Source: Escherichia phage DCP2. Taken from it: a stretch of DNA of 64,000 nucleotides. The translations under genes and the position numbers were made by a program. Positions within the stretch are counted from its first letter, which is position 1. Every line of letters starts with the position of its first letter. Positions 1 through 64,000 of this stretch are shown piece by piece. Under the pieces are notes generated by a model. That model was given only the letters and a program-made list of their open reading frames with translations. It ran no database searches and was not told the DNA's origin. Location of the stretch: the sequence record OR780565.1; one strand, given 5' to 3'.

Positions 1-19
1 CTGACATTTAAAATCCTTT

Positions 20-35
20 GGGGCCTTGCGGCCCC
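20..35 (-). terminator. GC-rich stem-loop (ggggcc-ttgc-ggcccc) just downstream of the wac stop; no strong T-run
   Basis: Perfect 6-bp stem with 4-nt loop read directly; sits after the minus-strand stop at 39-41. Confidence 0.3.
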
Positions 36-38
36 ATG

Positions 39-1496
39 TTATGCTGGTGATAAAAAGGTAGAAAGTAGTACCCATTCGCCGTCTTTACGAACGTAAGCTT
101 GGCCATCTTTTGGAGCTTCAGGAATATAACCCGCTTCTTGTAGAGCTTGAACGCTGCTCTGTAAAGAGGATATATTGTCTTTAGCTGTATTTACTTCATG
201 CGTGACTGCCGCAATGTTAGTTTCATTCGTTTTTATAGAATTAGTTAATCCTCGTTCTTCAACAGTTGATCCGTCAGGATTATTTCCATTTATAAGTGAA
301 GTAAGTTCAATAACTTGACCTTTAATTCCTGTTCTATTATTTCCTATTTCAACTTGTATATTTTGAACATTATTGTTTAAAACTGAAACTTCTCCTTCAA
401 GCACTGAAACTTTATTTAATAGAGATCCAGAAGGAGACGGTTGTCCTCCGCTGGAGTCAGTTCCAACAATTTGATTTAACCACGAAACATTCGCTCTTAA
501 ACCAGACGAAGTGTTTTCACCAACAATTCCGTTTAAAGACTCAATAGAAGTTGTGTGATTTTTAATTTTTCCTTTAATACTAGAAGGAATATCATCTGAA
601 CCTATAGAAGTTTCAATAGCCGTTAAGCGCTGTTTAACACCTTCACTCTGATTTAATTCATTATTAATAGATTCAATGCTACTTTTGTTATTATTAATTT
701 CTGTTATTATAGAAACATTTTCTGGGTATCCAATAGAAGATTTAATTTCTGCTATATCAGAATTTATTAAAGTTTGTTTATCATCTATAGTGTTTAATCT
801 ATTATAAATATTTGGTCCAAAATCTACTGGTTTATTACCAAGTTCATCGCGTAATTTACCAACTTCAACCGTCAATGATCCTACGTCAGATTCAGTAAAT
901 TTATTTTCTAATTCACTTAAACGAATGCCTTGTGAAGATAATAATGTACTATTTGTTATTATTCTATGTTTCATTCCTGTGCTAGCATTACCAACAACAG
1001 GAAGACCGTTAATGTCTTGGCCAGAATATTGTCCTAATTCCTGTTTAATCCACAATAAATCATTTCTAATTGTTCTATAAACAGAGTTTTCTTCATCATT
1101 AAATGGACCTATATCAGCAATAATTTTGTCAACTGTATTATTAGTTCCAGTTAATATATCAGTGTGTTCACTGGTAAGTGTCTTTAAATTCGATATGTCA
1201 TTTTTATTAACACTGATCTGCGATAGTGCTTCTATATCTCCTGATACATCTAAAACTCCTTGAATTGTTTTAATATCTTTCTGTGATGTTTCAATGGCAG
1301 TTTTAAGAATTCCCACATTTTCATCAAGAACTTCGACGTTTTTAAACACGGAAACAATTGGTCTATTCATTGATCCATCATTTCCATACTTAGTACTAGC
1401 TCCTAATATTTCTTCACCATTTTTAATCCATGAAATACGTTCCTGACCTTCGTCAGGAACGCTATCAACAAAAGGTAACTCTTTTAATTCAATCAT
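39..1496 (-). CDS. wac: Fibritin (whisker/neck protein)
   Basis: 485-aa ORF; C-terminal foldon-like [27 protein letters not shown]; follows gene 12 as in T4. Confidence 0.9.
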
Positions 1497-1505
1497 TTGT
1501 AATCC

Positions 1506-3056
1506 TTAGTAATGAACTTTAATAATATAGTTTAATGATATATTCCATGGTCTAGTTTCATAACCAATTAATCCTTCACGATTAAGTGTACCATGAGCAT
1601 CTCTCGGTCCACCTAATTCAAATCCATCATTAGTGAAGTATGAAGCATTATCCCAGTCGGAATATTTTCTAGTTCCAAGATATCCTTGATAAACTGACGC
1701 GCCAAATGGGCCTTCACTTCTGTTATATTCACCCCAACCACCAGCATGTTTATGGTATGACATTTGTTGTGCCTGAACACCACCAACATGCATTCCGTCA
1801 CATCCTACGCCCAGTCTATCCTTTCCATAGCCATCTTGTCCACGTTGATTTAAAATATGACCGCCTGTGCCGGCTCCTCTGACGAAAAGACCCCGCATAT
1901 CAGGAACGCCAGGATTATTCCAATCGCCACCAAATCTTGTTCCAACTACGTTTCTATAATCAGGAAATTGGTCACCTGACACGGTTCCGCCGTGGCACAT
2001 AATCCAACCTGGAGGTGCTGAATCACCTGCAAACATCATAATAGTCCCAACCGGAACTCTTTCTGATGCATAACGTTCTGTCGCAACAGGTTGATCACCA
2101 TTTTTCCACATTCCGCCGCGCGACCAAATTCCGTTTGCTGTAAGATGGTCTAAATTTAAAGAACCATTAATAGTTTGTCCACCACGAGTATTAATTACAT
2201 CTGCGTTCCATGCTAATGCTCCAGAGCTATCACCTTCAGGGGCAATACCGGCTTGCGTCGTTAATTTTACCACTCCACGCATAGAACCGGTAGCTCCTCG
2301 ACCATTTAGTGTTTCACCTGTTACTGCAACACCACCCAAATTATTATTAATTTCAGTCTGCGTTCCTAGGCGTATAACACCCTTATATTCATGTGTTGCA
2401 ACAGAATTCATAAAGGTATACGGGGAAATTGCATATCCTTCGCGGAGAGTTCCTTGACGAATTTGTGCAACAGTAGATAATTGAACTACTCCTCTCACCG
2501 ATTCTGTTGCAGTGTCTTCTGAAGGAGCTATTTGCGAAATTAATTTTATTGCAAGTTTTTGGGTTTTTAGCGGAGTCATCGCAGTAGTATCATCAACTCC
2601 AGCCAAAGCTGCAGGTGTAGATGATATTTTAATAACCCCGTTTGATGACTCAGACGAATATCTATTTTTGAACACATCGTCAGTGTGGTATTTCAGTTTT
2701 TGTGGTGTTATTGATGAATTATTATCTGAGCCTTTTAATGTTTCTTCATTTGTTGAATAACGCGTTAAACCATATTTAGTTTCAGTAGCATTTGGATACA
2801 ATAATCTTGTTGCTAATGTAGCTGGTGTAACGATTTTAGAATTATTAGTTCCATCTAAAACCTCTTGCTCTGACGCAATCATTGCTATTCCTTTAACTTC
2901 CATAGTTGCATCAGGAATACCATTTACGCCGATATTACTTATTTTTGATAATGCAGACTGTACTGTCGTAACAGTGCCAGGAAAATTCGATCCAGTAGGA
3001 TCGAATTTAACATATTTTGATTCATTTGATACGTGCTGATATGTATTGTTACTCAT
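1506..3056 (-). CDS. 12: Short tail fibre protein gp12
   Basis: 516-aa ORF; size and synteny (11-12-wac) match T4 gp12. Confidence 0.8.
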
Positions 3057-3712
3057 GCTACTCTCTCAAAATAATAAAATACTGTAGGTTGTGTGTGACT
3101 ATCTAGCGTAACAGTTTGCGCACCTAATAATTGCCAAGTTCCATACCCAGGTTTAGAAGGAGAAATTATTTCCTGTTTGAAAGTAATTCCTTTATCAGAG
3201 TATTGTTCTAAGATATGTTCTTGGTTATCTAAATACTTAACTTGTATTTTATTTCCTATGGTAGGATGGTCTTCAAATGAATCAATTGCAATAAATTTTA
3301 CAACCATTTCCTGTAGAGCTATTCTAACGGCACTAGTAAATTCAATTGAAGTCATTCCATTAGTAGCTTTAACTGGAATACCAAACATGTTAACAATAAC
3401 TGGGTCACCTGATTTGACTGAAGTATCAGTAACAGTTCCTTCAAATGACCAATAGTCGGTTTGTTGCACGCCAGTAGGAGATACGCCGCTTATATTAACT
3501 AATACAGCTCCAACCGGTTGCTCTGCCATATTTCTAACATCATTGATAGCAGATTCTACATTCGGGTCATAAAAACCTTTTGCTATTTGTGAAATTGTTA
3601 CAGCGCCTACTGGCTGATTATTCATAACCGAAATATCATTTTTCTTAGTTCTAAAACCAAGAAAATCTGCTAAGCGGGAAATAACTCCCGCTTTATTATT
3701 AAGTAAACTCAT
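3053..3712 (-). CDS. 11: Baseplate wedge protein gp11 (short tail fibre attachment)
   Basis: ORF 3053-3730; internal Met gives 219 aa as T4 gp11; start overlaps gene 10 stop. Confidence 0.75.
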
Positions 3713-5517
3713 TATGCAATCCTTATCCAACGGTATACAGTAATAGACGGTTGAATATTACTAATATTAGTAGGAGGAGTATGTGAAGAGTTTGTTGTTG
3801 CGTAGTCTTCACGATATTTTGTATATATAGGACCAGTTTCGTCTGGGTCATATTGACAACCTCCAATAATAACTGATCCGTTTTCATCTTCAATTAAAAC
3901 TTTTTCATCAGTTTTAGTCGCAGGAAGATTTGCGTTCTCAAGTGTCACCGATGTTGTTCCAACTGTTCCACCGGCAGTATGTGAAGGATTTCCGCTAGAA
4001 TCTAAATCATTATTGTTTAAAGCAAAGTTTGGATCCGTAACATCATCATTCCATCCTACTAAAACTTGTCCTTTACCAAATAATTTCCATGAACCAAATC
4101 CCATATAAGTCACCGGATTATTTGGATTTATAGCATTTTCATAAATTGAACCTACAGGATAAATGCTATCGAAAATAGATGATATTGAATTATACGTTCT
4201 AGTATAAGAATCAACTTTTTCAACATTTGGCCAACCGATTTTATCAAAATCTGTTAAGGCTACATCACCAGTAACTTCGGTAGATGATCCTTTACTAACA
4301 TAACGGTCATCCGTTAATTCAATGATGTCATCTTTTTCTAAAAGAGTTCCTAAATCATTATTGAACCACGTTATAACGATTATATCGCCTGATTCAAATT
4401 TTCTATCAAATAAAAGACTGGTAGGTTTTCCATCTTCATATTCTATAGAATAATCTGTGTTTGATTCTTTCCATTCGCCACCAAGAGATATACATCCTTC
4501 TTGCGTATCTGAATTAGCGCCTTCGCACAAAAACAGAGGATACCCAGCTGTTCCAGCCTGTTGCTGTAAAATTCCATTAAAACGAACCTCAAGAGAATTA
4601 GGATTAATGGGTTCGCCAGGAATTAATCCAAAAGCTGAAAATGGAATTGATTTCATCGCCGATAAATCAGTAACATAAATGCTTCCTTCTAAAGAAGTCT
4701 TTGATGTTAGTTTTGAATCTAGCACTTTTATTTGGCGTCTTGTATATGAACTTCTCCATTGTGATACACCATCCATAAACGTTTCAATTTGAACAGTGTC
4801 GCCAATATTACAAGGCTGTCTTAACCTAATATTAAATCCATCAAGAGGAATTAATTCTCCTTCATTTTCCCCCGGAGAGCCAAAGTCACTGTTTTCACTA
4901 AATACATCGCCGTAATATAATTCGTTACCGCGGTGTTTTACTCTGATGTTATTGACATTATAACTAGTTCCATGGAAAACATCTAAAAAGTCAGTTTGTC
5001 CTTGAACTTCTACTAAAAATTCTTTGCGAGCTACATTACTAATATCTGAACTAATAATTTTATCAATTTGTTTGTTTTTGACATACTCCCAACGTCCTGG
5101 AGCGCAATAAACGAGCTCTAAATCACTAAATTGAATATTAATTTCAACTGACGATGACGACCCTTTAATTGTATCCCCAGAAGCAGCTACTAAAGTAACT
5201 GGATTAATGTTCCATGTTGCAAATACATCCCTAGCTCTAATTACTTTATTATAATCATTAACAGTTCCTTTAGGAAGTTGTAAAGTTACTCTTCCAGAAG
5301 AGGTATTAATAGCGTATGATTTTCCCCACTTAGCTTTTAATGTTTGACCGGATGAAGCATTATAAGTTTTCCAGGCACCGGCTGAATATGGAACATCTCC
5401 ATCGCCAAGTTCATAATAAAGTTCATCAAAGTTTTCATTTATTTTTATACCACCTTTACGCAGGTAGTCACCGGTACCATCATCAACAACATTACCGATA
5501 TTAATATTTTGTTTCAT
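3712..5517 (-). CDS. 10: Baseplate wedge protein gp10
   Basis: 601-aa ORF; size and synteny match T4 gp10. Confidence 0.8.
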
Positions 5518-6383
5518 TATTGAGCCACCCCGATTTTCTGCGTAGCGATAACTTTAACTGCTGCTCTCATACCGACAGTTGAAGAACTTATAGTCGCTGT
5601 TACATAATTTGTTTTAATACTAAATGCAATATTAGCGATTTCGTCTTCTTCAGTTTCATTCCCAACTCGCATGACAGCATATTCAGAAGAAATGACCTCT
5701 GAATTAACATTATCCACAAGAATATTTATTTCTGCTGTTTTAATTTTTCTTCCATCTATCGATTGGCACGTAACTAACAATTTAGCCATGTTATATTCAG
5801 TACGGTGAAATAGTGGAATGTCAACTGATCCAGATGTAGAAATATTCCATGTACCTTCAGCTGGTGATTCCTTTTGTCCAAACATACTTTCAATAGAATA
5901 ATTCCAAACAGATGTAGAATTATCAGATGAAATACATCGTAAAGTAACTTTACTATATGGGCTAGTTACTACCAAATTACCCGAAACGCCTTTGATTGAA
6001 TCAATAGCCTGAATTGTTAAAGGATTAGTAACTGATATTGATCCATTTGAGTTAATAAATTCAACACAGTCGCCAAGTTCGCCTTTTTCAATGATAACTT
6101 TAACACCTACAGTAGAGGTATCAATATCATGTCTAGTGCCAACTTTTACTGGAGTTGCGTACTCTGCTATAGAGTGCTTTTGATAATATCCAGTAGCATG
6201 GATAATTTGGCCATTTGCTCCAGTGCCATTTGCTACTGCCATTTTGCGCTGATCGCCAAACGCATTATAAATTGCGTTAAAATCACTATTAATTTTATTA
6301 CCACCGTCGAATAAGATATCACCAGTAGAAGCGTTACCAATTTCGCCGGTATCAATCAATTTCTTTGGTTCTTGAATGAACAT
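5517..6383 (-). CDS. 9: Baseplate wedge protein gp9 (long tail fibre socket)
   Basis: 288-aa ORF, same length as T4 gp9; synteny. Confidence 0.8.
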   Translation of the reverse strand: MFIQEPKKLIDTGEIGNASTGDILFDGGNKINSDFNAIYNAFGDQRKMAVANGTGANGQIIHATGYYQKHSIAEYATPVKVGTRHDIDTSTVGVKVIIEKGELGDCVEFINSNGSISVTNPLTIQAIDSIKGVSGNLVVTSPYSKVTLRCISSDNSTSVWNYSIESMFGQKESPAEGTWNISTSGSVDIPLFHRTEYNMAKLLVTCQSIDGRKIKTAEINILVDNVNSEVISSEYAVMRVGNETEEDEIANIAFSIKTNYVTATISSSTVGMRAAVKVIATQKIGVAQ

Positions 6384-6407
6384 AGCGGTTTCCTTATGAG
6401 TTTATAG

Positions 6408-6415
6408 TATTTATA
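6408..6415 (-). promoter_or_regulatory. Late promoter TATAAATA (minus strand) upstream of gene 9
   Basis: Reverse complement of tatttata reads TATAAATA about 25 nt upstream of the gene 9 start. Confidence 0.5.
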
Positions 6416-6420
6416 AAGAA

Positions 6421-6441
6421 AAAGGGAGCCCATGGGCTCCC
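6421..6441 (-). terminator. Rho-independent terminator after gene 8
   Basis: Palindrome gggagcccatgggctccc followed on the minus strand by a T-run. Confidence 0.6.
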
Positions 6442-6446
6442 TTAAT

Positions 6447-7451
6447 TTAAAATGTAAACAGAATATTGATTTCTTCTGTCTGATCCATTGCCATGATAAT
6501 AGGTGGCCTATTTTCCATATAAATCATTTCGCCCGAATGCCTCATTAAATCTTCTGGATCATAATAATCCTTTTCAGCTTTAACGTTTGGGTCATTTGGA
6601 TGAACTTTAGCTTCAAGAGGATTGGTGATTATTGATATTTGTCTAAATCCTTTATTTCCCGGTAATGCAGCATCAGGAAAATAAACTGAATCTAAATATG
6701 CTTTAAAACGGATAGTATTTGCCTTAACACGGTAAATTAATCCAAAATCATCTTGTTGCCAAGTGAGATTATCTTCATACCCCCATCTAGTTGGGTCTTC
6801 TTTTAATTCCTCAGGCCAAGGAACTACGATATATTCATTTGTGCATCTATTTATAGATACATCAGGCGGAATCTCAAAAAGATATTCCCAAACATATCCG
6901 TCTCCAGGTTCGATTGTTCCTTCCGCGTCTCCTCGACCTTCAGGAGGAGTCATTGACCTAACAGAAGGAGTCCATTTTCCACCTAACTTAATACATTCAT
7001 CCTTGTCAGTCAAAGATGTTATTGAGCATGTTCCTGTGTCAGGAACATCTAAACAACGATATACTAGCCATCCTGCGCCTGATTCAGTAGCATTGTAAGG
7101 AGCTGAGTTACATACTACAATATCGTTAATTCTAAATGTGTATGGATCCGGATATCTAGTATCTCCCCAATCTCTACGAGGAATAACCGCATCAAGCATA
7201 GATGGAAGAACCTTTACGGTTCCCATCATATGAGTCCACATGTCAGTTACACCCAATACAGAATCAGTTGGATAAGGTGGAGCAAAGCCCACCTCATTTT
7301 CATTTGATGACCACGGTTCTGATCTTCCAAATGTGATAAAGATAGTGTTTTTATCCGGACCACTCCCAATTGAATTATAAAAATTCAACATTTTTTCTGT
7401 TCTAAATTTTGAAGTAACTATCGCACGATAGATAACACTTGAATCATTCAT
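6447..7451 (-). CDS. 8: Baseplate wedge protein gp8
   Basis: 334-aa ORF, same length as T4 gp8; synteny. Confidence 0.8.
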   Translation of the reverse strand: MNDSSVIYRAIVTSKFRTEKMLNFYNSIGSGPDKNTIFITFGRSEPWSSNENEVGFAPPYPTDSVLGVTDMWTHMMGTVKVLPSMLDAVIPRRDWGDTRYPDPYTFRINDIVVCNSAPYNATESGAGWLVYRCLDVPDTGTCSITSLTDKDECIKLGGKWTPSVRSMTPPEGRGDAEGTIEPGDGYVWEYLFEIPPDVSINRCTNEYIVVPWPEELKEDPTRWGYEDNLTWQQDDFGLIYRVKANTIRFKAYLDSVYFPDAALPGNKGFRQISIITNPLEAKVHPNDPNVKAEKDYYDPEDLMRHSGEMIYMENRPPIIMAMDQTEEINILFTF

Positions 7452-10400
7452 CTATTTTAACCTGTGTTGGATTTTCAGGGTCTCTTGGATTTCCTATATT
7501 ATCTTTTAGACGTTTATTAACTAAATCCCTAAACTGTGCAAATGTTGTTCCAGATGCGTCAAATAGAGGACTCATTAACTTGCGTCGTTCAGAAGGCAAT
7601 TGACCTTGAAATATTGAATTACTATTTTCAGCATTATAGTCATCAGGAAGAGGATATTTTACACCAGCCATTGGGCCAGGTTCATAAATTGCTTCTCCTG
7701 TCACTGAATCATGTTCAATTTCGCCAGTTGGAGTTAATTTAGCTACTCTATCAGCATATTCAGTAGGCAATCCAGAATCCCATTTGTAGTTTTTGTATTT
7801 ATTAATTATAGTCTCTGTGTGTTTAAGAGTTAAACCAACATTAATAAACATCGTTAAAAGGGTAATTGCTATAAATCCAAATCCTACTGGATGAACAAAA
7901 CGAATAACGTCAGATTTCCAGCGAGAAGAAGGTAAATTGGATTTAATTTTCATTACATAATATGATCGGCTTCTATTAATATAGTCTATATTATTTTGAA
8001 GCAAATCCTTTCCTTTAACACCACGAATAATTTCGCCTTCAAAACTCGGAAGTCTTTCTGCTTTAACTTCTTGACCAGCAATTAATCTTCCCAAAAGATT
8101 ATGAATAGTTACGGTCCATTGCAATTTACCATTAGAATAACTTCTTTCTATATAAGTAACATTACATCTTCCTGTGGCTGTATAAATCGTTTGTCCTACC
8201 AAATCTTCAGTTAAAGAATCAGATTGAACGATTATATCGTATTCAGTACCAGCACCAGATTCAATTTCAATTTCAACTTCTTCATTATAAAGAACTTTAA
8301 AAAGAAATTTGTATGATGCTTCAATTCCTTTAGTAGAATAAAAATCATAGCTACGTGATTCAAAAAATCTTGCAACAGCATCACGTTTGTCAGCATTTAA
8401 ATAAATGTTTCTTTTATATATCTCTGACCACAAATATTCCCATGCATGCTCTTCTCGTGGATATTTGTTACGAATTAAATTTCGTAAATTGTTATACTGA
8501 GTTCCATATCCATCAGAAAGATATTGAATATATGCTTCGCAAAATGCCTCAAAATTCGAATCTTGTAGTAAATAAGAATCAGGCATCATTGTGCCAATCA
8601 ATGGTCTTAAATCAGGGTCAGCTAATCCGTGCTCTTCTTCTGGTGACCAAGGAGTCTCATGCTCTTGGTTTTGTAAAAATGCTTTTAAAAATATTCCAGT
8701 TGGCTTCCAAATTATTTCAACCGTGTCTCTCACTCGATAGTTAAAATCATAATAAGAAATTATTTCACCAGAGGATTTATAAAAAAGCATCCCAGACGCA
8801 TATTTTTTAAATCCCGTGAATTTAACGTTTGGCATTACTATAGTGCAATCGCCGTCATCCCAGTATTCATGAACTAATCTATCTGGCGATGTTTCTGGAA
8901 AATTTTCAATAACTTTAGTATATTTTAAATCTGCATAAACTACCACAGCCCTATTAGAGTTGTTTATCCAGCACCGTGTATTAGACTTTTTAGACCAGTT
9001 AAAGAATGGTTCTGCATAGTATTTCATTGGCTGAGGCGTAAAAGTTTCCCAATCAGACTTTTCATCTGCTATAAATGCCATCATATGATAATGCTTATCA
9101 GCTAACCATTCACGAGGAAATTCATATTTAACGGCACCGATTAACTGATATTTTGCTACAGTTTCAGGGTCATTAACAACGTTATCATTTAAAAATTTAA
9201 AATTACTCGAAGATAGAGAAACTAATTTACCATCAGTTGACATATTCGCATACCCAGGTTGAATACGTCTTCTTTCTTCTTCAGTGTTGCCAAAAACTCT
9301 TTTCCACGTTTTTGTGTCATGATTTAAAACATATATTCCTTTATCAGTAGAATCAATTATTTTTGACGTTCTAGGATTAGCATTTAATGTTTCAACTTCA
9401 CCGATAATAAGAGCAAAAACTTTATCACCAATAGAATCCATTTTATAGCATACTGCTTTAGGATTTCCAGTTATAGTCATTGTATCAGGTTCAAATAGCC
9501 TTTCCGAATATGTTGGAGATAATGGATCAGAATCTATAGGTGCATTACTCGTTTTTATGTATCTAACTTTGTCTCTGGCGACAACGTAAATGTAATCATC
9601 GGTGCAAGTAATAGCTTCAGCTATACGATACACGTTTGCAGGTAATGTAGCATAAGTACCAAAGATTTCAACATCAAATCCCAAATGAAGTTGATCACCA
9701 AGTTTAGCGAATGTTATGTCCTGCGAACTAAATCTGACATCATCAGCTGACCATCTAACATCAGTAGATTTGCGGCCATAGAAAATCTTGTCGTATCCTA
9801 GAACGTATGTTGTGCTCGCAGATTGGTAATATACAGTCTTAGATAAAGGATATCCTACACGGTCATTGAAGAGCTTTACAGCTTTCCAGGTTTGACCTTT
9901 ATCATTGGATACTTTAACTACAGGTTGATAACGCTCAAAAAGATATAGAATCCCTTCTGATTCCATCAAATAAACTCGATTAATATCCTTACATACTTGC
10001 TGAATAGAACCTTGTATTTCATGATACTCATTTTCACCAATAATAAAATTACTTATTGATGAAACATCAGCATATGATGGGCTGAATTGGAATGATTCAT
10101 TCATCAATGCAGCCATTATAGTATCATTATTAAAATTAACATAGTCAGAATTATTAAGAGTAAATTTTTCCTGAATGAATTTATTAGCTAATTGCATTTC
10201 AATCATGTTTTGAAATGTATAAGCGTTTGTAGCAAAAGTTTCAAACTCTTCGGTATAAATCCAATCAGACTGCTCAAAATCCTGTGCAGCTGTAGCTACT
10301 CTAATAATGTACGATGTCAATGGATTAGCATTATCAAAAAAGAAGCTGTTATTTGCAGTATATCCTAAGTTAATCCATCGGTATTGATTGCTCGGGAGAT

Positions 10401-10542
10401 TTTCCCCCGAGTTTGTTTTTGTCTCAGCGATTTCTACAAAATAGTAGAAATTAGCACCAACGTCATCCCAGCGTACTTGCACCTGATTTGCGGATAACTT
10501 GGAAATTCTGAGACTAGTGACTGAAGGTGCTTTTACTGTCAT
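7444..10542 (-). CDS. 7: Baseplate wedge protein gp7
   Basis: 1032-aa ORF, same length as T4 gp7; synteny. Confidence 0.8.
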   Translation of the reverse strand: MTVKAPSVTSLRISKLSANQVQVRWDDVGANFYYFVEIAETKTNSGENLPSNQYRWINLGYTANNSFFFDNANPLTSYIIRVATAAQDFEQSDWIYTEEFETFATNAYTFQNMIEMQLANKFIQEKFTLNNSDYVNFNNDTIMAALMNESFQFSPSYADVSSISNFIIGENEYHEIQGSIQQVCKDINRVYLMESEGILYLFERYQPVVKVSNDKGQTWKAVKLFNDRVGYPLSKTVYYQSASTTYVLGYDKIFYGRKSTDVRWSADDVRFSSQDITFAKLGDQLHLGFDVEIFGTYATLPANVYRIAEAITCTDDYIYVVARDKVRYIKTSNAPIDSDPLSPTYSERLFEPDTMTITGNPKAVCYKMDSIGDKVFALIIGEVETLNANPRTSKIIDSTDKGIYVLNHDTKTWKRVFGNTEEERRRIQPGYANMSTDGKLVSLSSSNFKFLNDNVVNDPETVAKYQLIGAVKYEFPREWLADKHYHMMAFIADEKSDWETFTPQPMKYYAEPFFNWSKKSNTRCWINNSNRAVVVYADLKYTKVIENFPETSPDRLVHEYWDDGDCTIVMPNVKFTGFKKYASGMLFYKSSGEIISYYDFNYRVRDTVEIIWKPTGIFLKAFLQNQEHETPWSPEEEHGLADPDLRPLIGTMMPDSYLLQDSNFEAFCEAYIQYLSDGYGTQYNNLRNLIRNKYPREEHAWEYLWSEIYKRNIYLNADKRDAVARFFESRSYDFYSTKGIEASYKFLFKVLYNEEVEIEIESGAGTEYDIIVQSDSLTEDLVGQTIYTATGRCNVTYIERSYSNGKLQWTVTIHNLLGRLIAGQEVKAERLPSFEGEIIRGVKGKDLLQNNIDYINRSRSYYVMKIKSNLPSSRWKSDVIRFVHPVGFGFIAITLLTMFINVGLTLKHTETIINKYKNYKWDSGLPTEYADRVAKLTPTGEIEHDSVTGEAIYEPGPMAGVKYPLPDDYNAENSNSIFQGQLPSERRKLMSPLFDASGTTFAQFRDLVNKRLKDNIGNPRDPENPTQVKIDE

Positions 10543-12521
10543 TGTGATATAGGCTCCAAATCGATAGTTAAGTATTGCGGGCGTAAATCATTTTCAAATA
10601 CAATCAGTGAACCATCACGTGTGAAAATAACATCGTCTATTGGGTCAGAATATAGTTCAATAGTCTGAACCTCAAATTTATCGGATGTTAAATTAATTTT
10701 AGCGATATTCCAATAAATCATATCAGCTGGATAATTTATTTCACCGATAACATAGTATTTGTCGCGTCCATCAGAATTTGCTAATTTATTAAAATCATTG
10801 CCTGTATATGGCTGAATGTTTTCATTTTCTGTAACATCGCCAGAAGCAAATGGACCAATAATAACTTTACCAATTCCTTTAGAATCTCGGTCTGTTGATA
10901 CTATACGAACATCATATAATACATCTTCTTCTAAACCAGTATCAGGATTTACAACCTTTCGTCCAGAATTAAATGAAAACGTATTAGATTCCATAGAACG
11001 ATCTTTTATTTGATTATTGTATTTAATACCTGCTTCAGGTGTTTTATAGAAGTTTTGTACTTCACGAACCATTTGAATAGTCGCTGATGAACCAATGACA
11101 GAATGATCTGCATCATCTACATAAGTTAACATCTTAGATTTAGCGAAAGACGAGTTAAAAATTTCTACATCTTCGGTATAATAGCGATCAATTTTATCAA
11201 TTATTTGACCTTCTAGCCACTGTTCTGATTCTTGCAGCTTATTTAAAGCATATGTGACTTTTAAATTAGTCTTAACAAAAAGATAATTAGGAGAAATAAT
11301 TGATGGTGTAATAGGAGCTAAATTATAATCTTTGAGATAATTTTTAATATCTTCACGTTGTACAGTAGTTAAATATAGTCCTGATTTAGGTTTAGCAGCA
11401 ATAAATGCATAACCGGGTTTAGTAGAATCAGTGAAAGTCTGAACCGCTTGAATAATAGAACCGAATCTTTCTGAAACAAATGTATCATAGTCGGTCGCAG
11501 TTACGCAGCGTTGCTGGGTTTCGCGTTTAATAGTACCCAATTCGCGAATACGCTCAATATCTTCTGGATCGCCACCGCCATCTGCCCCAACAAAATCTGG
11601 GTCATCGTTTGGATTTTCATTAATGTTGATGACAGTTATATTTGTTAATGTATCTGCATATGAAAATCCGACTGCGCCATTCGCATCTGCACCGTTAGTA
11701 CTGATGTACTCAATAACAATCGTAGAGTTCTGGGTAGGTTTAAGACCTCCAATATAATTAGCGGTCAATGCTCCTTCTGCCGCATTAACGGAAATCTCAC
11801 CTTCACCAAAATAAAATTCAGTATTTCCATCAATAGTTTCACGCATGTAGTAAATTGTTGATGTAGAACCAGCATGAACCATTGACTTTCTTGTCCAGTT
11901 AATCCATTCTGCTCCATCAACATACAGCTTAACTTGGTTTCTATCTATATTTTTGTCATAAATGATAATAGGTGTTAATTTATCATAAATGATTTCAGTT
12001 CTTACTATACGTCCCTGGGCTAATTTTAAACGCGGAAAATATTGGTTATTTTTATCGCGAATAGCAATAACATCTTCGGTAGATACAAAGTTATAAGGAT
12101 TAACGGAAGTATCTTTTGCATATGCTAAAAAGCGAGTACCGCGAGGAATAGTAATGTAATTTCTATTCAATGCGTCGGTGCATGTTAACATAATTTCGGT
12201 CTGCGCAGCGGATTTTGAAGTAGGTAAATATCCGTTATCTTGTGCAGCTTGAACAACTGAACTTCGTAAGTTAGCAGTACGCATAAAGCTTTCATACACA
12301 GCAGCATTACCAAACTGTTGAATGTACAGCGTATTATAAGCCAAAAGGTCGCACAGAACGTTTAATCTTGAGCCTTCAAAATCATAATCCAAAAATTCAT
12401 TTTGGCCATTAAGCCATTCAATGAGGTTTTGTTTTATTTCAGCAAATGTACCCCCGACGAATATCTCGGGAATAGCATTTGCTGTTCTTGTTAATTGATA
12501 ATTTACAGGGGTATTTGCCAT
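10539..12521 (-). CDS. 6: Baseplate wedge protein gp6
   Basis: 660-aa ORF, same length as T4 gp6; synteny. Confidence 0.8.
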   Translation of the reverse strand: MANTPVNYQLTRTANAIPEIFVGGTFAEIKQNLIEWLNGQNEFLDYDFEGSRLNVLCDLLAYNTLYIQQFGNAAVYESFMRTANLRSSVVQAAQDNGYLPTSKSAAQTEIMLTCTDALNRNYITIPRGTRFLAYAKDTSVNPYNFVSTEDVIAIRDKNNQYFPRLKLAQGRIVRTEIIYDKLTPIIIYDKNIDRNQVKLYVDGAEWINWTRKSMVHAGSTSTIYYMRETIDGNTEFYFGEGEISVNAAEGALTANYIGGLKPTQNSTIVIEYISTNGADANGAVGFSYADTLTNITVININENPNDDPDFVGADGGGDPEDIERIRELGTIKRETQQRCVTATDYDTFVSERFGSIIQAVQTFTDSTKPGYAFIAAKPKSGLYLTTVQREDIKNYLKDYNLAPITPSIISPNYLFVKTNLKVTYALNKLQESEQWLEGQIIDKIDRYYTEDVEIFNSSFAKSKMLTYVDDADHSVIGSSATIQMVREVQNFYKTPEAGIKYNNQIKDRSMESNTFSFNSGRKVVNPDTGLEEDVLYDVRIVSTDRDSKGIGKVIIGPFASGDVTENENIQPYTGNDFNKLANSDGRDKYYVIGEINYPADMIYWNIAKINLTSDKFEVQTIELYSDPIDDVIFTRDGSLIVFENDLRPQYLTIDLEPISQ

Positions 12522-12529
12522 TTTAAATC

Positions 12530-12823
12530 CTATTTAATGAATACTTTAGATGATGCCTGAGCCACAGTATCACCGCATGATATTGGATCAGCCATTTGAA
12601 CCGCTTTCTTTCCAGTGACATATACCTTAGAAGTTCTAGGTTGTGTCACTCCGCCATGTGTTTCATATGGCTTTTTAATTTCTGTATGTTCTGTAATTGG
12701 ATCACCTGCTACGAGAACAGCAATTCCTCCAGTGAATACTTTACTTTGTGTGGCATTCACAACTGTTGGAGGCCATGCTTCATGGCCAGCAGTAACACAC
12801 TTATCATAACTTAATCCTGACAT
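12530..12823 (-). CDS. 5.4: PAAR-repeat spike tip protein gp5.4
   Basis: 97-aa ORF between 5 and 6; Gly/His-rich PAAR-like composition; size matches T4 gp5.4. Confidence 0.75.
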
Positions 12824-13381
12824 CTATGACCTCTCATACACATAGCTTCTTAATTTATTAGCCCAACGACTCCAATTTCCAACTATAGTTTTTGTGTAAT
12901 TTTTAACTAGAGTTTTTCTTACTGGAGCAGGAGGATCCGTCGGTTCAGTAGTATCAGAGGATGACCTAGAATTACTGCCAGAACCTCCAGATTCACTTTG
13001 TTCTTGGTAGTCATATATTAATGTTACTTCGTAAGTGAATGTCTTCTGGAGGTTTTGAGGAGCTTTCCATAAATACAACTGAGTATCAGAATCAGTAGGA
13101 AGTTCTTCCCATGAAGCAGCAGTTTTAAATTCATCGCCTAAACGATATTTCAACGCGTCATTTCCAAATCCAAACACAGATTCATATGTTCCGTATAAGC
13201 GATTTTCTTCTACTAAAACCCCAGGAGTTTCTTCGTAACTAGTTATATTTATAGATACTAACGTTTCACCTGTTTCTAATTGAGCGGTAAAGGTGACGTC
13301 GATAGAAGAACCTTCCATGGATTCTCCTAAATCAGCGCTCATTGGAAGTATATTAGCCAATGTCAATCCTCGATCCATCAA
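12824..13381 (-). CDS. Hypothetical protein in the gene 5.1 position
   Basis: 185-aa ORF between 5 and 5.4; synteny only. Confidence 0.55.
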
Positions 13382-15080
13382 TTGTGTATTGACCAGATGA
13401 AATAGAACTCATAGATGCCATTTTTTCTGTCCAATCACCACCAACGTCCCAATCAACTGTCCCAGCAACTTTCCAAGAAAGATTTCCATTTACTGTGTTA
13501 GTTTGATTTCCTTCAACTAAAGTGGTAGCATCTCCTTTAACTGTAATGTCAGCATTACCTTCAACTACAATAGTAACATTACCTTTAACTAGGATAGTTC
13601 CATTGCCTTCAACTGTCTTAGTTTCATCGCCACGTACAAATATTGTATTGCTTCCATCTATTTGGTGAAGACGATTATCCATGTTGTAATAAATTTCTGA
13701 TCCACCGACGTTAGTCTTTTTATCACCGGCTACCAAAAAATTACCATCAGCATTTGTTATATCATACAAATTATCAACAGTTTTTCTTGTTCTTCTTCCT
13801 GACGGTGATACTTCCTCATATGTTCCAGTCGGATGAACTAATCTGTATCGTTCTTGTCCCGGGGTATCGTCAAATTCCTGAATATGACCGCTTTCAGTTT
13901 CCATTGTGTGAACATACGGATATTCACCTTTATATGAAGAAACAGGTTCTTTGAATAAAATTCTTGAATCATTCGGAATAGGAGGATCGGCCGGGTCAGA
14001 AGACTTTACTACAGTAGCAGCCATTGCTGACAAAGACCTAGCTGGCGTTTTAACTTCAATACCGTATGATTCCAAATTCCCTGTAAGAATAATCATGGTA
14101 ACACGGGATGCACGGCCTTTTGTTTGTTGATACCACAATGAATCACGACCGGCTTTATATGCTTTTTCCCAATCTCCGGCTAACATAGCAGTTAACATTG
14201 TGTTAAATTTAGCTACGCCACCAACGCCCATTTGGAATGCCATATTTTCTAACGCCATTTGACGAGAACGATTAACTGCTTTCCAAACTGGGCCAACTTT
14301 AGAATGTGATTTAATGTCACGTTGCATATCAGCCAAATCGCGTTCAAATAAAGTTACCGCTTCTTCCATTGTAATAGAACCTGGATTTCCGGTAATTTCA
14401 CGACCAACTTGTTTTGATAAAACTTTATTAATTTGAGCCATATCACGAACTGGCTGCTTTATGATAAGATGACCAATACCAATTGTCGGATATCCTTCAG
14501 TATCCCAATAAACTTTTAGTCTTAATCCTTCATCACGGCGAAGCATGTCAGCCATTGACATATTTGGATTATCATCGGTTGGAATCTCTGATAGTGGTCT
14601 ATCATCGGGATTTATTGCAGTGTCTAAGTTACTATCTTGGATAATGTTAGAAGACGAATCATATCCTACTTCTCCGCCTTGGTTTAATACATTAGTATCA
14701 TTTCCTAGACGTCTAGGATACTGTCCAGTTGGGTCAGAAAATCCTTCAAGTCTATTAGGTTTTTCGCGAACTATTCCACCATACGTGCCAAGAACAATTC
14801 CGTTAGTTTTCCATTTGTCTAAAAAATGACCATAAACTCTAGTTCCTTCTACCGGACCAGTAACGGAGCCTCCAATTCCAGACATTGCTGCAGAAGTTAT
14901 AGGTTGAATAACTGACATCCATGGTAATTTATCAGTTGGAATACCCATTACATCGCCTTGTGCTCTTTGAGGTGGATGCAGACCAACTACACGAACACGA
15001 ACACGACCTAATTTTAATGGGTCCATTCTATCTTCAACAACACCAACAAACCAATTAAGGTTATTACTTATCATTTCCAT
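13353..15080 (-). CDS. 5: Baseplate central spike gp5 with tail lysozyme domain
   Basis: 575-aa ORF; lysozyme motif LRLKVYWDTEGYPTIGIGHLI; C-terminal VxGNxT beta-helix repeats. Confidence 0.9.
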   Translation of the reverse strand: MEMISNNLNWFVGVVEDRMDPLKLGRVRVRVVGLHPPQRAQGDVMGIPTDKLPWMSVIQPITSAAMSGIGGSVTGPVEGTRVYGHFLDKWKTNGIVLGTYGGIVREKPNRLEGFSDPTGQYPRRLGNDTNVLNQGGEVGYDSSSNIIQDSNLDTAINPDDRPLSEIPTDDNPNMSMADMLRRDEGLRLKVYWDTEGYPTIGIGHLIIKQPVRDMAQINKVLSKQVGREITGNPGSITMEEAVTLFERDLADMQRDIKSHSKVGPVWKAVNRSRQMALENMAFQMGVGGVAKFNTMLTAMLAGDWEKAYKAGRDSLWYQQTKGRASRVTMIILTGNLESYGIEVKTPARSLSAMAATVVKSSDPADPPIPNDSRILFKEPVSSYKGEYPYVHTMETESGHIQEFDDTPGQERYRLVHPTGTYEEVSPSGRRTRKTVDNLYDITNADGNFLVAGDKKTNVGGSEIYYNMDNRLHQIDGSNTIFVRGDETKTVEGNGTILVKGNVTIVVEGNADITVKGDATTLVEGNQTNTVNGNLSWKVAGTVDWDVGGDWTEKMASMSSISSGQYTIDGSRIDIG

Positions 15081-15654
15081 AAGATTTCTCCATTATACGT
15101 ATAAGGTCGTTCATAAATGAATTGATGTCTGATTTTGCTATTATTTTTATTTGACGAAGTTTTTCATTTTCAAGAACAGCAGCTTCATACGTATCGACCG
15201 CAGCAAGTGCTCCTTCATATTGAGGATATTTTCTAGCTTTATCGCCTTTGTCATACCAAACATATGGATTATCATCGTATGATATTAAATTATAAAATTT
15301 TTCACCATTCTCATTCACATGATATACTATTTGGTCTCCACCTACATTTTTGTATTTTTGTATAGATGCTTGATAAGCAGCTTCTTGCGAAGTAATCCAT
15401 CCATAATACGGATCATAATTATCATTACACATCAATAAAACCCAATACAACTGTGGATTTCCATATATAGCATTTGCTAATTCTTCCGGGCGTGGTGAAC
15501 CTTTAATATAATAAGTACGTAAACGGTATCCCGCAAGAGCGCGTTTGAAATAGTCTTTATAGTTTCTAAAAATATCTGTCATAGGAATAGTCGGCGCGTT
15601 TTTATTCACCGTTTTGGCCGCATATTCAATCGGATCAAAAAATGTAAAGAGCAT
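15064..15654 (-). CDS. 53: Baseplate wedge protein gp53
   Basis: 196-aa ORF, same length as T4 gp53; immediately upstream of gene 5. Confidence 0.75.
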   Translation of the reverse strand: MLFTFFDPIEYAAKTVNKNAPTIPMTDIFRNYKDYFKRALAGYRLRTYYIKGSPRPEELANAIYGNPQLYWVLLMCNDNYDPYYGWITSQEAAYQASIQKYKNVGGDQIVYHVNENGEKFYNLISYDDNPYVWYDKGDKARKYPQYEGALAAVDTYEAAVLENEKLRQIKIIAKSDINSFMNDLIRIMEKSYGNDK

Positions 15655-15667
15655 GGGCCCTCCTGTT

Positions 15668-15675
15668 TATAAATA
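15668..15675 (+). promoter_or_regulatory. Late promoter TATAAATA for gene 4
   Basis: Exact TATAAATA about 27 nt upstream of the gene 4 ATG. Confidence 0.55.
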
Positions 15676-15682
15676 TATTATC

Positions 15683-15690
15683 TATTTATA
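15683..15690 (-). promoter_or_regulatory. Late promoter TATAAATA (minus strand) for gene 53
   Basis: tatttata on plus strand is TATAAATA on minus, about 30 nt upstream of the gene 53 start. Confidence 0.5.
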
Positions 15691-15701
15691 AGGAGAATCC
15701 A

Positions 15702-16154
15702 ATGGCATATTCTGGAAAATGGGTTCCTAAAAATATATCAAAATATAGAGGTGACCCTAAAAAAATTACGTATAGATCAAATTGGGAAAAATTCTTTTTT
15801 GAATGGTTAGATAAAAATCCAGAAATTATTGCATGGGGTAGTGAAACAGCAGTAATTCCTTATTTTTGTAATGCAGAAGGGAAAAAACGTAGATACTTCA
15901 TGGATATTTGGATGAAAGATTCTTCTGGACAAGAATTTTTTATTGAAATAAAGCCTAAAAAAGAAACACAACCACCAATTAAACCAGCACATCTAACAAC
16001 CGCAGCGAAGAAAAGATTTATGAATGAAATTTATACATATTCCGTTAATACTGACAAATGGAAAGCAGCTCAAGCTTTAGCTGAAAAGCGTGGAATAAAA
16101 TTTAGAATTTTAACAGAAGATGGATTACGAGCTCTTGGCTTTAAGGGGGCATAA
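15702..16154 (+). CDS. 4: Head completion protein gp4
   Basis: 150-aa ORF; size and position match T4 gp4. Confidence 0.75.
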
Positions 16155-16981
16155 TGGCTATTTTTCAAATAATTAATGAAAGCACTCCCCAAGTTCCAAA
16201 GGTTAAGCAATCATTAAACGAAAAGAAATGGATTCAGATAGGTCTTGAATACAAAAAGGCCAAAGCAAAAGGAATGACAGGAAAGCAATTTGCTGAAGAA
16301 AGAGGAATCAAATACTCTACGTTTACTTCGGCAATGTCAAAATATGCTTCAGGAATTAAAACAGCTGAAAAGATTCAAAATCTTGAATCAAAACCAATGA
16401 ATAAACTCAATAAGCAAGAAAGACAACTGCTTATGATAAATTCATTCAGACAAACATTGCGTGATAAAATTCGTAATGAAGGCGCAGCAATTAATAATAA
16501 AACCAGAAAGTGGTTTGCTGAAACTATTAAGCAGGTAAAAGGACATAAAGTTGTTCGCCCGCAGCCGGGACGAATATATGCTTTTGCTTATGATGCTAAA
16601 CACAAGGAAACTCTTCCTTATTGGGATAAATTTCCTTTGATAATTTACCTTGGTTTAGGTAAACATAATTTAATGTACGGATTGAACTTGCACTATATTC
16701 CACCTAAAGCTCGTCAACAGTTTCTAGAAGAGCTTTTAAAGCAATATGCAAATACACCTACTATTACTAATAAAACGAAATTGAAAATTGATTGGAGTCA
16801 AGTGAAAGGATTTAGGGGTGCAGACCAAATGATTAAGGCATATATACCTGGTAATATTATGGGTAGCCTAGTTGAAATCGCCCCGAAAGACTGGGCGAAC
16901 GTTGTGTTAATGCCACTCCAAAGCTTCTACTCCAAAGGAAAACGTTTCTCTGCAAACAAAGTTTGGAGCAATGTACGATGA
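16154..16981 (+). CDS. 2: DNA end protector protein gp2
   Basis: 275-aa basic ORF; size and position match T4 gp2. Confidence 0.75.
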
Positions 16982-17637
16982 ATTATGAAAAAATTTATAA
17001 TTCACTAATTGATAGGGCTCGCAATAGAGCCCTTACTGGATATAAAGAAAGACATCATATTATTCCGAAATGTTTAGGCGGTAGTAATGATGCTTCTAAC
17101 TTGGTTGATTTAACTCCAGAAGAGCATTATGTTGCACATCAACTATTAGTAAAAATACACCCAAATTCTTTAAAATTATCTTATGCGGCCATAAAAATGA
17201 CGGTTTCAACTAAATATGTTAGGAGAAATAATAAAGTTTATGGTTGGTTAAAAAGAAAACATGCAAATAATATTTCAAATACACAAACTGGACGAAAATA
17301 TTATAATAATGGTAAAAGATGTATAAAATTGCATGATGGAGATATAATTCCTGAGGGATTTATTTTAGGAAGAGGATGGAGTCCGACACAAGGCACAACT
17401 CATTCTAGAAAAAATGATACATTTAAAAACAAAAAGCTTCAATCTGCTTTAGCTAATAAACGGTGGGAAAAAGAAAAGAAAATAATGTTAGATAACTTTG
17501 GAGTTAGCACTATTGATGAAGCAAAGAAAATTGTTCTTGATTTTAAATCAACTTGTCATCCAAGATATTGGCGAAAGCCAACTTTAGAAAAATTTCCATT
17601 TATGACTTCTGCTCGTTTAAGAAGTCTAATAAATTAA
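16963..17637 (+). mobile_element. Free-standing HNH homing endonuclease-like gene between genes 2 and 3
   Basis: HNH motif ERHHIIPKCLGGSNDASNLVDLTPEEHYVAH; overlaps the 3' end of gene 2. Confidence 0.7.
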
Positions 17638-17743
17638 TTCTATTATCTTCCATTCTTTTCTATTGTTTGTTCTAATTGGAATTGAATGGAAGGGACTTAG
17701 ACCCATTATACCACCAACATTTATAAAGCATTATGAGGAATAT

Positions 17744-18274
17744 ATGTCACAAGCTCTGCAACAAATTTTTAACCAAGCAAATACAACTAACTTTGTAGTA
17801 TCAATACCACATAGTAATACTACATCTGCTTTTACTTTAAATGCTCAGTCAGTTCCTATTCCGGGAATTAGGATACCTGTTACTGATACCGTGACTGGGC
17901 CGTTTGGACTAGGCCGAGCACAGCGTCCAGGAGTTACATTTGAATACGACCCACTCATCGTGAGATTTATAGTTGATGAAGAGCTTAAGTCGTGGATAGG
18001 AATGTATGAATGGATGCTAGGAACTAGTAACTATCTTACAGGCGAAAATACTGCCCAAAAAACAGGTCCTGAATACATTACGCTTTACATTTTAGATAAT
18101 AGTAAAACTGAAATCGTGATGTCAATAAATTTTTATAAGCCCTGGGTTTCTGACCTGTCTGAAGTAGAATTTAGCTACACAGAAGATTCAGACCCAGCCT
18201 TAGTATGCACAGCAACGATTCCTTATACGTATTTTCAAGTAGAAAAAGATGGCAAAATTATAGCAGAAGTTTAA
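17744..18274 (+). CDS. 3: Tail completion / sheath stabiliser protein gp3
   Basis: ORF 17663-18274; internal Met gives 176 aa as T4 gp3; synteny. Confidence 0.7.
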   Translation: MSQALQQIFNQANTTNFVVSIPHSNTTSAFTLNAQSVPIPGIRIPVTDTVTGPFGLGRAQRPGVTFEYDPLIVRFIVDEELKSWIGMYEWMLGTSNYLTGENTAQKTGPEYITLYILDNSKTEIVMSINFYKPWVSDLSEVEFSYTEDSDPALVCTATIPYTYFQVEKDGKIIAEV

Positions 18275-18323
18275 TGCTTCAGTTTCATGTGTTATAATCT
18301 TAACTAAATTTGAGGAGAAACAT

Positions 18324-19048
18324 ATGAAACTAATCTTTTTAAGTGGTGTAAAGCGTAGTGGAAAAGATACTACCGCAGATTTTATCATGAATAATTATTC
18401 TGCAGTTAAATATCAACTTGCTGGTCCTATTAAAGATGCATTGGCTTATGCATGGGGTGTATTTGCAGCAAACACTGACTATCCTTGCTTAACTCGTAGA
18501 GAGTTTGAAGGAATTGACTATGATCGTGAGACTAATTTGAATTTGACTAAATTAGAAGTAATTATGATTATGGAACAAGCATTTTGCTATCTTAATGGTA
18601 AAAGCCCAATTAAAGGTGTGTTTGTTTTTGATGACGAAGGAAAAGAATCAGTTAATTTCGTAGCATTTAACAAAATTACTGACGTTATAAATAATATTGA
18701 AGATCAATGGTCAGTCCGTCGTCTGATGCAAGCCCTAGGTACGGATTTGATTGTTAATAACTTCGACCGCATGTACTGGGTAAAATTATTTGCTTTAGAT
18801 TATCTTGATAAATTTAACTCAGGTTATGATTATTATATCGTTCCTGATACCCGTCAAGATCATGAAATGGATGCGGCTAGGGCGATGGGTGCTACAGTAA
18901 TTCATGTAGTTCGTCCTGGTCAAAAATCCAATGATACACATATTACAGAAGCTGGATTGCCAATTCGTGATGGCGATTTAGTAATTACAAACGATGGTTC
19001 TCTTGAAGAACTTTTTTCTAAAATTAAAAATACACTAAAGGTACTATA

Positions 19049-19049
<1 letters not shown>
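18324..19049 (+). CDS. 1: Deoxynucleoside monophosphate kinase gp1
   Basis: 241 aa; P-loop GVKRSGKDT; N-terminus matches my recollection of T4 gp1. Confidence 0.9.
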
Positions 19050-19734
<685 letters not shown>

Positions 19735-19746
19735 TTTCACAAAGTT

Positions 19747-19776
19747 GTTTACATAGGGTTTTAGTTGTGATACTAT
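19747..19776 (+). promoter_or_regulatory. T4-type early promoter
   Basis: gtttac -35 and tgtgatactat extended -10 with about 18-nt spacing. Confidence 0.6.
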
Positions 19777-19810
19777 TACCCTATCAAAACAAAACCAAAT
19801 GGAAATCAAA

Positions 19811-20044
19811 ATGAAAACTTACCAAGAATTTATTGCTGAAACTGCTGATGTAAAAGTTGAGTTTATTTACACTGGCAAGAAAGATAAAATGGGTGAAATG
19901 CCTCATGGAGTTCTTCGTGATGCATTAGATAATTTCGGTCAACTCGCCGCAGAAGATTACGGTGATAAAATTGTTGTTACTGGTCCTGCTGCAGTTATTG
20001 AAAAATGGGCAGCAGAAAATAAATCAATTTTTCGTAAAAAATAA
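19811..20044 (+). CDS. ipI: Internal protein I-like (capsid-targeted, injected)
   Basis: N-terminal MKTYQEFIAE capsid-targeting leader; position between 57B and the tRNA region. Confidence 0.75.
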   Translation: MKTYQEFIAETADVKVEFIYTGKKDKMGEMPHGVLRDALDNFGQLAAEDYGDKIVVTGPAAVIEKWAAENKSIFRKK

Positions 20045-20075
20045 GTTTACTTTTAGATAGGGTAGTGATACTATT
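20045..20075 (+). promoter_or_regulatory. T4-type early promoter
   Basis: gtttac -35 and gtgatactat -10; shares the tgatactattaccctatc block with the 19747 and 39724 promoters. Confidence 0.6.
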
Positions 20076-20102
20076 ACCCTATCTACTACTGAGGAGAATA
20101 AA

Positions 20103-20288
20103 ATGAAACGTTGTGAATTAATTCGAAATGTTGCTATTGCAATTTCTGCTTCCGCTTTTAGTTTTTCAATGTTTGTTGGATTTATATGTGGATTATTGAC
20201 TACAGCAGAAAATGTGTTTTCACTTGTAGTAGCATTTTTAATTGGTTTAATTGCTATTGTTATGGATAAAATTTCTAAAGGTGAATAA
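20103..20288 (+). CDS. Small membrane protein
   Basis: 61-aa ORF with two hydrophobic segments; SD gaggag upstream. Confidence 0.45.
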   Translation: MKRCELIRNVAIAISASAFSFSMFVGFICGLLTTAENVFSLVVAFLIGLIAIVMDKISKGE

Positions 20289-20686
20289 TGAACGTTGAAT
20301 ATTATGTATATGCGGATTACGAAAATAATCCGTCTAAAGATGAAGATAATCGTTTAGGTGTAGATGCTTTCGATTCCCCTGCGGCGGCATGGCAATGGGT
20401 TGAAAGAACCGATATTCCTTACCGTTATATTGAAGTGGTTGACCACGCAGGAAACAAGTATCCTAAGGAAGCATATGTTGCTTCCGGGAAGGTAAATTTC
20501 CTTTTGTTTGCAGGTGATAATTATTATCCCCGTGGTGGGTATACCGATTTAATTGCTAAAGCATTCTCTGAAGATGAACTCCGTGACATTATCAAAGAAA
20601 ATGAAAACAAACCGATGGATTCTAATCGCTTTGATTGGTGGCAAATCGTAAATGCTAATACTCACACTATTGTTGATGAAGGCTGA
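20288..20686 (+). CDS. Hypothetical protein
   Basis: 132-aa ORF, ATGA-coupled to the upstream ORF. Confidence 0.5.
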   Translation: MNVEYYVYADYENNPSKDEDNRLGVDAFDSPAAAWQWVERTDIPYRYIEVVDHAGNKYPKEAYVASGKVNFLLFAGDNYYPRGGYTDLIAKAFSEDELRDIIKENENKPMDSNRFDWWQIVNANTHTIVDEG

Positions 20687-20688
20687 TA

Positions 20689-20976
20689 ATGATTCTTTAT
20701 GCGAAAGTATCATCCATTGAAAATGGATATAAATATGATCAAGACGCGGCTAAAGCTTTGATTGATGATTATGGCATTTTAACATGTTTTGAAGTTGAAA
20801 AGGTTTACATTGACCGTTCATCTTCTCAAGTTAAATTAGTGAAGGAAGAACGTAAATTTAATACAGTAAATTTTGATTTCTTTATTGAAACGGAAAAAGG
20901 TCCTCTTGAATATGATATTTTCAAGAATCCTTTGGGTCTTGAATGCATCGTAAATATGTATTATCATAAATGGTAA
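20689..20976 (+). CDS. Hypothetical protein
   Basis: 95-aa ORF immediately following the previous one. Confidence 0.5.
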   Translation: MILYAKVSSIENGYKYDQDAAKALIDDYGILTCFEVEKVYIDRSSSQVKLVKEERKFNTVNFDFFIETEKGPLEYDIFKNPLGLECIVNMYYHKW

Positions 20977-21042
20977 ATATGCTTTAAGAATTATTTGTTA
21001 TTATTAACTTATATCGCACTGATTAATACCCTCTATCATCAA

Positions 21043-21068
21043 GGGCTCTTTCCTGAGAGCCTTTGTTA
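21043..21068 (+). terminator. Rho-independent terminator-like hairpin
   Basis: ggctct-ttcctg-agagcc stem-loop followed by tttgtt. Confidence 0.4.
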
Positions 21069-21086
21069 ATAATTGGGAATCATATT

Positions 21087-21695
21087 ATGGATACTAAATT
21101 AGCTGAAATTTTTGAAGGAAAACATCCAAATTTTAGTACAGGAAAGCTGAAAGACAAAATAATAAAAGAAAATATTTTTCCATATGAGTGTGCAATTTGT
21201 AAAATTTCAAAATGGCAAAATAAGCATATTGTTCTGCAATTAGACCATATTGATGGAAATAACAAAAATCATCTTAAATCAAATTTAAGATTATTATGTC
21301 CAAATTGCCATTCGCAAACTGATACTTTTGCTGGTAAAAATATTAAAAATAATAAAAAGCGTTATAATGTTAGTGATGAAGAAATTTTAAACGCATTATT
21401 AAATTCGGCTACTATATCATCTGCAATTACTTCATTAGGTTTAAGTAAAGGCGGAAACTATAAAAGATTCATTAAAATTGCTAATGATAATAAATTATAT
21501 CATTTACTGGTAAATATTAATGAAAAGATTTTAACTGATGAAATTTACGAAGAATTAGTTAAAATCGATTATTCTAAATTTGGATGGGTTAGTAAAGCTG
21601 CTAAAATAATAGGTATAAGCCCACAAAAAGCTAGAAAATGGATAGAACGAAAATGTCCAGAATTGATAGAACAATCTTTTTCACGTAATAAATAA
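21087..21695 (+). mobile_element. Free-standing HNH homing endonuclease-like gene next to the tRNA array
   Basis: Cys-box plus HNH motif: CAICKI...LDHIDGNNKNH...NLRLLCPNCH. Confidence 0.7.
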
Positions 21696-21701
21696 TATAG
21701 A

Positions 21702-21788
21702 GCGAGAATGGTCAAATTGGTAAAGGCACAGCACTTAAAATGCTGCGGAATGATTTCCTTGTGGGTTCGAGTCCCACTTCTCGCACCA
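21702..21788 (+). tRNA. tRNA-Leu (anticodon TAA), CCA encoded
   Basis: Acceptor GCGAGAA/TTCTCGC, anticodon loop CTTAAAA, long variable arm, T-arm GGTTCGAGTCC. Confidence 0.85.
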
Positions 21789-21793
21789 AATTT

Positions 21794-21867
<74 letters not shown>

Positions 21868-21876
21868 ATTTAATTT

Positions 21877-21950
21877 ACTCCGTGTAGCTCAGTTTGGTAG
21901 AGCGCCTGATTTGGGATCAGGAGGTCCAAGGTTCAAATCCTTGTATGGAG
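21877..21950 (+). tRNA. tRNA-Pro (anticodon TGG)
   Basis: Anticodon stem-loop CCTGA-TTTGGGA-TCAGG, T-arm GGTTCAAATCC. Confidence 0.8.
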
Positions 21951-21952
21951 AC

Positions 21953-22043
21953 TGGAGGCGTGGCAGAGTGGTTTAATGCACCGGTCTTGAAAACCGGCAG
22001 TCGCTCCGGCGACTCATAGGTTCAAATCCTATCGCCTCCGCCA
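21953..22043 (+). tRNA. tRNA-Ser (anticodon TGA), CCA encoded
   Basis: Anticodon stem-loop CCGGT-CTTGAAA-ACCGG, long variable arm, T-arm GGTTCAAATCC. Confidence 0.85.
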
Positions 22044-22048
22044 GTTTT

Positions 22049-22124
22049 GCTGATTTAGCTCAGTAGGTAGAGCAACTCACTTGTAATGAGAAGGTCGGCG
22101 GTTCGATTCCGTCAATCAGCACCA
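22049..22124 (+). tRNA. tRNA-Thr (anticodon TGT), CCA encoded
   Basis: Acceptor GCTGATT/AATCAGC, anticodon loop CTTGTAA, T-arm GGTTCGATTCC. Confidence 0.85.
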
Positions 22125-22125
22125 A

Positions 22126-22200
22126 GGCCCTGTAGCTGGAAGGTTCAAGCAAGCGACTCATAATCGCCAGATGGTGGTTCAATTCCACCCAGGGCCACCA
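22126..22200 (+). tRNA. tRNA with anticodon CAT (Ile by analogy with T4, or Met), CCA encoded
   Basis: Acceptor GGCCCTG/CAGGGCC, anticodon loop CTCATAA, T-arm GGTTCAATTCC. Confidence 0.8.
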
Positions 22201-22209
22201 AATTAATTT

Positions 22210-22296
22210 GGGGAGTTATCCCGTAGAGGTAGCGGTGTGGACTGTAAATCCATTGTCATTGCGACTCGGGTGGTTCGACTCCACCACTCCCCACCA
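22210..22296 (+). tRNA. tRNA-Tyr (anticodon GTA), CCA encoded
   Basis: Acceptor GGGGAGT/ACTCCCC, anticodon loop CTGTAAA, long variable arm, T-arm GGTTCGACTCC. Confidence 0.8.
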
Positions 22297-22300
22297 ATTT

Positions 22301-22375
22301 GGATGTGTAGCTCAATGGCAGAGCGATCGCCTGTTAAGCGATTGGTTATAGGTTCGAATCCTATCACGTCCGCCA
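22301..22375 (+). tRNA. tRNA-Asn (anticodon GTT), CCA encoded
   Basis: Anticodon stem-loop TCGC-CTGTTAA-GCGA, T-arm GGTTCGAATCC. Confidence 0.85.
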
Positions 22376-22489
22376 AATTTGTGACAACTGTCACATTAAT
22401 ATCTACTTGACGCGATTATAGGGGTTGAACTGATCACTCTTCTCTTAATTTCGTGTGAAGACATCTTGATTGTTGGAGTAGGTATTAAT

Positions 22490-22565
22490 GTGGCCGTAGT
22501 TCAGTTGGTAGAACTCGAGATTGTGATTCTCGTAGTCATGGGTTCGACTCCCATCGGTCACCCCA
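22490..22565 (+). tRNA. tRNA-His (anticodon GTG), CCA encoded
   Basis: Extra 5' G pairing with discriminator C, anticodon stem-loop CGAGA-TTGTGAT-TCTCG, T-arm GGTTCGACTCC. Confidence 0.8.
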
Positions 22566-22569
22566 ATTA

Positions 22570-22645
22570 CGGGGCATAGCTCAGAAGGAAGAGCAAGGAC
22601 CTTCTAAGTCCTAGGTCGTAGGTTCGATCCCTACTGCCTCGACCA
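22570..22645 (+). tRNA. tRNA-Arg (anticodon TCT), CCA encoded
   Basis: Anticodon stem-loop GGAC-CTTCTAA-GTCC, T-arm GGTTCGATCCC. Confidence 0.85.
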
Positions 22646-22663
22646 ATTATAAGTGAGGAAAAT

Positions 22664-23014
22664 ATGAAAGGTAATGTTTATTTAGTAGTTCATGATTTAA
22701 CATTCTATTTTAATCATAATGATACTGTTATTTCTGAACGTGTAATTAATTTGCTTTATCAGCATGCAGATTATGTTTATGTCGAAAACGAATATGGTCA
22801 TTGGCAATTTCTCAAAAATCGTTCATTTGGTTTAGATGGTTACGAATATTTTGATCGTAAAGACCTTTTAGATACAATTCCGTTATCTACACAATATCAA
22901 AATCATAAGTCTTTACATAAATGCCGGCTAATTCGAAATGCTGAATCCGCGTATGAAGCAATTGATTTGTGGCGTAAACGCCGTGAATATATTGATTCTT
23001 TAAAAGAATATTAA
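22664..23014 (+). CDS. Hypothetical protein
   Basis: 116-aa ORF with SD gaggaaaat upstream, directly after tRNA-Arg. Confidence 0.5.
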   Translation: MKGNVYLVVHDLTFYFNHNDTVISERVINLLYQHADYVYVENEYGHWQFLKNRSFGLDGYEYFDRKDLLDTIPLSTQYQNHKSLHKCRLIRNAESAYEAIDLWRKRREYIDSLKEY

Positions 23015-23178
23015 GAAACCGGGTCGCTACCGGTAAGTCGTCGGACTGATGTTCCCTGGAGTATAGTTTCCTCCCACAGTTTTACTGTGTTCTGGCTCTT
23101 TACTATCACAGCAGAAACGGCGCACCGAATTATCGATTCGAGGAAATATCTTTGCCGTAAGCCGAGTAGCGTTTTTGA

Positions 23179-23270
23179 CGGAACGTTCGGATATGGTCGA
23201 GATATGGCCTTTTAAAAATATTGAGTAGCGTCAACTACTTAATAACCGGGTTCGAATCCCGGCGTTTCGT
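23179..23270 (+). ncRNA. Candidate tRNA-like structured RNA in a GC-rich non-coding stretch
   Basis: Canonical T-arm CCGGG-TTCGAAT-CCCGG; flanks CGGAACG/CGTTTCG can form a 7-bp acceptor stem; no clean D or anticodon arm found. Confidence 0.25.
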
Positions 23271-23322
23271 ACAAACACTTGCCTTAGCAGGTGGAACCCC
23301 GACAAGGTTGCCGCAAGGCTTA

Positions 23323-23349
23323 GCCCCGACCGAAAGGTTGGGGCTTTTT
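23323..23349 (+). terminator. Rho-independent terminator
   Basis: gccccgacc-gaaa-ggttggggc hairpin followed by ttttt; identical copy at 23880-23906. Confidence 0.7.
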
Positions 23350-23351
23350 GG

Positions 23352-23359
23352 TATAAATA
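23352..23359 (+). promoter_or_regulatory. Late promoter TATAAATA upstream of an internal-protein-like gene
   Basis: Exact TATAAATA 39 nt upstream of the ATG at 23398. Confidence 0.5.
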
Positions 23360-23397
23360 TTAGTATATTAAATCTACAAATTAAAACAGGAAATAAG

Positions 23398-23871
23398 ATG
23401 AAATCATATACTCAATTTTTAAATGAAGCGGTGTTAAATGAAGCATCTAGCACCGAAATTCAAGCTGTTGCAAAAGCTGCCATTGCCGCGGGTAAATATT
23501 CCTATAAAGATGCTTCTGATGAATCGCGATTCCAGTTTGCACGCGACATGAAAGCGGAAGGATTTACGGGAAATGCAGTTAGTATGGCCTGGAAAAGTTT
23601 AGTTGCTACTGGCGCTGCTTTTGCAAAGGCTTCGGGTAAACCTGCTCCTAAAGCAGATCCTAAAGCGGCACAAGAAAAAAATATCGTTAAAGGAATTATC
23701 GCTAAATATGAAGCTATCCTTAAAGAGCTTTTAGTAATCAAAACCGAAGGCCAAAAGTTAGCCCGTGCTTATAGTTTCAAAGATAATCCACATGTTCACT
23801 CTCTTGAGTATGTTGAAGACATCCAAAAAATTATTAAAGACCGCATTTGGTCTGCTAAACAAATCAAATGA
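23398..23871 (+). CDS. Internal-protein-like capsid-targeted protein
   Basis: Starts MKSYTQFLNEA (capsid-targeting leader pattern); the ORF-track start at 23221 is rejected. Confidence 0.6.
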   Translation: MKSYTQFLNEAVLNEASSTEIQAVAKAAIAAGKYSYKDASDESRFQFARDMKAEGFTGNAVSMAWKSLVATGAAFAKASGKPAPKADPKAAQEKNIVKGIIAKYEAILKELLVIKTEGQKLARAYSFKDNPHVHSLEYVEDIQKIIKDRIWSAKQIK

Positions 23872-23879
23872 CATTCTTA

Positions 23880-23906
23880 GCCCCGACCGAAAGGTTGGGG
23901 CTTTTT
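23880..23906 (+). terminator. Rho-independent terminator (second copy)
   Basis: Same gccccgacc-gaaa-ggttggggc-ttttt element as at 23323. Confidence 0.7.
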
Positions 23907-23996
23907 AGTTTGAATCACTCGGATAACGCTGTTACGGATAGTAACAAAGTAATAAATAATTAATAACCAACCGATAAATTATTTCAAGGATTTTAA

Positions 23997-24560
23997 ATGA
24001 AAACCTATGCCGAATTTTTAACCGAAGCAGCAAAATTACCATCTGAAGCAGATCTTACTAAAGTATTCTTCCAATTGGACCCAAAAGACCGCGGCGATTT
24101 TCTTAAGTGGAAAGCTAAAGCTATTGAAATGTACAACATCGATAATAGTTCTTTTACAATGAGTCAAGAAAATAAATTCAATAAAGCATTTTTCAAAATT
24201 TCTAAGAAATTGGCATCTGGCGCTCAGGTTCCTAAATCTGTGTTAGCTACTCCTGAACGCGCACCTGTTAAAATTTCTAAGAATATGTTCGACACTAAAA
24301 AATACGTTAATGCTTTGAATAAAGCTCTTGATGCATTGGATGATGCAAAGAAGGCAGCCCGCGATCTTCAAGACGTGTACACCGATTTTGACCGCAAAAC
24401 TAAAGGTTCTATTTCAAATAGCGAACGCAATAGTGTAAGTGTTTATTCTGATAGCCTTGATGTTCTTGGCGATGCGTATACTGAAATTAAAAATCGTATT
24501 AACACTGCATCTAAGCTAAAAGCTGCTGCAGAAGCTATAATAAGTAAACTAGGTAAATAA
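23997..24560 (+). CDS. Internal-protein-like capsid-targeted protein
   Basis: Starts MKTYAEFLTEA; 187 aa, Lys/Ala-rich. Confidence 0.6.
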   Translation: MKTYAEFLTEAAKLPSEADLTKVFFQLDPKDRGDFLKWKAKAIEMYNIDNSSFTMSQENKFNKAFFKISKKLASGAQVPKSVLATPERAPVKISKNMFDTKKYVNALNKALDALDDAKKAARDLQDVYTDFDRKTKGSISNSERNSVSVYSDSLDVLGDAYTEIKNRINTASKLKAAAEAIISKLGK

Positions 24561-24568
24561 TTTTAAAT

Positions 24569-24594
24569 CCCTATCTAAATGATAGGGCTTTTTG
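24569..24594 (+). terminator. Rho-independent terminator
   Basis: ccctatc-taaat-gataggg hairpin followed by ctttttgg. Confidence 0.65.
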
Positions 24595-24716
24595 GTATCT
24601 AGGCCTTTCTGGACCTCTCTAGGCATCATTTAGTTTATACCCTTTATAATATATTATCCTATCCTTTAATTGCCCATCCCTGCCCTAGAATTCCCTAAAA
24701 ATTTTTTCACAAAACT

Positions 24717-24746
24717 GTTTACATCTCTGTTCTTCCATGGTACTAT
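24717..24746 (+). promoter_or_regulatory. T4-type early promoter
   Basis: gtttac -35 and tggtactatac extended -10. Confidence 0.6.
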
Positions 24747-24789
24747 ACAACTATCAACTACTGATACAGAAAACAACTTGGAGAATGAA

Positions 24790-25053
24790 ATGGATAATTA
24801 CGGCGAACTGTTCAACTTCTTTATGAAATGCGTTTCAGAAGATTTCGGTCGTACAGTGAATGATATTAAAGTTATCGGTCCTGATCATCCGATGTTTGAA
24901 ACTTACGCAGTAATGGGTAATGAAGACGGTCAGTGGTATACTGTAAAAGTTGTGATTAATATGTTCACAGCAGAAGGTTATGTTAAACTGTCTTCTAAAG
25001 TTTACCATGATAACGACGAAATCGCAGAAGAATATTTCAATAATATGAAATAA
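24790..25053 (+). CDS. Hypothetical protein
   Basis: 87-aa ORF from an internal Met downstream of the promoter; SD ggagaatgaa. Confidence 0.45.
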   Translation: MDNYGELFNFFMKCVSEDFGRTVNDIKVIGPDHPMFETYAVMGNEDGQWYTVKVVINMFTAEGYVKLSSKVYHDNDEIAEEYFNNMK

Positions 25054-25154
25054 GTTTACGCAGGCTCATGATTGAGATATTATGAGCCTATAATTTGACG
25101 ATAGAGTATTATACTCCTACGGATTTTAAATCTCAATTAACCTAAGGAAATACT

Positions 25155-25748
25155 ATGAACACACTGAAGAAAATTGTTGAGTTTATTCGCACTAAACTTG
25201 GTTCTGCTATGGCTAAAAATCTATCTGTCGAAGAACAGTATACTGCTGCAGCAGCAAAACTACTTGATAAAATTAAAGATCTAAAAACTGCTTCTGTTAA
25301 ATCTATTAACGAAGAAAAACGTATTCGTGAACTTGTTATCGAAAAGAATCGACAGGCCGAATCAAAAGAGCGTGAAATTCGTAAACTTCTTTCCGAAGGC
25401 CAAGATGTAACAATGCATGCTAAACTCGGTTTACTATATCGTCGAACAGCTGAGCAGTTGACTACTAAGGCTGACGGTTATGCTGAAATGCGAATTGAAA
25501 TCGCCAAGAAAGTAGTTGAGTTAGATGATGCTCGTCAAGAACTTGCGGTTAAATTGGAATATATCCGTGAAACTCGTGCAGCAAATGCCCTTGGAATTAG
25601 TACTGCCGATGATGTAGTTGAAATTGCAGCACTGACTAAGGTTGATATTGAAGATACCCTTGCTCGAGTTGAAACCTTTAACGGTAATATTTCTGGGGTT
25701 GAAACTACCTCTGCCGATGTTCAGGAATACATTAATTCTCTGAAATAA
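25155..25748 (+). CDS. Coiled-coil protein
   Basis: 197-aa ORF, largely heptad-like charged/Ala-rich sequence; SD aaggaaat upstream. Confidence 0.5.
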
Positions 25749-25752
25749 TGAT

Positions 25753-25770
25753 AAGGGGCTTCGGCCCCTT
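25753..25770 (+). terminator. C(UUCG)G tetraloop hairpin, weak U-tract
   Basis: aaggggc-ttcg-gcccctt read directly. Confidence 0.4.
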
Positions 25771-25789
25771 ATACTTGGAGTAAATAGGA

Positions 25790-26404
25790 ATGAAAATGAA
25801 AATGCAAAGTGATTTCAATTCAATGTTTGAAGAGTTCCAAAGACAGGTTGATGTTCCAGACCAATTACTAAATGCTCTTAAACGCATGGCAGAAGGACGT
25901 AATTACTATTGGGGGTCTTCATATGAAACTGATGAAAGCCTTTCCGGAAGATTTTCTAGAGGTAAAAAGTCTTTAATACGTCCTGGAATACTTATTAACA
26001 GTATTGAATCAATTCATTTATTAACATGTGATTTTGACGTTGAATTTACTGATTTTGTTTCTCCTGAATGGACGGTCTGTTATTTAAACGACGATTATGA
26101 TTATCTTGGCGTTTATAGTTTAAGTGATGCACGGTTTAAACGTAATTTACAAAAGTCAAATTTATTTTATATTGATACTACGGTAAAATTTCAGGGCAAG
26201 AAATATTTCTTTACTCTTATAGTTGATTCTGAAACGAAGCATGAGAATAAACGTATTCTTAGTAAAAAGAATATCTTAACTATTGTTGATGATCTTTTTG
26301 ATAAATTCGTAGAAAATCCCAATTTTGAAAGCGATTTATTACTAGAAAAATTTGTTAAGGAATGTAGAGAATATGTCAAAACCATCACTATACCTTCCAA
26401 GTAA
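25790..26404 (+). CDS. Hypothetical protein, first member of a C-terminal F-V-x-E-C-R motif family
   Basis: 204-aa ORF ending EKFVKECREYVK... Confidence 0.5.
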   Translation: MKMKMQSDFNSMFEEFQRQVDVPDQLLNALKRMAEGRNYYWGSSYETDESLSGRFSRGKKSLIRPGILINSIESIHLLTCDFDVEFTDFVSPEWTVCYLNDDYDYLGVYSLSDARFKRNLQKSNLFYIDTTVKFQGKKYFFTLIVDSETKHENKRILSKKNILTIVDDLFDKFVENPNFESDLLLEKFVKECREYVKTITIPSK

Positions 26405-26765
26405 ACCGTTGAAGTATGAATTAAAGCGCCAGCTAATTCCTACTGATGTATTAGTAGGTCCTGTGACAGCTGTATCATTTATAATCCTAATGATTATTGG
26501 AATAGTTATAGATGTTACTACTGATATTGAATCAGACGCAGTATTTCTGTTAGTATTAATTCTTCCATTAGTAGTTCCATTTTTATTAGTACCTGTAAAT
26601 TGGGTAGGATACTGGTATCAAGGAAGACATTATCGTAAACGCGTACGCGAATGGAAAGCTCAGTGTAAAAAGATTAAAAAGGAACATCAGCTTAAACTTG
26701 CTGCGTATGAATTTAATGAAATTATGAAATTTGTTAAGGAATCACGATGCAAAAGCCAAAACTAA
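26373..26765 (+). CDS. Small membrane protein (family member)
   Basis: Internal Met start; two hydrophobic helices; C-terminal KFVKESRCK. Confidence 0.5.
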   Translation: MSKPSLYLPSKPLKYELKRQLIPTDVLVGPVTAVSFIILMIIGIVIDVTTDIESDAVFLLVLILPLVVPFLLVPVNWVGYWYQGRHYRKRVREWKAQCKKIKKEHQLKLAAYEFNEIMKFVKESRCKSQN

Positions 26766-27109
26766 ATAAAGTCAAATATTCGTTTCCAGAGGCACTATTA
26801 ATTCTTGCCATATCAGCATTTGCAGCTCTTGCAGGTAGTCTTATTGGATTAATGATTGACTGTCTTATTTTAAACATCGACGGCACAGTAAATATAACAG
26901 AAGTTTGGAGTGAGCTTTGTTATACTAAAATTATTTCATTGTTTTCATTCTTTGGTATCATTTTATATTTTCATTATGATAATTTTAAAATAAATTGGCA
27001 AAGAAAAAAGGATTACAAAATACAATTAAAAGAATATAATAACTACATGTCTTATATTGAAAAAGAATCAATGGAAGAGTTTGTGAGTGATTGCAGGAAA
27101 ATTAAATGA
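26747..27109 (+). CDS. Small membrane protein (family member)
   Basis: 120 aa; two hydrophobic helices; C-terminal EFVSDCRKIK. Confidence 0.5.
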   Translation: MQKPKLNKVKYSFPEALLILAISAFAALAGSLIGLMIDCLILNIDGTVNITEVWSELCYTKIISLFSFFGIILYFHYDNFKINWQRKKDYKIQLKEYNNYMSYIEKESMEEFVSDCRKIK

Positions 27110-27594
27110 TTTTAAAAACTCGCTGGTATGATTTAGATGATGGAGATGATGGCATTCCAGTTGATAGAGTTGATTGGAATGGCTGTTCCGAAGATATGAA
27201 AAATTTGTTGATTAGGGAGTTTAGAATGGGATATCAAGTAGTTAAGCCATCTACTGTAACAGACGATAAATTCGTTTGTATTCAAAACGGTCGTGCTAAG
27301 TTAACGAACGCTGAATGGTTTACGGATAAGAATATGCTTCTGTGGTATATCATTAGTCTTCCTGCGTCATCATTCGTATTTTACTTCTTTGGAAAAAATC
27401 CAATGGACAGAATAGGAGATTGGGCTCTTTGTACTATATTTGTTAATATTTTTACTGCAGCAATATTATCCGGAATATGGTGTGTGTTCATTGAAATGCC
27501 ATGGCGGTTACGCAGACAACAAAAGATTTTTGATGAAAAGAAATATGCTCAAAATTTAAATAACTTTATCACTGAATGCAGGAAATTAAAATGA
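27106..27594 (+). CDS. Small membrane protein (family member)
   Basis: 162 aa; hydrophobic helices; C-terminal NFITECRKLK; ATGA coupling to nudE. Confidence 0.5.
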   Translation: MILKTRWYDLDDGDDGIPVDRVDWNGCSEDMKNLLIREFRMGYQVVKPSTVTDDKFVCIQNGRAKLTNAEWFTDKNMLLWYIISLPASSFVFYFFGKNPMDRIGDWALCTIFVNIFTAAILSGIWCVFIEMPWRLRRQQKIFDEKKYAQNLNNFITECRKLK

Positions 27595-28031
27595 AAACAT
27601 TATCAGCTGGTATTATCTTTATGACAGAAGATAAAGATTTATTTATGGGACGAGTTACCGGTTCTCGTAAACCTGGAATGATTGCACATCGCTGGGATAT
27701 TCCAAAGGGGCGTGTAGAAAGTTCTGATTTGAATGCACTGGAAGCTGCAAAAAGAGAATGCTCAGAAGAGACTGGTTTTATCGATTATAATCCAGACCTT
27801 CTAGAAGACTTAGGTGTATTTAAATATTCTAGTAATAAAGACTTACAGTTATTTTATTATACGATTCCAGTAGAGCATGAGATGTTTAGAAATTGCCATT
27901 GCGAGTCTTATTTTGAAAATAAAGATGGCGTTATGATTCCAGAGATGGATGCTTTTGCTCTTATTCCTCGTACTCAGTGGCAATATGTGATGGGTCCTTC
28001 ACTTTACCGAATAATGAACAGCCTCTTTTAA
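27591..28031 (+). CDS. nudE: Nudix hydrolase NudE
   Basis: Nudix box GRVESSDLNALEAAKRECSEETGF; position immediately upstream of e. Confidence 0.85.
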   Translation: MKTLSAGIIFMTEDKDLFMGRVTGSRKPGMIAHRWDIPKGRVESSDLNALEAAKRECSEETGFIDYNPDLLEDLGVFKYSSNKDLQLFYYTIPVEHEMFRNCHCESYFENKDGVMIPEMDAFALIPRTQWQYVMGPSLYRIMNSLF

Positions 28032-28834
<803 letters not shown>

Positions 28835-28835
28835 T

Positions 28836-28866
28836 GTTTACTTCCTCCAAGGACTTTGATACTATA
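28836..28866 (+). promoter_or_regulatory. T4-type early promoter upstream of denV
   Basis: gtttac -35 and tgatactatac -10. Confidence 0.55.
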
Positions 28867-28892
28867 CATTCATCAACTACTTGGAGGAAATT

Positions 28893-29309
28893 ATGACTCG
28901 TATCAATTTAACACTTGTTTCTGAACTGACCGATCAACATCTTATGGCTGAGTATCGTGAATTGCCACGTGTTTTTGGTATAGTTCGTAAGCATGTGGCA
29001 AACGGTAAGCGCGCTAAAGATTTTAAAATATCTTCTAAATTTATTTTAGGTTCTGGTCATGTTACTTTCTTTTACGATAAGTTAGAATTTTTGCGAAAGC
29101 GTCAATCGGACATTATAACGGAATGCTTAAAACGCGGGTTCAGTATAAAAGATACTGAAGTTCCTGACATCAGCGATATTCCAGTAGAATGGAAAAATGA
29201 TTATAATCCATGCAAATCAGCTATTAAGTTGAGTCAACAACGACTCGATGAAAAAATTTTAATGAAGCCACACTGGTATAAGTATTACGGCAAAAATATT
29301 TACATTTAA
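28893..29309 (+). CDS. denV: Endonuclease V (pyrimidine-dimer DNA glycosylase)
   Basis: 138 aa from [29 protein letters not shown]; matches my recollection of T4 endo V. Confidence 0.9.
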
Positions 29310-29454
29310 ATAACATGGGAATAACCTGGACCTCATGATTCTATGAGGGATTCCCGCCAACCTGTAATAAGGTCGAGCCCAAGTGCGGTAATGGGTAAAT
29401 ACAGAAATGGACAATTCATGCGCCATGGAATGGCCCAAATTTAGAGAGAATAAA

Positions 29455-29994
29455 ATGAGAACATTTTTAACTGGTCCTTATCTATCCCTGATGAATGCTT
29501 TTACACACCATTCTGATGCTAGAGTAGAAGAAATTTGTAAAAACGAATATATCCCACCATTTGAAGACTTACTTAAGCAGTATTGCACACTTCGACTAGA
29601 CGGTGGACGTCAATCCGGTAAATCAACTGCTGTGACTAACTTTGCTGCTAATTGGCTGTATGACGGTGGAACAGTTATTGTTCTTTCTAATACTTCAGCT
29701 TACGCTAAAATTTCTGCAGGCCACATTAAAAAAGAATTTTCTCGTTATTCTAGTGATGATATTCGATTCCGCTTATTTACTGATTCTGTCCGTAGTTTTA
29801 TCGGTAATAAAGGAAGCAAGTTCAGAGGTTTATCTCTTTCGCGAATTTTGTATATAATCGATGAGCCTGTTAAATCTCCTGATATGGATAAAATTTACGA
29901 TATTCATATTGAAACTGTGCAACACTGCTGTAATAGTAAATGCTGCATTGGCGGTATTACTCGTCCGCAGTTTTTCGTAATTGGAATGCAATGA
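29455..29994 (+). CDS. Small P-loop NTPase-like protein
   Basis: Walker A GGRQSGKST, Walker B-like LYIIDEP; internal Met with SD gagaga. Confidence 0.5.
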   Translation: MRTFLTGPYLSLMNAFTHHSDARVEEICKNEYIPPFEDLLKQYCTLRLDGGRQSGKSTAVTNFAANWLYDGGTVIVLSNTSAYAKISAGHIKKEFSRYSSDDIRFRLFTDSVRSFIGNKGSKFRGLSLSRILYIIDEPVKSPDMDKIYDIHIETVQHCCNSKCCIGGITRPQFFVIGMQ

Positions 29995-30320
29995 TGACAG
30001 ATACGCAACTTTTCGAATATCTTTATTTTTCGCCAAAAACTATTAAAAATAAATTGGTGAATCATTTTGAAATTTTGGCAAATAACAACGTCTTGAGCGA
30101 ATTTTATCCCAAGCAATACAAATTACAAAAAGGTGTATTCAAAGGATGCAGAGTTTTGTGCACTGCTCCTAATGCAAGATTAATGAATAAAATTCCATAT
30201 TTTACCATGGAATTTATTGATGGACCATTTAAAGGATTAATTACTCAAAGTTTAATGGCATATGATTCTGAGCCATTTTTAATTAAAGAACAGTCTTGGA
30301 TAAATTTATTTTCTAATTGA
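29991..30320 (+). CDS. Hypothetical protein
   Basis: About 109-aa ORF, ATGA-coupled to the upstream gene. Confidence 0.4.
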   Translation: MMTDTQLFEYLYFSPKTIKNKLVNHFEILANNNVLSEFYPKQYKLQKGVFKGCRVLCTAPNARLMNKIPYFTMEFIDGPFKGLITQSLMAYDSEPFLIKEQSWINLFSN

Positions 30321-30326
30321 GGTTAT

Positions 30327-30689
30327 ATGAAAGCATATCAAATTCTTGAAGGCACGCATAAAGGTACTATTTATTTTGAAGATGGTATTCAAGCACGAAT
30401 TATTGTCTCTAAAACCTTTAAAGAGGACTCTTTTGTAGACCCGGAAATTTTTTACGGTTTGCATGCCCGCGAAATTGAAATTGAAACACAACCTACAGTT
30501 AAAATTGAAGGTGGTCAGCACCTGAACGTTAACGTTCTGCGTCGCGAAACTCTGGAAGATGCAGTTAAGCATCCGGAAAAATATCCGCAGCTGACCATCC
30601 GTGTATCCGGTTATGCAGTTCGCTTTAACTCTCTGACTCCGGAACAGCAGCGCGACGTTATCGCTCGTACCTTTACTGAGAGCTTGTAA
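30327..30689 (+). CDS. Autonomous glycyl-radical cofactor (GrcA/YfiD-like)
   Basis: C-terminal [29 protein letters not shown] glycyl-radical motif; 3' half has host-like GC and codon usage. Confidence 0.8.
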
Positions 30690-30910
30690 TGGCAAAGATA
30701 ATTATTGAAGGTTCTGAAGATGTGCTAAATGCTTTCGCCGAATGGTTTAGTAATTCAGGCGAACAGCAATTTAATGAAGCATGGAACATGGGTGATATTA
30801 ATGGAATTTATCCTACGACAGAAATTTCTGTTCAGGGATATGGCATTCATGAACCTATTCGTTTAGTTGAATATGATTTGGGAACAGGTGAGGAAGTAAA
30901 ATATGATTGA
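30689..30910 (+). CDS. Hypothetical protein
   Basis: 73-aa acidic ORF, coupled to neighbours. Confidence 0.4.
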   Translation: MAKIIIEGSEDVLNAFAEWFSNSGEQQFNEAWNMGDINGIYPTTEISVQGYGIHEPIRLVEYDLGTGEEVKYD

Positions 30911-31169
30911 AGACATTAAAGGTTATAAGCCACATACTGAAGAGAAAATCGGTAAAGTGAATGCTATCAAAGACGCTGAAGTTCGTTTAGGACTTATCTT
31001 TGATGCTTTATACGATGAATTCTGGGAAGCACTAGATAATTGTGAAGACTGTGAATTCGCAAAGAATTATTCCGAAAGTCTCGATCAGTTAACTATTGCT
31101 AAAACGAAGCTTAAAGAAGCCAGTATGTGGGCTTGTCGTGCTGTGTTCCAACCAGAGGAAAAATATTAA
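30903..31169 (+). CDS. Hypothetical protein in the vs.4 position (possible Acb2-family candidate)
   Basis: 88-aa ORF, fifth ORF after denV and second before regB; assignment by position only. Confidence 0.4.
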
Positions 31170-31447
31170 TGGCTCAATTAAGCGCAGGGTTTGGTTATGA
31201 GTATTATACTGCCCCTCGTCGTGTATCTGTCGCTCCTAAGAAAATTCAAAGTCTTGATGACTTCCAAGAAGTAGTCCGTAAAGCTTTCCAGGACTACGCA
31301 CGTTATCTTAAAGAAGATTCACAGGACTGTCTCGAAGAAGATGAAATTGCTTACTATGAGCAGCGTCTTGAACAGCTTAAAAACCTACATGAGGTTCGTG
31401 CAGAAGTTACAAAGTCTATGAATAAATTGATTAGATTTAAAGAATAA
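31169..31447 (+). CDS. Hypothetical protein
   Basis: ORF from internal Met ([13 protein letters not shown]...), overlapping the upstream stop. Confidence 0.45.
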
Positions 31448-31449
31448 CT

Positions 31450-31479
31450 GTTTACTTTTCCTCTTGACTGTGGTATAAT
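31450..31479 (+). promoter_or_regulatory. T4-type early promoter upstream of regB
   Basis: gtttac -35 and tggtataat extended -10. Confidence 0.65.
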
Positions 31480-31506
31480 TTTTCTATCAGTTAAGAGGAG
31501 AATAAC

Positions 31507-31968
31507 ATGACTATCAACACAGAAGTTTTTATCCGTCGAAATAAGCTTCGTCGTCACTTTGAGTCGGAGTTTCGTCAAATTAACAATGAGATTCGTGAGG
31601 CATCAAAAGCAGCAGGGGTCTCATCGTTTCATCTAAAATATTCTCAGCATCTTCTTGATCGTGCAATTCAACGGGAGATTGATGAGACATATGTTTTTGA
31701 ATTATTCCATAAAATAAAAGACCATGTTTTAGAAGTTAATGAATTCCTGAGTATGCCTCCGCGTCCTGACATTGACGAGGATTTTATTGATGGGGTTGAA
31801 TATCGTCCTGGGCGTTTAGAAATCACCGATGGAAATCTTTGGCTTGGATTTACAGTTTGTAAACCTAATGCGAAGTTCAAAGACCCGTCACTTCAGTGCA
31901 GGATGGCAATTATCAATAGTCGTCGTTTACCAGGAAAGGCTTCTAAAGCAGTAATTAAAACTCAATGA
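31507..31968 (+). CDS. regB: Endoribonuclease RegB
   Basis: 153 aa, same length as T4 RegB; synteny vs-regB-vs.x. Confidence 0.8.
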   Translation: MTINTEVFIRRNKLRRHFESEFRQINNEIREASKAAGVSSFHLKYSQHLLDRAIQREIDETYVFELFHKIKDHVLEVNEFLSMPPRPDIDEDFIDGVEYRPGRLEITDGNLWLGFTVCKPNAKFKDPSLQCRMAIINSRRLPGKASKAVIKTQ

Positions 31969-31975
31969 GGTAAGC

Positions 31976-32521
31976 ATGAGAAAAGCACTACTCGCTGGTC
32001 TATTGGCCATTTCAATGATGGCACATAGCTCCGAGCATACTTTCAGTAATGTCCAACTCGATAACATGCGTTACGCGTATCAATTCGGGGAACAATTTTC
32101 TAAGGATGGAAAATATAAAACACACAAAAACATCCATAAGAGCGGATTGGGTCATATAATGGCTGCTATTTTGTGGCAAGAAAGCTCTGCCGGAGTTAAT
32201 TTAAAATCTAAACCAAAGCATCATGCCTATGGAATGTTCCAAAATTATTTGCCAACTATGCGAGCAAGAGTTAAGGAACTTGGTTATAATATGACCGATG
32301 CCGAAATAAAAAGAATGTTGAATAAACGGTCCAATTCAGCTTCCTGGGCGTACATTGAACTTTCTTATTGGTTAAATATACATAAGGGTGATATAAGAAA
32401 AGCAATATCATCTTATAATTCGGGATGGAATGTTAAAGCAGGTTCTAAATATGCTTCTGAAGTCCTAGAAAAGGCTAATTACCTTAAAAATAATAAACTT
32501 TTGGAAATAGTAAATGACTAA
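31976..32521 (+). CDS. Secreted lytic transglycosylase-like protein
   Basis: N-terminal signal peptide; ILWQESS and YGMFQ motifs resembling SLT-family catalytic E-S and GLMQ. Confidence 0.55.
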   Translation: MRKALLAGLLAISMMAHSSEHTFSNVQLDNMRYAYQFGEQFSKDGKYKTHKNIHKSGLGHIMAAILWQESSAGVNLKSKPKHHAYGMFQNYLPTMRARVKELGYNMTDAEIKRMLNKRSNSASWAYIELSYWLNIHKGDIRKAISSYNSGWNVKAGSKYASEVLEKANYLKNNKLLEIVND

Positions 32522-32855
32522 AATTTTGGTTTTATGTATAGGATTAATTTCATTTTCTGTGTTAGCAGATACATCATATACTGAAATTAGAGAGTATGTA
32601 AACCGTACTGCAGCGGATTATTGCGGGAAAAATAAAGCATGCCAAGCTGAATTTGCGCAGAAATTAATATATGCATATAAAGACGGAGAAAGAGATAAAT
32701 CAAGCAGATACAAAAACGATACATTATTAAAACGATATGCTAAAAAGTGGAATACCTTAGAATGTTCAGTTGCGGAGGAGAAAGATAAAGCCGCTTGTCA
32801 TTCAATGGTTGACCGTTTGGTAGATTCTTATAATCGAGGATTGAGTACTAGATGA
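32514..32855 (+). CDS. Secreted protein in the vs (valyl-tRNA synthetase modifier) position
   Basis: 113 aa with signal-peptide-like N-terminus; by position only. Confidence 0.45.
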   Translation: MTKILVLCIGLISFSVLADTSYTEIREYVNRTAADYCGKNKACQAEFAQKLIYAYKDGERDKSSRYKNDTLLKRYAKKWNTLECSVAEEKDKAACHSMVDRLVDSYNRGLSTR

Positions 32856-33319
32856 TTGTAAAATATATCAAGGGCGATATTGTCGCCCTTTTCGCTGAAG
32901 GTAAAAATATTGCGCATGGATGCAATTGTTTTCATACTATGGGTTCAGGCGTAGCGGGTCAATTAACCAAAGCTTTCCCTAAAATTTTGGAAGCTGATAA
33001 ATTACAGACTGAATGGGGTGATGTAACTAAACTCGGTTCTTACTCAGTCTATGAAAAATACTTTAGGACTCATAAAGCGTATTGCTTCAACCTTTATACT
33101 CAATTTCAACCAGGGCCAAATTTTGAGTATTCCGCTTTAATGAATTGTATGTTAGAATTAAATGAGTTTGGTGAAAATAAACTGATTAAACCTACAATCT
33201 ATATGCCTAGGATTGGTGCAGGCATAGGTAAAGGGAACTGGGATATTATTGAGGGGATTTTAGATACATATTCCTCTAAATTAGAAATTGTGATTGTTGA
33301 TTGGGAACCGTTATTATGA
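32852..33319 (+). CDS. Macro-domain protein (ADP-ribose binding/processing candidate)
   Basis: GDIVALFAEGKNIAHGCNCFHTMGSGVAGQL and PRIGAGIGKG resemble macro-domain signature motifs. Confidence 0.55.
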   Translation: MIVKYIKGDIVALFAEGKNIAHGCNCFHTMGSGVAGQLTKAFPKILEADKLQTEWGDVTKLGSYSVYEKYFRTHKAYCFNLYTQFQPGPNFEYSALMNCMLELNEFGENKLIKPTIYMPRIGAGIGKGNWDIIEGILDTYSSKLEIVIVDWEPLL

Positions 33320-33528
33320 ATATACATTATCCACATCCATATGACCCAAAGAATAAGGTAGTAATTATTCGTCAATGGGAACGCATTTGCCGTACTAAAT
33401 GTCCAATTAATAGTCCGCATGATGTAGATAAAGACTACATTGGAACATTCGTTGAATATACCTTTATTGATAAGAAAGGTCGTAAACAGCATGTAGAAGA
33501 ATACTGCTTAAAGGTTACATGGTTATGA
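33301..33528 (+). CDS. Hypothetical protein
   Basis: 75-aa ORF. Confidence 0.4.
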   Translation: MGTVIMNIHYPHPYDPKNKVVIIRQWERICRTKCPINSPHDVDKDYIGTFVEYTFIDKKGRKQHVEEYCLKVTWL

Positions 33529-33731
33529 GCCAAACTAGTATTCTTAAAAATGCCCATTGTGAAAAGTGTAAATGGCCAGTTGTTTTTGCTTTATGCAACG
33601 ATGAAATGGCTTGTGATTTCGATTATTGGTGCTATTGTTCTAATAAAGGATGCATCAATCATAAAGGTGAAGGATTTTATTCGGGATTTTATCCTTATCC
33701 AGATTTCGTTAAAGAAGGTAAACCGAAATGA
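33519..33731 (+). CDS. Cysteine-rich small protein
   Basis: 70 aa with C-x2-C and multiple Cys/His; probable zinc binding. Confidence 0.4.
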   Translation: MVMSQTSILKNAHCEKCKWPVVFALCNDEMACDFDYWCYCSNKGCINHKGEGFYSGFYPYPDFVKEGKPK

Positions 33732-33901
33732 ATAGTTTTGAGTTACAGTATGAAGTGTTACGTGAGCTTGATAATTTAATTGAACTCGCTGTCAATAAAG
33801 GTTTTGCCATTGGAATCGGTCAAAAAGATACTGGTCATTTAACTATGGAAATATTTAAGCAAAAGCGAATTATTTTAAAACTCCTGGAAATTAATATATG
33901 A
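33728..33901 (+). CDS. Small hypothetical protein (below ORF-track cutoff)
   Basis: 57-aa ORF with ATGA overlaps at both ends (found by reading the sequence). Confidence 0.35.
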   Translation: MNSFELQYEVLRELDNLIELAVNKGFAIGIGQKDTGHLTMEIFKQKRIILKLLEINI

Positions 33902-34083
33902 GTCTGAGTAAAGAACAAAAAGATAAATTGTTTGAGCTTATCCATGAACTTCTAGATGAGCATACAGAAGCAAACACCTTTTATGATGAATACGGCCCGC
34001 TATCTCCCGAACAGCAAGAAGAATTTGCTGATCGGTTTGATAAGAAAGAAAACGAATTAATAGCTTATGTGAATATGCTTTAA
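33898..34083 (+). CDS. Hypothetical acidic protein
   Basis: 61-aa ORF directly upstream of tk. Confidence 0.4.
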   Translation: MSLSKEQKDKLFELIHELLDEHTEANTFYDEYGPLSPEQQEEFADRFDKKENELIAYVNML

Positions 34084-34092
34084 GAAGGTGAT

Positions 34093-34674
34093 ATGGCGAG
34101 TTTAATTTTTACTTACGCAGCAATGAATGCTGGAAAATCTGCTTCTCTTTTGACTGCTGCACATAATTATAAAGAACGCGGAATGGGTGTATTAGTTCTT
34201 AAGCCTGCTATTGATACTCGCGATTCTGTCTGTGAAGTCGTTTCTCGCATTGGAATTAAGCAGGAAGCGAATATTATTACGGATGATATGGATATTTTTG
34301 AGTTCTATAAATGGGCTGAAGCACAAAAAGATATTCATTGTGTATTTGTAGATGAAGCTCAGTTTTTAAAAACTGAACAGGTGCATCAATTAAGTCGAAT
34401 TGTTGATACATATAATGTTCCTGTTATGGCTTATGGGCTAAGGACTGATTTCGCTGGAAAATTATTTGAAGGTTCTAAAGAACTTTTGGCGATTGCAGAT
34501 AAACTTATTGAACTAAAGGCAGTTTGTCATTGTGGTAAAAAAGCTATTATGACAGCTCGATTAATGGAAGATGGAACACCAGTTAAAGAAGGTAATCAAA
34601 TCTGTATTGGTGATGAAATTTATGTTTCTTTGTGTAGAAAACATTGGAACGAATTAACTAAAAAGCTCGGTTAG
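34093..34674 (+). CDS. tk: Thymidine kinase
   Basis: 193 aa; P-loop AMNAGKS; C-x2-C zinc motifs; size matches T4 Tk. Confidence 0.9.
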   Translation: MASLIFTYAAMNAGKSASLLTAAHNYKERGMGVLVLKPAIDTRDSVCEVVSRIGIKQEANIITDDMDIFEFYKWAEAQKDIHCVFVDEAQFLKTEQVHQLSRIVDTYNVPVMAYGLRTDFAGKLFEGSKELLAIADKLIELKAVCHCGKKAIMTARLMEDGTPVKEGNQICIGDEIYVSLCRKHWNELTKKLG

Positions 34675-34683
34675 TGCAAAAGT

Positions 34684-34691
34684 TATAAATA
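34684..34691 (+). promoter_or_regulatory. Late promoter TATAAATA
   Basis: Exact TATAAATA 26 nt upstream of the ATG at 34717. Confidence 0.4.
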
Positions 34692-34716
34692 GGTTTATCT
34701 AACTAAAGGGGTATAT

Positions 34717-34929
34717 ATGCTACAATTAACTGAAAAGCAACTTCGCAATCTTACTGTTCTTCAATTAGATGAAATTCGTAGGGAAGTTGGAAATATCATT
34801 TCAGCTTTGCGTCGAGAAGTATCACTCAACCAATCTCCGGCAGACTATACTAGATTGCGAAATTTTGAAAAATACCTTGATAAAGTTAAGGCCGTGCATC
34901 GGCATAAAGTAAATACAGGACAAAAATGA
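34717..34929 (+). CDS. Hypothetical protein in the rI.1 position
   Basis: 70-aa ORF between tk and rI. Confidence 0.4.
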
Positions 34930-34941
34930 TAGGAGGCCTTT

Positions 34942-35235
34942 ATGGCCTTAAAAGCAACGGCACTATTTGCCATGCTAGGATTAGCGTTTGCTTTATCTCC
35001 ACCAATTGAAGCGAATGTCGATCCTCATTTTGATAAATTTATGGAATCTGGTATTAGACACGTTTATATGCTTTTTGAAAATAAAAGCGTAGAATCATCT
35101 GAACAGTTCTATAGTTTTATGCGAACGACTTATAAAAATGACCCGTGCTCTTCCGATTTTGAATGTATAGAGCGAGGCGCGGAGATGGCACAATCATACG
35201 CTAGAATTATGAACATTAAATTGGAGACTGAATGA
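34942..35235 (+). CDS. rI: Lysis inhibition regulator rI
   Basis: 97 aa with N-terminal signal-anchor; sequence matches my recollection of T4 RI. Confidence 0.8.
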   Translation: MALKATALFAMLGLAFALSPPIEANVDPHFDKFMESGIRHVYMLFENKSVESSEQFYSFMRTTYKNDPCSSDFECIERGAEMAQSYARIMNIKLETE

Positions 35236-35618
35236 AATTCAGCGACTTTTCACAAAGTGGAAAACCTTCAAAGGCAGATGAATACTTAGGTTTATTAATG
35301 GCTGCACAAGCTTATTTTCATTCTGCGCATTTTGAAACTAAAAGTTATGCTAGACACAAAGCATACGATTTTATTTTCTCTGAGTTGCCAGATTTGATTG
35401 ATAAATTTGGTGAGCAATATTTGGGGTATTCTGGTAGAAAATACACGCCTTCTATTCCAGATGCCAGTAAACTTCCTACCGACACAATTAAAATGATTGA
35501 TCGCATACTAGACCAATCTAACAGCATTTATAAAGAAATGCCTCCAGCCATTCAAAGCACGATAGATGATATTACTGGGATGTTTTACCAGAGTAAATAT
35601 CTTCTTTCCCTCGAATAA
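35232..35618 (+). CDS. Hypothetical protein in the rI.-1 position
   Basis: 128-aa ORF, ATGA-coupled to rI. Confidence 0.5.
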
Positions 35619-35622
35619 CATT

Positions 35623-35646
35623 AGTCTCCTTCGGGAGACTTTTTTC
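35623..35646 (+). terminator. Rho-independent terminator
   Basis: agtctcc-ttcg-ggagact hairpin followed by tttttt. Confidence 0.7.
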
Positions 35647-35655
35647 ATTTTACCG

Positions 35656-35685
35656 GTTTACTTTCCATTTGAGCTGTGATACTAT
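35656..35685 (+). promoter_or_regulatory. T4-type early promoter
   Basis: gtttac -35 and gtgatactatac -10. Confidence 0.6.
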
Positions 35686-35713
35686 ACAACTATCGGATAA
35701 AGAGGAGAACATC

Positions 35714-35902
35714 ATGAAAATTGAAGCACTTAATCAAGAAGGAAATATCTACGTCATCATTAATGGTGATTTTTTCGTCGACATGGATGAAGTTACTAGT
35801 GAAGAACTTGTAGAACTTCTTAAGAAACGTTATGATATGTGTGATGAAGCTGCAACTCATATGGCGTGTGCAATATTCTCTCTTTCATATGTGGTGGAAT
35901 AA
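35714..35902 (+). CDS. Hypothetical protein
   Basis: 62-aa ORF from internal Met with SD aagaggag. Confidence 0.4.
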
Positions 35903-36105
35903 TGACTAGAATTGAACAAGCAGATAAAATTAAAGAATTGGTAGCTTTAATTCGCAAAGCAGATGAGGAACTTAGTGACTTTGCTTGGTTTTCGGCAGGC
36001 ATTGCAAATAAAGGTATTGAAAAATTTGAAGCTAAAGTTGATAATGCTTTAGAAGCGTTAGATATGTTTCTTGATGAAATTATCGATCATAATACGAGAG
36101 TTTAA
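35902..36105 (+). CDS. Hypothetical protein
   Basis: 67-aa ORF (MTRIEQADK...), start overlapping the upstream stop. Confidence 0.4.
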   Translation: MTRIEQADKIKELVALIRKADEELSDFAWFSAGIANKGIEKFEAKVDNALEALDMFLDEIIDHNTRV

Positions 36106-36107
36106 TT

Positions 36108-36302
36108 ATGCTAACACGTGAACAGTTTGAAAAAATTATTAAATTAGCACGTGATATTGAAATAGATTCATACCAATTAGCAGTTGAGCATTGTGAAGGA
36201 TATTCATACGACGGTATAGAAGCAGCTAAAAAGGATTTGGATAAATCCAAAGCTAAGTTAGTTCAATATCTTGAAATGATTAGGTGGAATAATGAAAACT
36301 GA
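36108..36302 (+). CDS. Hypothetical protein
   Basis: 64-aa ORF. Confidence 0.4.
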   Translation: MLTREQFEKIIKLARDIEIDSYQLAVEHCEGYSYDGIEAAKKDLDKSKAKLVQYLEMIRWNNEN

Positions 36303-36465
36303 AAAGCAGATGTTTTTAATGAAGCTAATTGAAGAATATGCTAATGCAGTTTCTGACTATGAGTATTCTGCTCGGGAAAGAGGTACAGCTTTCGCAAAGG
36401 AAGAAATGAAAATCATGGTTGATGCTCACACAAAGCTTCAGAATTTTATTGAAAACGTCATTTAA
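36292..36465 (+). CDS. Small hypothetical protein (below ORF-track cutoff)
   Basis: 57-aa ORF MKTEKQMFLMKLIEEYANAV... overlapping the upstream stop. Confidence 0.35.
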   Translation: MKTEKQMFLMKLIEEYANAVSDYEYSARERGTAFAKEEMKIMVDAHTKLQNFIENVI

Positions 36466-36467
36466 TG

Positions 36468-36497
36468 GTTTACAAGTTGGCAAGATTATGATATAGT
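36468..36497 (+). promoter_or_regulatory. T4-type early promoter overlapped by an inverted repeat
   Basis: gtttac -35 and tatagt -10; inverted repeat caagatta/taatcttg at 36481-36504 spans the -10. Confidence 0.55.
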
Positions 36498-36656
36498 AAT
36501 CTTGTCAACTGCCAAGGAGAAGAGAATGAAAGTTTTGTTTGTTGTGTATGTGATGATTCAATATAATTATCCAATGTTTACTTATAATCTGGTGAACAAC
36601 ATTATTGATATTATTCAAAGGAGTATGTAATTGTGGGTGAGTCGAAGAGAATCAAT

Positions 36657-37190
36657 ATGAAACGATTAGTATTAGAAGTTAGTCCGCTTTTTGGTGAATT
36701 AGCTATAGAAAAAGTAAATAATATGTATCGTTTGACACAAGAAGACGATATGCTATATTTTACGCCTAGTGAAATCATTCATTTAACCCAAATTGAATAT
36801 CCTTATACTGATAAAATAGTAAGCATCAATGATGAGCACAAAATTCATTTTTATTCTTCATGCCCAGGATTTAATATTAAAAGTGAGTCAATGTGTTTAT
36901 CAGTTATCCATTGGGATAGTTTTATAGATAAGATTAAATATTTTTATTATTCTAATGAAAGAAAACATAGTTTAAAATGGCTCAAAAATTGCAATGCTAT
37001 TATTACTAACGCTTGCAATCAGAATGATGAAACTGTTTTAAACGTATCAAAATGCTATGAAGATGGTGATGTCTTAACTATTCGTCAAATTGATGATTTT
37101 CGATCGTATATTGTCACATTTACCAAAGACGAAGCTATTGCGCTAAAGACTTATCTCGATTCTGTCATTCCAACTATGATTTCAAAGTGA
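36657..37190 (+). CDS. Hypothetical protein (paralogue A)
   Basis: About 177 aa from ATG with SD; C-terminus TIRQIDDFRSYIVTFTKDEAIALKTYLDSVIPTM is paralogous to the next ORF. Confidence 0.5.
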   Translation: MKRLVLEVSPLFGELAIEKVNNMYRLTQEDDMLYFTPSEIIHLTQIEYPYTDKIVSINDEHKIHFYSSCPGFNIKSESMCLSVIHWDSFIDKIKYFYYSNERKHSLKWLKNCNAIITNACNQNDETVLNVSKCYEDGDVLTIRQIDDFRSYIVTFTKDEAIALKTYLDSVIPTMISK

Positions 37191-37196
37191 GGAAAT

Positions 37197-37718
37197 ATGT
37201 TTATTTCAAGTGGAAGTGGTTTAATTCGTGTTGAATTTAAAAATGACATCTTCCTTATTCAAGGAGATGATATTATTAAAATGAGTTATGATGAAATTAA
37301 GAAAATTTGTAATGCTCTTGAAAGTCATGGAAAAGTGAACGCTGTTATTGATATTGGTGATTTATGGGTGACACTTTATGAAGTATCCGAAGGATTTAAT
37401 ATTGAAGATGAAAACAACATCTTAGCTATTGATAAAAGAAGCGATTTGTTTGATGTGTTAAAAGTTTATGAACAGTCAAACGGTGGAAGAAAAGCCGTAT
37501 TGATTTATCAAAAACCGCATTCATGTGGAACTGCTTCAATCATTTCAAATATTGAAGATGAAACTGATACTTATATGTGTGTTTTGAAAGCTGGCCGTGA
37601 CCGTCATCCGGATTTTATTTCTATTCGTCAAAACAATGAAGAAATTTCATTATCAAAATCAGAAGCTGAAGCTATGATTAAGTATTTAACAACTGTTACA
37701 CCTTCAATGAAAGGATAA
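37197..37718 (+). CDS. Hypothetical protein (paralogue B)
   Basis: 173 aa; C-terminus ISIRQNNEEISLSKSEAEAMIKYLTTVTPSM. Confidence 0.5.
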   Translation: MFISSGSGLIRVEFKNDIFLIQGDDIIKMSYDEIKKICNALESHGKVNAVIDIGDLWVTLYEVSEGFNIEDENNILAIDKRSDLFDVLKVYEQSNGGRKAVLIYQKPHSCGTASIISNIEDETDTYMCVLKAGRDRHPDFISIRQNNEEISLSKSEAEAMIKYLTTVTPSMKG

Positions 37719-37720
37719 TT

Positions 37721-38182
37721 ATGATTATTAATGAAAACTCTTGGCACTATAAATTATTCAAACTGTTTAACGACGAATGGAAACGACCTAAGACACTGTG
37801 TGCATACTTTTGGTCTATTGTTATCCCTACATTTTTCGTTTCTTTTTTCGGATGTACTATACTCGCAGGTCTAACTATCATCTGTGCAGAAATCATACAG
37901 AAATGGCTTATTTTTGGTAGTTTATGGACTCTTATTCCATCAGCATTTGTACTTGCCATTTTGCTTGTTTTACTTATTATCGGTTCATTTGTTATTCCTG
38001 CACAACTGCGTGAAAAATATAAAGATTATAAATGGAAAAAGGATTATGCTTTACACGTAGAAAATATTGATAGGGCGTATAAAGGTTTACCTCCTATTCA
38101 ACCCAAGAAATCTATTATCGTCGAATTTTTAAAAGCTCGTAAAGCTAAAGTATGTCCTGTTATTGAATATAAGGCTGAATGA
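37721..38182 (+). CDS. Polytopic small membrane protein
   Basis: 153 aa with about three hydrophobic helices; basic C-terminal tail. Confidence 0.5.
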   Translation: MIINENSWHYKLFKLFNDEWKRPKTLCAYFWSIVIPTFFVSFFGCTILAGLTIICAEIIQKWLIFGSLWTLIPSAFVLAILLVLLIIGSFVIPAQLREKYKDYKWKKDYALHVENIDRAYKGLPPIQPKKSIIVEFLKARKAKVCPVIEYKAE

Positions 38183-39192
38183 TGAAAACAGTAATGAAAA
38201 GCTATTTTGGTAGTCATCTTTATGGAACTTCTACTCCAGAATCTGATGTAGATTTTAAAGAAATCTTTGTTCCTCCTGCTCGCGATATTCTTATCGGAAA
38301 TGTTAAAGAGCATATGAGTAAAAACACTAACAACACATCATCTAAAAACACTAAAGATGATATTGACCACGAATTGTATAGTCTTAAATATTTCTTTAAA
38401 TTAGCAGCAGATGGTGAAACTGTAGCGTTAGATATGCTTCACACTCCACCTGAGTTAGTGGTTAAATCTGATTTGCCTGATGTGTGGAAGTTTATTCAAG
38501 ACAACCGTTCTCGTTTTTATACGACTAACATGAAATCCTATTTAGGATATGTCCGTAAGCAAGCTTCTAAATACGGCGTTAAGGGTTCTCGTTTGGCTGC
38601 ATTACGTGATGTATTGAAAGTAGTTAATCAAATCCCTGAGAAATGGGTTGATTACCAAGAAGATGGTTCTATTAAGCAGCGTCGTACTAAAGTTGAAGAT
38701 ATTAAGCATCGTCTTCCAGAAAACGAATTCTGTGAATGGGTGTTCCATAATCATGAGAAAACAGGCCCACAGACGTTCTACACAGTGTTGGGTCGTAAAT
38801 ATCAGACAACGCTTTCTCTTATTGAGCTTAAGCAGTCACTGAACAAATTAGATGCTGAATACGGTGAACGTGCTCGTAAGGCCGAAGCCAATGAAGGTAT
38901 TGACTGGAAAGCTCTGAGTCATGCTTGCCGTGGTGGACTCCAACTATTGGAAATTTACAAAACTGGTGACTTGGTTTATCCACTCCAAGATGCTCCATTT
39001 ATTCTCGACGTGAAGTTGGGTAAACATCCATTTAAAACGGTTCAAGAGTTTTTGGAAGATGTGGTCGATCAAGTAGAAGCAGCATCTACTGAAGCTTCTA
39101 AGAACGGTATGCAGCAAAAAGTAGACATGGGTTTTTGGGATGACTTCCTTGAGAGGGTTTATCTTGAAAACCACCGAAGTTATTATAAATGA
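38179..39192 (+). CDS. Pol-beta-superfamily nucleotidyltransferase-fold protein
   Basis: N-terminal F-G-S-x10-D-V-D-F fits hG[GS]x9-13Dh[DE]h; helical C-terminal region; ATGA overlap with the membrane ORF. Confidence 0.5.
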   Translation: MMKTVMKSYFGSHLYGTSTPESDVDFKEIFVPPARDILIGNVKEHMSKNTNNTSSKNTKDDIDHELYSLKYFFKLAADGETVALDMLHTPPELVVKSDLPDVWKFIQDNRSRFYTTNMKSYLGYVRKQASKYGVKGSRLAALRDVLKVVNQIPEKWVDYQEDGSIKQRRTKVEDIKHRLPENEFCEWVFHNHEKTGPQTFYTVLGRKYQTTLSLIELKQSLNKLDAEYGERARKAEANEGIDWKALSHACRGGLQLLEIYKTGDLVYPLQDAPFILDVKLGKHPFKTVQEFLEDVVDQVEAASTEASKNGMQQKVDMGFWDDFLERVYLENHRSYYK

Positions 39193-39194
39193 TA

Positions 39195-39220
39195 GGGAGC
39201 CTTCGGGCTCCCTTTTTTTA
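39195..39220 (+). terminator. Rho-independent terminator
   Basis: gggagc-cttc-gggctccc hairpin followed by ttttttt. Confidence 0.75.
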
Positions 39221-39243
39221 TTTCAAAAATTTTTCACAAAATT

Positions 39244-39273
39244 GTTTACAAGCATAAAGCTTTATGGTACTAT
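39244..39273 (+). promoter_or_regulatory. T4-type early promoter
   Basis: gtttac -35 and tggtactatac -10. Confidence 0.6.
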
Positions 39274-39310
39274 ACAACTATCAAAACAAACACTTAAACG
39301 GAAAAACAAA

Positions 39311-39460
39311 ATGAAAATTACACCAATTGAAGTAAAAAAGTTGATTGACACAGAAGAAATTTCAGAGTGTTTTGAAAGTTTCTTAGAAGATGCAACTGAA
39401 GATAATGCAGTTTATCTCGCTCAGAAAATTATCGAAACTTATTTGGAGAAGAATCAATGA
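39311..39460 (+). CDS. Small acidic hypothetical protein
   Basis: 49-aa ORF downstream of the promoter, coupled to the next ORF. Confidence 0.35.
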   Translation: MKITPIEVKKLIDTEEISECFESFLEDATEDNAVYLAQKIIETYLEKNQ

Positions 39461-39720
39461 CAGTTTACGTAGATGTTTTAATGAATCATGGATGGAAACT
39501 TCGCGGTCATCCAACTAAAAATTGTCATATGTTCACTGATGGAGATATTGAAGAGCTTCATGAAATGGCAGAAGCAATAGGAATGAAACGTTCTTGGTTT
39601 CAAGATAAACGCATTAAACATTATGACTTACACGCTCGCCGACGCCAAAAAGCTGTAGAACTTGGAGCTGTAGAAGTATCTCGCCGTGAAGCAGTAAAAA
39701 TTTGGCGAACGTTAAAATAA
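39457..39720 (+). CDS. Hypothetical basic protein
   Basis: 87-aa ORF MTVYVDVLMNHGWKLRGHPTKNCHMFTDGDIEELHEMAEAIGMKRSWFQ...; no CxxC, so not the thioredoxin. Confidence 0.45.
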   Translation: MTVYVDVLMNHGWKLRGHPTKNCHMFTDGDIEELHEMAEAIGMKRSWFQDKRIKHYDLHARRRQKAVELGAVEVSRREAVKIWRTLK

Positions 39721-39723
39721 ATT

Positions 39724-39753
39724 GTTTACAGAAGGGTAGTAGTGTGATACTAT
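39724..39753 (+). promoter_or_regulatory. T4-type early promoter
   Basis: gtttac -35 and gtgatactat -10. Confidence 0.6.
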
Positions 39754-39789
39754 TACCCTATCAAAACAAATGTGAGATTGGAGAATAAA

Positions 39790-40758
39790 ATGAAAACTGT
39801 AACTATCAATAAGGGTATCTACTTCGGTAAAGAAATCTCTGGAACTTTTGAGCTCTTAGGTGAATGGTTCCCAGATAATGCTCCGGTAGATGCACAAGGA
39901 GATGGTAAAGTTTTTGTTGAAATTGACGGTAAGCGTCGCGGTGTTTGGGTTTACAAATCAGACATTTCATATGATGGTGTAAAAGTTGAAGAAGTTAAAG
40001 AATCATATGAAGATATGAAAACCCGCATTAATAAAAGATTTAATGTTATGGGAATGATGACGAATGGTATTATTAATGGAAATATTCGTTCATTAATTAT
40101 CTCTGGCGCAGCAGGTATTGGTAAAACGTATTCTTTAGATAAAGCTTTAAATAAAGCAAATGATATTGGATACATTGAATATAAAAGCATTAATGGTAAA
40201 ATCTCTGGTATTGGTCTTTATGAGCAGCTTTGGAATAATCGTGAAGAGAATTCTGTCCTTTTGATTGATGATGTGGATGTTTTCTCTGATATGGACATTC
40301 TTAATCTTCTGAAAGCTGCTCTGGACACTGGAGAGACCCGTAAAGTCTGCTGGAGCACCGCATCTTCTTACTTAGAAGAAAAAGGCATTGAGCGTGAGTT
40401 TGAATTTAAAGGAACGATTGTTTTTATCACAAACGTTGACATTGACCGCGAATTAGACCGTGGTACTAAACTTGCTCCACATTTACAAGCATTAGTGTCC
40501 CGCTCGGTTTATTTGGATTTGGGTGTTCACACTAATGAAGAAATTATGGTCAGGGTTGAAGATGTTATTCTTTCAACTGACATGATGCAAAAGCGCGGTC
40601 TTTCTGATGAAGAAACTTATAAAGCATTATCATGGATGAAAGTTAATGTTAATCGTTTACGCAATGTTTCACTGCGTACTGCTCTTTATCTTGCTGACTT
40701 TATTATGACCGACAAAAACGGTTGGGAAGAAATTGCTGAGGTTACTCTTCTGAAATAA
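39790..40758 (+). CDS. P-loop ATPase
   Basis: Walker A GAAGIGKT, Walker B VLLIDDVD; about 322 aa. Confidence 0.55.
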   Translation: MKTVTINKGIYFGKEISGTFELLGEWFPDNAPVDAQGDGKVFVEIDGKRRGVWVYKSDISYDGVKVEEVKESYEDMKTRINKRFNVMGMMTNGIINGNIRSLIISGAAGIGKTYSLDKALNKANDIGYIEYKSINGKISGIGLYEQLWNNREENSVLLIDDVDVFSDMDILNLLKAALDTGETRKVCWSTASSYLEEKGIEREFEFKGTIVFITNVDIDRELDRGTKLAPHLQALVSRSVYLDLGVHTNEEIMVRVEDVILSTDMMQKRGLSDEETYKALSWMKVNVNRLRNVSLRTALYLADFIMTDKNGWEEIAEVTLLK

Positions 40759-40847
40759 TTCATAAGAGGACTTCTATGACAAAAAGGCAGTTCAGAAATA
40801 GATTATATGGACTGCCATTAAAAAGATAACTAGAATTAAACTGGTGA

Positions 40848-41162
40848 ATGGAGGTAATGATGTTATACTCAAAGGCTCGTGAAATTTACGAAACTAAAAT
40901 TAAAGAAGCAGTATTTCAATTCGCAACGACAATGCGATGGACAAATGACTGGGAGTATTCAAAAAATCATAAGAAGCCCATGGTGACAAGAAAGGCTCAT
41001 ATGTTAGTGTTAATAGACCGTGAGCAGATTAAAGCCCGAGAAGCCCTCCAGAATCACAAAAAGGCTGCCTTTGAATGGTTTATGGATAACACTGCTCCTG
41101 AGACCAAGAAAGCGGTAAGTGCATGGTTCAGTGGAAAAAATTGTGAAAGAAGTTTCTTTTAG
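40848..41162 (+). CDS. Hypothetical protein
   Basis: About 100-aa ORF; exact start uncertain. Confidence 0.4.
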   Translation: MEVMMLYSKAREIYETKIKEAVFQFATTMRWTNDWEYSKNHKKPMVTRKAHMLVLIDREQIKAREALQNHKKAAFEWFMDNTAPETKKAVSAWFSGKNCERSFF

Positions 41163-41164
41163 TG

Positions 41165-41194
41165 GTTTACAAGACTGTTCCTCTGTGGTATTAT
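41165..41194 (+). promoter_or_regulatory. T4-type early promoter
   Basis: gtttac -35 and tggtattat -10; SD ggagg downstream. Confidence 0.6.
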
Positions 41195-41222
41195 TACCCT
41201 ATCAACTACGGAGGAACAGAAA

Positions 41223-41750
41223 ATGAACGCTAAAGATATTTTCAACTTAGTAAATTATAACGATGGTAAATTTAAATCTGAAGCACAAAGCAAGTTCTTT
41301 AATGACATCTCAATCGGAGGTGAAATCACGGTTGATGGAGGACAAATTTACAAATCCCGTTGGAATTGGATCGTTATTATCGATGAGATTGGTATTGTAG
41401 AAATTTACAAGAATACGAATAAAAATCGTACATTACACTGGTCTCGTGATACTAATGAACAGTACAAAAAGGATAAAGCATCTAAATTATCTCGTGTAAC
41501 TCAAGAAGATATTGAGTTCATCAAGAAAGATATTTTGATGTATGATAACTTAATTGCTGAAGAGCAAGCTGTTATTGATAAATTTGATGAGATTAAAGCT
41601 TCTCGTGAAATTCCTGATTTTATGAAAGAATCAGTAAATGAACGATACACTCTCATTTCAGAGCGTATTGAAACTTACAAAAAGCAAAGAGCTGAACGCC
41701 AAAATACTCTTCGGAAGTTTGAAGAACGGTTAAAGACGGTACTCGCATAA
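41223..41750 (+). CDS. Hypothetical protein
   Basis: 175-aa ORF with charged C-terminal helical region. Confidence 0.45.
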   Translation: MNAKDIFNLVNYNDGKFKSEAQSKFFNDISIGGEITVDGGQIYKSRWNWIVIIDEIGIVEIYKNTNKNRTLHWSRDTNEQYKKDKASKLSRVTQEDIEFIKKDILMYDNLIAEEQAVIDKFDEIKASREIPDFMKESVNERYTLISERIETYKKQRAERQNTLRKFEERLKTVLA

Positions 41751-41754
41751 CCGC

Positions 41755-41784
41755 TTTATACCAAGGATGGTATAATGGTTCTAA
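41755..41784 (+). promoter_or_regulatory. Possible early promoter (weaker match)
   Basis: gcttta -35-like and aaggatggtataat extended -10. Confidence 0.35.
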
Positions 41785-41805
41785 GCCCTTTTAATTGAGA
41801 TTATT

Positions 41806-42210
41806 ATGAAACAGTTGATAATTAAAAGATTGAATTTATTGATATGTTGTTTATGTATAATAATTGCATATGGTTATTATGCTATTAATGATTATATGCA
41901 TTATAAAGATTATGATGTTACTGTAGTTAATACCTTTACAGGAACTCAAGGAAAGGGGTCTAGTTTATCGTTTATTGCTGTATATGAACTCAAAGACGGT
42001 TATAGATTTAGTGAATATATTTCCCCAGAGATGTATTCTTCAATAGAAAAAGGTGATAATATTACTGTAAGTTTACGTCCTTTCGACGTAAAACAGACAT
42101 TGTTTGATAATATTGTTTGGTTCTTTGGAATGGTATTAGTTCAATCTGTGTGTGGTGCTTATATAGTCTGTTCCATCTTATTCTGTATATTTAGTAAAAT
42201 TGAAAATTGA
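41806..42210 (+). CDS. Small membrane protein
   Basis: 134 aa with N- and C-terminal hydrophobic helices. Confidence 0.45.
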   Translation: MKQLIIKRLNLLICCLCIIIAYGYYAINDYMHYKDYDVTVVNTFTGTQGKGSSLSFIAVYELKDGYRFSEYISPEMYSSIEKGDNITVSLRPFDVKQTLFDNIVWFFGMVLVQSVCGAYIVCSILFCIFSKIEN

Positions 42211-43109
42211 GTGAGGAAAATATGTCAGTAGTAATTAATAATGTCAATGCAGTAATTAAATCTTTAGTTAATAAAAAATTAAATGAATGGACTGTACTTC
42301 GTCGTGGAGAGCCAGATAAATTTTTTCATAGATTTAACCCAACTTTGGATTTGAATGTTATTGACAGAGATGTTCATGCTGAAATTTTAGATAAATTTAA
42401 AGTTGATATTGGGTTTGGATTAGATAAACATTTGCAACGAACAAACGGATCTGGAATGGGTTTATCTAATCGCATCATGAAAGCCCTTAATAAAATTGGA
42501 GCGTTGTCTCGTATTAATGCGAGTGAAATCCTTCGCAATTATAATAAAGGATATGACCTTTATGGTCGACTAATGCCGAAATTATCATTTGACCAAATGA
42601 TTGCGGATTTGTGGGAAAATCAACGACGATTATTAGCATTAGGCGCTCGATTAGCTAAAGGTCTAGATAAACAAATGATTTTTAAGACCAATAATACAGA
42701 AGACCTTAAATGCTTTAAATTTAGTACTCGTGGAGATGATTATTACATCAGAGCTCGCTCTACAGATTATGTTAATATGGGGCATCATCTCTGTTTAGCT
42801 TTTGAAGTTTTAAAAGAAGCCGGAACATTAGAATATGTGTCTGGTGCTAAATGTCCGATTGGTTCAAATTGCATTTTAATTTATCGCCCAGATGAATCCA
42901 GTTCAACTAAATTACCTACAAAACCTGTACCAGTTCGCAGTAATGAAAAACATTCTGAACAAATTGCTTATTTTAATAAGCAGATTGAAGAGCTAAATAT
43001 TTCTATTCAGCAATATGATGATGAAATTTTCAGACTATCTGGATTGAGTAGTAAAGCTAAATCTGAGCGTGAAAAATTAATTAAAATCGTTGATTTACTT
43101 AAATCTTAA
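42207..43109 (+). CDS. Hypothetical protein with C-terminal coiled coil (family member 1)
   Basis: 300-aa ORF; C-terminal about 45 aa heptad-like. Confidence 0.45.
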   Translation: MSEENMSVVINNVNAVIKSLVNKKLNEWTVLRRGEPDKFFHRFNPTLDLNVIDRDVHAEILDKFKVDIGFGLDKHLQRTNGSGMGLSNRIMKALNKIGALSRINASEILRNYNKGYDLYGRLMPKLSFDQMIADLWENQRRLLALGARLAKGLDKQMIFKTNNTEDLKCFKFSTRGDDYYIRARSTDYVNMGHHLCLAFEVLKEAGTLEYVSGAKCPIGSNCILIYRPDESSSTKLPTKPVPVRSNEKHSEQIAYFNKQIEELNISIQQYDDEIFRLSGLSSKAKSEREKLIKIVDLLKS

Positions 43110-43117
43110 GGAACACC

Positions 43118-44146
43118 ATGAAAACTCGTTCTCAAATTGAAGATATGGTTCGTAATGCCAGCTATACTCGTGATGTTATGACATTTTTGTGTGAAAATAA
43201 TTTAGACCCTGATAAAGTTAATCGTGTTATTCATCACTTTAAGTATACGAATAGCAGTGAATGGGTGCGTAATTTTAGTAAAGCAGGGTATATTACGCAA
43301 ATGACGGCTCGTGAGCAGCTCACCGATTTCTGTAAAACTATTGATTATAAAAATCCTTTGATTGTTCAAGGCGTTGGTCAAAGTAAGGTCGATTTATCAT
43401 CTGGATTTTTCAATCCAAATCATTATCGTATTGAATGGAGATTTATTGCTCTGTTCCGTAGACAATTAAAGCAAATTTTATCAACTGCGAGTCGATTAAA
43501 AGGTTCTGATATTAACTTAAAGAATCTGAAATTTGATGGTTATACTCTTCAGATGGAAGTAAGACCGTTAAAAGAAAATAATAGAACTGCACGAATTAGC
43601 TTTAAGCCTAATACTAAAAATTCTCTTTCAATTTGTGAATGTCTTAAATCACAGCTGACAGAAGCATTTAAGTATATGGATGTTGTTGCTGCTGTTCAAT
43701 CTAAGATTTTACCTCGTTTTGAGCGAAATTGGGAACATACAACAACATATGAACTTGATATGATCGTTTCATTTAAATATGAATTTTTGAGAAAGGATGA
43801 AATTGTTCAAGAGAAAAAGCAGGAAGTGCAAGATACCTTAAATTTAAATTTATCCAATTACTTATCAAACGATCCTAAATGTTGGATGTACAGTTCAAGT
43901 AACATAGATGCATGTAAACTTAATAAAGTGAGTTTTCTTCCTACTGAAAATTCAAATTTTAAACCTGTAGAAAAATGGCACGCTGATGCGATTGAAAAGT
44001 CTCTTAAGGCAGTAGATGATGAACTCGTTAAAGCGACCAATGAAATGCTAGAAGCTGAAAAGGCGTTAGAACAAGCTCAGTCAAGGGTTCAAAATCTGAC
44101 AAAGCAACGTTCTAAACTGAACAATGCACTAAATGCACTGAACTAG
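43118..44146 (+). CDS. Hypothetical protein with C-terminal coiled coil (family member 2)
   Basis: 342 aa, begins MKTR; C-terminal coiled coil ending NALNALN. Confidence 0.45.
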   Translation: MKTRSQIEDMVRNASYTRDVMTFLCENNLDPDKVNRVIHHFKYTNSSEWVRNFSKAGYITQMTAREQLTDFCKTIDYKNPLIVQGVGQSKVDLSSGFFNPNHYRIEWRFIALFRRQLKQILSTASRLKGSDINLKNLKFDGYTLQMEVRPLKENNRTARISFKPNTKNSLSICECLKSQLTEAFKYMDVVAAVQSKILPRFERNWEHTTTYELDMIVSFKYEFLRKDEIVQEKKQEVQDTLNLNLSNYLSNDPKCWMYSSSNIDACKLNKVSFLPTENSNFKPVEKWHADAIEKSLKAVDDELVKATNEMLEAEKALEQAQSRVQNLTKQRSKLNNALNALN

Positions 44147-44175
44147 TTTACTTTACCACAAGGATGTGGTATAAT
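44146..44175 (+). promoter_or_regulatory. T4-type early promoter
   Basis: gtttac -35 and tgtggtataat extended -10. Confidence 0.65.
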
Positions 44176-44203
44176 GTTCTTACTTTCTACTGAGGAGATT
44201 AAT

Positions 44204-45205
44204 ATGACTCGTAACGAATATATCAAATCATTCAATAGTGTTATTGATGATAAAGTTAAACCTATGTCTAGTCAGAATAGCGTTATTTCCATTATCAATC
44301 AATGGCTCAATAATATTGATGTAAGCATTGTTTCTTCCAGCAAATTTATTCATGAAGTTCATAAAATTTCTAGTCGCGAAGATAAAGATGATATTAAGGA
44401 AACCTTTAAAGGTTCTCGTCTTCTTTCATATTTAGTTAATCAGGATATTCTTGGTAAATTTGGGAAAGAAATTAAACGAACTAAAGATGTAGTAGGATAT
44501 AATTGGTTCGGTGATGTTAATTCTTATCATCTTAATAATAAAGAAGACCCTGAGAATATTTTTACTCGTCGTTGGATTAGTAATTTCAGACTTTTCAAAG
44601 GACAGATTCTAAAATCAGCTTCTAAATTATGTTATGGCGATTATCGTCAAATTCATCCTTTGGCTTCTGATATGATTATCATAAAAGAATATGAACTTGA
44701 TAAAAATAAAGTATCTATTTTTGTGAATTATGGATTTTTTACACCAGAAACTAACCAAAAGAATATTAATAAATTTTTCTCAATTGCTAGCACTATAACT
44801 CGTCAATTAGAGACCGCATTACTTTGTATGGAAACAGTAGAAAATATTCATACATATCCTTTTAAGAATATATGCGGTTGGGAAGGATATAAACTCGTAA
44901 TTAGCCTTCGTGAAGTGAAATGTGCTTATTCACCTACTGATAAAGAAATTTACCAACAAAAATGTGATGAAATTGTGAATACTCCTAAAGAAGAAACTAC
45001 CCTTGAGGAACTAATGGAATGTCTTGATGATTCACCTGAACCGATAGAAATTCGTCCAGAAGTTATTGCATTAGAAAAAGCTTATAAAGAAGCTCTAGAA
45101 ATTTCTAATAAAGCGCAGAAAGAATATGAACAGGCTAAAAGGATTTGGGAAGAATCTGTTAATCGCCTGGATCGTCTTGAACAAGCTTTACAGTTAATTA
45201 AGTAA
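44204..45205 (+). CDS. Hypothetical protein with C-terminal coiled coil (family member 3)
   Basis: Internal Met start with SD gaggag; C-terminal coiled coil ending LEQALQLIK. Confidence 0.45.
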   Translation: MTRNEYIKSFNSVIDDKVKPMSSQNSVISIINQWLNNIDVSIVSSSKFIHEVHKISSREDKDDIKETFKGSRLLSYLVNQDILGKFGKEIKRTKDVVGYNWFGDVNSYHLNNKEDPENIFTRRWISNFRLFKGQILKSASKLCYGDYRQIHPLASDMIIIKEYELDKNKVSIFVNYGFFTPETNQKNINKFFSIASTITRQLETALLCMETVENIHTYPFKNICGWEGYKLVISLREVKCAYSPTDKEIYQQKCDEIVNTPKEETTLEELMECLDDSPEPIEIRPEVIALEKAYKEALEISNKAQKEYEQAKRIWEESVNRLDRLEQALQLIK

Positions 45206-45257
45206 TTTAAAGCCAAGGATGGCTCGGAGTATAAATCATTAACCAAGTGAGAAGAAC

Positions 45258-46187
45258 ATGAAAACTCGTAAACATTATATTGATTATTTTGATAGTCTTA
45301 TTACTAAACACCGTAATTATCAGATTGGGCACAGAGCAGTAATCAATAATATTCTTCGTGATTTCTTTCAATATGTTGGCCAGGAAAATCATATCTGTAA
45401 AGATACTCAAAACGCTTATTCTCATTCGTTAGGCAATTTGCTTCAATGGTTTAAACGTTCTCGTCTGTTATCTTCTACTGTAGCTAGTGATAACATTAAA
45501 AACTTTATGAAGCCGAGCTTCATTAAATCTGCGACATCTATAACCGATTTGGTTGAATTTACTATTGTTAACGATGTTAAAAAGACCCATTTGGCTGATT
45601 GGTTATCTACCATTCCTGAAACTAAATTTGCTGATAAATTCGCTTGTCAATTCAATGACCAAGTGAATATGCTTTTTAAGCATGCTCGTAAACTATTTAC
45701 CGCGGGCGATGACCGTACAAATACAGTTCATGTTAAGGACTGGGTTATTGCTGATGAAGTAACACACAAGCCAGGTGGTTCATCAGTATTAATTAATATC
45801 CAGGTTCCTTATTATTACTCACGTAATCTCGGCACCATGACAGCTAGAGAAATTAATAAGCATAACAAAACTATTCGTTCGTTGTCTTATAAACTCTGCA
45901 CGATGGTGGAGATGATGGACGTAGTGGAAATGTATGACGAAACCGAAGATAATGGTTCAATGTTATACAGTTCACGCATTCTAATTAAACTGAAGAACCC
46001 TAATACATATAAGCCAGTTGTAAAAGAACCTAAAGTAGAAAAGATTGATAACTTGCGCGAAGAACGTGAATATCTCAATGCTCGTTTGATTGAAGTTGAA
46101 GTCCAGATTGCCGAACATACCAAATTGTTAAAAGCTCTTAATGCAAAAGCAAATGGTTTACGTAATGCTATTGAGGTATTGAAATGA
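45258..46187 (+). CDS. Hypothetical protein with C-terminal coiled coil (family member 4)
   Basis: 309 aa, begins MKTR; C-terminal coiled coil ending LRNAIEVLK. Confidence 0.45.
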   Translation: MKTRKHYIDYFDSLITKHRNYQIGHRAVINNILRDFFQYVGQENHICKDTQNAYSHSLGNLLQWFKRSRLLSSTVASDNIKNFMKPSFIKSATSITDLVEFTIVNDVKKTHLADWLSTIPETKFADKFACQFNDQVNMLFKHARKLFTAGDDRTNTVHVKDWVIADEVTHKPGGSSVLINIQVPYYYSRNLGTMTAREINKHNKTIRSLSYKLCTMVEMMDVVEMYDETEDNGSMLYSSRILIKLKNPNTYKPVVKEPKVEKIDNLREEREYLNARLIEVEVQIAEHTKLLKALNAKANGLRNAIEVLK

Positions 46188-46501
46188 AAAAGCGTCTATT
46201 AGAAGATATTGCAGCTTCAAGTAATTCCAGTCTAATTAAAATCATTATGGCTGGTGAAGAAGACGATCTGGAAATGCGTGGAAAGATTCATGGCTGTGAC
46301 GATCTAGACTTTAAACCTCCTGCTTGGGATGCCATTATGGTTATGGTTGAACGCCGCGAAAGGGCTTCTAAGAATGTTCCGAACTGCCCAAAATGTGGTA
46401 CTGAACAGGTCCAATTGATTAACTGGCGTAAACCAGAGCTTGAATATAAATGTCGTCATTGCAAACACCGATTTAACCGAGAAGAAAATGACCAAGCGTA
46501 A
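46184..46501 (+). CDS. Zinc-ribbon protein
   Basis: 105 aa; C-terminal CPKCG...CRHCKH motif. Confidence 0.4.
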
Positions 46502-46730
46502 AGAATATATGGAGGCTGCTGAAAAGGCAGTCCGTGAATTAGCAATAGCTTATTATAATGAACATGGTAAATTTCCTGATAGATACAGCGTGCTTAAATC
46601 TGCTTTAACTCGTTCATATAAAAATATGCTATCAGAAGTAAGTGATATTATATACAAACATAAAGAACAAACGGGCCAAAGTCTTGATTACGACGAGACT
46701 TTTAAACAAGTACTAGGAATTAAGGAATAA
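46488..46730 (+). CDS. Hypothetical protein
   Basis: About 80-aa ORF from an internal Met. Confidence 0.4.
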
Positions 46731-46731
46731 T

Positions 46732-46995
46732 ATGTTTAAAGTATATGGTTATGATAGCAACATCCACAAATGTGTGTATTGCGATAATGCAAAACGTCTT
46801 TTGACTGTGAAGAAACAGCCGTTTGAATTTATCAACATTATGCCGGAAAAAGGTGTTTTTGATGATGAGAAAATCGCTGAGCTTCTGACTAAACTGGGTC
46901 GTGATACTCAAATCGGATTGACGATGCCTCAGGTATTTGCTCCTGACGGAAGTCATATTGGTGGATTTGACCAATTGCGGGAATACTTTAAATGA
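46732..46995 (+). CDS. nrdC: Thioredoxin/glutaredoxin NrdC
   Basis: 87 aa; CVYC redox motif; matches my recollection of T4 NrdC. Confidence 0.9.
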   Translation: MFKVYGYDSNIHKCVYCDNAKRLLTVKKQPFEFINIMPEKGVFDDEKIAELLTKLGRDTQIGLTMPQVFAPDGSHIGGFDQLREYFK

Positions 46996-47207
46996 TGCTT
47001 GAAGGAACTGATTATATCCATGACTACCGCGGAAGCGCGGTATATGTAGGTGATGAGGTTGCAGTTTATTATGGATATGGAACTTTGATGACAGCAAAGG
47101 TTATTCAAATTAAAAATAATCGTGCTAAACTCGAAGTTTATTATTCTAATGGTGAAAAGTCTATTTCTAAGTGGAAATACGGCGATTGTATGGTCAAACT
47201 GGGGTAA
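46992..47207 (+). CDS. Hypothetical protein in the 49.3 position
   Basis: 71-aa ORF coupled to nrdC. Confidence 0.4.
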   Translation: MMLEGTDYIHDYRGSAVYVGDEVAVYYGYGTLMTAKVIQIKNNRAKLEVYYSNGEKSISKWKYGDCMVKLG

Positions 47208-47209
47208 AT

Positions 47210-47380
47210 ATGATTTACGATATTAATGTAGCAAGAACTCCATCAATGGTTACTATTCCAGCTGAAGAATTAGATCGTCTTCATAAAATTGAAGAACTTC
47301 TTTGGGAAATTGAATCTGATTTGCCATCAGGACTAGAATCCTGGATTGATTATGAAGAACTTAATAAGCTTCGGGGTTAA
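47210..47380 (+). CDS. Hypothetical protein in the 49.2 position
   Basis: 56-aa ORF from an internal Met. Confidence 0.35.
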   Translation: MIYDINVARTPSMVTIPAEELDRLHKIEELLWEIESDLPSGLESWIDYEELNKLRG

Positions 47381-47502
47381 ACCTTGGTGGGCGGTTAGAT
47401 GGGAAACTGTAGAGCCAGAGCCGGAAGAACCGGTTTACACTGATGAAGAAACAGTATATAATGAACCTACAATAAATGACTTAATTGATATGGAGATGGG
47501 AC

Positions 47503-47988
47503 ATGATTACAGTAGATAAGTGGTTTAGAATTAATCGTGTTGATACAGGGCTATGTAATTACTGGCCGGAACTTAGTGCAGGTACTGTCTTTAAAGTTCG
47601 TGAACTTGCAAAAGAATGCGAAGATGATATAGAACCTGATACTGGAATTATTGAAATTGAACTTTCCGACGGAAAGATTATTAACATCTATGATAAGCCA
47701 ATTACATACTGGTGTTTGTGGAATACTGAATCCGTTGAAAATGGCGAAATTGAAGAAGTTGTAGAGAGAACTAGCCAAGATGTTCAGAAGCCTAAAGCCG
47801 CTTTTCAAGGTGAACGTATTTCATACGCATTAGCTAAATTAGCTGCGCAAGAAAATAACGATGGCTATGAAGGTAACCTGATGCAAGCTGCCGCAGAGTA
47901 CATTGAATGGCTTGAAACTCAAATTTCTTTTTCTGACCAAAAGATTCGGCAATATAAGCGATTGCATCAAATGTTTTACAATACTTGA
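47503..47988 (+). CDS. pin: Probable host-protease inhibitor Pin
   Basis: 161 aa from internal Met, same length as T4 Pin; position between nrdC and 49. Confidence 0.5.
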   Translation: MITVDKWFRINRVDTGLCNYWPELSAGTVFKVRELAKECEDDIEPDTGIIEIELSDGKIINIYDKPITYWCLWNTESVENGEIEEVVERTSQDVQKPKAAFQGERISYALAKLAAQENNDGYEGNLMQAAAEYIEWLETQISFSDQKIRQYKRLHQMFYNT

Positions 47989-48199
47989 AAAAACTCAAAA
48001 TTCTTTTTCTGACAGGACATTTTAATGAAAACCGAATTGGTTTATACTGAAAAGTTAAATGGCGGTAAGGTTTGGAAACTTTTTATTAAAGGACATTCTA
48101 CGGACCCTCATATGACCACTTGCGTAGGAACCTATTCTCGTCCTACTAAAAAGATGATTCGACAGTATAAACGATTGCATCGAATGTTTTACAATACTT
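47914..48199 (+). repeat. Direct duplication of the pin 3' end flanking an inserted segment
   Basis: R1 47914-47937 vs 47989-48012; R2 47941-47986 vs 48151-48199 (about 85-95 percent identical). Confidence 0.7.
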
Positions 48200-48201
48200 A
48201 A
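48025..48201 (+). CDS. Small protein with duplicated Pin C-terminus (49.1 position)
   Basis: 58-aa ORF; C-terminal IRQYKRLHRMFYNT duplicates the Pin C-terminus. Confidence 0.4.
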   Translation: MKTELVYTEKLNGGKVWKLFIKGHSTDPHMTTCVGTYSRPTKKMIRQYKRLHRMFYNT

Positions 48202-48243
48202 AAATAATAAATACCCTTATCTATTTAAGGTAAGGGTTTTATT

Positions 48244-48717
48244 ATGTTATTGACTGGCAAATTATATAAAGAAGAAAAACAGAAATTTTATGATGCGCAA
48301 AACGGTAAATGCTTAATTTGCCAACGAGAACTAAATCCTGATGTTCAAGCTAATCATCTTGATCATGACCATGAATTAAATGGACCAAAAGCAGGAAAGG
48401 TACGTGGATTGCTTTGTAATCTATGCAATGCCGCAGAAGGTCAAATGAAGCATAAATTTAATCGTTCTGGCTTAAAGGGACAAGGTGTTGATTATCTTGA
48501 ATGGTTAGAAAATTTACTTACTTATTTAAAATCCGATTACACCCAAAATAATATTCACCCTAACTTTGTTGGAGATAAATCAAAGGAATTTTCTCGTTTA
48601 GGAAAAGAGGAAATGATGGCCGAGATGCTTCAAAGAGGATTTGAATATAATGAATCTGACACTAAAACACAATTAATAGCTTCATTTAAGAAGCAGCTTA
48701 GAAAGAGTTTAAAATGA
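48244..48717 (+). CDS. 49: Endonuclease VII (Holliday junction resolvase)
   Basis: 157 aa; MLLTGKLYKEEKQKFYDAQNGKCLICQREL... matches my recollection of T4 endo VII. Confidence 0.9.
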   Translation: MLLTGKLYKEEKQKFYDAQNGKCLICQRELNPDVQANHLDHDHELNGPKAGKVRGLLCNLCNAAEGQMKHKFNRSGLKGQGVDYLEWLENLLTYLKSDYTQNNIHPNFVGDKSKEFSRLGKEEMMAEMLQRGFEYNESDTKTQLIASFKKQLRKSLK

Positions 48718-50531
48718 CAATTGAAAAAGAAATTGAAGGATTGATTCATAAAACTAATAAAGACCTTTTGAACGAGAATGCTAATAAAGATTCTCGTGTT
48801 TTTCCAACTCAACGGGACCTTATGGCTGGTATTGTGTCTAAACACATTGCCAAAAATATGGTCCCGTCTTTTATTATGAAAGCGCATGAAAGCGGAATTA
48901 TTCATTTTCATGATATTGATTATTCCCCTGCTCTTCCATTTACTAATTGCTGTTTAGTAGATTTAAAAGGAATGCTTGAGAACGGATTTAAGCTTGGTAA
49001 TGCGCAGATTGAAACTCCTAAATCAATTGGCGTTGCTACTGCAATTATGGCACAAATTACTGCGCAAGTTGCTTCCCATCAATATGGCGGAACGACTTTT
49101 GCTAATGTAGATAAAGTACTTTCTCCTTATGTTAAACGCACCTATGCAAAACATATTGAGGATGCAGAAAAATGGCAAATCGCTGATGCGTTGAATTACG
49201 CCCAGTCTAAAACAGAAAAAGACGTATACGATGCATTTCAAGCTTATGAATATGAAGTAAACACTCTCTTTAGTTCAAACGGACAAACGCCTTTTGTAAC
49301 AATTACATTTGGTACGGGAACTGACTGGACTGAACGAATGATTCAGAAAGCAATTCTGAAAAATCGTATTAAAGGTCTTGGTCGTGATGGGATAACTCCT
49401 ATTTTCCCTAAGCTTGTTATGTTCGTTGAAGAAGGTGTTAATCTTTATAAAGACGATCCGAACTATGATATTAAGCAGCTTGCTCTAGAGTGTGCAAGCA
49501 AAAGGATGTATCCTGATATTATTTCAGCTAAGAACAATAAAGCTATCACCGGCTCATCTATTCCTGTTTCTCCAATGGGTTGCCGCAGTTTCTTGAGCGC
49601 GTGGAAAGATTCAACCGGTAATGAAATTCTTGATGGACGTAATAATCTTGGTGTTGTAACACTGAATCTTCCTCGTATTGCGTTGGATTCTTATATTGGA
49701 ACACAGTTCAATGAACAGAAATTTACTGAATTGTTCAATGAGCGAATGGATTTATGTTTTGAAGCTTTGATGTGTAGAATTAGTTCCTTAAAAGGAGTTA
49801 AAGCGACTGTTGCTCCTATTCTTTACCAAGAAGGTGCATTCGGGGTTCGTCTTAAACCTGATGACGACATAATTGAGTTATTTAAAAACGGTAGAAGTTC
49901 AGTGTCTTTAGGATACATTGGTATTCATGAATTGAATATTCTTGTCGGTCGTGATATTGGACAAGAAATTTTAACTAAAATGAATGCTCGTCTTAAACAG
50001 TGGGCTGAAAGAACTGGGTTTGCTTTTAGTTTGTATTCGACTCCTGCTGAAAACCTTTGTTATCGCTTCTGTAAACTTGATACAAAAAAATATGGAAGTG
50101 TAAAAGATGTTACCGATAAAGGATGGTACACTAACAGTTTCCATGTTTCAGTAGAAGAAAATATTACTCCGTTTGAAAAGATTTCTCGCGAAGCCCCATA
50201 TCATTTCATTGCGACAGGTGGTCACATTTCTTATGTTGAACTTCCTGATATGAAAAATAACCTAAAAGGTCTTGAGGCTGTCTGGGATTATGCTGCACAA
50301 CATTTAGATTATTTTGGTGTTAACATGCCAGTAGATAAATGTTTTACGTGTGGAAGTACCCATGAAATGACTCCTACTGAAAACGGGTTTGTTTGTTCTA
50401 TTTGTGGAGAAACTGATCCTAAAAAGATGAACACAATAAGAAGAACTTGTGGTTATTTGGGAAATCCGAACGAACGTGGATTTAATCTCGGCAAAAATAA
50501 AGAAATCATGCATAGGGTTAAACACCAATGA
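48714..50531 (+). CDS. nrdD: Anaerobic ribonucleotide reductase large subunit (uninterrupted)
   Basis: 605 aa; C-terminal Cys cluster and glycyl-radical region RRTCGYLG; no intron. Confidence 0.9.
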   Translation: MTIEKEIEGLIHKTNKDLLNENANKDSRVFPTQRDLMAGIVSKHIAKNMVPSFIMKAHESGIIHFHDIDYSPALPFTNCCLVDLKGMLENGFKLGNAQIETPKSIGVATAIMAQITAQVASHQYGGTTFANVDKVLSPYVKRTYAKHIEDAEKWQIADALNYAQSKTEKDVYDAFQAYEYEVNTLFSSNGQTPFVTITFGTGTDWTERMIQKAILKNRIKGLGRDGITPIFPKLVMFVEEGVNLYKDDPNYDIKQLALECASKRMYPDIISAKNNKAITGSSIPVSPMGCRSFLSAWKDSTGNEILDGRNNLGVVTLNLPRIALDSYIGTQFNEQKFTELFNERMDLCFEALMCRISSLKGVKATVAPILYQEGAFGVRLKPDDDIIELFKNGRSSVSLGYIGIHELNILVGRDIGQEILTKMNARLKQWAERTGFAFSLYSTPAENLCYRFCKLDTKKYGSVKDVTDKGWYTNSFHVSVEENITPFEKISREAPYHFIATGGHISYVELPDMKNNLKGLEAVWDYAAQHLDYFGVNMPVDKCFTCGSTHEMTPTENGFVCSICGETDPKKMNTIRRTCGYLGNPNERGFNLGKNKEIMHRVKHQ

Positions 50532-50998
50532 ATTATGATAGATTTTATCCTTGCGATTTTGTGAATGGCCCTGGATGCAGGGTCGTTCTTTTCGTTACAG
50601 GTTGTTTGCATAAATGTGAAGGGTGTTATAATAAATCAACATGGAACGCTAGAAATGGCGTTCCATTCACTGGTGAAACGCTAGAACAATTAATTGAATG
50701 TTTGAATAATGATTATATAGAAGGATTAACTATAACTGGAGGAGACCCTCTTTATCCTGATAACCGAGATGTTGTTCATTGCATTGTTCAAACAGTAAAA
50801 AATCTTTATCCAAATAAAAGCATTTGGTTGTGGACAGGGTACAAGTTTGAAGATATTAAACAACTAGAAATGCTTAAATATGTTGATGTTATTATTGATG
50901 GGAAGTATGAGAAAAATCTTCCGACCAAAAAGCTGTGGCGAGGTTCAGATAATCAGCGACTTTGGTCAAATACCGATGGGGTGTGGAAACATGATTAA
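50528..50998 (+). CDS. nrdG: Anaerobic RNR activase (radical SAM)
   Basis: 156 aa; Cys cluster CLHKCEGC; ATGA-coupled to nrdD. Confidence 0.85.
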   Translation: MNYDRFYPCDFVNGPGCRVVLFVTGCLHKCEGCYNKSTWNARNGVPFTGETLEQLIECLNNDYIEGLTITGGDPLYPDNRDVVHCIVQTVKNLYPNKSIWLWTGYKFEDIKQLEMLKYVDVIIDGKYEKNLPTKKLWRGSDNQRLWSNTDGVWKHD

Positions 50999-51116
50999 AC
51001 TGAATTATATTATTGATACTATAAATGATATGATTTTTCATTTTGGTCCAGAATTTTATTCACAGTATAGTTTAGTACTTATCAATGCTTGGTTAATCAA
51101 TTAAAGGTAAAGGTAA

Positions 51117-51329
51117 ATGTATAAATTTCGTAAAGGTTTAGCTGATTTTCTTACAACTGTAACGTTCTTTTTGTTTATGGCAGTTGGTGCTATTTTTCTT
51201 ATTCCTTTTATTGCTATATTTTTCGTGATTAGTTTGATTTCTCCAGAAAAAGGCTTATCTTCTAGCGAGTTCAATGAGCGTCTGGATAAAATTACTAACA
51301 AGCTGAATGCTGCTCTTAGTAAGGAATAG
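51117..51329 (+). CDS. Small membrane protein
   Basis: 70-aa ORF with two hydrophobic helices. Confidence 0.4.
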   Translation: MYKFRKGLADFLTTVTFFLFMAVGAIFLIPFIAIFFVISLISPEKGLSSSEFNERLDKITNKLNAALSKE

Positions 51330-51331
51330 TT

Positions 51332-51640
51332 GTGAAACAAAACAAGATTGAAGTCTATGGAATTCCAGATGAAGTAGGTCGTTGTCCTGGATGTCAATCA
51401 GTTACAAAACTTCTAAAGGAGCTCAATGCTCCTTTTACTTTCTATAAAGTTCTTACAAATAATGGTAAGATTGAGTATGATCGTCCGCTGATTGTATCTC
51501 TTGCTAAACGCGCTGGATTCACATCTCTTAACATTCGTTATCCAGTCATTTTCATCAATGATTCTAGACAAAAGAACATTAAACACTTCAAAGAAACTCT
51601 CATTTCACTTGGATATGATAGAGATATCATAGAAGACTAA
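51332..51640 (+). CDS. nrdH: Glutaredoxin-like protein NrdH
   Basis: 102 aa; CPGC redox motif; apparent GTG start. Confidence 0.7.
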   Translation: MKQNKIEVYGIPDEVGRCPGCQSVTKLLKELNAPFTFYKVLTNNGKIEYDRPLIVSLAKRAGFTSLNIRYPVIFINDSRQKNIKHFKETLISLGYDRDIIED

Positions 51641-51644
51641 GACG

Positions 51645-51668
51645 GGCCCTCTGGGCCTTTCTTTCTCA
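51645..51668 (+). terminator. Rho-independent terminator
   Basis: ggccc-tct-gggcc hairpin followed by tttctttct. Confidence 0.5.
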
Positions 51669-51737
51669 CATTCTGTATATTAACCATTCTAACTATCATT
51701 CACTTCTTATCATTCCCTAAAATAATTTTCACAAAGT

Positions 51738-51767
51738 TGTTTACAACAAGTTCAAACTGTGGTATTA
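51738..51767 (+). promoter_or_regulatory. T4-type early promoter
   Basis: gtttac -35 and tgtggtattat -10. Confidence 0.6.
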
Positions 51768-51798
51768 TTAACATATGAATTGCCTTTGAGGAATTGAT

Positions 51799-51981
51799 AT
51801 GGTTGTGGTTGATAAAGAAATTAAAAAGGGACAATATTATTTTATTAATGGTAATGTTGTTCGTGTTACTTACGTAAACGGTTTTGAAGTTTATTATCTT
51901 ATACTTAAGTTACATAAACAGATGATTTGTGACCGTGCTGTATTTAGTTCAGTTGCTAAGGAAATTAAACTCCATGGGTAA
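51799..51981 (+). CDS. Hypothetical protein
   Basis: 60-aa ORF with SD gaggaa. Confidence 0.35.
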   Translation: MVVVDKEIKKGQYYFINGNVVRVTYVNGFEVYYLILKLHKQMICDRAVFSSVAKEIKLHG

Positions 51982-52267
51982 AACGTATCGTCGTAAAGAC
52001 TTGAAAGTTCGTGATTATGACTATTTCGGAAAGCGTAAAGCTCCTGATGGTGTAAGTCATAAAGATATGGTCGAAAACATTTTTCGCTCAGATAAATGGC
52101 GTAGAATGAAAGGCATTGATTCAGAAGTTAAAGATGAGCTAAATCGCCAATTACGTGGTGAAGTAAGAAAGTTGAAAAAATCAGTTTACATTGACGATGA
52201 TTTTGATTATAATATTTCTCAACGAGTTGCTAAACGTAAATCAAACGAGTGCTATCGTTACAGCTGA
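51974..52267 (+). CDS. Hypothetical basic protein
   Basis: About 97-aa ORF from internal Met. Confidence 0.4.
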   Translation: MGKTYRRKDLKVRDYDYFGKRKAPDGVSHKDMVENIFRSDKWRRMKGIDSEVKDELNRQLRGEVRKLKKSVYIDDDFDYNISQRVAKRKSNECYRYS

Positions 52268-52274
52268 GGAAAAT

Positions 52275-52406
52275 ATGAATATCAAACGAATGCTTTTTAA
52301 GCAAGGGCTATATACTTTAAATGCTACTCCAAAAGGCGATACAACTAAGTGGTCAGTAAATGACTGGATTAAATTTATTGATGAAAATGGTAATTGGGAA
52401 ATTTAA
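52275..52406 (+). CDS. Small hypothetical protein
   Basis: 43-aa ORF with SD gaggaaaat. Confidence 0.3.
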   Translation: MNIKRMLFKQGLYTLNATPKGDTTKWSVNDWIKFIDENGNWEI

Positions 52407-52607
52407 ATGAATCCTGAATCTAAATTATCGCAGCGAATTGCTGAAGAACGCGCCAAATTTTTCCAGAACATGAAACACAATGGTATTGAGGATGAAGTTT
52501 TTCTAAATTGGTTCTGGAATAATAAGTATGCAGCATGTGAAGGAGCTTTGTCATTGTCAGTCGCAATGATGTACGAAGGCTGGAAGGGTGCCAAAAAGTT
52601 TAGCTAA
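52407..52607 (+). CDS. Hypothetical protein
   Basis: 66-aa ORF ending at a terminator hairpin. Confidence 0.4.
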   Translation: MNPESKLSQRIAEERAKFFQNMKHNGIEDEVFLNWFWNNKYAACEGALSLSVAMMYEGWKGAKKFS

Positions 52608-52625
52608 GGGCTTCGGCCCTTTTTG
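52607..52625 (+). terminator. Rho-independent terminator with UUCG tetraloop
   Basis: agggc-ttcg-gccct followed by ttttt. Confidence 0.7.
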
Positions 52626-52659
52626 GATAATAAAATTTTAATGTAATTGAGGATAATGT

Positions 52660-52986
52660 ATGACTATTCAAATTAAAAACGCCATCAATTCTTATGCATA
52701 TGATAAAGTAGTTTCTTTGCTAGAAAAAGGCGATATTGTAACTCCTCAAATTTTGGATAAATGGGAAAAAGAGCTTCATCAGACGATGAAACAGAATGAT
52801 CAGAAAATTGGACGAAATACTATCCGTGAATTGTTGGTTCAATATATCTTGTCTGAATTTGACGTTAAAGCTTTTGGTGTAGAATCTAAAGCTTATCAAA
52901 AGCATGAAATTTCTGATAAAACTATTCGTCGTATGAAAAATCAACGCAAGAAAAAATTTGCTGATCTGAAAATTGCTAAGGTATGA
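52660..52986 (+). CDS. Hypothetical protein
   Basis: 108-aa ORF with SD gaggataat. Confidence 0.45.
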   Translation: MTIQIKNAINSYAYDKVVSLLEKGDIVTPQILDKWEKELHQTMKQNDQKIGRNTIRELLVQYILSEFDVKAFGVESKAYQKHEISDKTIRRMKNQRKKKFADLKIAKV

Positions 52987-53204
52987 ATATGAACGAAGCT
53001 CTTATTAACGATTTGCGTCTTTCCGGATATGAAGTAAATACAAACGGCATTGGTTTAACTCAAATTGAAGGAAACGGATTCATCCTTGAGTATGAATTTA
53101 GCCAATGGTGGTTGTATGCTAATTACGGCAAACTGATTGAATATGTCGATCAATTTGATTCACTAGATGCAGCTCTTGAAGCGGCTAACTTAATGAATGC
53201 GTGA
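52983..53204 (+). CDS. Hypothetical protein
   Basis: 73-aa acidic ORF, ATGA-coupled. Confidence 0.4.
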   Translation: MNMNEALINDLRLSGYEVNTNGIGLTQIEGNGFILEYEFSQWWLYANYGKLIEYVDQFDSLDAALEAANLMNA

Positions 53205-53286
53205 AATTGATTCATCCTCTATGCTTTAAGATAGATCTTCAAATATTATGATATAATAGATCTATGAATTGAGCTAAGAGGTGAAA

Positions 53287-53844
53287 ATGTCAGAAACTAA
53301 GCCTAAATATAATTACGTAAACAATAAAGAGCTTTTACAAGCTATTATTGATTGGAAAACAGAATTAGCAAATAATAAAGACCCAAATAAAGTAGTTCGT
53401 CAGAATGATACTATCGGATTAGCCATTATGCTTATTGCAGAAGGCTTATCTAAACGTTTCAACTTTTCAGGATACACCCAGTCTTGGAAACAAGAAATGA
53501 TTGCAGATGGTATAGAAGCTTCTATTAAGGGGCTTCATAATTTTGATGAAACGAAATATAAAAACCCACATGCATATATAACTCAAGCTTGTTTTAATGC
53601 ATTCGTCCAACGTATTAAAAAAGAACGTAAGGAAGTTGCAAAGAAATATAGTTACTTCGTTCACAATGTCTATGACAGTCGTGACGACGATATGGTTGCG
53701 TTAGTAGATGAAACTTTTATTCAAGACATCTACGATAAAATGACGCATTACGAAGAATCAACCTATAGAACACCAGGGGCTGAAAAGAAAAGTGTTGTAG
53801 ACGATTCTCCTAGTTTGGATTTTTTATATGAGGCTAACGATTAA
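53287..53844 (+). CDS. 55: Late-transcription sigma factor gp55
   Basis: 185 aa from [23 protein letters not shown]; matches my recollection of T4 gp55. Confidence 0.9.
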
Positions 53845-54046
53845 CCTCTCCGGATTCTTGGAAGAAATACCTGAAGTTGAAGCTATTCCCTATTTACTTA
53901 AAATGTATCTCAGGGAAGTTTTAGCTCTTGACATTGATATTGATCCAGAAAATCCGTATGATACCGCTTTTAAATCTAATGGTGTAGAATTAAACTATCG
54001 GTATCATTTAACAGATGATGATTTTTATTTTATATTAGAGAAATAA
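53828..54046 (+). CDS. Hypothetical protein
   Basis: 72-aa ORF. Confidence 0.4.
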
Positions 54047-54047
54047 T

Positions 54048-54365
54048 ATGACTGATAAACCCGAAATTAATGATGAAGTGGAAAAGCTTATTTCTTCTAT
54101 TGAAGAAAAGAACCGTCTTGAAGCAGAAAGAAAAGCAAATAAGTTATTGTCTAAAAACAAACGCGAACTGAATCGTCTTTATAAGCACGCTCAGATCGCA
54201 GCTGAAAATAATAATTTTGCTCAATACGAATATGCTATCAAGAAAAGTCGGGATATTCTAAAACAGCCATATAACGATGAACTCATTAGTATTCTTTGGA
54301 AGACTACTAGATCGCAGATTGAGGATATGATTGATGCTTACACACGTAAAATTCAAGCGTCTTAA
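54048..54365 (+). CDS. Hypothetical coiled-coil protein
   Basis: 105-aa ORF. Confidence 0.4.
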   Translation: MTDKPEINDEVEKLISSIEEKNRLEAERKANKLLSKNKRELNRLYKHAQIAAENNNFAQYEYAIKKSRDILKQPYNDELISILWKTTRSQIEDMIDAYTRKIQAS

Positions 54366-54780
54366 AATTAATGCAGGATTTACTGAATCTCTGAATGGTC
54401 ATCTTTGTGTGAAAATTTCTGAAAAAGAATACCATGATAGTTCAATTAAAGAAGTTAATCCTCCTATTGTAAGAGCAGACCCTAATATGAAAGTGTGGGT
54501 TGATTCTTATCAAGTCAAAAAATGGTGGCAACTGTGAAAGATGAACACCCAGACTTCTGAAATAGATTATAATAAAATTCGTTCCTCTAAAGAGGAAATG
54601 ATGAGACGCTTTAAAGAGTCTCATGATAAAGCTAAAGCAGAAGGAACTATAAAATATAAGCGCATAAAATTTAAAAGTTCTAACGAGCCTCTGTATGGCG
54701 TATTATGTGGATAGGAGCTTCGGCTCCTATATTGCTTTATAAATTTTTGGTAAAATAAACCAAAACAAAGAGGATATTAA

Positions 54781-55983
54781 ATGAAAGTATGTATTTTTAT
54801 GGCTCGAGGTCTTGAAGGTTGCGGTGTAACTAAATTTTCTCTTGAGCAGCGTGATTGGTTTATTAAAAATGGTCATGAAGTAACTTTGGTTTATGCTAAA
54901 GATAAATCATTTACCCGTAATTGCGCGCATGATTATAAGTCATTTTCAATTCCAGTTTTATTGGCAAAAGAATACGATAAAACACTTAAGCTGGTAAATG
55001 ATTGTGATATTCTAATTATCAATTCAGTTCCTGCTACTTCAGTAGAAGAAGACACAATTAATAACTATAAAAAAATTATTGATAACATTAAACCTTCGGT
55101 TCGTGTTGTAGTTTATCAACATGACCATTCTTCTCTTTCTTTACGTCGAAATTTGGGATTAGAAGAAACTGTTCGTCGAGCTGATGTTATTTTTAGCCAT
55201 TCTGATAATGGTGATTTTAATAAAGTTTTAATGAAAGAATGGTATCCGGAAACTGTTTCTTTGTTTGATGATATTGAAGAAGCACCGACCGTATATAACT
55301 TTCAGCCTCCTATGGATATTGCGAAGGTTCGATCAACCTACTGGAAAGATGTTTCTGAAATTAACATGAATATCAACCGTTGGATTGGTCGTACTACTAC
55401 ATGGAAAGGCTTTTATCAGATGTTTGATTTTCATGAAAAACATCTTAAACCTGCGGGATTGAGTACTATTATGGAAGGTCTGGAACGTTCTCCAGCGTTC
55501 ATTCCTATTAAAGAAAAAGGAATTCCATACGAGTATTATCGTCTTCATCAAGTAGACCAAATTAAAATTGCTCCTAATTTGCCAACGCAAATTCTCGATC
55601 GTTATGTAAATAGCGAAATGCTTGAACGCATGAGTAAATCCGGATTTGGTTATCAGCTGAGTAAATTAGATAAAAAATATCTACAACGTTCTTTAGAATA
55701 TACTCATCTCGAGCTTGGTGCATGTGGAACAATTCCGGTATTTTGGAAATCTACGGGCGAAAATTTAAAATTCCGTGTTGATAACACTCCATTAATTTCT
55801 CATGATAGCGGTATCGTTTGGTTTGATGAAAATGACATGGAATCAACATTTGAACGTATTAAAGAACTGTCATCTGATCGAGCTCTTTATGACCGTGAAC
55901 GTGAAAAAGCTTATGAATTTTTGTATCAGCATCAAGATTCAAGCTTCTGCTTTAAAGAACAGTTTGACATTATTACAAAATAA
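54781..55983 (+). CDS. a-gt: DNA alpha-glucosyltransferase
   Basis: 400 aa, same length as T4 alpha-GT; N-terminus CIFMARGLEGCGVTKFSLEQRDWF. Confidence 0.9.
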   Translation: MKVCIFMARGLEGCGVTKFSLEQRDWFIKNGHEVTLVYAKDKSFTRNCAHDYKSFSIPVLLAKEYDKTLKLVNDCDILIINSVPATSVEEDTINNYKKIIDNIKPSVRVVVYQHDHSSLSLRRNLGLEETVRRADVIFSHSDNGDFNKVLMKEWYPETVSLFDDIEEAPTVYNFQPPMDIAKVRSTYWKDVSEINMNINRWIGRTTTWKGFYQMFDFHEKHLKPAGLSTIMEGLERSPAFIPIKEKGIPYEYYRLHQVDQIKIAPNLPTQILDRYVNSEMLERMSKSGFGYQLSKLDKKYLQRSLEYTHLELGACGTIPVFWKSTGENLKFRVDNTPLISHDSGIVWFDENDMESTFERIKELSSDRALYDREREKAYEFLYQHQDSSFCFKEQFDIITK

Positions 55984-56000
55984 AGGGCTTCGGCCCTTTA
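55982..56000 (+). terminator. UUCG-tetraloop hairpin, weak U-tract
   Basis: aaagggc-ttcg-gcccttt. Confidence 0.45.
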
Positions 56001-56159
56001 GCTTTATACGGAGTTTGATATAATGATATTTCTTGGATATGTGATACTTTTTCTTGCATTTTATCTATTTGCTAGAGCATGTTGGATTGGGTTCTTTAGC
56101 ACTCCAGATGGATTTATTTCAATAATTTTATTTTGCATTTCAATGACGGTTCTTGATAT

Positions 56160-57179
56160 ATGAAAATTTTAAATTTAGGTGATTGGCATTTAGGCGTTAA
56201 AGCTGATGATGAGTGGATTCAATCAATCCAGTTGGATGGAATTAAGCAAGCGATAGAATATTCTAAGAAAAACGGAATTACTACATGGATTCAATACGGC
56301 GATATTTTTGATGTGCGAAAAGCAATCACACATAAAACTATGGAGTTCGCCCGTGAAATAGTTCAAATGCTTGATGATGCTGGTATTACCCTGCATACTG
56401 TTGTAGGAAACCATGATATGCACTTTAAAAATACTTTAACTCCAAATGCTTCTACTGAGCTTTTGGCTAAATATCCTAATGTTAAAGTATATGATAAGCC
56501 TACTACAGTAGATTTTGACGGATGTTTGATTGATTTAATTCCTTGGATGTGCGAAGAAAATACTGGTGAAATTCTTGAACACATCAAAACTTCATCTGCT
56601 TCTTTTTGTGTTGGTCACTGGGAACTGAATGGATTTTATTTTTATAAAGGAATGAAATCTCACGGCCTTGAACCTGATTTCCTTAAGACTTATAAAGAAG
56701 TGTGGTCTGGTCACTTCCATACTATCTCTGAGGCTGCTAACGTCAGATATATTGGGACACCATGGACACTAACTGCAGGTGACGAGAATGACCCTCGCGG
56801 GTTCTGGATGTTTGATACAGAAACAGAACGAATGGAATTTATTCCAAACAACACTACCTGGCATCGTCGAATTCATTATCCATTTAAGGGAAAAATTGAC
56901 TATAAAGATTTTACAAATCTGTCAGTACGTGTTATAGTAACTGAGGTAGACAAAAATCTGACAAAGTTCGAATCTGAACTAGAAAAAGTTGTGCATTCAT
57001 TACGAGTTGTGTCAAAGATTGATAACTCTGTCGAGTCAGATGATAGTGAAGAAGTTGAAGTTCAATCTCTTCAGACGTTGATGGAAGAATACATTAATGC
57101 AATTCCAGACATCACTGATTCTGACCGTGAAGCACTTATTCAATATGCAAATCAGTTATATGTAGAGGCAACACAATGA
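56160..57179 (+). CDS. 47: Recombination endonuclease subunit gp47 (Mre11-like)
   Basis: 339 aa; phosphoesterase motifs GDWH and GNHD; size as T4 gp47. Confidence 0.9.
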   Translation: MKILNLGDWHLGVKADDEWIQSIQLDGIKQAIEYSKKNGITTWIQYGDIFDVRKAITHKTMEFAREIVQMLDDAGITLHTVVGNHDMHFKNTLTPNASTELLAKYPNVKVYDKPTTVDFDGCLIDLIPWMCEENTGEILEHIKTSSASFCVGHWELNGFYFYKGMKSHGLEPDFLKTYKEVWSGHFHTISEAANVRYIGTPWTLTAGDENDPRGFWMFDTETERMEFIPNNTTWHRRIHYPFKGKIDYKDFTNLSVRVIVTEVDKNLTKFESELEKVVHSLRVVSKIDNSVESDDSEEVEVQSLQTLMEEYINAIPDITDSDREALIQYANQLYVEATQ

Positions 57180-57439
57180 CTTTTGATGAATTTAAAAATG
57201 TTATGATGAGTCAGCATTTTGAATGCGAAGTAAAAGATGATATTGGGCATAAAGAAATTATTGAATACTGGTTTGAACCACTAGAGGTTGAAGATAATTG
57301 TATTAAAAAGGTCACGGTCTGCACTGACTGGGCTGTATCTTTTAACTTCAACATTTTAGATAATGACACACCTAAATCATTACAAGATATGGCTGTATCT
57401 TGTATTAAGGATGCATACTGTGAAGTTTTCGACATTTGA
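57176..57439 (+). CDS. Hypothetical protein in the 46.2 position
   Basis: 87-aa ORF, ATGA-coupled to gene 47. Confidence 0.4.
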   Translation: MTFDEFKNVMMSQHFECEVKDDIGHKEIIEYWFEPLEVEDNCIKKVTVCTDWAVSFNFNILDNDTPKSLQDMAVSCIKDAYCEVFDI

Positions 57440-57626
57440 CATTAACGATGAATTCATAGCAAATATTGATTACACCGAAGAAGATTCTAGATATGTTGGA
57501 ATAATTTATATCACATCAAAAGCAGCACAAGGTGTTGTTTGCATGGCTGAATTTGATGAATACTTTTTAGATTATGATGATATGATAGAATGGTCTAAAA
57601 GATACATTAAAAGGAATCTTTTGTGA
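57411..57626 (+). CDS. Hypothetical protein in the 46.1 position
   Basis: About 71-aa ORF from internal Met; coupled to gene 46. Confidence 0.35.
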   Translation: MHTVKFSTFDINDEFIANIDYTEEDSRYVGIIYITSKAAQGVVCMAEFDEYFLDYDDMIEWSKRYIKRNLL

Positions 57627-59305
57627 AGAATTTTAAACTAAACCGAGTTAGGTATCAAAATATAATGTCAGTAGGCGGAAATCCTATTGACATTCAACTA
57701 GATAAGGTTCAAAAAACTCTTATCACTGGACGAAATGGCGGTGGTAAGTCTACTATGTTAGAAGCCATCACATTTGGGCTTTTTGGCAAGCCATTTCGTG
57801 ATGTAAAGAAAGGTCAATTAATAAACAGCACAAATAAGAAAGAACTTTTAGTTGAACTGTGGATGGAATATGATGAGAAAAAGTACTATATCAAAAGAGG
57901 ACAAAAACCAAACGTTTTCGAAATCACCGTTAACGGTACACGTCTTAATGAATCTGCCAGCAGTAAAGATTTCCAAGCAGAATTTGAACAGCTTATCGGA
58001 ATGTCATACGCCAGTTTCAAACAGATCGTCGTACTCGGCACGGCTGGATATACCCCTTTTATGGGCCTATCCACTCCTGCAAGAAGAAAACTTGTCGAAG
58101 ACCTGCTCGAGGTAGGAACATTAGCTGAAATGGATAAGCTTAATAAAGCACTAATACGTGAATTAAATTCACAAAACCAAGTGCTTGATGTTAAAAAAGA
58201 TAGTATTATCCAACAAATTAAAATATATAACGATAATGTTGAACGACAGAAAAAATTGTCTGGTGACAACCTTACTCGTCTACAGAATATGTATGACGAT
58301 TTGGCAAAGGAAGCTAGAACGCTAAAATCGGAAATAGAAGAAGCTAATGAAAGATTAGTTAATATTGTTTTGGATGAAGACCCGACTGATGCATTTAATA
58401 AAATCGGCCAAGAAGCATTTTTAATTAAATCAAAAATTGACTCGTATAATAAAGTCATTAATATGTATCACGAAGGTGGATTATGTCCAACCTGTTTGTC
58501 ACAATTAAGTTCCGGTGATAAAGTTGTTTCTAAAATTAAAGATAAAGTTTCTGAATGCACGCATTCGTTTGAACAGCTTTCAACACACCGTGATAATTTA
58601 AAAGTTCTTGTTGACGAATACCGAGACAATATTAAAACCCAGCAGACGCTGGCAAATGATATTCGCAATAAAAAGCAATCCTTAATCACGACGGTAGATA
58701 AAGCTAAAAAAGTTAAAGCGGCTATAGAAAAAGCATCATCTGAGTTTATTGACCATGCTGATGAAATAGCACTGCTTCAAGAAGAACTTGATAAAATTGT
58801 TAAGACAAAAACTAATTTAGTAATGGAAAAATACCACAGAGGAATTTTGACTGACATGCTCAAAGATTCTGGTATTAAAGGTGCTATTATTAAAAAGTAC
58901 ATTCCATTATTTAATAAGCAGATTAACCATTATCTTAAAATAATGGAAGCGGATTATGTGTTTACATTAGATGAAGAATTTAATGAGACAATTAAATCCC
59001 GTGGTCGTGAAGATTTTAGTTATGCTTCATTTAGTCAAGGCGAAAAAGCACGAATTGATATTGCTCTTTTATTTACTTGGCGTGATATTGCTGAAAAAGT
59101 TTCAGGTGTTAAAATAAACACATTAATTCTTGATGAAGTTTTTGATTCAGCAACTGATGTTGAAGGTGTAAAAGCTATTTCAACTATTTTAGATAGTTTA
59201 AAAAATACTAATGTTTTTGTTATTTCGCATAGAGACCATGATCCGCAAGCATATGGTCAGCATCTTCAAATGAAGAAAGTTGGTCGGTTTACTGTAATGG
59301 TTTAA
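57623..59305 (+). CDS. 46: Recombination endonuclease subunit gp46 (Rad50/SbcC-like ATPase)
   Basis: 560 aa; Walker A GRNGGGKST, central coiled coil with CPTC zinc hook, C-terminal signature/D-loop. Confidence 0.9.
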   Translation: MKNFKLNRVRYQNIMSVGGNPIDIQLDKVQKTLITGRNGGGKSTMLEAITFGLFGKPFRDVKKGQLINSTNKKELLVELWMEYDEKKYYIKRGQKPNVFEITVNGTRLNESASSKDFQAEFEQLIGMSYASFKQIVVLGTAGYTPFMGLSTPARRKLVEDLLEVGTLAEMDKLNKALIRELNSQNQVLDVKKDSIIQQIKIYNDNVERQKKLSGDNLTRLQNMYDDLAKEARTLKSEIEEANERLVNIVLDEDPTDAFNKIGQEAFLIKSKIDSYNKVINMYHEGGLCPTCLSQLSSGDKVVSKIKDKVSECTHSFEQLSTHRDNLKVLVDEYRDNIKTQQTLANDIRNKKQSLITTVDKAKKVKAAIEKASSEFIDHADEIALLQEELDKIVKTKTNLVMEKYHRGILTDMLKDSGIKGAIIKKYIPLFNKQINHYLKIMEADYVFTLDEEFNETIKSRGREDFSYASFSQGEKARIDIALLFTWRDIAEKVSGVKINTLILDEVFDSATDVEGVKAISTILDSLKNTNVFVISHRDHDPQAYGQHLQMKKVGRFTVMV

Positions 59306-59360
59306 TTTATAAGAGATTATGCTTTAATTTATTAGAGTATAATCTCTATGGAGGAAAAAC

Positions 59361-59549
59361 ATGGAATATTCAACTGGACAGCATCTATTAACTATTCCTG
59401 AAATAAAACGATATATTCTGAGAAATAATTTTTCTAATGAAGAGCATATAGTTACTGAATCTATGCTTAAGAATGCATTTAAATCAGAATATACGAAAAT
59501 AATGTCCAACAGAAATGAAGCTTGGACTGTTACTGATTATTATGACTAA
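59361..59549 (+). CDS. Hypothetical protein in the 45.2 position
   Basis: 62-aa ORF with SD ggagga. Confidence 0.4.
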   Translation: MEYSTGQHLLTIPEIKRYILRNNFSNEEHIVTESMLKNAFKSEYTKIMSNRNEAWTVTDYYD

Positions 59550-59558
59550 AGGTGTATT

Positions 59559-59948
59559 ATGACTAAAATTACTGTGAATTATACTGTTGATGTAAAAGAT
59601 ATTCAGCCAAAACACGTGCGTTCTGAATCAAATCCGCAAAACCAAAATAAAATTCGTCGAGCATGGGTTTTGTCTCTTTCTGATAACGCGATGGAAGTTA
59701 TTCAGAATAAAATTAAATCTGCACCTGCTCGTCATGCGTATTATGAAGCTATCGATCGTGAAGTGAGTGATAAATGGATTGAACTAATGCGCAAACATAC
59801 GACAGAATCTCTAAATGCTGGTGCTAAATTTATTATGACTTCATGTGGTGAACGCCTTGAAGACGATTATTGTGGTAATGCAGATGAACGTCTAATTGTT
59901 GCTGCTCAAATTGTTGCTGAAACAATTGCTGCTGATTTTAATCGTTAA
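59559..59948 (+). CDS. rpbA: RNA polymerase binding protein RpbA
   Basis: 129-aa ORF; size and position immediately upstream of gene 45. Confidence 0.6.
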
Positions 59949-60003
59949 TTGCTTTATTAAATTAGTTATAAAATTAAATCTCATTTGAATTGAAGGAAAT
60001 TAC

Positions 60004-60690
60004 ATGAAACTGTCTAAAGATACTACTGCTCTGCTTAAAAATTTCGCTACTATTAACTCCGGTATTATGCTTAAATCCGGTCAATTTATTATGACTCGCG
60101 CGGTTAATGGTACTACTTATGCGGAAGCAAATATTTCTGACACTATTGATTTTGATGTAGCAATTTACGATTTGAACGGTTTTCTCGGTATTCTGTCCCT
60201 AGTTAATGATGATGCAGAAATTTCCCAGTCAGAAGATGGAAATATTAAAATTGCTGATGCTCGTTCAACAATTTTTTGGCCAGCAGCTGATCCGAGTACA
60301 GTAGTTGCTCCTAATAAACCAATTCCATTCCCAGTAGCATCTGTTGTTACTGAAATTAAAGCTGAAGACCTTCAACAGCTGTTGCGTGTATCTCGCGGTC
60401 TGCAGATTGATACAATTGCTATCACAGTAAAAGAAGGTAAAATCGTAATTAACGGTTTTAATAAAGTAGAAGATTCTGCTTTGACCCGTGTTAAATATTC
60501 TTTGACTCTTGGTGATTATGATGGTGAAAATACATTTAATTTCATTATCAATATGGCAAATATGAAAATGCAACCAGGAAATTATAAACTTCTGCTCTGG
60601 GCAAAAGGTAAACAAGGTGCTGCTAAATTTGAAGGTGAACATGCGAATTATGTAGTAGCTCTTGAAGCTGATTCTACCCACGACTTTTAA
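60004..60690 (+). CDS. 45: Sliding clamp gp45
   Basis: 228 aa, same length as T4 gp45; matches my recollection of the T4 sequence. Confidence 0.9.
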   Translation: MKLSKDTTALLKNFATINSGIMLKSGQFIMTRAVNGTTYAEANISDTIDFDVAIYDLNGFLGILSLVNDDAEISQSEDGNIKIADARSTIFWPAADPSTVVAPNKPIPFPVASVVTEIKAEDLQQLLRVSRGLQIDTIAITVKEGKIVINGFNKVEDSALTRVKYSLTLGDYDGENTFNFIINMANMKMQPGNYKLLLWAKGKQGAAKFEGEHANYVVALEADSTHDF

Positions 60691-60692
60691 TA

Positions 60693-60712
60693 GAGGGCTT
60701 CGGCCCTTTATA
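60693..60712 (+). terminator. UUCG-tetraloop hairpin terminator
   Basis: agggc-ttcg-gccct followed by ttataattt. Confidence 0.55.
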
Positions 60713-60741
60713 ATTTACACTAAAACTTGAATGAGGAAATT

Positions 60742-61701
60742 ATGATTACTGTAAATGAAAAAGAACACATTCTTGAACAGAAATATCGTCCATCTACTAT
60801 CGATGAATGTATTCTTCCCGCCTTTGATAAAGAAACCTTTAAATCTATTACAAGTAAAGGTAAGATTCCACATATTATTCTTCATTCTCCTTCTCCAGGA
60901 ACAGGTAAAACAACCGTAGCAAAAGCATTGTGTCATGATGTAAATGCTGATATGATGTTTGTGAATGGGTCAGATTGTAAAATTGATTTCGTTCGCGGTC
61001 CTTTGACCAATTTTGCTAGTGCAGCTTCATTTGATGGTCGTCAAAAAGTAATTGTTATTGATGAATTTGACCGCTCAGGGTTAGCAGAGTCTCAGCGACA
61101 TCTTCGTTCCTTTATGGAAGCTTATAGTTCAAACTGTAGTATTATTATTACTGCTAACAATATTGATGGTATTATTAAACCGCTTCAGTCACGCTGCCGA
61201 GTTATTACGTTCGGTCAACCGACCGATGAAGATAAAATTGAAATGATGAAGCAGATGATTCGTCGATTGACTGAAATCTGTAAGCATGAAGGAATTGCTA
61301 TAGCTGATATGAAAGTTGTAGCAGCTTTGGTTAAAAAGAATTTTCCTGATTTTCGTAAAACTATTGGTGAGCTCGATAGTTATTCATCTAAAGGTGTTTT
61401 GGATGCTGGTATTTTATCACTGGTTACTAACGATCGTGGTGCTATTGATGATGTTCTTGAATCTCTCAAAAATAAAGATGTTAAACAGCTCAGAGCTTTA
61501 GCACCAAAATATGCAGCTGATTATTCGTGGTTCGTAGGTAAACTTGCCGAAGAAATTTATACACGCGTAACTCCGCAAAGTATTATTCGTATGTATGAAA
61601 TTGTTGGTGAAAATAACCAGTATCATGGAATTGCGGCTAATACGGAATTACATTTAGCATATCTTTTCATTCAATTGGCATGCGAAATGCAGTGGAAGTG
61701 A
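60742..61701 (+). CDS. 44: Clamp loader large subunit gp44
   Basis: 319 aa from [17 protein letters not shown]; Walker [11 protein letters not shown]. Confidence 0.9.
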
Positions 61702-61702
61702 T

Positions 61703-62266
61703 ATGAGCTTATTTGAAGATGATATTCAATTAAACGAGCATCAAGTTGCTTGGTATTCAAAAGATTGGACAGCTGTCCAATCTGCTGCTGATTCTTTTAA
61801 AGAAAAAGCTGAAAATGAGTTTTTTGAAATAATTGGAGCTATTAATAATAAAACTAAATGCTCTATTGCTCAAAAAGATTATTCAAAATACATGGTTGAG
61901 AATGCATTATCACAATTTCCTGAGTGCATGCCAGCTGTATATGCTATGAATTTAATTGGATCAGGTTTAAGCGATGAAGCCCATTTTAATTATCTGATGG
62001 CTGCTGTTCCTCGTGGTAAAAGATATGGTAAATGGGCAAAACTGGTTGAAGATTCTACCGAAGTATTGATTATTAAGTTACTTGCTAAGCGGTATCAAGT
62101 TAATACAAATGATGCAATTAACTATAAATCAATTCTTACTAAAAATGGAAAACTTCCTTTAGTATTAAAAGAACTAAAAGGTTTAGTCACGGATGATTTT
62201 TTGAAAGAAGTGACTAAGAACGTAAAAGAACAGAAACAACTCAAAAAACTAGCATTGGAATGGTAA
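61703..62266 (+). CDS. 62: Clamp loader small subunit gp62
   Basis: 187 aa, same length as T4 gp62; synteny 44-62-regA. Confidence 0.85.
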
Positions 62267-62267
62267 A

Positions 62268-62636
62268 ATGATTGAAATTACTCTTAAAAAACCTGAAGAT
62301 TTTCTGAAAGTAAAAGAAACCTTGACTCGTATGGGAATTGCTAATAATAAAGATAAAGTTCTGTATCAGTCCTGCCACATTCTTCAGAAAAAAGGACTAT
62401 ACTATATCGTTCATTTTAAAGAAATGCTTCGTATGGATGGTCGCCAAGTTGAAATGACAGAAGAAGATGAAGTTCGTCGTGATTCAATTGCATGGCTGTT
62501 AGAAGATTGGGGACTGATTGAAATCGCTCCCGGTCAAAGAACTTTTATGAAAGATTTAACTAATAACTTCCGAGTTATTTCTTTTAAACAAAAACATGAA
62601 TGGAAACTCGTTCCTAAATATACGATTGGTAATTAA
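62268..62636 (+). CDS. regA: Translational repressor RegA
   Basis: 122 aa; matches my recollection of T4 RegA. Confidence 0.9.
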   Translation: MIEITLKKPEDFLKVKETLTRMGIANNKDKVLYQSCHILQKKGLYYIVHFKEMLRMDGRQVEMTEEDEVRRDSIAWLLEDWGLIEIAPGQRTFMKDLTNNFRVISFKQKHEWKLVPKYTIGN

Positions 62637-62638
62637 GC

Positions 62639-62660
62639 AAGGGGCTTCGGCCCCTTATTT
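62639..62660 (+). terminator. UUCG-tetraloop hairpin terminator
   Basis: aaggggc-ttcg-gcccctt followed by atttgg. Confidence 0.55.
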
Positions 62661-62714
62661 GGAGTATAATATATCAAGAGCCTAATAACTCGGGCTATAA
62701 ACTAAGGAATATCT

Positions 62715-64000
62715 ATGAAAGAATTTTATATCTCTATTGAAACAGTCGGAAATAGCATTGTTGAACGTTATATTGATGAAAATGGAAAGGAACGTACTCG
62801 CGAAGTAGAATATCTTCCGACTATGTTTAGACATTGTAAGGAAGAATCAAAATACAAAGACATTTACGGTAAAAACTGCGCTCCTCAAAAATTTCCATCA
62901 ATGAAAGATGCACGAGATTGGATGAAGCGAATGGAAGACATCGGTCTCGAAGCTCTTGGTATGAACGATTTTAAACTCGCTTATATCAGTGATACATATG
63001 GTTCAGAAATTGTTTATGACCGAAAATTTGTTCGTGTAGCTAACTGTGACATTGAGGTTACTGGCGATAAATTTCCTGACCCAATGAAAGCAGAATATGA
63101 AATTGATGCTATCACTCATTATGATTCAATTGACGACCGTTTTTACGTATTTGATTTGTTGAATTCAATGTACGGTTCAGTATCAAAATGGGATGCAAAG
63201 TTAGCTGCTAAGCTTGACTGTGAAGGTGGTGATGAAGTTCCTCAAGAAATTCTTGACCGAGTAATTTATATGCCATTCGATAATGAGCGTGATATGCTCA
63301 TGGAATATATTAATCTCTGGGAACAGAAACGACCTGCTATTTTTACTGGTTGGAATATTGAGGGATTTGACGTTCCGTATATCATGAATCGTGTTAAAAT
63401 GGTTCTCGGTGAACGTAGTATGAAACGCTTCTCTCCAATCGGTCGAGTAAAATCTAAACTAATTCAAAATATGTACGGTAGCAAAGAAATTTATTCTATT
63501 GATGGCGTATCTATTCTTGATTATTTAGATTTGTACAAAAAATTCGCATTTACTAATTTGCCATCATTCTCTTTGGAATCAGTTGCTCAGCACGAAACCA
63601 AAAAAGGTAAATTGCCGTACGATGGTCCTATTAATAAACTTCGTGAGACTAATCATCAACGATACATTAGTTATAACATCATTGACGTAGAATCAGTTCA
63701 AGCAATTGATAAAATTCGTGGGTTTATCGATCTAGTTTTAAGTATGTCTTATTACGCTAAAATGCCTTTTTCTGGTGTAATGAGTCCTATTAAAACTTGG
63801 GATGCTATTATTTTTAACTCACTGAAAGGTGAACATAAGGTTATTCCTCAACAAGGTTCGCACGTTAAACAGAGTTTTCCAGGTGCATTTGTATTTGAAC
63901 CTAAACCGATTGCTCGTCGATACATTATGAGTTTTGACTTGACGTCTCTGTATCCTAGCATTATTCGTCAGGTTAACATTAGTCCTGAGACTATTCGTGG
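62715..64000 (+). CDS. 43: DNA polymerase gp43, N-terminal part (truncated by window end)
   Basis: ORF starts MKEFYISIETVGNSIVERYIDENGKERTRE and includes the exonuclease FDIE motif region; runs off the window. Confidence 0.9.
   Translation, partial: MKEFYISIETVGNSIVERYIDENGKERTREVEYLPTMFRHCKEESKYKDIYGKNCAPQKFPSMKDARDWMKRMEDIGLEALGMNDFKLAYISDTYGSEIVYDRKFVRVANCDIEVTGDKFPDPMKAEYEIDAITHYDSIDDRFYVFDLLNSMYGSVSKWDAKLAAKLDCEGGDEVPQEILDRVIYMPFDNERDMLMEYINLWEQKRPAIFTGWNIEGFDVPYIMNRVKMVLGERSMKRFSPIGRVKSKLIQNMYGSKEIYSIDGVSILDYLDLYKKFAFTNLPSFSLESVAQHETKKGKLPYDGPINKLRETNHQRYISYNIIDVESVQAIDKIRGFIDLVLSMSYYAKMPFSGVMSPIKTWDAIIFNSLKGEHKVIPQQGSHVKQSFPGAFVFEPKPIARRYIMSFDLTSLYPSIIRQVNISPETIR

Follow-up and report, generated by a model that had tools for sequence, protein, structure and literature searches.

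The window analysed here is a 64,000-nt stretch of the genome of Escherichia phage DCP2 (OR780565.1); its DNA is 99% identical to Tequatrovirus genomes, and the phage is a Tequatrovirus. Positions 36468-39220 are an ordinary early transcription unit of the hyperplastic tk-nrdC region of this genus, in which a PeSL-type early promoter would drive mobD.2, two mobD.1-family genes (mobD.1 itself and a paralogue), the gene for a small membrane protein and nrdC.11, with an intrinsic terminator as its end. The features of the unit are:

36468..36497, + strand: early (sigma-70) promoter of T4 type, GTTTAC-N18-TATAGT, with TG before the -10 and 10/12 matches to the sigma-70 consensus
36475..36510, + strand: PeSL stem-loop with 14-nt arms, the -10 hexamer lying in and beside the loop
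36526..36630, + strand: mobD.2 homologue, 34 aa (phrog_3515, E 6.5e-22), preceded by a good Shine-Dalgarno sequence, AAGGAG
36657..37190, + strand: paralogue A, MobD.1 (PF24449, E 3e-39; PF24448, E 1.2e-20), with an alternative GTG start at 36633
37197..37718, + strand: paralogue B, a second y05I-family protein (PF24449, E 1e-34; PF24448, E 7.8e-24)
37721..38182, + strand: M, a putative small inner-membrane protein, 153 aa (phrog_944 'membrane protein', E 1.3e-49)
38179..39192, + strand: NrdC.11, a predicted RlaP-family (PF10127) Pol-beta nucleotidyltransferase (NTase), 337 aa, with G11-S12, D23, D25 and D63 and a C-terminal helical domain
39194..39220, + strand: intrinsic terminator with an 8-bp G+C-rich stem, a UUCG loop and a run of seven T

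Both ends of the promoter-to-terminator unit anticipated by the original prediction are present, and we found no internal late, middle (MotA-box) or further early-type promoter; the ORF coordinates, the gaps of 6 nt and 2 nt and the 4-nt ATGA overlap are all as first described. The arrangement suggests that the four main genes are co-transcribed, although gene A contains, at 36732-36759, a strong sigma-70-like site (11/12) that counts against a single transcript. An Rfam search of the window returned its tRNA cluster only, with no match in this region, and NCBIfam profiles gave no meaningful match to the four main proteins.

The promoter belongs to a genuine class of early promoters of T4 type: the pattern GTTTAC-N16-18-TAnnnT is enriched in the window, whose 17 sites (16 on the + strand) compare with 2.6 ± 1.7 in shuffled sequences; the promoter at 36468-36497 is itself conserved in T4, D5505, JK45 and RB69. 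The inverted repeat proposed to overlap it is present, but its arms (36475-36488 and 36497-36510) are 14 nt long rather than 8 bp; they are 93% complementary and flank an 8-nt spacer at the -10. As RNA the stem-loop folds at -22.2 kcal/mol (z = -4.7), and comparison of the stem with those of JK45 and RB69 revealed three compensatory double substitutions, plus G.T wobbles. With a sigma-70-like early promoter, a stable stem-loop at the -10, an upstream stop codon and a downstream Shine-Dalgarno sequence and ATG, the promoter and stem-loop are a known element, the PeSL (promoter-early stem-loop), with covariation in its support. PeSL cassettes of T4-type phages were described as a class in RB49 and phi1 by Arbiol et al. 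2010 (PMC2839356); the window element has in common with them the strong sigma-70-like early promoter, an AT-rich intergenic spacer, a stem-loop over the -10 box, G.T pairs in the stem and a Shine-Dalgarno sequence and ATG directly downstream, whereas the published stems contain G/C tracts and the window stem is A/T-richer. We set aside the idea that the paralogues encoded downstream, labelled 'putative transcription factor', use the inverted repeat as their operator; a stem-loop at the RNA or single-strand level is preferred because G.T wobbles are tolerated and because it fits the published class.

At the other end of the unit, a hairpin at 39194-39213 (8-bp stem with six G-C pairs, 4-nt loop) is followed by seven T and folds at -17.1 kcal/mol (z = -3.7). 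The terminator foreseen here is present, starting at 39194 rather than 39195, and the record of phage D5505 has a terminator annotated at the corresponding site.

The micro-ORF behind the promoter encodes a conserved protein, MobD.2, its product being 91% identical to that of T4. It had been described as a hydrophobic 34-codon ORF; the ORF is there, but its product is only moderately hydrophobic, with no 19-residue window reaching a Kyte-Doolittle value (KD) of 1.6. The paralogy of the next two products was borne out, BLASTP aligning A with B at 28% identity (E 3e-10) and both carrying the same two Pfam domains. Membership of the y05I/MobD.1 family was defined as PF24449 (N-terminal) and PF24448 (C-terminal) both exceeding their Pfam cut-offs (24.9 and 27 bits), which A (134 and 74 bits) and B (120 and 84 bits) both do; nrdC.8 (41223-41750) was rejected as a third paralogue because it has no Pfam match. 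Paralogue A is 86% identical to T4 MobD.1, and its start is ambiguous between GTG 36633 and ATG 36657. An AlphaFold model of B built from a nine-sequence alignment was poor (pLDDT 55), and the literature on 'mobD.1' and 'y05I' yielded nothing functional.

The third main product, M, had been credited with about three hydrophobic helices. That it is a membrane protein stands, but its hydropathy profile, a single continuous hydrophobic region over residues ~25-98 between basic termini (with a basic C-terminal tail), fits two to four helices and gives no firm three. Homologues of M lie upstream of nrdC.11 in JK45, RB69, JS98, VR7, Jiaodavirus, Gelderlandvirus and KARL-1. Against PDB chains, neither sequence nor profile searches with M, the y05I family and NrdC.11 returned anything credible (all E >= 0.5).

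The suggestion that the 337-aa product might correspond to an nrdC.x-type ORF of T4-like phages proved right: it is 98% identical at the amino-acid level, over its full length, to T4 NrdC.11 (NP_049709, nrdC.11 / tk.-11), and in both phages the gene lies downstream of mobD.1 and upstream of nrdC.10, with the same terminator region. Its start may be 38179 or the ATG at 38182 annotated in T4 and D5505, which gives 336 aa. The family, which the original prediction held could not be assigned, was identified by Pfam profile as RlaP (PF10127), with a score of 44.3 bits against a gathering threshold of 23 (E 2.4e-11); precomputed PF10127 matches are found on nearly all of the ~240 NrdC.11 relatives listed. 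On this profile evidence NrdC.11 is a member of the RlaP family. The match spans residues 7-135 only, that is, the N-terminal half, and the C-terminal substrate-binding domain may therefore differ from that of RlaP.

The catalytic features of the fold are intact. The predicted motif F10-G-S-x10-D23-V-D25-F is present, and 44-71 diverse homologues show no variation at G11, S12, D23 or D25 and little or none at D63. An AlphaFold model of NrdC.11 (pLDDT 92) has the canonical strand-GS-helix-strand(DxD)...strand(D) order, with D63 on strand 62-68 as the third carboxylate; the other features of the Pol-beta NTase superfamily are present too: hG[GS] ending strand 1, [DE]h[DE]h on strand 2 and the minimal alpha/beta fold. 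In the model the NTase domain is accompanied by a helical domain (helices 214-336). NrdC.11 has in common with the RlaP enzymes of P. fluorescens and P. aeruginosa the G-S motif and three conserved Asp residues (PMC12776372), and its predicted layout, an N-terminal NTase domain and then a helical domain, may be RlaP-like; the PfRlaP crystal structure comprises an NTase domain, a helical domain and a C-terminal helix that packs back. It differs from bacterial RlaP in lying outside any rtcBA operon and in its subgroup, T4 NrdC.11 having been placed in PF10127 cluster 5 and the characterised RlaP enzymes in cluster 1a (PMC12776372).

The window and T4 are block-wise colinear, with one clean cassette replacement in the cluster: in T4, mobD, encoding an HNH homing endonuclease, precedes nrdC.11 in place of paralogue B and M. 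Of paralogue B, T4 retains a remnant, its ribosome-binding site and first six codons (MFISSG). After the terminator, the window carries a 493-bp cassette that T4 lacks. The order MobD.1, membrane protein, NrdC.11 is the common and ancestral one, and the mobD insertion of T4 is derived; in T4, B and M gave way to the homing endonuclease and NrdC.11 stayed. These comparative details, the ancestral order and the derived insertion, together with the covariation-backed PeSL promoter, are what the window adds; the identity of the cluster and the RNA-repair idea for NrdC.11 are already known from the literature.

The same comparison bears on whether these genes work together. The proposal that the NTase and the membrane protein form a functional module finds no support in T4, which lacks M and B yet keeps NrdC.11. 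A wider arrangement, in which MobD.1, M and NrdC.11 are one module, with the y05I proteins regulating the enzyme or M localising it, would account for the A-M-N order and the M/N stop-start overlap that are kept in Tequatrovirus, Mosigvirus, Dhakavirus and Gaprivervirus, and for the M homologue that an Acinetobacter phage, too, has close to its NTase. We nevertheless regard it as unlikely: gene order is generally conserved in this phage family, T4 keeps NrdC.11 after the loss of B and M, Jiaodavirus and Gelderlandvirus have two or three unrelated genes between M and the NTase and no A, and outside Straboviridae the relatives of the NTase lack an M-like neighbour. Phage-record counts are likewise nested rather than matched (NTase 1518, M 859, A 726, B 453). 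We take the two y05I proteins and M to be accessory proteins that are co-expressed with NrdC.11 but that the enzyme does not require as partners.

RNA repair was discovered in T4, and the reading that we favour, and judge reasonably probable, is that the early unit encodes an RlaP-family NrdC.11 that restores nucleotides for tRNA repair. Its mechanism we infer from the biochemistry of bacterial RlaP. The Pseudomonas enzyme adds one or two NMPs to RNA 3'-OH ends in a Mn2+-dependent reaction for which DNA and protein are not substrates, works better on the 5' half of a cut tRNA than on the natural 3' end, and rescues aminoacylation of a tRNA missing one anticodon-loop nucleotide; it has little NTP specificity, and rRNA-sized and full-length tRNA species are labelled too (PMC12776372). 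The anticodon nuclease RloC cuts out the wobble nucleotide, and phage tRNA repair is expected to fail at such a lesion (PMC2610378, PMC3458546), and in jumbo phages the distribution of RlaP mirrors that of RNA ligases, RlaP being predicted to restore the nucleotides that RloC removes (PMC7824862). By analogy, NrdC.11, with two metal ions held on D23, D25 and D63, would add one or two untemplated NMPs to broken RNA 3'-OH ends, its main substrate being tRNA 5' halves from which RloC-type anticodon nucleases have removed the wobble nucleotide; the phage Pnkp (end-healing) and Rnl1 (sealing) would then ligate a full-length anticodon loop, restoring some functional tRNA. The immune-evasion role first suggested for the locus is plausible in this form, as repair of tRNA or other RNA against host ribotoxins. 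Should NrdC.11 indeed put back the lost nucleotide, the classic Pnkp/Rnl1 pathway of T4 would gain its missing third enzyme and the tRNA arms race a further round, an idea already in the literature.

Genomic context bears on this reading in both directions. Among distant phage relatives of NrdC.11, an RNA-repair gene lies nearby in two to four of eight neighbourhoods, and three or four have none (raw counts). One has RtcB and a CCA-adding-type enzyme within 3.5 kb of the NTase; another has a Tpt1-type 2'-phosphotransferase, a Macro domain and an RNA ligase within 5 kb; and a third has a CCA-adding-type enzyme within 5 kb. In phage Barba19A, a tRNA nucleotidyltransferase is encoded two genes upstream of the NTase relative. 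The annotated neighbours of nrdC.11 in the window and the other straboviruses examined include no identified RNA-repair gene, and no T4 RNA-repair gene is known to lie near nrdC.11. Without nrdC.11-mobD.3, T4 still grows on laboratory hosts (PMC9825161), which fits an accessory role and lends no positive support to repair.

Some of the same evidence could describe an enzyme acting on RNA 3' ends outside the anticodon loop, either rebuilding tRNA CCA ends or tailing host or phage transcripts to alter their stability. The chemistry would be identical to that of RlaP, no neighbour is commoner in the distant phage loci than a CCA-adding-type enzyme, and the loose NTP use of RlaP and its labelling of rRNA-sized and full-length tRNA species would be expected; the preference of RlaP for the 5' half of cleaved tRNA over a natural 3' end and the association of jumbo-phage RlaP with ligases point instead to anticodon-loop repair, and leave this role with a low probability. 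NTases of other kinds act beyond RNA: MntA AMPylates a HEPN-type toxin, and aminoglycoside and lincosamide NTases modify small molecules. That NrdC.11 similarly nucleotidylates a protein or small molecule, with the AMPylation and neutralisation of a host HEPN-type toxin or the modification of a metabolite as possibilities, we consider improbable.

Nucleotide signalling, the first candidate function for the pair, finds little in its favour beyond the NTase motif itself, the 4-nt M/NTase overlap and the recurrence of their adjacency in several genera. We consider it very improbable that the NTase synthesises or degrades a nucleotide second messenger, whether CD-NTase-like or directed against CBASS, Thoeris or Pycsar, with M as effector or partner: T4 has NrdC.11 without M, the NTase is in 1518 records against 859 for M, and PADLOC gave no credible match for the four proteins, the sole one being a sub-threshold match to M (E 0.019). 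Neither the sequence or structural similarity to CD-NTases nor the linked effector that would mark CD-NTase-type signalling was found, and this family assignment was rejected.

The nearest known system of this kind is Hailong, in which an NTase, HalB, is paired with a membrane channel, HalA (Tan et al. 2025). It is most unlikely that a functional M-NrdC.11 pairing makes short oligonucleotides with a membrane target, in the manner of HalB, instead of serving tRNA repair, whether as a Hailong-like switch carried by the phage or as a supply of decoys keeping host Hailong-type channels closed. As a family assignment Hailong was rejected: it calls for the obligate pairing of a HalB-like NTase with a HalA-like membrane effector, whereas no solved chain is a credible sequence match for M, whose linkage to NrdC.11 is dispensable in T4. 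HalB is nonetheless the best structural neighbour of NrdC.11, at 14% identity over 138 aligned residues of 337 and from a different Pfam family.

The window comes from a T4-like phage: its 36400-39300 segment matches 659 phage records, nearly all Tequatrovirus and relatives, with a top match of 99.2% (Escherichia phages U115 and ECO07P4). Every feature listed in the original prediction (promoter, micro-ORF, four ORFs and terminator) was found there:

36468-36497, + strand: promoter GTTTAC-N18-TATAGT, with TG before the -10
36526-36630, + strand: 34-codon micro-ORF with a good Shine-Dalgarno; MobD.2, 91% aa to T4
36657-37190, + strand: ORF A, which is MobD.1, 86% aa to T4
37197-37718, + strand: paralogue B
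37721-38182, + strand: M, a small membrane protein
38179-39192, + strand: 337-aa protein, which is NrdC.11, 98% aa to T4
39194-39220, + strand: terminator, an 8-bp G+C-rich hairpin followed by T7 (-17.1 kcal/mol, z -3.7)

The four ORFs are spaced by 6 nt, 2 nt and then an ATGA overlap; the start of ORF A is ambiguous (GTG 36633 or ATG 36657), as is that of NrdC.11 (ATG 38179 or 38182, of which the T4 and D5505 annotations choose 38182).

NrdC.11 is a nucleotidyltransferase (NTase) that passes the Pfam RlaP profile PF10127 (44.3 bits, cut-off 23, residues 7-135) and matches PHROG 388, 'nucleotidyltransferase' (E 9e-137); an exhaustive HMMER search placed its homologues in 3429 representative clusters at E <= 0.001. 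When diverse homologues (26-88% identity) were aligned, in sets of 44 and of 71, G11, S12, S22, D23 and D25 were invariant, and D63, K244, R251, R231 and H248 were invariant or nearly so. An AlphaFold model from the 71-sequence alignment was confident (pLDDT 92, pTM 0.79), and its predicted order is canonical: strand, G-S, helix, D-x-D strand, a later D63 strand and then a helical domain. The profile match and the model bear out the NTase fold that had been proposed, and the guess of an nrdC.x-type ORF proved right; the family, which had been thought unassignable from sequence alone, is RlaP. PADLOC gave no match for the NTase and no CD-NTase was among its structural neighbours, leaving the suggested role in nucleotide signalling without support.

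We examined the neighbouring genes by tblastn over 50,697 phage records, which found NrdC.11 in 1518, M in 859, the MobD.1 family in 726, paralogue B in 453 and true MobD (>=95% identity) in 47. The order MobD.1-M-NrdC.11, with the M/NrdC.11 stop-start overlap, recurs in JK45, RB69 (Mosigvirus), JS98 (Dhakavirus) and VR7 (Gaprivervirus); in Jiaodavirus and Gelderlandvirus M is separated from the NTase by two or three other genes, and in Acinetobacter phage KARL-1 the NTase has an M homologue two genes upstream. No M-like neighbour was found beside NTase relatives outside Straboviridae. Because T4 has NrdC.11 without B and M, and because the record sets nest within one another instead of coinciding, A, B and M are not obligate partners of NrdC.11, and the proposed functional module of NTase and membrane protein is likewise unsupported. 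M itself is basic at its termini and hydrophobic over a core of residues 25-98, and its N-terminal motif is conserved; family and structure searches gave nothing informative for it.

Aligned with the T4 reference by BLAST, the window showed two colinear blocks, window 36012-37215 corresponding to T4 58445-57258 at 91% and window 38178-39284 to T4 56449-55344 at 96%. Between them, the window has 962 bp encoding B and M, whereas T4 has 808 bp encoding the HNH homing endonuclease MobD. Comparison of T4 57282-57209 with window 37191-37215 revealed that T4 keeps the ribosome-binding site of B and its first six codons (MFISSG), directly after the mobD.1 stop, before the sequence diverges into mobD. 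The persistence of this remnant upstream of mobD indicates that the T4 arrangement is derived, B and M having been replaced by a homing endonuclease in the T4 lineage; the tblastn record counts are consistent with this. RB16, too, has a homing endonuclease immediately upstream of nrdC.11, though not the same one, and together with T4 mobD this suggests that the upstream side of nrdC.11 is an insertion hotspot.

As had been predicted, A and B are paralogues (28% identity, E 3e-10), both carrying PF24449 and PF24448 ('y05I-like putative transcription factor' domains). Structure prediction for B gave a poor model (pLDDT 55), and no solved structural relative of the y05I family was found. A 179-aa metagenomic protein, P0395, resembles A over its N-terminal ~120 residues and B over its C-terminal part; it is an A/B recombinant fusing the tandem paralogues, and as such evidence for recombination between them.

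The NrdC.11 gene, its RlaP family, the chemistry of that family and a proposed anti-ribotoxin role are already in the literature. RlaP is reportedly the name given to PF10127 by Burroughs and Aravind, because of its link to RNA ligases. In jumbo phages its distribution mirrors that of RNA ligases, and Iyer et al. 2021 predicted that it restores nucleotides lost to nucleases like RloC, before ligation (PMC7824862); RloC cuts out the wobble nucleotide, and repair of the T4 type is expected to fail on such a lesion (PMC2610378, PMC3458546). Two RlaP enzymes from Pseudomonas extend RNA 3'-OH ends by one or two NMPs, prefer Mn2+, are inactive on DNA or protein, favour the 5' half of cleaved tRNA, and partly rescue aminoacylation of repaired tRNA missing one anticodon-loop nucleotide (PMC12776372, preprint December 2025). 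The same study explicitly counts T4 NrdC.11 as a family member, assigning it to cluster 5, apart from the characterised cluster 1a (PMC12776372). The RloC hypothesis for NrdC.11 is cleanly testable in T4. A 5'-phosphate ligase needs a 3'-OH, so the 3'-OH of an RlaP product would make it compatible with T4 Pnkp and Rnl1. T4 remains viable when nrdC.11-mobD.3 is deleted (PMC9825161), as expected of an accessory gene for counter-defence.

As raw counts, the gene neighbourhoods in the contigs of seven distant phage relatives, and in one annotated phage, agree with an RNA-repair theme. Within 3.5 kb of the NTase, one relative encodes RtcB and a CCA-adding-type enzyme; within 5 kb, another encodes a Tpt1-type 2'-phosphotransferase, a Macro domain and an RNA ligase; a third has a CCA-adding-type enzyme at 4.7 kb; and in Rheinheimera phage Barba19A a gene for a tRNA nucleotidyltransferase lies two genes upstream. 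Three distant relatives have no relevant gene nearby, and no identified RNA-repair gene adjoins nrdC.11 in the T4-like phages examined. Ten clustered tRNA genes (Rfam) lie on the + strand of the window at 21702-22642, ~14 kb upstream of the NTase.

In the window, 17 sites fit the pattern GTTTAC-N16-18-TAnnnT (16 of them on the + strand) where 2.6 would be expected, so the 36468-36497 promoter belongs to a real T4 early-promoter class. It is overlapped by an inverted repeat with 14-nt arms (36475-36488 and 36497-36510, 93% complementary; RNA fold -22.2 kcal/mol, z -4.7) whose loop contains part of the -10. T4 has a perfect 13-bp version at the same promoter; JK45 and RB69 have other sequence at this position, with three compensatory double substitutions relative to the window stem, and the stems of the window and D5505 contain G.T wobbles. 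Of the 16 early-type promoters in the window, 5 have the -10 enclosed by a repeat of 6 bp or more (the others at 19747, 20045, 25054 and 39724), against 7.7% of random positions. Promoter and repeat are the published PeSL (promoter-early stem-loop) element of T4-type phages. In this class a strong early promoter is combined with a stem-loop that usually overlaps the -10 and attenuates transcription from upstream; PeSLs also mediate cassette shuffling (PMC2839356). The class was described in RB49/phi1 rather than Tequatrovirus, but the window case matches it. The upstream unit begins at a separate early promoter, 35656, and since no terminator lies between this and 36468, the stem-loop is the sole candidate insulator. 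Within 36468-39220 we found no additional early-type, late (TATAAATA) or MotA-box promoter. Inside gene A, a near-consensus sigma-70 site (TTGACA-16-TATATT with TG, 11/12, 36732-36759) may either promote transcription internally or have arisen by chance in an AT-rich sequence.

Two small neighbouring ORFs that immediately precede the promoter, 36108-36302 and 36292-36465, encode tandem DUF7438 paralogues (E 1.5e-17 and 3.5e-16), so that this stretch holds another tandem duplication besides A/B. Downstream, a 493-bp cassette absent from T4 (39285-39777; a 49-aa ORF and an 87-aa DUF4031 protein) is bracketed by early promoters 39244 and 39724; T4 homology stops just past the first and returns just past the second, the pattern expected of PeSL-mediated cassette shuffling. 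NrdC.10 (39772-40758), a 328-aa P-loop protein (GAAGIGKT) with sub-threshold AAA/STAND Pfam matches, follows NrdC.11 with one or two small genes between in T4, JK45, CGG4-1 and probably KARL-1, and its record count (1311) is nearer to that of the NTase than are those of M, A or B. Name-derived misannotation is widespread in GenBank, where NrdC.11 and NrdC.10 appear as 'thioredoxin', and MobD.1 and MobD.4 as 'molybdopterin-guanine dinucleotide biosynthesis protein MobD' (T4 NC_000866 mobD.4).

Follow-up and report, generated by a model that had tools for sequence, protein, structure and literature searches.

When nrdC.5 of phage T4 is supplied on a plasmid, a deletion mutant again plates on MG1655 bearing the dsr1 gene of ECOR17; nrdC.5 is sufficient in trans against Dsr1 (Srikant et al. 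2022, PMC9391042). The same authors term nrdC.5 an early gene (PMC9391042). Dsr1 senses the major capsid protein through a TPR domain (PMC12803255). Within the nrdC neighbourhood, nrdC.1 is an anti-Septu gene (bioRxiv 10.1101/2025.11.20.689424), and the product of neighbouring gene 49.2, gp49.2, counters OLD (PMC13096335). For Bacillus phage SPbeta, two reports describe DSAD1, which binds the sensor region of the defence-associated sirtuin DSR2 and keeps a phage structural protein from activating it (PMC10973363, PMC11087589).

Identity and layout of the locus

We analysed a stretch of 64,000 nucleotides from Escherichia phage DCP2 (OR780565.1; the window), which belongs to a T4-like phage and shares 97% DNA identity with a Tequatrovirus. 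Gene order from nrdC.10 to gene 49 matches T4 gene for gene. Four consecutive ORFs, described as head-to-tail in a first-pass annotation, do lie in that arrangement, all on the plus strand and encoding 295–342 aa, and are the orthologues of T4 nrdC.6, nrdC.5, nrdC.4 and nrdC.3, in that order (Table 1).

Table 1. Coordinates of the nrdC.6–nrdC.3 array and its features in the window.
Feature	Coordinates	Strand	Description and evidence
nrdC.6 orthologue	42222..43109	+	295 aa; PF26899 / phrog_2257; T4 synteny
nrdC.6 C-terminal heptad-repeat tail	42939..43106	+	residues 240–295; periodicity, register, model helices
nrdC.5 orthologue	43118..44146	+	342 aa; Pfam DUF7235 / PF23882; T4 synteny
nrdC.5 C-terminal heptad-repeat helix	43961..44143	+	residues 282–342; heptad score, periodicity, AlphaFold2
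Early promoter of nrdC.4, T4-type	44146..44175	+	promoter scan, cross-genus invariance
nrdC.4 orthologue	44204..45205	+	333 aa; PF26897 / phrog_1435
nrdC.4 C-terminal heptad-repeat tail	45053..45202	+	residues 284–333; periodicity, register
nrdC.3 orthologue	45258..46187	+	309 aa; Pfam/PHROG family as for nrdC.4
nrdC.3 C-terminal heptad-repeat tail	46044..46184	+	residues 263–309; heptad score, periodicity

The first ORF had been called at 42207–43109. The ORF itself stands, but its TTG start at 42207, which overlaps the stop codon of nrdC.7, does not; the real start is the ATG at 42222, six nucleotides past a GAGGA Shine-Dalgarno sequence, and relatives are annotated with this start. NrdC.6 matches phrog_2257 (E 4e-152), and its homologues carry PF26899. 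NrdC.5 matches its Pfam family over the full length (E 2e-120), is 93% identical to T4 NrdC.5 and is sited between nrdC.6 and nrdC.4 as in T4. Both NrdC.4 (E 1e-166; homologues carry PF26897) and NrdC.3 (E 9e-115) match phrog_1435. Two of the proteins, NrdC.5 and NrdC.3, begin MKTR as previously noted, and NrdC.4 begins MTR; T3 and R4 are invariant in the alignment of these three families.

The proposal that the third gene has an early promoter of its own was borne out by a promoter scan. The element is of the sigma-70/T4-early type (GTTTAC, 17 nt, TGgTATAAT; 10/12 matches, with an extended -10 TG), and its -35 and -10 elements, together with the Shine-Dalgarno sequence and ATG of nrdC.4, do not vary among 8 loci drawn from several genera.

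Many GenBank records label these proteins "thioredoxin", and nrdC adjoins the array. At the sequence level this label was rejected: none of the four proteins has a thioredoxin or glutaredoxin match in Pfam or NCBIfam, or a CxxC motif. The chance that they are redox or nucleotide-metabolism proteins is negligible, as there are no conserved catalytic-type residues and the label derives from the locus name nrdC.x. Apart from the tail region, T3 and R4 are the only invariant polar positions in the NrdC.3/4/5 alignment; the remaining conserved positions are hydrophobic, with three exceptions: P283, where the tail begins, and E293 and E318 within it. A search for enzyme signatures gave no Pfam, NCBIfam, PADLOC or PDB match above threshold.

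Homology of the N-terminal heads

The first-pass annotation regarded the N-terminal ~250 residues as dissimilar and the tail as shared. We found the reverse: it is between the N-terminal domains that homology can be detected, and the suggested paralogue family extends to all four genes. A single PHROG covers both NrdC.4 and NrdC.3 from end to end (hhalign 98%, E 4e-14), and their N-domains are similar by BLAST (E 3e-6, residues 2–213). NrdC.5 is linked to NrdC.4 by hhalign (92%, E 6e-7), also when only N-domains are compared (91.5%; score 52 versus 13.6 +/- 2.4 for a column-shuffled null). For NrdC.6, the N-domain comparison with NrdC.4 scored 32 against a column-shuffled null of 13.9 +/- 1.9, and hhalign against a merged NrdC.3/4/5 profile gave 92% (E 6e-7; score 54, null 14 +/- 3, maximum 26), its link to the other three consisting of this 74-column profile match together with fold evidence. 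A MAFFT alignment places collinear motifs in the family: the M(K)TR start, FK.SRLLS...L..F.K, RW..F....ILK.A.KL..GD and MDVV/METVE.

Structural models are consistent with these links. Secondary-structure elements occur in the same order in the AlphaFold2 models of NrdC.5 and NrdC.6, which are of moderate confidence (pLDDT 69 and 79, respectively), with low global TM-scores among family members (0.2–0.5). A Foldseek search with the NrdC.5 model returned NrdC.6 of phage JS10 among its top matches (E 6e-5, probability 1.0), and both models match one protein of Citrobacter phage Merlin. Apart from the weak matches described below, both models hit solely uncharacterised Straboviridae proteins of ~300 aa. 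The head spans ~220–280 residues and comprises N-terminal helices, two motif helices and then a beta-beta-alpha-beta-beta unit. Each protein thus consists of an alpha+beta head without a known fold or solved relative, a disordered and variable linker, and a coiled-coil tail. In NrdC.6 the linker lies at approximately residues 227–241 and the heptad tail has two helices (modelled at 242–271 and 277–294); in NrdC.5 the tail helix is modelled at 283–341.

In Foldseek, the NrdC.5 model also weakly resembles head-tail connector, tail completion and tail terminator proteins (~130 residues, E 0.008–0.07), as expected if the family were virion-associated or assembly proteins. None of this resemblance reaches significance, and the better NrdC.6 model does not reproduce it. 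Furthermore, the genes map to the early region and their early promoter is conserved, nrdC.5 was classed as early by Srikant et al., and the genes are dispensable and lost in nature. We therefore consider a virion role highly improbable.

C-terminal coiled-coil tails

A heptad-like C-terminal segment had been reported for each protein, and all four do end in a Pro/Gly-poor helix of 47–61 residues. Family-averaged hydrophobicity peaks at 3.5 residues in every case (permutation p = 0.012 for NrdC.6, 0.002 for NrdC.5, 0.0025 for NrdC.4 and 0.0035 for NrdC.3), so the predicted heptad periodicity is present, and each tail fits one unbroken a/d register. The single-sequence heptad score of NrdC.5 exceeds all 300 shuffles; for NrdC.3, p = 0.003 against shuffles.

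These tails could be a common module gained through domain shuffling by otherwise unrelated N-terminal domains. Pairwise BLAST finds no significant similarity in 5/6 pairs, the heptad helices of all four share a similar last turn ([KR]L..A[LI]..L[KN]), and natural fusions that retain the tail exist (e.g., proteins P0056 and P0231). However, profile comparison of the tails alone revealed no significant similarity between families (E >= 0.001), and the shared C-terminal module proposed earlier was not borne out; it is the N-terminal globular domain that bears the homology signal, with significant profile matches for NrdC.4-NrdC.3, NrdC.5-NrdC.4, NrdC.6-NrdC.4 and NrdC.6 against the merged profile, and with heads of like element order linked by Foldseek. 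Shuffling is thus largely refuted and has very little probability left. Because the heads are homologous and the tails are alike in coiled-coil character only, the array is, as judged from profiles and predicted models, a tandem set of ancient, whole-length paralogues. PF26899, PF23882/DUF7235 and PF26897 are separate in Pfam, yet form one superfamily.

Tails are conserved within every orthologue group, and within families more so than heads, surface heptad positions included; in distant NrdC.4 orthologues, tail identity is 63% versus 44% for the N-terminal part. As this conservation extends even to the surface, self-association may not be the only role of the tails, and a conserved partner may bind them.

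Evolution and copy number

The array was proposed to be diversifying, and the four genes do evolve faster than their neighbours. Within Tequatrovirus, identity is 87–100% for NrdC.5, 89–97% for NrdC.4 and 60–97% for NrdC.3, compared with 98–100% for nrdC.8/.9/.10, nrdC.1, nrdC and gene 49; NrdC.6 (94–100%) is only slightly below its neighbours. Between genera, identity falls to 32–52% for NrdC.6, 21–28% for NrdC.5 and 40–51% for NrdC.4, compared with 66–92% for nrdC.8, nrdC.10, nrdC and gene 49. Differences between DCP2 and T4 NrdC.5 are concentrated in nucleotide windows at ~43700–43960, overlapping the predicted disordered linker. nrdC.3 is present as mosaic alleles of three classes (>=90%, ~75% and ~60% aa identity); its nucleotide identity to T4 drops to 46–73% within ~45400–46100, and the flanks, from the neighbouring genes outward, are 97–100% identical to T4. 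Natural deletions and fusions also occur at the array (phage ACG-C40, protein P0056). Rapid evolution, mosaic alleles and losses are the behaviour of accessory genes in an arms race.

Copy number bears on whether the four proteins form one hetero-oligomeric complex through their tails, with a single takeover function of which anti-Dsr1 activity is one facet. The genes are adjacent and co-oriented with one architecture in common, and tail conservation above that of the heads, at the surface too, is expected for partner recognition. However, the array ranges from one to four copies across genera: coliphage genera have three or four, Moonvirus, Karamvirus, a Klebsiella and an Acinetobacter T4-like phage have one, and nrdC.3 or nrdC.4 may be missing. 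Natural phages lacking nrdC.5 through nrdC.3 retain nrdC.6, the T4 reference carries a frameshift in the nrdC.6 tail, and plasmid nrdC.5 by itself rescues the T4 deletion mutant. We consider such a complex unlikely.

Proposed function

We put at roughly 60% the probability that the whole explanation is a tandem set of ancient paralogues, each an inhibitor or decoy of a different host immune protein. In this reading the four products are accessory and dispensable, their genes are transcribed early from promoters of the sigma-70 type, and each paralogue would act as a stoichiometric inhibitor or decoy of one host immune protein. Binding would be through the fast-evolving head, and the coiled-coil tail would confer dimeric or higher-order assembly and hence avidity for defence proteins that are themselves oligomeric. 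The target of NrdC.5 would be Dsr1, a TPR-sensing SIR2 NADase, which it would bind and so shield from being activated by the phage capsid protein. Alternatively, NrdC.5 could act indirectly, for example via NAD+ metabolism or the Dsr1 trigger.

The four products are probably early-expressed, oligomeric inhibitors of host immune proteins, on genetic grounds for nrdC.5 and by extension for nrdC.3, nrdC.4 and nrdC.6. Since nrdC.5 is known to act against Dsr1, the other three are candidates for a similar role; direct binding and tail-based oligomerisation are inferred for the array as a whole, NrdC.5 included, and anti-defence activity for these three. A full-text literature search returned nothing on their binding, oligomerisation or anti-defence function. 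They are ready-made counter-defence candidates. The first-pass annotation, whose observation was confirmed in part and whose interpretation is supported in part, had guessed at anti-defence effectors, which holds for one member or more (with T4 nrdC.5, plating on Dsr1 cells is recovered; PMC9391042); its view that function could not be inferred from sequence has been superseded by the literature.

Comparison with known systems

The closest described system is T4 NrdC.5, of which the second gene of the array is the orthologue, in the same place and with a full-length Pfam match. Activity has been shown for the T4 protein, from which the DCP2 allele differs in sequence. The other three array genes are only remote paralogues of T4 NrdC.5 (<20–25% identity).

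Straboviridae proteins of ~300–370 aa have a predicted fold in common with the array (Foldseek E 1e-7 to 6e-4), in Citrobacter phages Merlin and CF1, Klebsiella phages Mineola and Roth34, Erwinia phage Cronus, Acinetobacter phages Acj9, Acj61 and AB-Navy71, and Pectobacterium phage PM2. In four T4-like phages at a greater distance, a single copy sits directly upstream of nrdC and also has profile homology (hhalign 97%, 90%, 82–85% and 53%, the lowest being Aeromonas PS49). These relatives are single-copy and functionally uncharacterised, in contrast to the array of 3–4 genes represented by DCP2.

NrdC.1 (anti-Septu), Gp49.2 (anti-OLD) and the Lon inhibitor Pin are likewise dispensable, trans-acting inhibitors from the same early accessory region, but they are much smaller, unrelated to the array in sequence, and without multi-copy paralogues or a coiled-coil tail. 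Finally, we propose DSAD1 of SPbeta as a functional analogue.

Identity of the array and of its genes

Over the 3.98-kb interval, identity is 97% to Escherichia phage 232Ecol030PP and 90-96% to hundreds of Tequatrovirus genomes. The region is syntenic with the T4 reference gene for gene: nrdC.10, nrdC.9, nrdC.8, and nrdC.7 lie 5' of the array, nrdC.2, nrdC.1, nrdC, pin, and gene 49 lie 3', and the direction of T4 early transcription corresponds to the + strand of the window. The four ORFs are as described in the first-pass annotation, except that the first begins at ATG 42222 and not at TTG 42207. The ATG has GAGGA just before it and is the start annotated in relatives; the TTG overlaps the stop codon of nrdC.7.

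Genes of the array, their coordinates in the window and the basis of assignment
Gene	Position	Strand	Basis
nrdC.6 orthologue	42222-43109	+	T4 synteny
nrdC.5 orthologue	43118-44146	+	T4 synteny
nrdC.4 orthologue	44204-45205	+	T4 synteny
nrdC.3 orthologue	45258-46187	+	T4 synteny

NrdC.5 matches Pfam DUF7235 (PF23882) with 402 bits (cut-off 30), residues 1-342 covering model positions 1-307 of 307, and phrog_2351 (E 2e-165). Its position between nrdC.6 and nrdC.4 is the same in NC_000866 and in 8 other Tequatrovirus loci. A single PHROG, phrog_1435, covers both NrdC.4 (E 1e-166) and NrdC.3 (E 9e-115) from end to end, and NrdC.6 matches phrog_2257, also at full length (E 4e-152). PF26897, as a precomputed annotation of the homologues, is assigned to all NrdC.4 homologues and to the NrdC.3-derived half of the database protein P0056; PF26899 is found on all 105 NrdC.6 homologues. 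The feature is real and consists of known T4-type genes, one of which has a published counter-defence function.

Hundreds of phage GenBank records label nrdC.3-nrdC.6 homologues "thioredoxin". That the array encodes thioredoxins is almost certainly wrong: neither Pfam nor NCBIfam gives a thioredoxin or glutaredoxin match for any of the four proteins, none of which contains a CxxC motif, and the true NrdC is a separate 87-aa ORF (46732-46995). The label is a propagation of the locus name, and we flag it as a widespread annotation error. The T6 record carries structural-protein names on the nrdC.3-nrdC.6 homologues, likewise an annotation-propagation error.

Profile similarity among the N-terminal domains

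Dissimilar N-terminal domains with a common C-terminal tail had been proposed for these proteins. We found the opposite: profile similarity is significant between the N-terminal domains and not between the tails alone. The relationship of NrdC.4 to NrdC.3 is detectable by BLAST (residues 2-213, E 3e-6). For hhalign, the alignment of each family was enriched with divergent orthologues from Dhakavirus-, Gaprivervirus-, and Mosigvirus-like loci, giving probabilities of 98% for NrdC.4-NrdC.3 (E 4e-14) and 92% for NrdC.5-NrdC.4 (E 6e-7). With tails removed, NrdC.5-NrdC.4 still reached 91.5%, with a score of 52 compared to 13.6 +/- 2.4 for column-shuffled controls, and NrdC.6-NrdC.4 scored 32 compared to 13.9 +/- 1.9. 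NrdC.6 matched a merged NrdC.3/4/5 profile at 92% (E 6e-7; score 54, null 14 +/- 3). Across this superfamily test, the similarity of the N-terminal domains was collinear and scores were far above column-shuffled and reversed nulls. In profile comparisons of the tails alone, no significant similarity was detected between families (E at least 0.001). A modular origin, with one common tail attached to unrelated heads, is contradicted by the significant N-domain and merged-profile alignments and by the non-significant tail-only comparisons, and we regard it as highly improbable.

Independently, MAFFT placed the same motifs collinearly in NrdC.5, NrdC.4, and NrdC.3: an M(K)TR start in which T3 and R4 are invariant, a helix-turn-helix FK.SRLLS...L..F.K, the motif RW..F....ILK.A.KL..GD, a helix ending MDVV/METVE, and a final L..A[LI]..L[KN]. 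The NrdC.6 segments MKALNKIGALSRINASEILRNYNKG and NQRRLLALGARLAKGLDKQM align to the first two motifs of this set. On the strength of these alignments, we propose that NrdC.3, NrdC.4, NrdC.5, and NrdC.6 form one superfamily. The new, if modest, result is that the four proteins are paralogous along their whole length, as members of a single Straboviridae-wide family with an expansion in coliphages.

Predicted coiled-coil tails and structure models

The heptad-like tails themselves were borne out. The power spectrum of family-averaged hydrophobicity is strongest at 3.5 residues in all four families (permutation p = 0.002-0.012), and each tail can be placed in a single a/d register without a break. 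Single-sequence heptad scores were best at the C-terminus; those of NrdC.5 and NrdC.3 exceeded all, or almost all, shuffled sequences, and those of NrdC.6 and NrdC.4 were weaker. The tails therefore have the sequence signature of a putative coiled coil, a hydrophobic heptad repeat that continues for 4-5 heptads or more, and long helices are predicted for those of NrdC.5 and NrdC.6. Conservation within every family is higher in the tail than in the head (tail/head values of 0.64/0.40, 0.37/0.24, 0.63/0.44, and 0.80/0.58).

AlphaFold2 models of medium confidence for NrdC.5 (pLDDT 69, pTM 0.56) and NrdC.6 (pLDDT 79, pTM 0.65) share the same order of elements: N-terminal helices, two motif helices, beta-beta-alpha-beta-beta, a linker, and C-terminal helix or helices. 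The linker is modelled with low confidence (226-283 in NrdC.5, 227-241 in NrdC.6). The NrdC.5 tail is predicted as one 59-residue helix (283-341) and that of NrdC.6 as two, 242-271 and 277-294, with a Gly between them. TM-scores between family members are low (0.2-0.5); we attribute this to flexible placement of the tail, and a common fold, judged from the medium-confidence models of NrdC.5 and NrdC.6, is a tentative proposal. Against BFVD, Foldseek matched the NrdC.5 model solely to uncharacterised Straboviridae proteins of about 220-370 aa, among them NrdC.6 of phage JS10 (E 6e-5, probability 1.0). For the NrdC.6 model, comparable proteins were matched in T4-like phages of Enterobacter, Pectobacterium, Acinetobacter, and Yersinia, and a Citrobacter phage Merlin protein was matched by both models.

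Searches for further members

Scans of Pfam, NCBIfam, and PADLOC gave nothing above threshold beyond DUF7235; weak matches were all to the tails and all coiled-coil. Profile searches of PDB sequences returned no match. An exhaustive HMMER search with the NrdC.5 profile retrieved 13 of 1.84 billion representative proteins, mostly T4-like orthologues or fragments, and no bacterial or distant relatives. The two weakest are neither: P0237 has the look of a spurious, repetitive match, and P0236 has the tail alone in common, probably by way of a chimeric assembly. The NrdC.5 family in the strict sense is thus very small.

The four family HMMs found no fifth member within the 64-kb window. NrdC.8 (41223-41750, 175 aa) also ends in a long charged helix, and a 175-aa KPV15 protein was among the Foldseek matches; hhalign gave no profile relationship to the four-gene family, and NrdC.8 was rejected as a member. 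Nor do the 258-262-aa and 325-aa ORFs that precede nrdC in distant phages belong to the family, the 325-aa ones being NrdC.10-like. The nrdC.10 orthologue (39790-40758) has weak P-loop, AAA, and STAND-like NTPase matches, all below Pfam cut-offs. Near nrdC in Slopekvirus KP15 and Krischvirus GEC-3S no member was found. It should be noted that Klebsiella phage KP15 encodes a nicotinamide phosphoribosyltransferase (NadV; 6422-7855) 5' of nrdC. NadV belongs to a type of NAD+ salvage enzyme that phages use against NAD+-depleting defences, and with it KP15 may meet the same problem in a different way from the same locus.

An early promoter within the array

The promoter reported before nrdC.4 was confirmed at the level of the consensus (44146-44175; GTTTAC, 17 nt, TGgTATAAT). 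Its -35 and -10 elements, the Shine-Dalgarno sequence, and the ATG are invariant in 8/8 loci from several genera. Non-significant Foldseek matches are the sole support for a role of the array proteins in the virion; the early promoter speaks against such a role, which is very doubtful. A 7-bp inverted repeat (TACCACA AGGA TGTGGTA, 44154-44171), flagged as terminator-like in a scan, lies within the -35/-10 spacer, the core of which, AAGGATG, is conserved across genera.

The conserved early promoter of nrdC.4 has a degenerate copy in the spacer before nrdC.3 (45205-45235): in place of GTTTAC, 17 nt with CAAGGATG, and TATAAT, the spacer has ATTTAA, about 18 nt with CCAAGGATGG, and TATAAA. The nrdC.3-like gene of Mosigvirus JN02 has the GTTTAC...TATAAT version intact, so promoter and gene were seemingly duplicated as one unit.

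Divergence, copy number, and natural deletions

Within Tequatrovirus, protein identity is 87-100% for NrdC.5, 89-97% for NrdC.4, and 60-97% for NrdC.3, compared to 98-100% for flanking genes; NrdC.6, at 94-100%, is slightly below them. Across genera, identity drops to 21-52% for NrdC.6, NrdC.5, and NrdC.4, compared to 66-92% for nrdC.8, nrdC.10, nrdC, and gene 49. nrdC.3 occurs in three allele classes. Its nucleotide identity to T4 collapses to 46-73% inside about 45400-46100, between gene ends at 83-87% and neighbouring genes at 97-100%, indicating mosaic replacement. nrdC.2 (46184-46501), whose start overlaps the nrdC.3 stop (ATGA), encodes a 105-aa zinc-ribbon protein (CxxC...CxxC) and is also hypervariable, with 64-93% amino acid identity within Tequatrovirus compared to 98-100% for its neighbours. 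It is a candidate for a further arms-race gene or for a partner of nrdC.3.

Tequatrovirus carries the array as four genes; in Dhakavirus-, Gaprivervirus-, and Mosigvirus-like loci it consists of three. One member lies just 5' of nrdC in Citrobacter CF1, Klebsiella Roth34, Aeromonas PS49, and Acinetobacter AB-Navy71 (hhalign probabilities 53-97%). These one-copy and three- or four-copy genera provide a natural experiment on copy-number expansion under immune pressure.

Phage ACG-C40 is without nrdC.5 through nrdC.3; what remains (5805-6216 of its locus, L003) is 72 codons from the start of nrdC.5 and 72 from the end of nrdC.3. P0056 is a natural fusion of NrdC.5 residues ~146-270 to NrdC.3 residues ~135-309, and in P0231, another database protein, the NrdC.5 tail stands behind an unrelated 120-aa N-terminus. 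In T4 itself (NC_000866), nrdC.6 has a frameshift inside the C-terminal heptad tail (9990-10300, minus strand; window ~42990-43109). The annotated frame ends ...KQIEELIFLFNNMMMKFSDYLD, with the conserved ISIQQYDDEIFRLSGLSSKAKSEREKLIKIVDLLKS in another frame, and the T4 protein is therefore annotated at 275 aa (295 aa in the window). This is either pseudogenisation in the laboratory strain or a sequencing error. The ACG-C40 deletion, the P0056 fusion, and the T4 nrdC.6 frameshift show that array genes are dispensable in nature.

Counter-defence function and proposed mechanism

Few T4 genes have a proven counter-defence role; nrdC.5 is one of them, and has so far been treated as an orphan. Genes around the array are increasingly recognised as anti-defence genes, pin among them. 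The neighbouring nrdC.1 is an anti-Septu gene (bioRxiv 10.1101/2025.11.20.689424), and gp49.2, from the same region, is anti-OLD (PMC13096335). A T4 deletion clone fails to plate on ECOR17 or on MG1655 carrying ECOR17 dsr1 (Srikant et al. 2022, PMC9391042), and plasmid-borne T4 nrdC.5 restores its plating (PMC9391042). Anti-Dsr1 activity in trans was demonstrated with the T4 allele of nrdC.5 (PMC9391042); identity between it and the allele in the window is 93%. Dsr1 is a SIR2 NADase with a TPR sensor that recognises the phage major capsid protein (PMC12803255). For nrdC.3, nrdC.4, nrdC.6, and the family accessions, we found no functional data in the literature. A single hetero-oligomeric complex of all four proteins is unlikely, as it fits poorly with trans-rescue by nrdC.5 alone, with variable copy number, and with natural deletions.

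Positions that are invariant or near-invariant across NrdC.3/4/5 are nearly all hydrophobic, except for T3/R4 and two tail Glu, and no catalytic domain was detectable in the four proteins with Pfam, NCBIfam, or PADLOC, which argues for a binder rather than an enzyme. We favour stoichiometric inhibition of immune proteins through such binding. The variable head would be the recognition surface for the immune protein, and the coiled-coil tail would serve as an oligomerisation element. In mode of action the array proteins would resemble DSAD1, the Bacillus phage SPbeta inhibitor of DSR2, with no similarity to it in sequence or fold. Genetic proof of a counter-defence role concerns nrdC.5 only; we infer the roles of nrdC.3, nrdC.4, and nrdC.6, as well as binding and oligomerisation. 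As paralogues of nrdC.5, these three genes are direct anti-defence candidates. The map of variable head, disordered linker, and conserved tail can guide mutagenesis and structural studies with Dsr1.

More tentatively (a probability of roughly 0.3), the family may be a Straboviridae-wide expandable inhibitor scaffold, a new alpha+beta head on a coiled-coil stalk, with tandem paralogues and mosaic alleles each neutralising a different immune sensor of the host. The likely targets would be further systems with a NADase or a TPR sensor that are related to Dsr1 and Avs7. If this is true, the expansion from one to four genes in coliphages and the swapping of nrdC.3 alleles record the defence repertoire of E. 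coli.

Follow-up and report, generated by a model that had tools for sequence, protein, structure and literature searches.

Bacteriophage T4 has provided classic examples of gene rearrangement, among them in-frame deletion fusions (rII r1589, which joins A to B) and rII partial tandem duplications that segregate by recombination. The locus described here, in the interval between pin and gene 49 of a T4-like phage, resembles both. As in the r1589 fusion, an in-frame deletion joins two adjacent cistrons, and as in the rII duplications, a partial tandem duplication with short homologies is lost through recombination between the repeats, here leaving hybrids in phages PST and fPS-65. Unlike the T4 laboratory mutants, however, this is polymorphism of natural origin, fixed across hundreds of isolates, and the repeats are just ~24 and ~46 nt long and have diverged. 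The product of pin, PinA (Pfam PF10465; UniProt P07068 in T4), is an inhibitor of the host Lon protease, and according to papers cited in PMC8835725 the T4 protein inhibits both the ATPase and the proteolytic activity of Lon. The second gene belongs to the DUF7279 family (PHROG 3272), which includes RB69 ORF087c, JS98 orf76 and genes annotated 'RB32 ORF078c-like'; no mention of DUF7279 was found in the literature.

The window, by which we mean the whole stretch of 64,000 nt analyzed, comes from Escherichia phage DCP2 (OR780565.1), a Tequatrovirus. Across 1.4 kb around the locus it is 100% identical to ECO07P4, ECO07P5 and a51. Its pin equals T4 PinA in length and architecture, with differences at three of the last 15 residues (QKIRQ in the window, RMIQQ in T4). 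While the window keeps a donor-type gene downstream of pin, T4 does not: only 41 nt, with no gene among them, separate pin from 49 in that phage. The features are collected in Table 1. There are further differences from T4 nearby. Positions 46992-47380 hold a DUF7205 ORF (71 aa) and a 69-aa ORF where T4 has 49.3 and 49.2, making this another variable segment; the 69-aa ORF has a weak, sub-threshold likeness to T7 gp5.9 (E 0.004). On the other side of gene 49, nrdD (48714-50531) is a single uninterrupted 605-aa ORF, without T4's group I intron carrying I-TevII.

Table 1. Features of the pin-49 interval and its neighborhood (positions in the window unless another locus is named).
Feature	Position	Strand	Remarks
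nrdC	46732-46995	+	first in the local gene order
DUF7205 ORF and 69-aa ORF	between nrdC and the 49.1 homologue	+	follow nrdC in the local gene order
T4 gene 49.1 homologue	47346-47519	+	88% identity to T4 gp49.1; upstream of pin, overlapping its start
pin (PinA, host Lon protease inhibitor)	47503-47988	+	161 aa; chimeric form, with native body (codons 1-146) and foreign tail (codons 147-161)
Block A	47914-47937	+	native pin codons ...ETQISFSD, directly before the fusion junction; GAAACTCAAATTTCTTTTTCTGAC
Block B	47941-47988	+	15 codons (KIRQYKRLHQMFYNT) and TGA stop, derived from a DUF7279 gene (its 3' end); close to the GRNsp7/LF73P3 allele
Junction of B with A'	47984-47995	+	CTTGAAAAAACT; same in 4/4 sampled window-type genomes
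Block A'	47984-48025	+	non-coding relic of a native pin 3' end; its own frame reads LEKTQNSFSDRTF and stop
58-aa ORF (intact DUF7279 gene)	48025-48201	+	RB69 ORF087c / JS98 orf76 family; Pfam PF23945, PHROG 3272
Block B'	48151-48201	+	native DUF7279 3' end (KKMIRQYKRLHRMFYNT and stop); source type of block B and its partner in homologous-recombination deletions
Hairpin, then T-run	48213-48237	+	terminator-like, between the 58-aa gene and gene 49; from terminator scan and RNA fold
Gene 49 (recombination endonuclease VII)	48244-48717	+	157 aa; downstream anchor of the variable interval
Upstream DUF7279 paralogue (RB69-like genomes)	L053 2329-2499; L018 695-865; L004 (RB69) ~846-962		directly upstream of pin

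Self-alignment confirms, to within 1-3 nt, the two repeat blocks that a first-pass annotation of the window had pointed out. Block A (47914-47937) matches 47990-48013 at 22/23 positions over the aligned core, and block B (47943-47991) matches 48156-48204 at 44/49; ungapped extension of the B pair (repeat family D1) gives 83% identity over 63 nt at a spacing of 213 nt. Local alignment scores are 21 for A and 36 for B, as against maxima of 16 and 17 in 1000 shuffles of the downstream 252 nt. As expected of a partial tandem duplication, the direct repeats A...B/A'...B' share order and orientation, and there is one novel junction, ACTTGAAAAAACTC, common to the window, ZN18, APTC-EC-2A and ES12. 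A 53-nt probe spanning this passage from B to A' is at least 80% covered in 105 phage records. The protein tails are also as first described, ...QKIRQYKRLHQMFYNT before the stop of pin and ...KKMIRQYKRLHRMFYNT before that of the 58-aa ORF, and the ~140 nt between A' and B' are the 5' part of this ORF. Two features of the ancestral boundary between pin and DUF7279 survive in block A', the AGGA Shine-Dalgarno (48014-48017) and the TAATG in which stop and start overlap; the block is identical to the live pin end of phage SP1.

The annotation had read these repeats as the birth of a gene: a duplication of the pin 3' end downstream, together with ~140 nt of unrelated insert, would have built a new 58-aa ORF with a C-terminus borrowed from pin. 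Within the window alone the structure is symmetric, and either copy could be the original. The ORF belongs, over its full length, to a known family with the tail as part of its profile, matching Pfam DUF7279 at E 3e-17 (62.7 bits for a cut-off of 24.5, profile positions 1-53/53) and PHROG 3272 at E 3.4e-34 (positions 1-58 of 59). A tblastn search with it finds matches in 357 phage records, ~194 at 80% identity or more, ~78 at 60-80% (relatives of JS98, VR7 and VR26) and ~85 below 60% (relatives of RB69). In RB69 and JS98 its place is precisely the gap between a pin-type gene and gene 49, and the same place next to pin and just 5' of gene 49 is occupied in SP1, PEC04, G50, GRNsp7 and others. 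In the fetched loci of RB69, JS98 and SP1-type Tequatroviruses it stands directly upstream of gene 49 with no repeat structure. Comparison of the pin-49 intervals shows that relatives carry a conserved, independently evolving small gene free of repeats, the very finding that the annotation had named as its refutation, and intact homologues, which gene birth would confine to genomes with the duplication, are present in RB69, JS98 and the Tequatroviruses with a short pin (class I below). The window ORF shares with the RB69 and JS98 genes its full-length family match, its position and its invariant tail. It differs from them in overlapping no live pin stop; a 37-nt relic of the old pin end precedes it instead.

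The family itself evolves as a protein-coding gene under purifying selection, with a median pairwise dN/dS of 0.16 over 16 unique alleles. The tail is its most constrained part (dN/dS 0.058 for codons 39-57, 0.21 for body codons 1-38), and since dS is high (tail dS ~1 per pair), the constraint acts on the DUF7279 protein rather than on the DNA. Across genera the tail RPTKK.IRQ.KR.HR.F is invariant. The AlphaFold2 model of the 58-aa protein has three beta-strands and a C-terminal helix (residues 42-56) to which the shared tail corresponds, the model being only moderately reliable (pLDDT 81.7 for the best of five, 52-63 for the other four). DUF7279 is a very small family: a profile search of 1.84 billion representative proteins yields ~5 genuine clusters, with the tail on no other protein class, and members are found solely in T4-like phage records and unannotated metagenome proteins. 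A PDB sequence search with the family profile and a PADLOC search gave no match. By all these comparisons, the 58-aa ORF is an ordinary, old and conserved phage gene, probably still translated from its own predicted Shine-Dalgarno. The idea that it was newly made from pin sequence deserves practically no credence.

The profiles of pin point the same way. The window protein matches Pfam Inhibitor_I24 (PF10465) at E 2e-47 (160.8 bits, cut-off 27) over residues 4-141, and PHROG 2167 spans residues 1-146, residues 147-161 matching positions 44-58 of PHROG 3272 instead. The C-terminal 15 residues of pin lie outside the PinA/Inhibitor_I24 family, whose models stop at residue 141-146. Among 44 gp49-anchored T4-like loci (gp49 identity 50-100%), the tail IRQYKRLHQMFYNT is limited to Tequatrovirus pins; most other pins end in ...QL.FSD(R/K)AF or something close to it, and at the more distant loci there is mostly nothing between pin and gene 49. 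Outside Tequatrovirus a single RB69-like contig has a pin with the tail, by an independent fusion. Protein searches among close relatives return pins of two lengths, 161 aa with the tail and 148 aa with the ending SFSDRAF, and in RB69, JS98 and SP1 a short pin is followed by the DUF7279 gene. The polarity of the transfer is clear from this comparison: because the small gene belongs to a family conserved with its tail, has repeat-free homologues and keeps that tail under strong constraint, while pin models lack it, pin took the tail from the 58-aa gene. That the arrangement stems from illegitimate or unequal recombination, and that two genes have a C-terminus in common by copying, stands; the direction of copying and the newly built gene do not. 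On sequence evidence it is pin that is the borrower, and the canonical T4 PinA, a model protein, is itself a chimera, its C-terminal helix coming from a neighbor that has since disappeared from T4.

Four allele classes can be read directly at the pin-49 interval of Tequatroviruses. Class I (SP1, PEC04, G50, GRNsp7, LF73P3, UFV06) has a 148-aa pin ending in ...SFSDR(A/T)F, whose TAA stop and the ATG of the 58-aa gene run into each other as TAATG. Class II (T4, T2, T6, phiD1 and others) has a 161-aa pin without the 58-aa gene. Class III (the window, ZN18, APTC-EC-2A, ES12) has a 161-aa pin, the 37-nt relic A' (...EKTQNSFSDRTF and stop) and the intact 58-aa gene. In class IV (ECP2301, CT01) the pin is 148 aa long and the 58-aa gene is missing, the deletion lying between GTTTTAAT and GTTTTACAAT; ECP2301, CT01 and the metagenome contig L054 have all lost the small gene cleanly, by deletion at microhomologies. 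By BLAST coverage criteria, some 20 Tequatrovirus loci having been read base by base, class III numbers 105 records (junction probe), classes I and III together 187 (hence ~82 of class I), class II 300, and class IV ~70, the last figure coming from 6/60 evenly spaced rows. Chimeric pin is the majority form, with roughly 405 of ~560 records.

Class I and class II differ by a 137-nt in-frame deletion. Since the frames of pin and the 58-aa gene are offset by the TAATG overlap, a deletion of 137 nt brings both into frame. The first step of the history we propose would be a class I ancestor in which a 148-aa pin (...SFSDR(A/T)F) had its stop overlapping the start of a 58-aa DUF7279 gene with the C-terminal helix ...RPTKKMIRQYKRLHRMFYNT. 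In the second, leading to class II, the deletion would have removed the last three codons of pin (two sense codons and the stop) along with the first 43 codons of DUF7279, placing pin R146 in frame with DUF7279 M44 and giving a 161-aa chimeric PinA with no small gene. The T4 junction, GAC CGA/ATG ATT, still joins pin D145-R146, with the CGA of class I pins, to DUF7279 M44. The corresponding sequences of APTC-EC-2A (CAA ATG ATT CGG), T4 (CGA ATG ATT CAG) and the window (CAA AAG ATT CGG) can each be reached by single substitutions from one inferred fusion sequence. On these sequences, the most parsimonious history is one fusion behind all chimeric pins. Separate fusions for the T4 and window tails are less parsimonious, all chimeric pins being 161 aa long and linked by single substitutions via APTC-EC-2A.

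After capture, the tail seems to have fared differently on pin than on its donor. It shows five nonsynonymous changes on pin (R146Q, M147K, R149Q, R->Q, H->N) vs. one synonymous, at residues that are invariant in the DUF7279 gene. These counts are small, but they suggest relaxed constraint, and on pin the tail has the look of a passenger that is tolerated. For the 161-aa pin AlphaFold2 gives a poor model (pLDDT 64, below 50 in the tail) that is uninformative on docking of the tail to the body. No mapping of the Lon-binding region was found in the PinA papers, nor were biochemical data on the tail found in the literature. For work on PinA structure and Lon inhibition, this means that the last 15 residues of the protein assayed in every published study come from outside the family, and that the natural 148-aa pins are ready controls.

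The repeats of class III can be followed in their products. PST and fPS-65 have the T4 architecture, but in each the pin tail is a hybrid of B and B', and the crossover points differ: the PST tail turns to B' sequence directly after GATTCG, and the fPS-65 tail after TATAAG. Both end in the stop of B's partner, TAA then AAAATAATAAA. Judged from these hybrids, the two phages come from window-type genomes, each having lost the 213-bp unit independently through homologous recombination, which demonstrates at the sequence level that the repeats are live recombination substrates and that class III can generate class II.

How class III itself arose is a matter of junction and allele identity. The single shared junction ACTTGAAAAAACTC consists of the end of B, including its TGA, and the start of A', and both parental sites contain CTTGAAA. 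At synonymous sites, B of the window matches the GRNsp7/LF73P3 allele (CGG CAA TAT AAG) and B' the SP1 allele (CGA CAG TAT AAA), so that B and B' look like two different pre-existing alleles. This argument is suggestive, given that T4-like phages exchange short patches freely. The shared CTTGAAA at the junction, taken with the allele matches of B, B' and A', thus favors an unequal crossover between class II and class I genomes. In this third step, a mixed infection would most likely have allowed a crossover at or near the common CTTGAAA, leaving a whole class I unit (the A' relic, the intact DUF7279 gene and B') downstream of the chimeric pin and creating the repeat pairs A/A' and B/B'. Fourth, crossovers between B and B' would delete the 213-bp unit and restore a T4-like architecture with hybrid tails.

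Two points count against details of this sequence. The junction has three A's beyond what a simple in-register crossover at CTTGAAA would give. Moreover, a tandem duplication in one genome followed by deletion in the first copy would yield the same structure, which bears on the order from class II to class III. Duplication could indeed have come first, a class I [A-DUF7279-B] unit having been tandemly duplicated, or copied by a double template switch in replication, before the first copy lost its ORF body to give the window type; all T4-type genomes would then be later B x B' deletion products. A junction between two copies of CTTGAAA is what unequal sister exchange is expected to leave, and PST and fPS-65 prove the passage from class III to class II by B x B' recombination. 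On the other hand, this course takes at least three events and an as yet unobserved intermediate with two ORFs, and only 2/357 records have two places for the gene, by tblastn count alone. A duplication would have started B and B' off as identical copies, but at four synonymous sites the two agree with different class I alleles still in existence. Codon 146 is still the ancestral CGA in T4 and T2, whereas the derived CAA occupies it in every class III genome sampled, and pure-B class II tails would need crossovers confined to the last ~20 nt. We regard duplication first as the less probable course, one that still merits some weight. That this is an ordinary, unstable scar of recombination in the variable stretch between pin and 49 of a Tequatrovirus, formed by the four steps from class I through fusion, unequal crossover and back-deletion, is in our judgment highly probable, with the order of the second and third steps and the exact mechanism of the crossover being what we infer.

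Downstream of the repeats, the hairpin at 48213-48237 folds at -18.2 kcal/mol (z -4.4), and its 3' arm holds the Shine-Dalgarno of gene 49. It is kept in all allele classes and in RB69. Being preserved in this way, it sets the 3' limit of tolerated deletions. A hairpin in the T4 leader reportedly controls translation of gene 49. Together with the strong conservation of the hairpin and of the AATAAATA motif just downstream, RB69 included, this general knowledge could suggest that block B itself is kept because it acts in cis on gene 49, as DNA or as RNA (a promoter, a terminator or an RNA structure), the shared protein tail being a by-product. Variation of B' between genera is, however, mostly synonymous, at the tail dS and dN/dS given above, which speaks for constraint on the protein. 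ECP2301, CT01 and L054 are without B entirely and keep the hairpin region alone; therefore B is not needed in cis. There is also no promoter-like site in B: a sigma-70 scan finds none, and by eye the spacing is unfit for a MotA-box middle promoter. A cis-acting role for B is very improbable.

Fusions between the two genes recur in another lineage. In one RB69-like contig (Logan SRR20302901; P0038 in L053), sequence has been deleted at a 6-nt ACGTTT repeat, so that pin (...EYLERR) reads on in frame into the nine final codons of ORF087c (FHRDFYNVY, then stop); the compared junction-side sequence is that of RB69 except for one mismatch in the gene 49 leader. As read from this single Logan contig, the fusion is independent of the Tequatrovirus one and analogous to it. 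A second fusion joins the genes the other way round. Directly upstream of pin, RB69-like genomes have another DUF7279 paralogue, a divergent one (MQVKLLYR...RPTKRQLRKAKRSHRNFYREY), so that DUF7279 genes stand on both sides of pin. In the 191-aa DUF7279-PinA fusion P0037 (L054 2501-3076, L055 1510-2085), identical in two ENA metagenome samples, a 1-nt deletion (TATTGATATG -> TATGATATG) removes the stop of the upstream paralogue and joins it to the N-terminus of pin, and in both samples the downstream DUF7279 copy is cleanly deleted. In sequence terms, the pin-49 interval is a recurrent indel site. The RB69 annotation ORF089c (39 aa) seems to truncate the upstream paralogue. In another RB69-like metagenome contig (L018, 1280-1461), the downstream DUF7279 gene is apparently frameshifted in a T-run, leaving a 39-aa ORF, which would make it a pseudogene unless the sequence is in error.

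Such recurrence raises the question of whether capture of the tail was adaptive. The C-terminal helix of DUF7279 might be a module, for example one contacting Lon or a partner, that improved or retargeted PinA, with DUF7279 acting in the same pathway. Two independent in-frame tail fusions (in Tequatrovirus and in the RB69-like P0038), a full-length paralogue on the N-terminus of pin with the same sequence in two samples (P0037), DUF7279 paralogues on both sides of pin in RB69-like genomes and the majority status of the chimeric pin would all fit. The tail nevertheless looks relaxed rather than conserved on pin, with its five nonsynonymous changes vs. one, and its pLDDT stays below 50 there. 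Pins of 148 aa without the tail are common and viable, one third of deletions are in frame by chance, and the literature offered no biochemical data. An adaptive capture is, on balance, doubtful. Equally doubtful is the broader proposal that DUF7279 proteins are partners of PinA in handling host Lon, or Lon-directed peptides in their own right, with a basic, aromatic C-terminal helix as the active part and the in-frame captures selected. If it were true, the biochemically studied T4 PinA would owe part of its behavior to a helix from a gene that T4 has lost. The repeated pin-DUF7279 fusions may reflect functional coupling or mere proximity.

A single locus can here be seen in all its states, i.e. 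the ancestral arrangement, the in-frame fusion, the fusion with a restored donor-type gene, the clean loss of the small gene and the hybrid back-deletions. It shows microhomology-mediated and short-repeat recombination remodeling the variable regions of T-even phages, and it replaces a story of gene birth with that of a conserved small gene and a chimeric model protein. The small gene should be called neither 49.1 nor "protease inhibitor". The name 49.1, given to it in the first-pass annotation, belongs to the ORF at 47346-47519, upstream of pin as in T4; both are small ORFs near pin, but they are different genes with no similarity. In APTC-EC-2A (L052, OK274152, 801-977) the 58-aa DUF7279 gene is annotated 'host protease inhibitor', likely an annotation error, the label having probably spread from the tail it has in common with pin. 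An ENA contig encodes a 142-aa protein (P0030) in which a Peptidase_S24-like C-terminus follows the first 83 residues of pin, perhaps an artifact of assembly, perhaps a genuine recombinant. In Shigella phage CT01 (L050, OK018184), a 42-aa ORF at 919-1047, between the 148-aa pin and gene 49, starts like gene 49 (weak Endonuclease_7 match, E 6e-4) and looks like a partial tandem duplication of the 5' end of gene 49, another rearrangement at this site.
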